15,166 bases of DNA from Clostridia bacterium. GTDB lineage: Bacteria; Bacillota; Clostridia; TANB77; UBA1234. The stretch lies in assembly GCA_017469465.1 (NCBI GenBank), contig JAFUGH010000002.1, positions 1 to 15,166 of the forward strand, written 5' to 3'. Made by a program: the position numbers and the translations under genes. Shown here one piece after another: positions 1-15,166 of the stretch. Every line of letters begins with the position of its first letter. Positions within the stretch are counted from its first letter, which is position 1. A model generated the notes under the pieces. It did no database searches and had not been told where the DNA came from. It saw nothing but the letters and a program-made list of their open reading frames with translations.

Positions 1-318
1 ATATTTTCTTCTACATTTAAAATGGGAATCAAATTATAAAATTGATATATTAACCCCACTTGTCTTCTCCTAAAAATAGCAAGTTTATCATCATTCAATT
101 CATAAATATCTTTTCCATCAATAAAAACTTTTCCGGCTAGTTGGTCTATCCACGCCTCCAATTAAATGTAATAAAGTGGACTTACCACTTCCAGACGCCC
201 CAACAATAGCAACAAACTCTCCTTTTTCTACTGAAAAAGAAACATTGTCTAACGCCACTACTTTTGCGTTATCCTTACCATAAACTTTTGTTAAATTTTC
301 AACTCTTAATATTTCCAT
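1..318 (-). CDS. ABC transporter ATP-binding protein (MacB/LolD/BceA-like exporter ATPase). C-terminus runs off the window start. Interrupted by a +1 frameshift at in-frame CGG 133..135.
   Basis: ATG at 316..318 follows AAGGAG. The N-terminus [15 protein letters not shown]...[29 protein letters not shown] contains Walker A. The zero frame then reads CGG AAA AGT TTT TAT TGA. Skipping the C at 135 gives [44 protein letters not shown], typical of this ATPase family, open to position 1. Confidence 0.85.
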
Positions 319-359
319 CTAAAAAACTCCTTTCTTCTTAGTAAAATATATAACATTCA

Positions 360-378
360 AAGTTACAGGTAAGTTACA
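360..378 (-). promoter_or_regulatory. Candidate response-regulator box: two direct AAGTTACA repeats 11 bp apart, overlapping the -35 position of the ABC ATPase promoter.
   Basis: AAGTTACA occurs at 360..367 and 371..378 (minus sense TGTAACTT-acc-TGTAACTT). An AT-rich -10-like TATATA/TATATT lies at about 343..352, and the ATG is at 318. One-helical-turn phasing is typical of OmpR-family binding sites. The cognate regulator is unknown. Confidence 0.3.
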
Positions 379-441
379 ATTTAAAATTTTGTATTACTTG
401 TACTAATACAGATATATTATAATATTTTCTTTTTGTCAATA

Positions 442-478
442 AATCGTGGTCGAAATCTTTGATTTCGTTTCCACGATT
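442..478. other. Imperfect nested inverted repeat (AATCGTGG-TCGAAATC...GATTTCG-ttt-CCACGATT) between the vanX-like terminator and the ABC promoter.
   Basis: Arms at 442..449/471..478 and 450..457/461..467 are read directly from the sequence. There is no clear U-tract. It could be a second terminator, an attenuator or a protein-binding site. Confidence 0.3.
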
Positions 479-491
479 ATATGGGTTTCCT

Positions 492-535
492 AGAAAAAGC
501 ACATACTAGACTTTTATTTAAGTCTAATATGTGCT
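492..535 (-). terminator. Rho-independent terminator downstream of the VanX-like gene.
   Basis: A 15-bp stem joins AGCACATACTAGACT (498..512) to AGTCTAATATGTGCT (521..535) with one mismatch and an 8-nt loop. In minus sense it is followed by TTTTTCT. It starts 16 nt after the stop at 551. Confidence 0.7.
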
Positions 536-550
536 TATATCATTTTTTGG

Positions 551-1339
551 TCATTTTACTACTTCATAGCTTGTTTTATCAGAAAAGTGCCACCACTCTC
601 CAAAATAAGCATTAAATCCATTTTTCTTCATTATATTTTCTAATAAAATTGCATTTTCTTTTGCTTCTTCTGAAACATCACTATAATCTCGATCTGCAAT
701 TTTAGTAAACTCATCAAAGTCTGAAGGCATTTCTATATCTGTTCCATCTAATTTAACTATGCTTAAATCTATTGTATTTCCTCTGCTATGACTTGAATAT
801 CCATTGTTTGGATTTGCTACATAAGTTGGATTCGGACAAACTTCCCATAATCTAAATTGTGCATCTACTGGTCTATAAGCATCCCATATTAGCAAACTAT
901 ATCCCATATTATTTAGTTCTTCTTGCACTTTTATTATTTTTTTTAGAGTTCCATATCTTAAATATGCCTCATCATTTTCATAAATAACAACACCTGTAAA
1001 ATTGTCCGTTGTTGCATATTTCAAATCAATAAAAATATTGGGTATGTAATCAATTATTTTCACTAAATCTTCATCTTTAGGCTCGTTCTTTGTTTCTATT
1101 GAATTTTCAGTTTTATTTGACGGATTGAGCATATCATTTTTATTTTCTCCTGAATCAATATTATTCATTTCAACTTCAATTTTATCAAATATTTTTTCTC
1201 TTTCTCCACTTTCTTCCTTTATATCTTTTACTTCATTCGTTGATTTTTCATTATACTTATTTTCTAAATGATTACTACATCCAGTTAGTATAATTACAAA
1301 AAAGTAACTTAATAAACAACACATAAACATTTTTTTCAT
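551..1339 (-). CDS. VanX-family (M15) D-alanyl-D-alanine dipeptidase with a lipoprotein signal peptide and a low-complexity linker.
   Basis: Family motifs are present: IDLKYATTDNFTG, WDAYRP, SSHSRGNTIDL (the SxHxxGxAxD-type zinc site) and GEWWHF. ATG 1337..1339 follows GGAGG and gives MKKMFMCCLLSYFFVIILTGC with an LTGC lipobox. About 90 aa of N/E/K-rich linker follow. The longer ORF start at 1417 has no RBS. Confidence 0.85.
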   Translation of the reverse strand: MKKMFMCCLLSYFFVIILTGCSNHLENKYNEKSTNEVKDIKEESGEREKIFDKIEVEMNNIDSGENKNDMLNPSNKTENSIETKNEPKDEDLVKIIDYIPNIFIDLKYATTDNFTGVVIYENDEAYLRYGTLKKIIKVQEELNNMGYSLLIWDAYRPVDAQFRLWEVCPNPTYVANPNNGYSSHSRGNTIDLSIVKLDGTDIEMPSDFDEFTKIADRDYSDVSEEAKENAILLENIMKKNGFNAYFGEWWHFSDKTSYEVVK

Positions 1340-1463
1340 ATCTCTTAAACCTCCAACTTTCAAATATTTATGTTTTTTAATATAAAGATAGAATGCTATC
1401 AAAAATCCTTCTCCCACATTATTATGCTAGATGATATTTCATTAATTAAATAGACTATTTTTT

Positions 1464-4334
1464 CTAATTTGAAGCAATTTCAAATCCAACTACTCCAATT
1501 CCACCTTCTAAAGTATAGATATCATCCACATCTTTTGTGTTGATATACTGATTCTCCATACTAGTGAATATTCTTATATAATTGATGTCATCCTTTACCA
1601 TTCCAAAAGCAGCAGAATTTTTACTAATCACAGATGCTTCTCTTGCTCCTGCATTCACTATTTTTATTTTAGAATCTGGTGAACATACATAAATAGGATA
1701 TTGTATAGTAAAACTGCCATCAGCATATTCATATTTTTCCATTTTCTTTTCTATCACATTTGTAATTTGAATTTCAAATCCATTAAATGAAGTAAAAGTT
1801 TCTTCATTCACAACATTACTTTCATTGGTATCTGTAAATTTAAATTTCGTAGCACCATATCGTGTAGCATATTCAATATTTTCTCCTGTTAAATTTTGAA
1901 ATGCCATTTTCACTTCTTTTGCATTTCCTATATAAGAAGTAAGCCAGGTATCATATTCGTCATTATCATAATACTCTTCTACACCACCATCTCCTAAAGA
2001 GATTAAATATACTAACCCATCATTATTTTTGTCAATGTCATCTGGGAAAAGCGTACCATCAAATTGACGTTCTGCTAATGATTTATCCCACGCGTCAACT
2101 TGAGAAATTATTTCATAGCTATCTTCTTTTTCATTATACCTATATAAATTATATGGCCAAAGCTTATCTCCCGCATATCCATGATTATGTGACCAATCTG
2201 CCATCAAAATTCCATTATCGTAAAAAGTAATGTATGGAGTTTCTATAAGTTCATTTTTCCATTCGTGGTTTTGGACATCATATTCATAAATCAATTTCAT
2301 CATTCCTGCTATAACCTGTGGGTTATGAGAAATAATTAATTCATCAATTCCGTCATTATCAACATCACAAATAGCAAACTTATCGTACTGAATATCAGCT
2401 TCACTATCTGCCACTTTCGTTCCATCTATTAATTCACCATTGTAATATAAATCTCTTAATGCCTTTTCGTAGTAATACATTCTCTCTCTTTCTTCTTCAT
2501 TCCACTCAGCTTTTTCTATTGTAATTCCTCTCACAACGGGATAAAAACCATATTTCTCATAAGAATCATTCAAAAGTTCATATAATTTTTCTTTACTAAT
2601 ATTCTTCAAATCATTTTCATTATTGGTAATCCATTCGATCTTTAATAATCGATTTTCATATCCGCTAAAAGTTATTTTTCCAATATTATCATAGTTGCTT
2701 TCGCTGATCGTTTCTCCATTTGGAAGTGCATAACTAATTTTAGGTTCAGTATATGTTTCTCCTGCATCACTATAAACAGCATCTCTCATCGCTAAATATT
2801 TTTCTGTAATTTTACCATCCTTTAAAATGAAATCACGTTTACTATCAAGATATTCAGTAGCACTAACTTTAATCCAATCATTAAGAACATAGTGATATGT
2901 ATTATTTTCAGCATCATAGTAAGTATCAAAATCTGAACCTACTATATCTACATCAGAATCACCCTCTATTAAATTAGATTCACACAAATTTAATCCATCA
3001 AACTTTTCGTTTACTTCAAAAATTCTATTGTATGTGTATCCTCCTGTTCCACCATAAGAGGCACTAATGATTTCTAATCTACCATTAAAGTCTAAATCTG
3101 TAATGGCATATCCCACTCCATCCAATTCAAAATCATTTTTCCAAAGTTCAACATTATCTATGATTACTTGTAATTGTTTTTCAACCTCAACTACCTGATT
3201 TTCTTCTCCATGATTTATCTCATTGTTAGATGTTTGGCTATTCTCTTTTCTATTGGTCAAGCAAATACACGCAATCACAATACATATGACAATCGCAACA
3301 ATTGAAATAGCAATTCCACTCTTTTTAGAATGAATCATATTTTTCACTCTTCTTTCCGTATTATTATCACTAAACGCAATGGGACATGGTACTAAATTAT
3401 TCATCTTTTTAGAGGATAAATTGATTAAGCTAGCCATATATCCCTCTTTTTCATCCTCACCTAAAATTTTTACTGTTTCTTCATCACAAAGCATTTCCAT
3501 ATCATCTACGAATAGTTTAAAAAATAAGTGAACAAATGGATTTACCCAATGCACGGATAAAATGAAGAATGCTACCACTTTCCACAAATAATCTTTTCTC
3601 TTGATATGTACGCTTTCGTGAGTCAATATATACTTTTTATCATCTTCATTTACATTTGGAGTTAAATATATTTGAGGTCTTATTATTCCTACCACACATG
3701 GCGTTGGAATCATGTCTGTTTCATAGTAATTTTCCTTTCCCTTTATTGCAAACATGACACTTCTTTTTAATTTGACGTAAGAGAACAAGGAATAAGCTAT
3801 CATACCTATTGTTCCAAATATCCATACTACCATCAGAATAATTGACACGTTAAACAGATTTATTTCTTTTTGCCCTGTAGTGTTCGTAAGATTTTTAGCA
3901 CTATTGAAAGGCTGAATTTGTCTATTGGTTGTCTGGTTTGTTTGAGTTTCTTTTTCTATATAATTTGGCATATTCTGATTTTGAGCTATTTCTTCTATAG
4001 TTGTAGGAAATATACTATTTGCATTTTCATTTTCAAAATCATTGTTCTGATTCCTTGTAAAATTAAAATTGGTATCATGATTGGTTAAAACGTCAGTTTG
4101 CTGATTTCCCGTTTGTTCTATAGAAAATGGACTATACAAATTAAACAAACTCAAATTACTTTCAAAAAACACAGGATTTACAAATCTAAGTGCAATAATA
4201 ATCCATAGTAAAAACAAAATCTTCCTAGGTGCTCCCAGTTTCTTTAATATATATTTGAAAATCAAGACAACTATAGCAACACAAGTTGCCATGAAATTTA
4301 TTTTCAAAAGTGTGAAAAACAAATTTGAAAGCAT
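1464..4334 (-). CDS. BlaR1/MecR1-family M56 zinc-metalloprotease signal transducer with a C-terminal extracytoplasmic domain of roughly 590 aa that is not a PBP.
   Basis: The HExxH motif HESVHIKRKDYLWK and the downstream EMLCDEE motif are typical of M56. There are N-terminal TM helices plus a further TM (IAISIVAIVICIVIACICL). The C-terminal region has no SxxK/transpeptidase signature. It contains DxDxDG-like motifs (DLDFNGRLEII, DVDNDGIDELI, DKNNDGLVYLI). The RBS GGGGG lies 7 nt before ATG 4334. Confidence 0.85.
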   Translation of the reverse strand: MLSNLFFTLLKINFMATCVAIVVLIFKYILKKLGAPRKILFLLWIIIALRFVNPVFFESNLSLFNLYSPFSIEQTGNQQTDVLTNHDTNFNFTRNQNNDFENENANSIFPTTIEEIAQNQNMPNYIEKETQTNQTTNRQIQPFNSAKNLTNTTGQKEINLFNVSIILMVVWIFGTIGMIAYSLFSYVKLKRSVMFAIKGKENYYETDMIPTPCVVGIIRPQIYLTPNVNEDDKKYILTHESVHIKRKDYLWKVVAFFILSVHWVNPFVHLFFKLFVDDMEMLCDEETVKILGEDEKEGYMASLINLSSKKMNNLVPCPIAFSDNNTERRVKNMIHSKKSGIAISIVAIVICIVIACICLTNRKENSQTSNNEINHGEENQVVEVEKQLQVIIDNVELWKNDFELDGVGYAITDLDFNGRLEIISASYGGTGGYTYNRIFEVNEKFDGLNLCESNLIEGDSDVDIVGSDFDTYYDAENNTYHYVLNDWIKVSATEYLDSKRDFILKDGKITEKYLAMRDAVYSDAGETYTEPKISYALPNGETISESNYDNIGKITFSGYENRLLKIEWITNNENDLKNISKEKLYELLNDSYEKYGFYPVVRGITIEKAEWNEEERERMYYYEKALRDLYYNGELIDGTKVADSEADIQYDKFAICDVDNDGIDELIISHNPQVIAGMMKLIYEYDVQNHEWKNELIETPYITFYDNGILMADWSHNHGYAGDKLWPYNLYRYNEKEDSYEIISQVDAWDKSLAERQFDGTLFPDDIDKNNDGLVYLISLGDGGVEEYYDNDEYDTWLTSYIGNAKEVKMAFQNLTGENIEYATRYGATKFKFTDTNESNVVNEETFTSFNGFEIQITNVIEKKMEKYEYADGSFTIQYPIYVCSPDSKIKIVNAGAREASVISKNSAAFGMVKDDINYIRIFTSMENQYINTKDVDDIYTLEGGIGVVGFEIASN

Positions 4335-4357
4335 TTCATTTCCCCCTTTTAGAACAA

Positions 4358-4717
4358 TTACTTTTTCGAATCACTAATCAGTTTTTTTATCTTTTTAATT
4401 TCCTCTTCATCTAACTTATTATCAGTTGTAAATGCTGCAATAAAAGAGTATAACGAACCTGCAAAATTCTTTTCTACAAAATCCTTACTTTCATTTTTCT
4501 GCACTTCTTCTCTACTAATTAAACTAGAAACAATTTTCTTTTCATTTTGAGCATATCCTTTTTGAATTAATCTTTTTAACATGGTGTAAGTAGTGGTTCT
4601 CTGCCAACTCAATTCATTGAAACATATTTCAGAAAGCTCTCTTGAGGTTAACGGTTCATTATCCCAAATAATTTGCATCACTCTGTACTCTGCATCAAAT
4701 AGCTTCACATACTCCAT
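4358..4717 (-). CDS. BlaI/MecI/CopY-family winged-helix transcriptional repressor.
   Basis: MEYVKLFDAEYRVMQIIW...TTTYTMLKRLIQKGY...EKNFAGSLYSFIAAFT matches the Penicillinase_R fold, and the conserved N-F lies where BlaI is cleaved. ATG 4715..4717 follows AAGGGGG. The ORF-track start at 4756 overlaps the operator palindrome and lacks an RBS. Confidence 0.85.
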   Translation of the reverse strand: MEYVKLFDAEYRVMQIIWDNEPLTSRELSEICFNELSWQRTTTYTMLKRLIQKGYAQNEKKIVSSLISREEVQKNESKDFVEKNFAGSLYSFIAAFTTDNKLDEEEIKKIKKLISDSKK

Positions 4718-4736
4718 ATAGTACCCCCTTTTCATT

Positions 4737-4789
4737 TTGTCTATTTTATTAGACAATTTTATTCTAACACGTTAGACAAAACTTGTCAA
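4737..4789 (-). promoter_or_regulatory. Sigma-A-type promoter and operator of blaI/blaR pair 1.
   Basis: In minus sense: TTGACA (4784..4789), a 17-nt spacer, then TGtTAGAAT (-10 at 4761..4766). The palindrome TTGTCTA-N6-TAGACAA at 4737..4756 lies just downstream of the -10. A TTTTGTCTAA half-site sits in the spacer. Confidence 0.55.
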
Positions 4790-4830
4790 TAAAATGATTT
4801 TTAGAATTTTTCGTATTCTTAATATTTTTA

Positions 4831-4892
4831 GGGACCCCTTCCAAAAACATCACCCCATTTTTGATGTTTTCGGAAGGTGTCCCCAAATGCAT
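4831..4892. repeat. Palindromic intergenic repeat, copy 1 (GGGACCCCTTCCAAAAACATCA / TGATGTTTTCGGAAGGTGTCCCC + AAATGCAT tail).
   Basis: Arms lie at 4831..4853 and 4862..4884. It is near-identical to the copies at 5853..5915 and 8195..8296. It sits between the sdpI-like stop (4915) and the blaI-1 promoter. Confidence 0.9.
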
Positions 4893-4914
4893 GCAAATAA
4901 TTTAACATTTATCT

Positions 4915-5463
4915 CTATACCCATATAATTGCTATTAGTAAAGCAATACCAACACCAATAAAACCATACCCCATCATTCTACTCATTCTTCTAAATGATT
5001 TTTCCGTTTTTGGAATTGGATGAAATATTTTTTTCCCTGTTTCATAATTCATTTTAGGCATATAGTTTCCAATGACTGAAAATAATATTCCTAATATCAA
5101 ACATACACTTTTTCCAACATAAACATCGCTACCTAATGGAACTTCTATCATAATGATATATACCAATACTGTGACAATTGGAATAAACCATTCTATTATT
5201 TTAACAATTTTAGGTTTTTCGTTATTTTGCAATTGATTAACTTTTGTTGTAGATATGATGCATATTGCTTGTATAACAGCCATAATAACTGGTATTCCAA
5301 ATAATGCAAAATTCTTTGGTGCATAATTATCTGGTACATCATTTATCGTAAAATGAATTGGCATTTGATCTGGCAATCTATTATATAACGCAATACCTAA
5401 TACTATTGGTAATAAACATGTAATTACACTTAAAATTAGTGTTCTTTTATTATTCTTTTCCAT
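4915..5463 (-). CDS. SdpI/DUF1648-family polytopic membrane protein (immunity/signal-transducer-like).
   Basis: The N-terminus LPDQMPIHFTINDVPDNYAPKNF resembles the DUF1648 motif. There are four predicted TM helices. It overlaps the upstream ArsR/SdpR-like gene by 14 nt, as in sdpR-sdpI operons. Confidence 0.65.
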   Translation of the reverse strand: MEKNNKRTLILSVITCLLPIVLGIALYNRLPDQMPIHFTINDVPDNYAPKNFALFGIPVIMAVIQAICIISTTKVNQLQNNEKPKIVKIIEWFIPIVTVLVYIIMIEVPLGSDVYVGKSVCLILGILFSVIGNYMPKMNYETGKKIFHPIPKTEKSFRRMSRMMGYGFIGVGIALLIAIIWV

Positions 5464-5737
5464 TCTTATTTCCTCCCAACTTATAAATCCAAACTAAGAC
5501 ATCTTCAAATACAGAACTATTCAATTCATAAAATATAAAGTTTTTCTGCTTTGTTTCCGTTATTAAATTTGCTTTTTTTAAATTTGATAAATGATATGAT
5601 ACAGTTGCCCCTGTTAAATTAAAACTGCTGGATATTTCTCCTGCTGTTTTTCTACCATCTTTTAATAGTTCTAGTATCTCTCTTCTCACAGGATCACTAA
5701 TTGCTTTTAATGTTTCCGACATTCCCAAATGAATCAC
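5450..5737 (-). CDS. ArsR/SmtB-family (SdpR-like autorepressor) transcriptional regulator.
   Basis: LKAISDPVRREILELLKDGRKTAGEISSSFNLTGATVSYHLSNLKKANLI is a canonical ArsR wHTH. The start is uncertain: GTG at 5737 or ATG at 5722 (MSETLKAIS...), with GAGGTG upstream. Confidence 0.85.
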   Translation of the reverse strand: MIHLGMSETLKAISDPVRREILELLKDGRKTAGEISSSFNLTGATVSYHLSNLKKANLITETKQKNFIFYELNSSVFEDVLVWIYKLGGNKNGKE

Positions 5738-5749
5738 CTCACTTATAGG

Positions 5750-5828
5750 TATTTAGATATTTATCTAAATAGATTTTACCACTTTATCATTTCAATTTCA
5801 ATAACTATTTAGATATTTTTCTAAATAG
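5750..5828 (-). promoter_or_regulatory. Two near-identical 23-nt operator-like sites upstream of the sdpR-like gene.
   Basis: TATTTAGATA-tt-TATCTAAATA at 5750..5771 is a perfect 10-bp inverted repeat. CTATTTAGATATTTTTCTAAATAG at 5805..5828 shares TATTTAGATATTT(A/T)TCTAAATAG with one mismatch. The sites are 55 bp apart and lie in the promoter region. Confidence 0.5.
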
Positions 5829-5832
5829 TCAG

Positions 5833-5915
5833 ATGTTTTTGGGGATGTTTTTGGGGACACCTTCCAAAAACATCACCTCATTTTTGATGTTTTCGGAAGG
5901 TGTCCCCAAATGCAT
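5833..5915. repeat. Palindromic intergenic repeat, copy 2, with a tandem 12-nt duplication at its left edge.
   Basis: The left arm GGGGACACCTTCCAAAAACATCA is at 5853..5875 and the right arm TGATGTTTTCGGAAGGTGTCCCC at 5885..5907. The tail AAATGCAT is at 5908..5915. ATGTTTTTGGGG is duplicated at 5833..5844 and 5845..5856. Confidence 0.9.
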
Positions 5916-5926
5916 CCCCCATTTTG

Positions 5927-7738
5927 TTATAAATCTTGTTCTTCCATAGCTTCATCACGGAATACTTCAAATGTAAGCTTATCCATTATTTCATTTTCAT
6001 TATAATAGATAGTTACATACTCATTTTTTTCGGCATTTCCTTTACAATAAGTAATAGCAAAACGATTGTTATTAGCTTCATATCTCGTACTAATTGCATT
6101 TACCCCCCAATTAAAAAAATCTGGTAAATTTAGTTTTTCATCATCAATATAGAACATCAAACTAGAAGGGGAATTAGAAGCATTAAAATTAAGCATATAG
6201 CTCATAAAAATATATACACTTTCGTGTCCATCTCCTCCAAAAGTACAATTACATATTAGTTCGGAAATGCCATCTCCATTGATATCCTTTACGGTATCTC
6301 CTCGTTCTTGTTCTAAGCCGAAACTTGTTGCAAGCAAATATTCCTGATCACCCACTTTTGTATAATAATCCCTTGTATAAAAATGTGGTGCACTTTCCGT
6401 ATCTTTATAATAAGTATTATACCCCATTATATTTTGAAACTCTGTTGCTTGACCTATGATATGATTAATCATATCTTTATCTAGCCACTCTTCCAGTACA
6501 CTTATATCAATTTCGTTGTTGGAATTCCAATAGTATCCTTGATATTCTATTCGTTGTTTGCTCATGATAGAAATAACTTCCACAAGCTGTTCATTACCAT
6601 CATACCATTGAACGATTAATCCGAAACCGTTCCTATTTTTACTGGAATCATCCCTAGTAAACTCAAGAGAATTAAAATCATTTGTAAATTGTTGGATCAT
6701 ATCGATATTATCGATTTCAAATCTTTTACCTGAATAAGAATAAATAACTATTTTCTTCACATCATCTATTTTAAATTTTTTTAGCTTTTCCACTGGTTTG
6801 GTAAAAAAGCAAACACCCACAACAACACAGGATAATAAAGCAATGAAAACAATCCAAAATCTTGGCTTTTTATAATTAAGCACAGCTTTTATTCTATCTT
6901 TAACGCCAACCTCTCCAAAAGCTACAGGACAAGTTCTTATCATCAAATTTGATTTCATTAAACTACAAGATAAAAGTGTTTCAGAATATCCTTTTACATC
7001 CTCTATTTCTAAATTACGGATTACTTTTTCATCCGTAGCAAGTTCTATATCTTTGCTAAATAAATGATAAGAAATCCAAACAAGTGGATTAAACCAATAA
7101 ATTGAAAGAAGAAGAAATCCAAGTGGTTTCCACAAATTATCGTGTCTTGATAAATGTGCCTTTTCGTGTAATAAAACATACATCGTTTCAACTTGACTCA
7201 TATTGGATGGTAAATAAATTTTAGGCTTAATAATGCCAAAAATAAACGGTACTTTGATATCATCACAAATATAAATATTATCTTGAACATTGATAGATGC
7301 ACTTACCATTTTCTTTAATCGAATATAACAAATTGTACCATATAATAAAATTCCAATTGTTCCAACTATCCATATATAGCTAAATATGTTTAAATAATTG
7401 ATATTTTTAGCTGTCAATTGAGTGTCATTCGTTTCTATATTAGTATTAGTTGTAATAACATCCATATTAATGTTATTACCAGTAGTATAAGGTTCGTTAC
7501 CGATTATTATTGGATTTTCCATAATATATTCGGCTGGTACTATCTCATTTCTTGGCATTACACTAAAAGAACTTTCAAAAGAAATGGGACAAATCAAACG
7601 AATAGCGACTAATGCCCATAAAATGCAGTATATGTATTTGGGTGCTTTTTTCATAAGCATTCTTAGTAAGACTACTGCAACAATCAGGAAACTTGCAGAA
7701 ATACTTAATTTTAATAATTCTAAAAAGAGTTGACTCAT
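5927..7738 (-). CDS. BlaR1/MecR1-family M56 metalloprotease signal transducer (paralog 2) with a non-PBP C-terminal domain.
   Basis: It carries HEKAHLSRHDNLWK (HExxH) and IELATDEK, with TM helices at the N-terminus and at about aa 295-315. The C-terminal region of roughly 290 aa lacks SxxK but contains DINGDGISELI...FGGDG. Its start overlaps the blaI-2 stop (TAATG). Confidence 0.85.
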   Translation of the reverse strand: MSQLFLELLKLSISASFLIVAVVLLRMLMKKAPKYIYCILWALVAIRLICPISFESSFSVMPRNEIVPAEYIMENPIIIGNEPYTTGNNINMDVITTNTNIETNDTQLTAKNINYLNIFSYIWIVGTIGILLYGTICYIRLKKMVSASINVQDNIYICDDIKVPFIFGIIKPKIYLPSNMSQVETMYVLLHEKAHLSRHDNLWKPLGFLLLSIYWFNPLVWISYHLFSKDIELATDEKVIRNLEIEDVKGYSETLLSCSLMKSNLMIRTCPVAFGEVGVKDRIKAVLNYKKPRFWIVFIALLSCVVVGVCFFTKPVEKLKKFKIDDVKKIVIYSYSGKRFEIDNIDMIQQFTNDFNSLEFTRDDSSKNRNGFGLIVQWYDGNEQLVEVISIMSKQRIEYQGYYWNSNNEIDISVLEEWLDKDMINHIIGQATEFQNIMGYNTYYKDTESAPHFYTRDYYTKVGDQEYLLATSFGLEQERGDTVKDINGDGISELICNCTFGGDGHESVYIFMSYMLNFNASNSPSSLMFYIDDEKLNLPDFFNWGVNAISTRYEANNNRFAITYCKGNAEKNEYVTIYYNENEIMDKLTFEVFRDEAMEEQDL

Positions 7739-8106
7739 TATTTTTTCCCCTTTCCATAGGAGTTAATCATTCTCTTGATTTCTTCAATATCTTTCTTTGA
7801 CAAGTTATTTCTTGTAGTAAATGCAGCGATAAATGCAGGGAGTGAGCCTCCAAAGTTTTCGCCTACAAATTTTTCACTTTGCATTGCGTAAAATTCATCT
7901 TTTGAGATAATGGATGAAACTACTCCCCCATCATTTTTAAAGATTCCTCTTTCACATAGTTTTTTTAATACAGTATAAGTAGTAGATTTTTTCCACTCTA
8001 GCTTTTCTTTACATAGTTCTACTAACTTACCAGAATTTAAAGGCTCATTATTCCATATAATATCTGCAAATTGAGATTCAACAACACCTAATTTTATTTC
8101 TTCCAT
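7738..8106 (-). CDS. BlaI/MecI/CopY-family repressor (paralog 2).
   Basis: MEEIKLGVVESQFADIIWNNEPL...STTYTVLKKLCERG...GENFGGSLPAFIAAFTT matches the family. By eye it is roughly half identical to the product of 4358..4717. The RBS AAAGGAGGAA lies upstream of ATG 8106. Confidence 0.85.
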   Translation of the reverse strand: MEEIKLGVVESQFADIIWNNEPLNSGKLVELCKEKLEWKKSTTYTVLKKLCERGIFKNDGGVVSSIISKDEFYAMQSEKFVGENFGGSLPAFIAAFTTRNNLSKKDIEEIKRMINSYGKGKK

Positions 8107-8120
8107 TATTTTTCCTCCTT

Positions 8121-8176
8121 TGGTCTATTATTAGTCGACTCTATGTATAGTCTATCATGAATAGACCGTTTGTCAA
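8121..8176 (-). promoter_or_regulatory. Promoter and operators of blaI/blaR pair 2.
   Basis: In minus sense: TTGACA (8171..8176), a 16-nt spacer, then TGaTAGACT. The inverted repeat GTCTAT...ATAGAC at 8150..8166 lies in the spacer. A second imperfect site, GGTCTATTATTAGTC, sits at 8122..8136. The GTCTA/TAGAC half-sites match those of pair 1. Confidence 0.45.
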
Positions 8177-8187
8177 GAGGTAATTTA

Positions 8188-8296
8188 TGTTTTTGGGGAC
8201 ACCTTCCAAAAACATCACTTCATTTTTGATGTTTTCGGAAGGTGTCCCCAAATGCACCTCATTTTTGATGCTTTCGGAAGGTGTCCCCAAATGCAT
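8188..8296. repeat. Palindromic intergenic repeat, copy 3, with its right half (loop + arm + tail, 39 nt) tandemly duplicated.
   Basis: The left arm is at 8195..8217 and the right arm at 8227..8249. The 39-nt units at 8218..8256 and 8257..8295 differ at two positions. It lies between the vanS-like stop (8307) and the blaI-2 promoter. Confidence 0.9.
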
Positions 8297-8306
8297 CACC
8301 AAAAAT

Positions 8307-9389
8307 TCATAATTTTATTCTAAATTCGATTTCTTCATTTTCACTTCTCGCTTCAATCATTCCTCCGTGTAACTCAATAATCTCTTTGGTAATTGCAAGA
8401 CCTAGTCCTGCGCCTCCCGTATGAGAGCCTCTTGATTCATCTGCTCTATAAAACTTATCAAATATTCTTTCCAATTTATGTTTTGGAATAGTAATCCCAC
8501 TATTTTTAAATAATATCTCTACCCCATCTTCATGTTCTGTGATATTGATTATTATCGTTGTATTTTCATAACTATAATGAATTGCATTTTTTAATAAATT
8601 TCCAAAGGCTCTAGCAAATTTATCTCCATCAGCAACATATAGCAGGCTATTGGGTTTATTTACTTCTAATGTTAATCCTCGTTCTTCAAGCATAGGATAA
8701 AATTCTTCTATTAGCTGATCAAATAATATGGATAAATCGATATTCGTTTTATGAATAGGCATATCCTTCAAACTGTATCTCGTAATTTCAAAAAATTGAT
8801 TCGTTAAATCTTCCACTCTTAAGGATTTATCAAGTGCTATTTTGGTGTACTTCTTTCGTAGTTCTCCGCTGATATCCTCTTCTTCATTCATCAAAGATAA
8901 ATATCCAATTACTGAAGTAAGAGGTGTTTTCAAATCGTGAGCCATATACATGATTAAATCATTTTTCTTTGTTTCAGCATCTTTGGCTTTATTTTTATTT
9001 GTGGTATATTCGTATTTGATTTTATTAAGTTTATCCGAAAACATCCATAAAGAACTTGGTAATTCGATATTCGATACATTCTCATCAAAAACTGTATCCA
9101 GTGACTGATACATCTTTTTTAATTCATTTACTTTTGTAGAAATAAAACGATATATCATAATACCATAAATAATCGCTAAACATATCAGCAAAAAAGTATT
9201 TTTGTGGTAGGCAACCCATACATAAAATTCTGGGAATTTATCAGAAGTAATGTTAGCAATGAAATCGTTCAATATCCCATCAATAAAAACAACTTTCACA
9301 ATAATTGCTAAAACGTATGTAATAATAAACTTTAGCATTAGTATTCCGAATATTCTAAATTTTTCAACCAACCATTTTCTATTTTTCAA
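8307..9389 (-). CDS. vanS: VanS-like sensor histidine kinase.
   Basis: There are two N-terminal TM segments. The H-box MAHDLKTPLTSVIGYLSLMNEEE and FFEITRY closely resemble VanS. The N box is LLKNAIHYS and the G box GGAGLGLAITKEIIELHGG. It overlaps the upstream regulator gene by 11 nt. Confidence 0.85.
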   Translation of the reverse strand: MKNRKWLVEKFRIFGILMLKFIITYVLAIIVKVVFIDGILNDFIANITSDKFPEFYVWVAYHKNTFLLICLAIIYGIMIYRFISTKVNELKKMYQSLDTVFDENVSNIELPSSLWMFSDKLNKIKYEYTTNKNKAKDAETKKNDLIMYMAHDLKTPLTSVIGYLSLMNEEEDISGELRKKYTKIALDKSLRVEDLTNQFFEITRYSLKDMPIHKTNIDLSILFDQLIEEFYPMLEERGLTLEVNKPNSLLYVADGDKFARAFGNLLKNAIHYSYENTTIIINITEHEDGVEILFKNSGITIPKHKLERIFDKFYRADESRGSHTGGAGLGLAITKEIIELHGGMIEARSENEEIEFRIKL

Positions 9390-10063
9390 TTTTATACCCT
9401 ACTCCCCAAACAGTTTTTATATATTTTGGTTTCTTGCTGTTATCGTTTAATTTTTCTCTAATTCTCCTAATATGCACCATCACTGTATTATTGTTCTCTA
9501 AATATTTTTCTTTCCATACTTTTTCAAATAGTTCTTCCGAACTTACAACATTCCCCTTCTTTTGTGCTAAATATAGTAGTACATCAAACTCAATGGGAGT
9601 AAGCTCTATTACTTTATCATATAATTTGCAAATATGTTTTTCTGGACTTATTTCTAAGCCATCTATCTCAATGACATTTTCTTCTTCTCTGTCATTATAT
9701 TTGGTATATCTCCTATAAGCCGATTTCACTCTAGCAACTAGTTCCAATGGATTAAAAGGTTTGGTCATATAATCATCTGCCCCGAATGGCTAGCCCTTGT
9801 ATCATATCTTTATCCTCTATTTTAGCAGTCAGCATGATAATAGGAAAATGCAAATCCTTTTCTCTAATATACTTACAGATTTCAAACCCATCCACATCTT
9901 TTATCATAACATCTAATATTGCAAAGTCTAATTTTTGTGTATCAATACAATTCATTGCCTCTTTGGAATTGTAAAATTTAAAGACATTGTAATTCTCGTT
10001 TTTCATGTATAATTCAACTAAATCCGCTATTTCTTTTTCATCATCTAATACTAATATATTCAT
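9379..10063 (-). CDS. vanR: VanR-like OmpR-family response regulator, interrupted by a +1 frameshift at in-frame CGG 9782..9784.
   Basis: The receiver domain MNILVLDDEKEIADLVELYMKNENYNVFKFYNSKEAMNCID...PIIMLTAK...IQGLAI runs into CGG GGC AGA TGA. Skipping the C at 9784 gives G-ADDYMTKPFNPLELVARVKSAYRRY and a complete winged-helix domain. This restores the universal GxxxGADDYxxKPF motif. The length of 685 nt is 3n+1. Confidence 0.85.
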
Positions 10064-10130
10064 TGTTCTCCCCTTTTTTAGTTGTATTCTACCATAAACT
10101 TTTTGCTGTTTCCACTCTCACAAAGAAATG

Positions 10131-10170
10131 TAAGAAAAAGTTAAGAATTCGTTAATGAATCCTTAAAACA
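10131..10170. promoter_or_regulatory. Four TAAGAA-like direct repeats with 11-bp phasing in the divergent vanR-like / C39-peptidase intergenic region.
   Basis: TAAGAA is at 10131, TAAGAA at 10142, TAATGAA at 10153 and TAAAAC at 10164. On the plus strand TATACT (-10) is at 10189..10194 with no good -35. The last repeat occupies the -35 position, as at activator-dependent OmpR-family promoters. Confidence 0.4.
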
Positions 10171-10215
10171 CTTTGTTACATACATCATTATACTTTCTAT
10201 TATAGGAGGAGTATT

Positions 10216-11022
10216 ATGAACCGAGTGAATCAGAAAAAACGTAGAAGAAAAATCAATATCAGGAGATTACTATTTGTCATCATTATTTTCCTATTTGCAA
10301 TCCAATGCTTGAAAAAGTTTCTCAAGATACAGCAAAATAAAAGGTTGCCATCATTTCAACAAATAACAGAAAATTATGTTTTACCAATCTTTCAAAAAAG
10401 TAGTGGTGAATATGAAATTATCAAACAAGATACCAATGATAACTATGATGGAATTGGACAAGAAAAAGTGTCTCATCAAGATGGGTATTTTACTACCTTT
10501 ACCACTGCTCAGCCAAACCAAAAAACTTATATTGAATACAAACAAAATGGAGATGCTTCTTGGAGTCAAAAGGAATATTGGGGAGATACTATGGAAAATA
10601 GCGGATGTGGTATTGCTGCCCTTTCCATCATACTCAGTGGTTATGGGAAAACTGATACTCCAGAAGATTTAAGAAATAAGTATTATCCTGTCTTAAATTA
10701 TGAAACACTAACAACAGAATTATGGGATTCATTCGGCATCAAAGCATCTGGATTTTTCTATGACCAAGAACATTTATCAGAGGATTATATGAAACGTCAT
10801 TTATTAAAAGACAAACCTATTTTTATTTGTGTATGGACAAAACCAAAGGCCAACCGCTGGACAACCAGTTCTCACTACATGGTCTTGCTAGCATCAGACG
10901 GACAGGATATGGTATATGTTTCTAATCCAAACGGTGGAGAAAATGACAGCAAAAGTTCTGGGTGGTACAAGTTTGATGAAGTGGTTCCATATATCGCTAA
11001 AATACTTTTTATTGATAGTTAA
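10216..11022 (+). CDS. Membrane-anchored or secreted C39-like (papain-fold, YvpB-like) cysteine peptidase.
   Basis: AGGAGG precedes the ATG. A basic N-terminus and a TM anchor are present (KKRRRKINIRRLLFVIIIFLFAI). NSGCGIAALSIILSGYG supplies the catalytic Cys context and SSHYMVLLASDGQDMVYVSNPNG the His. It is the only convincing plus-strand gene. Confidence 0.7.
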   Translation: MNRVNQKKRRRKINIRRLLFVIIIFLFAIQCLKKFLKIQQNKRLPSFQQITENYVLPIFQKSSGEYEIIKQDTNDNYDGIGQEKVSHQDGYFTTFTTAQPNQKTYIEYKQNGDASWSQKEYWGDTMENSGCGIAALSIILSGYGKTDTPEDLRNKYYPVLNYETLTTELWDSFGIKASGFFYDQEHLSEDYMKRHLLKDKPIFICVWTKPKANRWTTSSHYMVLLASDGQDMVYVSNPNGGENDSKSSGWYKFDEVVPYIAKILFIDS

Positions 11023-11024
11023 GT

Positions 11025-11070
11025 AAAATAAGAGCAGGCGATAAGTTAATGATTGCCCGCTCTTATTTTT
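11025..11070. terminator. Bidirectional rho-independent terminator between convergent genes.
   Basis: The stem pairs ATAAGAGCAGGC (11028..11039) with GCCCGCTCTTAT (11055..11066), with one A-C (plus) / G-U (minus) position. TTTTT follows on the plus strand, and AAAA on the left gives a U-run for the minus strand. Confidence 0.65.
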
Positions 11071-11126
11071 AGTTATCTTTGAATTAATTTCTGACATGAT
11101 AGCTATTGCCCACATAAATTGTAATT

Positions 11127-11636
11127 TTAATGTTTCTTTCTTGTTAAACCAATTCCTATCATTGAGCCTATAAAAACTATTGGGGCTATTCTTACAAAAA
11201 TCCATACAAATGAATGAATACCAACCCCTAATATTGCTAATTCTGGATCGTTGTAATCCCATTCCATATAGGTATTTCCTAATGTTGCTATAACAATAAA
11301 AATTGCTACCAAAATTACACACATCGATATAAGTATCCAATGTAAAAACTTTCTTCCTCTTTCTTTTCTTTGTGCTAATTGTAGATTAATTATTTCGAGT
11401 TTTTCGGCAATTTCTTTTAAACTATCTGTCTTTTCTTCAGGAATATTTTCCCCAAGAAGTGTATTTACAGGTGTGTCCAAAGCATCAGACAATGCAACTA
11501 ACAATTCAGAATCTGGTACAGATAAACCCTGTTCCCATTTTGATATTGTTTGTCTAACAACATTTAATTTAATTGCTAATTCCTCTTGTGAAAGTCCTTT
11601 TGATTTTCTAATTGATTTAATATTATCTTTTAGCAT
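11127..11636 (-). CDS. XRE-family HTH regulator with a C-terminal transmembrane domain.
   Basis: The HTH_3 domain reads IRKSKGLSQEELAIKLNVVRQTISKWEQGLSVPD. A charged linker follows (LQLAQRKERGRK). Two hydrophobic helices are present (FLHWILISMCVILVAIFIVIATL and GIHSFVWIFVRIAPIVFIGSMIGIGL). The RBS is GGGAGG. Confidence 0.8.
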   Translation of the reverse strand: MLKDNIKSIRKSKGLSQEELAIKLNVVRQTISKWEQGLSVPDSELLVALSDALDTPVNTLLGENIPEEKTDSLKEIAEKLEIINLQLAQRKERGRKFLHWILISMCVILVAIFIVIATLGNTYMEWDYNDPELAILGVGIHSFVWIFVRIAPIVFIGSMIGIGLTRKKH

Positions 11637-11758
11637 ACTATATGCCTCCCTTCTTTAAAAAGGAATATATGCTAAATCTTTCGTTGCTACAAGCAATGCA
11701 AATTAACATTCGTTAAAAAAGCTCCATAGCAACGATAACTAACTATTTGTCTCGATAA

Positions 11759-12424
11759 TTATAATAATGATAATCCCAAACTAAGCATGATTATATACAT
11801 GATAGTTTTTGGCATCATTAGCATTCCTAATTTGGGATTATTCTTTCCAAATAAAGCAACCGGCATATAAAATATACAACTTAATAAAATACATATTGCT
11901 GTTGTCATTCCATAAGTTCCACCTAACATCATGAATAATACCACTTCAGTTAAGCCAGTTATAGCAAAAACTCCATTTCTATAGAATGACATTTTTTTGT
12001 TTCCGCCTGTAAACCAATTATTTTGTGGTAACAAACATAGTATAATTCTAATGCACGATGTAAGCCATATCAGTATTGGAATGATATTTGAAATTTTGCC
12101 ACTATATTGTATTGCCCAAATATAAAATAAAATGATATAAAATATTGTCATAGTAATTGATGTAACAATTAACCCAAAATTCATCCACCATTTTACTTTT
12201 TCGGTTTCCCCTTTTATATTTTTGACAACTCTTGGAACTAAATGAAACGCATCTCCAAAACCAAGAACGAAAGCCATGATACCATACAAAAGAAATAGTT
12301 CATTATGGCCATTATTTAAAAATATGATTCCAACTATTAAATCAAATATTAAATAAGCAATACTAAATACTGATTCTCCAATTCTCATTCCCATTTTTTC
12401 TTTCCCCATGTTAACAACTCCCAT
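11759..12424 (-). CDS. Polytopic membrane protein of unknown function (about 7 TM helices).
   Basis: It is a long ORF with uniformly hydrophobic helices, and I recognise no family motif. The start is uncertain: ATG 12424, or ATG 12409 preceded by GGGAG. Confidence 0.55.
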   Translation of the reverse strand: MGVVNMGKEKMGMRIGESVFSIAYLIFDLIVGIIFLNNGHNELFLLYGIMAFVLGFGDAFHLVPRVVKNIKGETEKVKWWMNFGLIVTSITMTIFYIILFYIWAIQYSGKISNIIPILIWLTSCIRIILCLLPQNNWFTGGNKKMSFYRNGVFAITGLTEVVLFMMLGGTYGMTTAICILLSCIFYMPVALFGKNNPKLGMLMMPKTIMYIIMLSLGLSLL

Positions 12425-12517
12425 TTGAGCATATAATAAAAATTACTTTGTATCTTTGTCTAACTTATACGCAATATCAAAATAGTGCGAACATCACGAT
12501 ATCTGTAATTTACTATT

Positions 12518-13063
12518 CTAATTTGTTACGAATGACTGTCCCATTTCGGTCACTTCAATGTTGTACACATATATAGCTGGAGTAACTTTATCAAATACAT
12601 TGTCAGTACCAACAATACCTGTTACTTCAACCCATACCCCCTCTTCAGGATATTCACCTGCATATCTTATATCAAGTCCTGCAAGCCCATCACTGCCACA
12701 ACAACCTGGGGTATTTCTTACAACAGCATAACATATATCTCCGTTATTATCCTTATATGTATAAACCCAGCCTTGCATTTTGATTGATTTGCCTATATAA
12801 TCATTAATGTTTAAAAATACATCATTGGTTGATTGTATAAAATACTTTTCTTTTATTTCAATCATATTTTTTTCATCTATTGCTGCAAAAGCCTGTAAGG
12901 TTTTTCTAATCTTACCATCACCACTCTCATTCGGAGCAGAAACAGAAAATAAGGTTACGTGATTCATATTGGAATTTTCCGTTTTGTGATTTATTACAAT
13001 TCCTCCAACAATAATAGCTAATACAATAATGGAGCATACAACAAACATTCCTTTTTTATTCAT
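12518..13063 (-). CDS. Membrane-anchored DUF1980/TIGR03943-like protein with a CC motif, last gene of the metal ABC operon.
   Basis: It has an N-terminal TM anchor. The C-terminal pattern YIGKSIKMQGWVY...VVRNTPGCCGSDGLAGLDI...GVWVEVTGIV resembles the GFV...CCAADA...WV.V.G pattern of DUF1980. Its RBS AGGAGG overlaps the permease stop. Confidence 0.5.
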   Translation of the reverse strand: MNKKGMFVVCSIIVLAIIVGGIVINHKTENSNMNHVTLFSVSAPNESGDGKIRKTLQAFAAIDEKNMIEIKEKYFIQSTNDVFLNINDYIGKSIKMQGWVYTYKDNNGDICYAVVRNTPGCCGSDGLAGLDIRYAGEYPEEGVWVEVTGIVGTDNVFDKVTPAIYVYNIEVTEMGQSFVTN

Positions 13064-13076
13064 AATGATTAGCCTC

Positions 13077-13899
13077 CTAAGTGTTTTTTATTTTATCAAT
13101 TAACGAAAACAAAATAAATGCAATCAAATTTACAATAACTATCATTGCACCTGTACTAATGTCATACACATAAGACATATATATTCCGAAGCCAAAAAGT
13201 AACAAGACTAATGATTGCAGATGAAATAACTACTTTTTTGTATGACTTAAAAATTCTCATAGAAGTAAGTGCCGGAAAAATGATAATACTACTGATTAGC
13301 ATAACTCCCATCATTCTCATTCCTATCACAATAATTAAGCTGGTTAGAACTGCAATAATATTTGTATATCTATTGGCTTTTAGTCCACTCGCTCTTGCAA
13401 AATTTTCATCAAAAGTTACAATAAATAATTTACGATAATAAATGACAAATAACACTGCAACAATAATACTCACAATTACACTTAAATATACATCTGCAAT
13501 ACTCATTGCCAAAATACTTCCAAACATAAAATTACATACATCTGTATTCATGCCAGTAGTAGCTGAAGTTACTGCAACACCTATTGCTAACGCCGAACTT
13601 GAAATTAAAGCAATAGCACTATCACTTTTTATCTTACTATTATTTCCTATCTTTAGAAGAATAATTGAAAAAAGAGCAACTCCAGGTATTGCTATATATA
13701 ACGGAGAAGATATTTCAAGTGCGGTTGATACAGTAAGTATTCCAAAACCAACATGTGATAATCCATCCCCTATCATGCTATACCTCTTTAGAACTAAACT
13801 AACCCCTAAAAGTGCTGCACAAAGGCTTACTAAACTTCCTACCAATATTGCCCTTACAATGAACGCATGTGACAACATTTCCGATAAAGTTTCTATCAT
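13077..13899 (-). CDS. Metal (Zn/Mn/Fe-type, ABC-3 family) ABC transporter permease, interrupted by a +1 frameshift at in-frame CGG 13186..13188.
   Basis: MIETLSEMLSHAFIVRAILVGSLVSL... is typical of ZnuB/MntB-type permeases. The zero frame reads ...VTFWL CGG AAT ... TGA (stop at 13162). Skipping the C at 13188 gives G-IYMSYVYDISTGAMIVIVNLIAFILFSLIDKIKNT, the conserved family C-terminus, with its stop at 13077..13079. The length of 823 nt is 3n+1. The start overlaps the ATPase stop (TAATG). Confidence 0.85.

Positions 13900-15166: not shown

Follow-up and report, generated by a model that had tools for sequence, protein, structure and literature searches.

TIRYT genes, which are RAYT-like, are flanked by repeats carrying GGGGWSAS, and families in which singles, dimers and groups occur are known for some of these repeats, according to Di Nocera et al. 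(2013; PMC3733652). TIRYT families overlap largely with subclass 2.1 of the TnpA-Y1 proteins, for which no REP-like sequences were found (Quentin et al., 2018; PMC6006769), and probably with the 'Group 1' RAYTs, which are reported in Clostridia and whose flanking 16-mers reach only about 12 copies (Bertels et al., 2017; PMC5581495).

The window, i.e. the whole stretch of 15,166 nucleotides analysed here (Clostridia bacterium, GCA_017469465.1, contig JAFUGH010000002.1), contains three near-identical palindromes, each of which follows a stop codon and precedes a promoter. These palindromes are very probably non-autonomous REPIN-like inverted doublets, spread in trans by a RAYT/TIRYT-type transposase (Y1/HUH).

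Three palindromes between sensor modules

The palindromes and their surroundings are listed below, the genes being context and not part of the element.

1464-4334, minus strand: BlaR1-like sensor (956 aa), downstream of copy 1
4358-4717, minus strand: BlaI-1 (module 1464..4717, downstream of copy 1)
4761..4789, minus strand: promoter-like site for BlaI-1, TTGACA-17-TAGAAT (TG-extended), 33 nt from copy 1
4822..4892, no strand assigned: REPIN-like doublet, copy 1; left core 4831-4842, loop 4853-4861, right core 4872-4883 (minus)
4915-5463, minus strand: DUF1648 membrane protein, in the module between copy 2 and copy 1
5450-5722, minus strand: ArsR-type repressor, ATG start (module 4915..5722, between copy 2 and copy 1)
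5773..5801, minus strand: promoter-like site for the ArsR gene, TTGAAA-17-TAAAAT (TG-extended), about 30 nt from copy 2
5832..5919, no strand assigned: REPIN-like doublet, copy 2, with an outer extension to 5919
5927-7738, minus strand: BlaR1-like M56 sensor 2, in the module between copy 3 and copy 2
7738-8106, minus strand: BlaI-2 (module 5927..8106, between copy 3 and copy 2)
8149..8176, minus strand: promoter-like site for BlaI-2, TTGACA-16-TAGACT, a consensus match only, 10 nt from copy 3
8187..8296, no strand assigned: REPIN-like triplet, copy 3 (doublet plus extra arm)
8307..9389, minus strand: histidine kinase (HisKA, HATPase_c)

The 23-nt arm, GGGGACACCTTCCRAAAACATCA, is matched 7 times with at most 3 mismatches, as against 0.00 expected from 200 shuffles. 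The arms are found at 4830-4852 and 4862-4884 in copy 1, at 5853-5875 (left) and 5885-5907 (right) in copy 2, and at 8195-8217 (left), 8227-8249 (right) and 8266-8288 (third) in copy 3. The loop is always of 9 nt (5876-5884 in copy 2, 8218-8226 in copy 3). The left arm of copy 1 carries two substitutions, and its unit core is GGGACCCCTTCC, with one substitution. Beyond the arms, the palindrome continues outwards as ATGTTTTTGGGG...CCCCAAATGCAT, which gives the full extents listed above. The three palindromes are 94-99% identical to each other, have no U-tract after the stem on either strand and no Rfam match, and direct reading of the doublet borders reveals no target duplication. Two tandem duplications are present: a 12-nt outer one in copy 2 (GATGTTTTTGGG, 5832-5843 and 5844-5855), and a 39-nt one in copy 3, comprising the loop and right arm (8218-8256 and 8257-8295, or 8296; spacing 39).

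The outer end of copy 3 lies 2-10 nt past the histidine kinase stop (8307), that of copy 2 is 7 nt past the BlaR-2 stop (5927), and that of copy 1 about 20 nt past the DUF1648 stop (4915). On their other side, the palindromes are 10-44 nt upstream of the minus-strand promoter-like sites (8176..8149, 5801..5773 and 4789..4761), the ArsR one being flanked by two operator-like palindromes, CTATTTAGA-N6-TCTAAATAG. These results are in agreement with a preliminary description of this DNA, as regards the places of the three copies (with arm matches far above the shuffle expectation), their position between a stop and the next repressor promoter at all three junctions, and their being no classical terminators, neither strand having a U-tract. 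The genes had also been called rightly in kind (BlaI/BlaR1-M56 twice, ArsR and DUF1648 as an sdpR/sdpI-like pair, HisKA/HATPase), and both duplications had been reported, the 12-nt one with a phase that is one base off.

The second sensor module is only 46% (BlaI) and 30% (BlaR1-like) identical to the first one at the amino acid level, so that the palindromes, at 94-99% identity, are far younger than the modules. The copies thus reached three adjacent intergenic gaps well after the divergence of the sensor modules, and they are now fixed in the lineage. Indeed, four strains differing by up to 1.6% have the same three-module array, with all three copies fixed in them; copy 1 is identical in contigs L024 and L025, and copy 3 in L001, L024 and L025. 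The number of outer 12-mers of copy 2 varies between strains that are 98.4-99.8% identical. No filled-versus-empty orthologous site was found for the window palindromes, and the copies are fixed in the four strains compared, so that their movement is inferred rather than seen.

A dispersed repeat unit and its candidate transposase

Each palindrome arm corresponds to one unit of about 32 nt, (G)ATGTTTTTG-GGGACACCTTCC-RAAAACAT(C), also written xATGTTTTTG-GGGACACCTTCC-RAAAACATx. Its core, GGGGACAC, is nearly invariant (unchanged in 42 of the 44 main-family units), and its flanks can pair around the core as an 11-bp hairpin. The exact arm is present on 8 contigs of the roe-deer MAG Clostridia RGIG4463, in one other Clostridia MAG and on 7 metagenome contigs, with no match in viral contigs, plasmids or phages. 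A relaxed scan of 116.7 kb (window, related MAG and metagenome contigs) yields 47 units, at least 24 of them in RGIG4463; as the scanned loci had been chosen for containing a unit, 47 is no genome-wide copy number. The element is nevertheless dispersed in many copies through related genomes, and not confined to the three of the window.

The units are arranged as singlets and inverted doublets, whose loops are homologous within sub-families (AAAATGRRG in the window, TAAAAAGNNNC in L002/L007). None is inside a real ORF, even though non-ORF sequence represents only 14% of what was scanned. Their neighbours are mostly housekeeping genes (FtsW, MurG, MraY, aminoacyl-tRNA synthetases, Def/Fmt, RpoB), and they are also found after stop codons and inside operons; outside the window, some adjoin canonical hairpin-plus-T-run terminators or sit directly upstream of ribosome-binding sites.

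The 11-bp stem pairs at 86.7%, as compared to at most 54% with the 3' partners shifted by 1-3 columns. Double changes affect 5 of the 11 stem pairs, and 21 compensated cells are observed where 8.4 are expected (none of 500 shuffles being as high), a signal that comes partly from related copies. As single-stranded DNA, the consensus unit folds at -10 to -12 kcal/mol (z -4.4 to -6.1). The right-arm units of the window form only a weak small hairpin (-3.5 kcal/mol, z -1.3), as does a sister repeat (-1.3 kcal/mol), and the transposase may recognise the GGGGACAC core rather than the hairpin.

No transposase gene is found among the window ORFs. A gene encoding a Y1/HUH transposase of 253-255 aa is present in two related genomes, between inverted units with the window core, which answers to the RAYT-like gene that the preliminary description had envisaged elsewhere. 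In RGIG4463, this gene (L008:5762-6529, minus strand) has its stop codon inside one of the flanking inverted units. Its product matches Pfam Y1_Tnp (E=7e-9) and the NCBIfam REP-associated tyrosine transposase NF047646 (E=2.7e-19), the latter with a score of 69.5 bits, below the equivalog cut-off of 80; its HUH (H60/H62) and tyrosine (Y120, YIHNNPV) residues align with those of E. coli TnpA-REP, and its closest database relatives are at most 63% identical. The homologue P0008, 59% identical, and the twin contig of the window originate from one metagenome study; the P0008 gene is likewise flanked by inverted units with the window core, the 923-nt Logan contig beginning and ending within units. 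The best PDB match of its AF2 model (pLDDT 88.7) is 4ER8 (E=1.7e-7), i.e. E. coli TnpA-REP, a RAYT bound to a REP hairpin, ahead of IS608 TnpA. The gene of a third homologue, 62% identical, is flanked by 2+2 units of the sister repeat, whose core is GGGACACGTTCC.

A mobile palindrome of the REP/MITE kind, the first option of the preliminary description, is thus supported by the dispersed copies in related genomes and by a RAYT-like gene between inverted units. The Y1/HUH enzyme would act on single-stranded DNA, where it would recognise, cut and rejoin the unit. As the transposase gene itself lies between two inverted units, a doublet would in effect be the transposase locus minus its gene, and the window doublets were probably transposed in trans by a RAYT/TIRYT. 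The three window copies have arm-specific variants and homologous loops in common, which shows that they descend from a single progenitor doublet, copied in its entirety. When transcribed, the copies would give the upstream mRNA a strong hairpin at its 3' end, with mRNA stabilisation or reduced read-through as possible effects, and they could provide homology for local rearrangement.

RNA elements, recombination sites or operators

The palindromes could alternatively be host-selected RNA hairpins of the minus strand, acting as stabilisers of the mRNA 3' end, as terminators lacking a U-tract or insulators, or as sites for RNase III between adjacent autoregulated operons, with the G-U pairs as a record of selection. 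The hairpins are very stable in minus sense (-37 to -60 kcal/mol, z -6.9 to -11.2; -29 to -58 kcal/mol in plus sense), begin 2-20 nt past stops at three junctions devoid of any other terminator-like site, and have the same orientation in all three window copies; besides, many REPs lie downstream of coding regions and plausibly act as RNA, according to PMC3733652. The preliminary description had also relied on the A.C mismatch in plus sense that becomes G.U in minus sense at CCA/CGG, in 3/3 window copies. However, across the family, this position is a free A/G polymorphism of the unit's own small hairpin (T-A in 24 units, T.G in 21). The same derived state, the ATGCATTT outer variant and homologous loops are common to all three copies, which indicates common descent; the "strand-specific G-U" signal is an asymmetry inherited from one progenitor and not RNA-level selection. 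Moreover, the outer extension has one T.G favouring the plus strand and one T.T mismatch, and other doublets are mostly perfect or have their wobble on the non-transcribed sense (e.g. L002 1360/1398). Of the singlets between co-directional genes, 7 point with transcription and 8 against it, a balance that, on the terms of the preliminary description itself, refutes an RNA-sense role. Given also the terminators and ribosome-binding sites that units adjoin elsewhere, and the lack of U-tract and Rfam match, we consider an RNA role unlikely as the primary one, and an RNA effect of the palindromes may be a by-product.

It is more doubtful still that the doublets are attC-like or Xer-like sites, at which a site-specific recombinase would excise, insert and reshuffle cassettes such as sensor modules. 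Every module is bracketed by doublets, and upstream of the RGIG4463 ortholog of BlaI-1/BlaR-1 (L002, 82-83% identical over 1464..4717) lie different genes, each bracketed by doublets or a unit. In addition, the short contig L030 matches the ArsR module at 98% identity as far as window position 5875, where the proximal arm ends on its inner side, and past this point the loop, far arm and upstream gene differ (a breakpoint inside copy 2), and contig L001 ends 50-60 nt past copy 2. On the other hand, no integrase or recombinase is found among the window ORFs, the modules have their own promoters, the L002 bracketed genes are on both strands and are not sensor modules, and the arms are without attC R''/R' core sites on direct reading. 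Most units are singlets flanking housekeeping genes, the array is identical in four strains, the same ArsR module occurs in at least 5 other genomic contexts without any unit, and homologous recombination between dispersed repeats would account for L030 without a dedicated system. The cassette shuffling of the preliminary description thus keeps the RGIG4463 gene differences and the L030 breakpoint in its favour and has the housekeeping flanks, the unchanged array and the lack of a recombinase in the window against it; it is a weak claim.

Finally, although the units lie 10-44 nt from promoter-like sites and have dyad symmetry about a conserved core, it is extremely improbable that they are operators bound by a host regulator co-ordinating neighbouring promoters, as the promoter of the ArsR gene is accompanied by operator-like palindromes of its own, and units are also located after stops, inside operons, beside housekeeping genes of every kind and around a transposase gene in three genomes.

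Comparison with described systems

The REPIN-like doublets share with integron attC sites and gene cassettes imperfect palindromes at the 3' end of successive gene units, with conserved unpaired or asymmetric bases. In contrast to integrons, they have neither IntI nor RYYYAAC/GTTRRRY core sites, the gene units carry their own promoters, and the element also occurs singly beside housekeeping genes and around a Y1 transposase gene. With IS200/IS605 elements (IS608, ISDra2) and their miniature derivatives, they have in common the Y1 HUH fold (PDB match ranks 2-30), hairpin-forming ends and borders without evident target duplication. However, the protein matches RAYTs better (NF047646; 4ER8 ranking first), there is no TnpB, and the ends are inverted copies of one unit and not distinct left and right ends.

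The resemblance with REP/BIME/REPIN elements and their RAYTs (E. coli TnpA-REP, Pseudomonas REPINs) is as follows: the unit is short, extragenic and capable of forming a hairpin, doublets of inverted units separated by a short spacer give one long hairpin and are what is replicated, and the transposase gene lies between inverted units, its product having the HUH and tyrosine residues and 4ER8 as best structural match. Unlike these, the unit end has no GTAG or CGTC tag, the host belongs to a low-GC Gram-positive lineage and not to Proteobacteria, and the protein has about 90 aa more and falls short of the NCBIfam equivalog cut-off. Repeats of the outer 12-nt half-stem, strain-variable and present in 1-3 copies, are to our knowledge not a described feature of REPINs.

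We found no earlier description of this repeat sequence, or of such repeats in this bacterial group. A familiar kind of genomic passenger is thus met in uncultured gut Clostridia, with a repeat sequence of its own. As in the TIRtrons (Di Nocera et al., 2013; PMC3733652), a RAYT-like Y1/HUH gene lies between inverted GGGGWSAS repeats (here GGGGACAC), and the genome has further copies of the flanking repeat at other places, as singles, dimers and groups. As in TIRYT, the protein is longer than the E. coli RAYT through an all-helical C-terminal extension, where a few members have weak HTH hits; the protein is likened to TIRYT, subclass 2.1 and Group 1 by features and context. The present repeats differ from these three in that they form a dispersed family, that their unit is self-complementary, and that they have long, perfect doublets of the REPIN style, with copying at the level of the doublet.

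Palindromes at the sensor-gene junctions

The window is of low GC content (30%) and, from 15166 down to 551, nearly all of it is coding on the minus strand. Three palindromes occupy three junctions of the following gene series, 10-44 nt from the promoter-like sites of the next genes.

8307-9389, minus strand, histidine kinase
8187-8296, palindrome copy 3, with an extra third arm
7738-8106, minus strand, BlaI-2
5927-7738, minus strand, BlaR1-like-2
5832-5919, palindrome copy 2
5450-5722, minus strand, ArsR-type repressor
4915-5463, minus strand, DUF1648 membrane protein
4822-4892, palindrome copy 1
4358-4717, minus strand, BlaI-1
1464-4334, minus strand, 956-aa BlaR1-like protein
551-1417, minus strand, VanX-like dipeptidase

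The palindromes lie where the preliminary description had placed them. Their 23-nt arm is matched seven times at up to three mismatches, against a chance expectation of none. Both duplications reported in that description, the 12-nt tandem (5832-5855) and the 39-nt one (8218-8295), are real, and the palindromes extend outwards to ATGTTTTTGGGG...CCCCAAATGCAT. They fold strongly in both RNA senses, with a slight advantage for the minus sense owing to one G.U. When the sequence is read directly, no target-site duplication is evident where the three copies border on the neighbouring DNA, and a search of the whole window at gathering thresholds matches no Rfam family.

The palindromes are 94-99% identical to each other, whereas the paralogous modules between them share only 46% (BlaI) and 30% (BlaR) protein identity, which argues that the palindromes arrived long after the modules had diverged. 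They are carried, with identical cores, by all four strains compared, which are up to 1.6% apart (the window and the near-identical strain contigs L001, L024 and L025). The sole variation of the copies among these strains is the number of outer 12-mers of copy 2, with three alleles. This outer half-stem repeat, at 5832-5855 and 5908-5919, reads GATGTTTTTGGG on one side and GGGGATGCATTT on the other, and its copy number differs at the same site in L001, L024 and L025, strains otherwise 98.4-99.8% identical. When the window is compared with L001 over 9.4 kb, 11 of the 15 differences fall at the copy 2 border with the outer 12-mers. As to the origin of the outer 12-nt repeats, we infer that this variation marks a hot spot of slippage or, alternatively, a trace left by a transposase.

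Other features of the gene series deserve mention. Beside the histidine kinase, the response regulator is in two pieces on the minus strand: the receiver domain is encoded by the ORF 9773-10063, and Trans_reg_C by the ORF 9379-9768, which has another reading frame. As the gene calls of L001, L024 and L025 show the same split, it is a real frameshift or pseudogene of the lineage, or a recoding site, and not a one-off assembly error. The ZnuC-like ABC ATPase of a ZnuA/ABC-3 zinc-uptake cluster (13899-14469, minus strand) is present as its C-terminal half alone (137 aa, profile positions 75-137), with a short upstream ORF; it is short in L001 too, and is possibly another frameshifted gene. At 551-4756 (minus strand), BlaI-1 and the unusually long 956-aa BlaR1-like M56 protein are directly followed by the VanX/M15 gene, whose product resembles a secreted or membrane-anchored D-Ala-D-Ala dipeptidase. 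This arrangement would suit a unit responding to cell-wall stress better than a beta-lactamase regulon. Exact-protein look-ups gave no record for either the DUF1648 protein or the 956-aa BlaR1-like protein.

The dispersed unit and its hairpin

The species-representative genome collection was scanned with a 21-nt arm pattern. Nine stretches were found on eight contigs of one metagenome-assembled genome (MAG), Clostridia bacterium RGIG4463 from roe-deer omasum, and one further stretch in another uncultured Clostridia MAG; a metagenome scan with the arm pattern gave seven contigs. No copies were present in the viral contigs and the plasmid and phage collections searched, so that nothing points to a phage or plasmid vehicle. 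A Hoeflea match (L011) was set aside as a chance hit, being one arm alone within GC-rich sequence, and a literature search for the core sequence returned only chance matches in eukaryotic primers.

When the fetched loci (116.7 kb in total) were re-read with a relaxed pattern, the recurring entity proved to be not the long palindrome but a roughly 32-nt unit, (G)ATGTTTTTG-GGGACACCTTCC-RAAAACAT(C), which is found as singlets and in inverted doublets whose loops measure 5-33 nt. We counted 47 units at about 33 sites, at least 24 of them on eight contigs of RGIG4463, and 11 doublets, or 12 arm pairings with the extra arm of copy 3. All 47 occurrences of the 12-nt core at no more than one mismatch in the examined DNA belong to such units, and the core is unchanged in 42 of the 44 main-family units. 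About a quarter of the units bear one or two extra tandem outer 12-mers, (G/A)GG(G/A)ATGTTTTT, the same feature as at 5832-5855. Every unit (47/47) lies outside real ORFs, although the non-ORF share of the 116.7 kb is just 14%. The genes beside the units are mostly housekeeping, and several units adjoin ordinary hairpin-plus-T-run terminators or sit just upstream of ribosome-binding sites.

The palindromes of the window are thus REPIN-like doublets of this family. Among the copies examined, the A-type left arm with ATGTTTTT, the G-type right arm with ATGCATTT and the loops AAAATGRRG are confined to the three of them. In RGIG4463, four doublets at different loci have the inner CAGCAT and the loop TAAAAAGNNNC in common. 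Since loops and arm-specific variants are shared within each of these sub-families, whole doublets are the copied entity.

Each unit can itself form a hairpin, as the core flanks ATGTTTTTGG and CCAAAAACAT are able to pair around the loop GGACACCTT (11-bp stem, 9-nt loop). In the 47-unit alignment this stem is paired in 86.7% of cells, versus 45-54% with the partners slid, and double-sided changes occur in five pairs of the stem, for example T-A to C-G in ATGCTTTTGG/CCAAAAGCAT, or AT/AT to CC/GG in the CCTG...CAGG sub-family. Compensated cells number 21 versus 8.4 expected, a value reached by none of 500 shuffles; related copies inflate such numbers, and this covariation is support rather than proof. 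Consensus units fold as single-stranded DNA at -10 to -12 kcal/mol. Folding is weak for the right-arm units of the window, with their outer variant ATGCATTT, and for a sister family, which suggests that the GGGGACAC core may matter more than the hairpin. No GTAG/CGTC tag is seen in the unit alignment; the unit ends, GATG...CATC, lie within the stem.

These data bear on the proposal, made from G-U pairs in the arms, that the structure is selected as RNA of the minus strand. This proposal is not supported. The A.C/G.U site is an A/G polymorphism of unit column 25 (A in 24 units, G in 21), whose partner in the unit's own hairpin is T either way, and the window displays one state, inherited once and present three times. 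The outer stem of the window copies even has a T.G favouring the plus strand, together with a T.T. In the doublet at 1360/1398 of the RGIG4463 locus L002, both wobbles are on the non-coding sense, and most other doublets are perfect. Singlets between co-directional genes are oriented at random, seven with transcription and eight against. The inherited state, the wobbles of other doublets and this random orientation together remove the evidence for selection as minus-strand RNA. An effect on RNA is nevertheless plausible as a by-product of the hairpins: REPs of Escherichia coli stabilise upstream mRNA and, within about 15 nt of a stop codon, can reduce translation of the upstream gene.

Terminator function has to be rejected. 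A terminator scan does match within the element, on the plus strand only, but the absence of a U-tract already remarked from the sequence is confirmed for both strands, the minus-strand stem being followed by CCCCAAAAACAT and not by the U-tract of an intrinsic terminator, and units elsewhere co-occur with canonical terminators. A CRISPR array is dismissed, since the units are inverted, their spacing is 9 nt within a copy and 1-2.3 kb from one copy to the next, and there are no cas genes.

Synteny breaks at the units

It had also been suggested that the palindromes shuffle sensor cassettes. In its favour, units coincide with synteny breaks in two comparisons. Over BlaI-1/BlaR-1, L002 and the window are 82-83% identical; the genes upstream of this stretch in L002 are unrelated: a Tim44-like membrane protein, a CMD-cupin protein and small ORFs without family matches, on both strands and parted by three doublets and one degenerate unit. 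The metagenome contig L030 matches the ArsR module at 98% identity as far as the inner end of the proximal arm; past this arm it has another loop, which contains a terminator, another far arm and another upstream gene.

Other observations speak against a dedicated shuffling system. There is no integrase or recombinase among the 17 window ORFs scanned, and no sensor module among the bracketed ORFs of L002, where a pair of 114 and 181 aa, considered as a counterpart of ArsR/DUF1648, proved unrelated. The ArsR protein occurs in at least five other, non-orthologous contexts without any unit, in which the promoter is 87-92% identical and homology begins at the outer border of copy 2. The sensor modules have promoter-like sites of their own, and most units are unrelated to such modules. 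To account for the synteny breaks it suffices to invoke ordinary homologous recombination between the dispersed repeats, or a preference for insertion into variable regions, and such recombination would be a side effect of the repeats. For the sensor operons themselves, the palindromic element is probably incidental. An integron cassette array is rejected: there is neither IntI nor R''/R' core sites, the modules have their own promoter-like sites, and the L002 genes are on both strands.

Both loci show further particularities. At 1-5800 of L002, four repeat elements are present in the 4.2 kb upstream of the BlaI-1/BlaR-1 orthologue, a region that seems variable and repeat-rich in both species. 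In the window, the ArsR promoter is bracketed by two CTATTTAGA-N6-TCTAAATAG palindromes (5745-5772 and 5801-5828), conserved in the metagenome contigs L026-L031, and these are likely the operators of the ArsR repressor. Where the window has copy 2, L026-L031 have a different hairpin, TAGATTAGTT-N8-AACTAATCTA. The 90-aa ArsR protein is identical in amino acids on 14 contigs (L024-L031 among them) from unrelated metagenomes, including the Hadza human gut, with 87-92% identical DNA and different upstream neighbours, which points to a widely shared and, judging from these sequences, strongly constrained small regulator module. Five of these contigs stop one base past codon 90, most simply a selection effect of the exact-sequence look-up on partial genes.

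RAYT-like transposase and related systems

The RGIG4463 loci were searched by tblastn with an E. coli RAYT sequence, a query that agrees with the chain of 4ER8, the PDB entry of E. coli TnpA-REP with a REP hairpin. A single ORF was matched, of 255 aa, at 5762-6529 (minus strand) of locus L008. Its product matches Pfam Y1_Tnp (E=7e-9) and the NCBIfam model 'REP-associated tyrosine transposase' (NF047646; E=2.7e-19, 69.5 bits, below the equivalog cut-off of 80), and its best PDB sequence match is 4ER8. The gene is flanked by two inverted units, in the same relative orientation as doublet arms, and its TGA stop falls within the downstream unit. A homologue search yielded 651 relatives, about 250 aa long and for the most part from uncultured Clostridia; some of them are named RayT by JGI. 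Two have informative flanks.

P0008, 59% identity to the L008 protein, from metagenome study XIEF21-1, flanked by inverted units with an identical core
P0003, 62% identity to the L008 protein, on JGI/NCBI metagenome contigs L019-L021, flanked by 2+2 units of a sister repeat

XIEF21-1 is also the source study of contig L001, 99.84% identical to the window. The P0008 gene with its inverted units is found on L022/L023, and both ends of a 923-nt contig with P0008 fall inside units. The sister repeat flanking P0003 has the core GGGACACGTTCC and different stems. GGGGACAC (or AGGGACAC) is present in the flanks of all three transposase loci.

The residues H60 and H62 (HUH), Y120 in YIHNNPV, N124 and P125 show no variation among 50 homologues, and they align with E. 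coli TnpA-REP. The best PDB match of the AlphaFold (AF2) model of P0008 (pLDDT 88.7) is 4ER8 (E=1.7e-7, target TM 0.70); the transposases of IS608, ISDra2 and IS200 rank below it. About 100 extra C-terminal residues are all helical in this model, and this extension gives weak, sporadic HTH_23/HTH_24 matches in only two to three of 50 members.

A RAYT-like gene flanked by units thus exists in related genomes and, together with the dispersed units, bears out the earlier suggestion of a REP-like mobile repeat with a RAYT-like gene elsewhere. The enzyme would mobilise the units in trans. The three window copies are locally derived doublets of a transposase-associated extragenic repeat, a real and non-random feature that is now largely explained.

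Between the upstream unit and the ribosome-binding site, each of the three RAYT/TIRYT genes has a G-rich hairpin and then a T-run, for example GGGGCTAGATTTTTCTAGTCCCTTTTTG (L008 6530-6640; L022 30-132; L019 3900-4000). In L022, a promoter-like TTGACA...TAGAAT site lies just before this hairpin. The hairpin could be an attenuator controlling transposase expression.

A bolder reading, which we consider improbable, would be that Gram-positive Clostridia harbour true, self-replicating REPIN populations made up of the GGGGACAC-type repeats of a TIRYT-class (HTH-extended) tyrosine transposase, that the doublets of these repeats, as preferred breakpoints or as insulators, make small units such as BlaI/BlaR and ArsR/DUF1648 modular and reshuffle them, and that the strain-variable outer 12-mers are footprints of the transposase inserting copies beside its own recognition half-site.

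REP/REPIN-RAYT systems have so far been studied almost entirely in Proteobacteria, and published surveys report few or no repeat families associated with the HTH-extended relatives of RAYTs (TIRYT, subclass 2.1, Group 1). Here, a candidate transposase of this type goes with a dispersed family, of both singlets and long doublets, in Clostridia of the gut and rumen that are uncultured, which offers a Gram-positive test case for substrate choice and copying by these enzymes. The units also provide a practical explanation of assembly breaks in these MAGs, and call for caution in annotation: a strong hairpin behind a stop codon in these genomes is no terminator, and an asymmetry within it does not have to mean selection at the RNA level. 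These results should be of use both to REPIN/RAYT researchers and to annotators of gut Clostridia MAGs.

Compared with known systems, the family has the working parts of REPIN-RAYT (hairpin unit, extragenic copies, doublets, flanked Y1 gene). Classical REPs, however, have a GTAG tag, which this family lacks, and its transposase is of a longer kind; for these two reasons we would file it, on sequence features, with RAYT/TIRYT-associated repeats and not with classical GTAG REPs. Quentin et al. place most TIRYTs in TnpA-Y1 subclass 2.1, with a C-terminal HTH-type extension, and report no REP-like sequences for this subclass (PMC6006769). Bertels et al. find Group 1 RAYTs in Clostridia and tie only Groups 2 and 3 to abundant repeats (PMC5581495). 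Di Nocera et al. report RAYT-like 'TIRYT' genes flanked by inverted repeats with a common GGGGWSAS, some of these repeats being families of moderate abundance that occur singly, as dimers and in groups (PMC3733652). GGGGACAC of the present family fits the published GGGGWSAS, and all three loci have the inverted flanks of a TIRtron/TIRYT. The system is not of a new kind.
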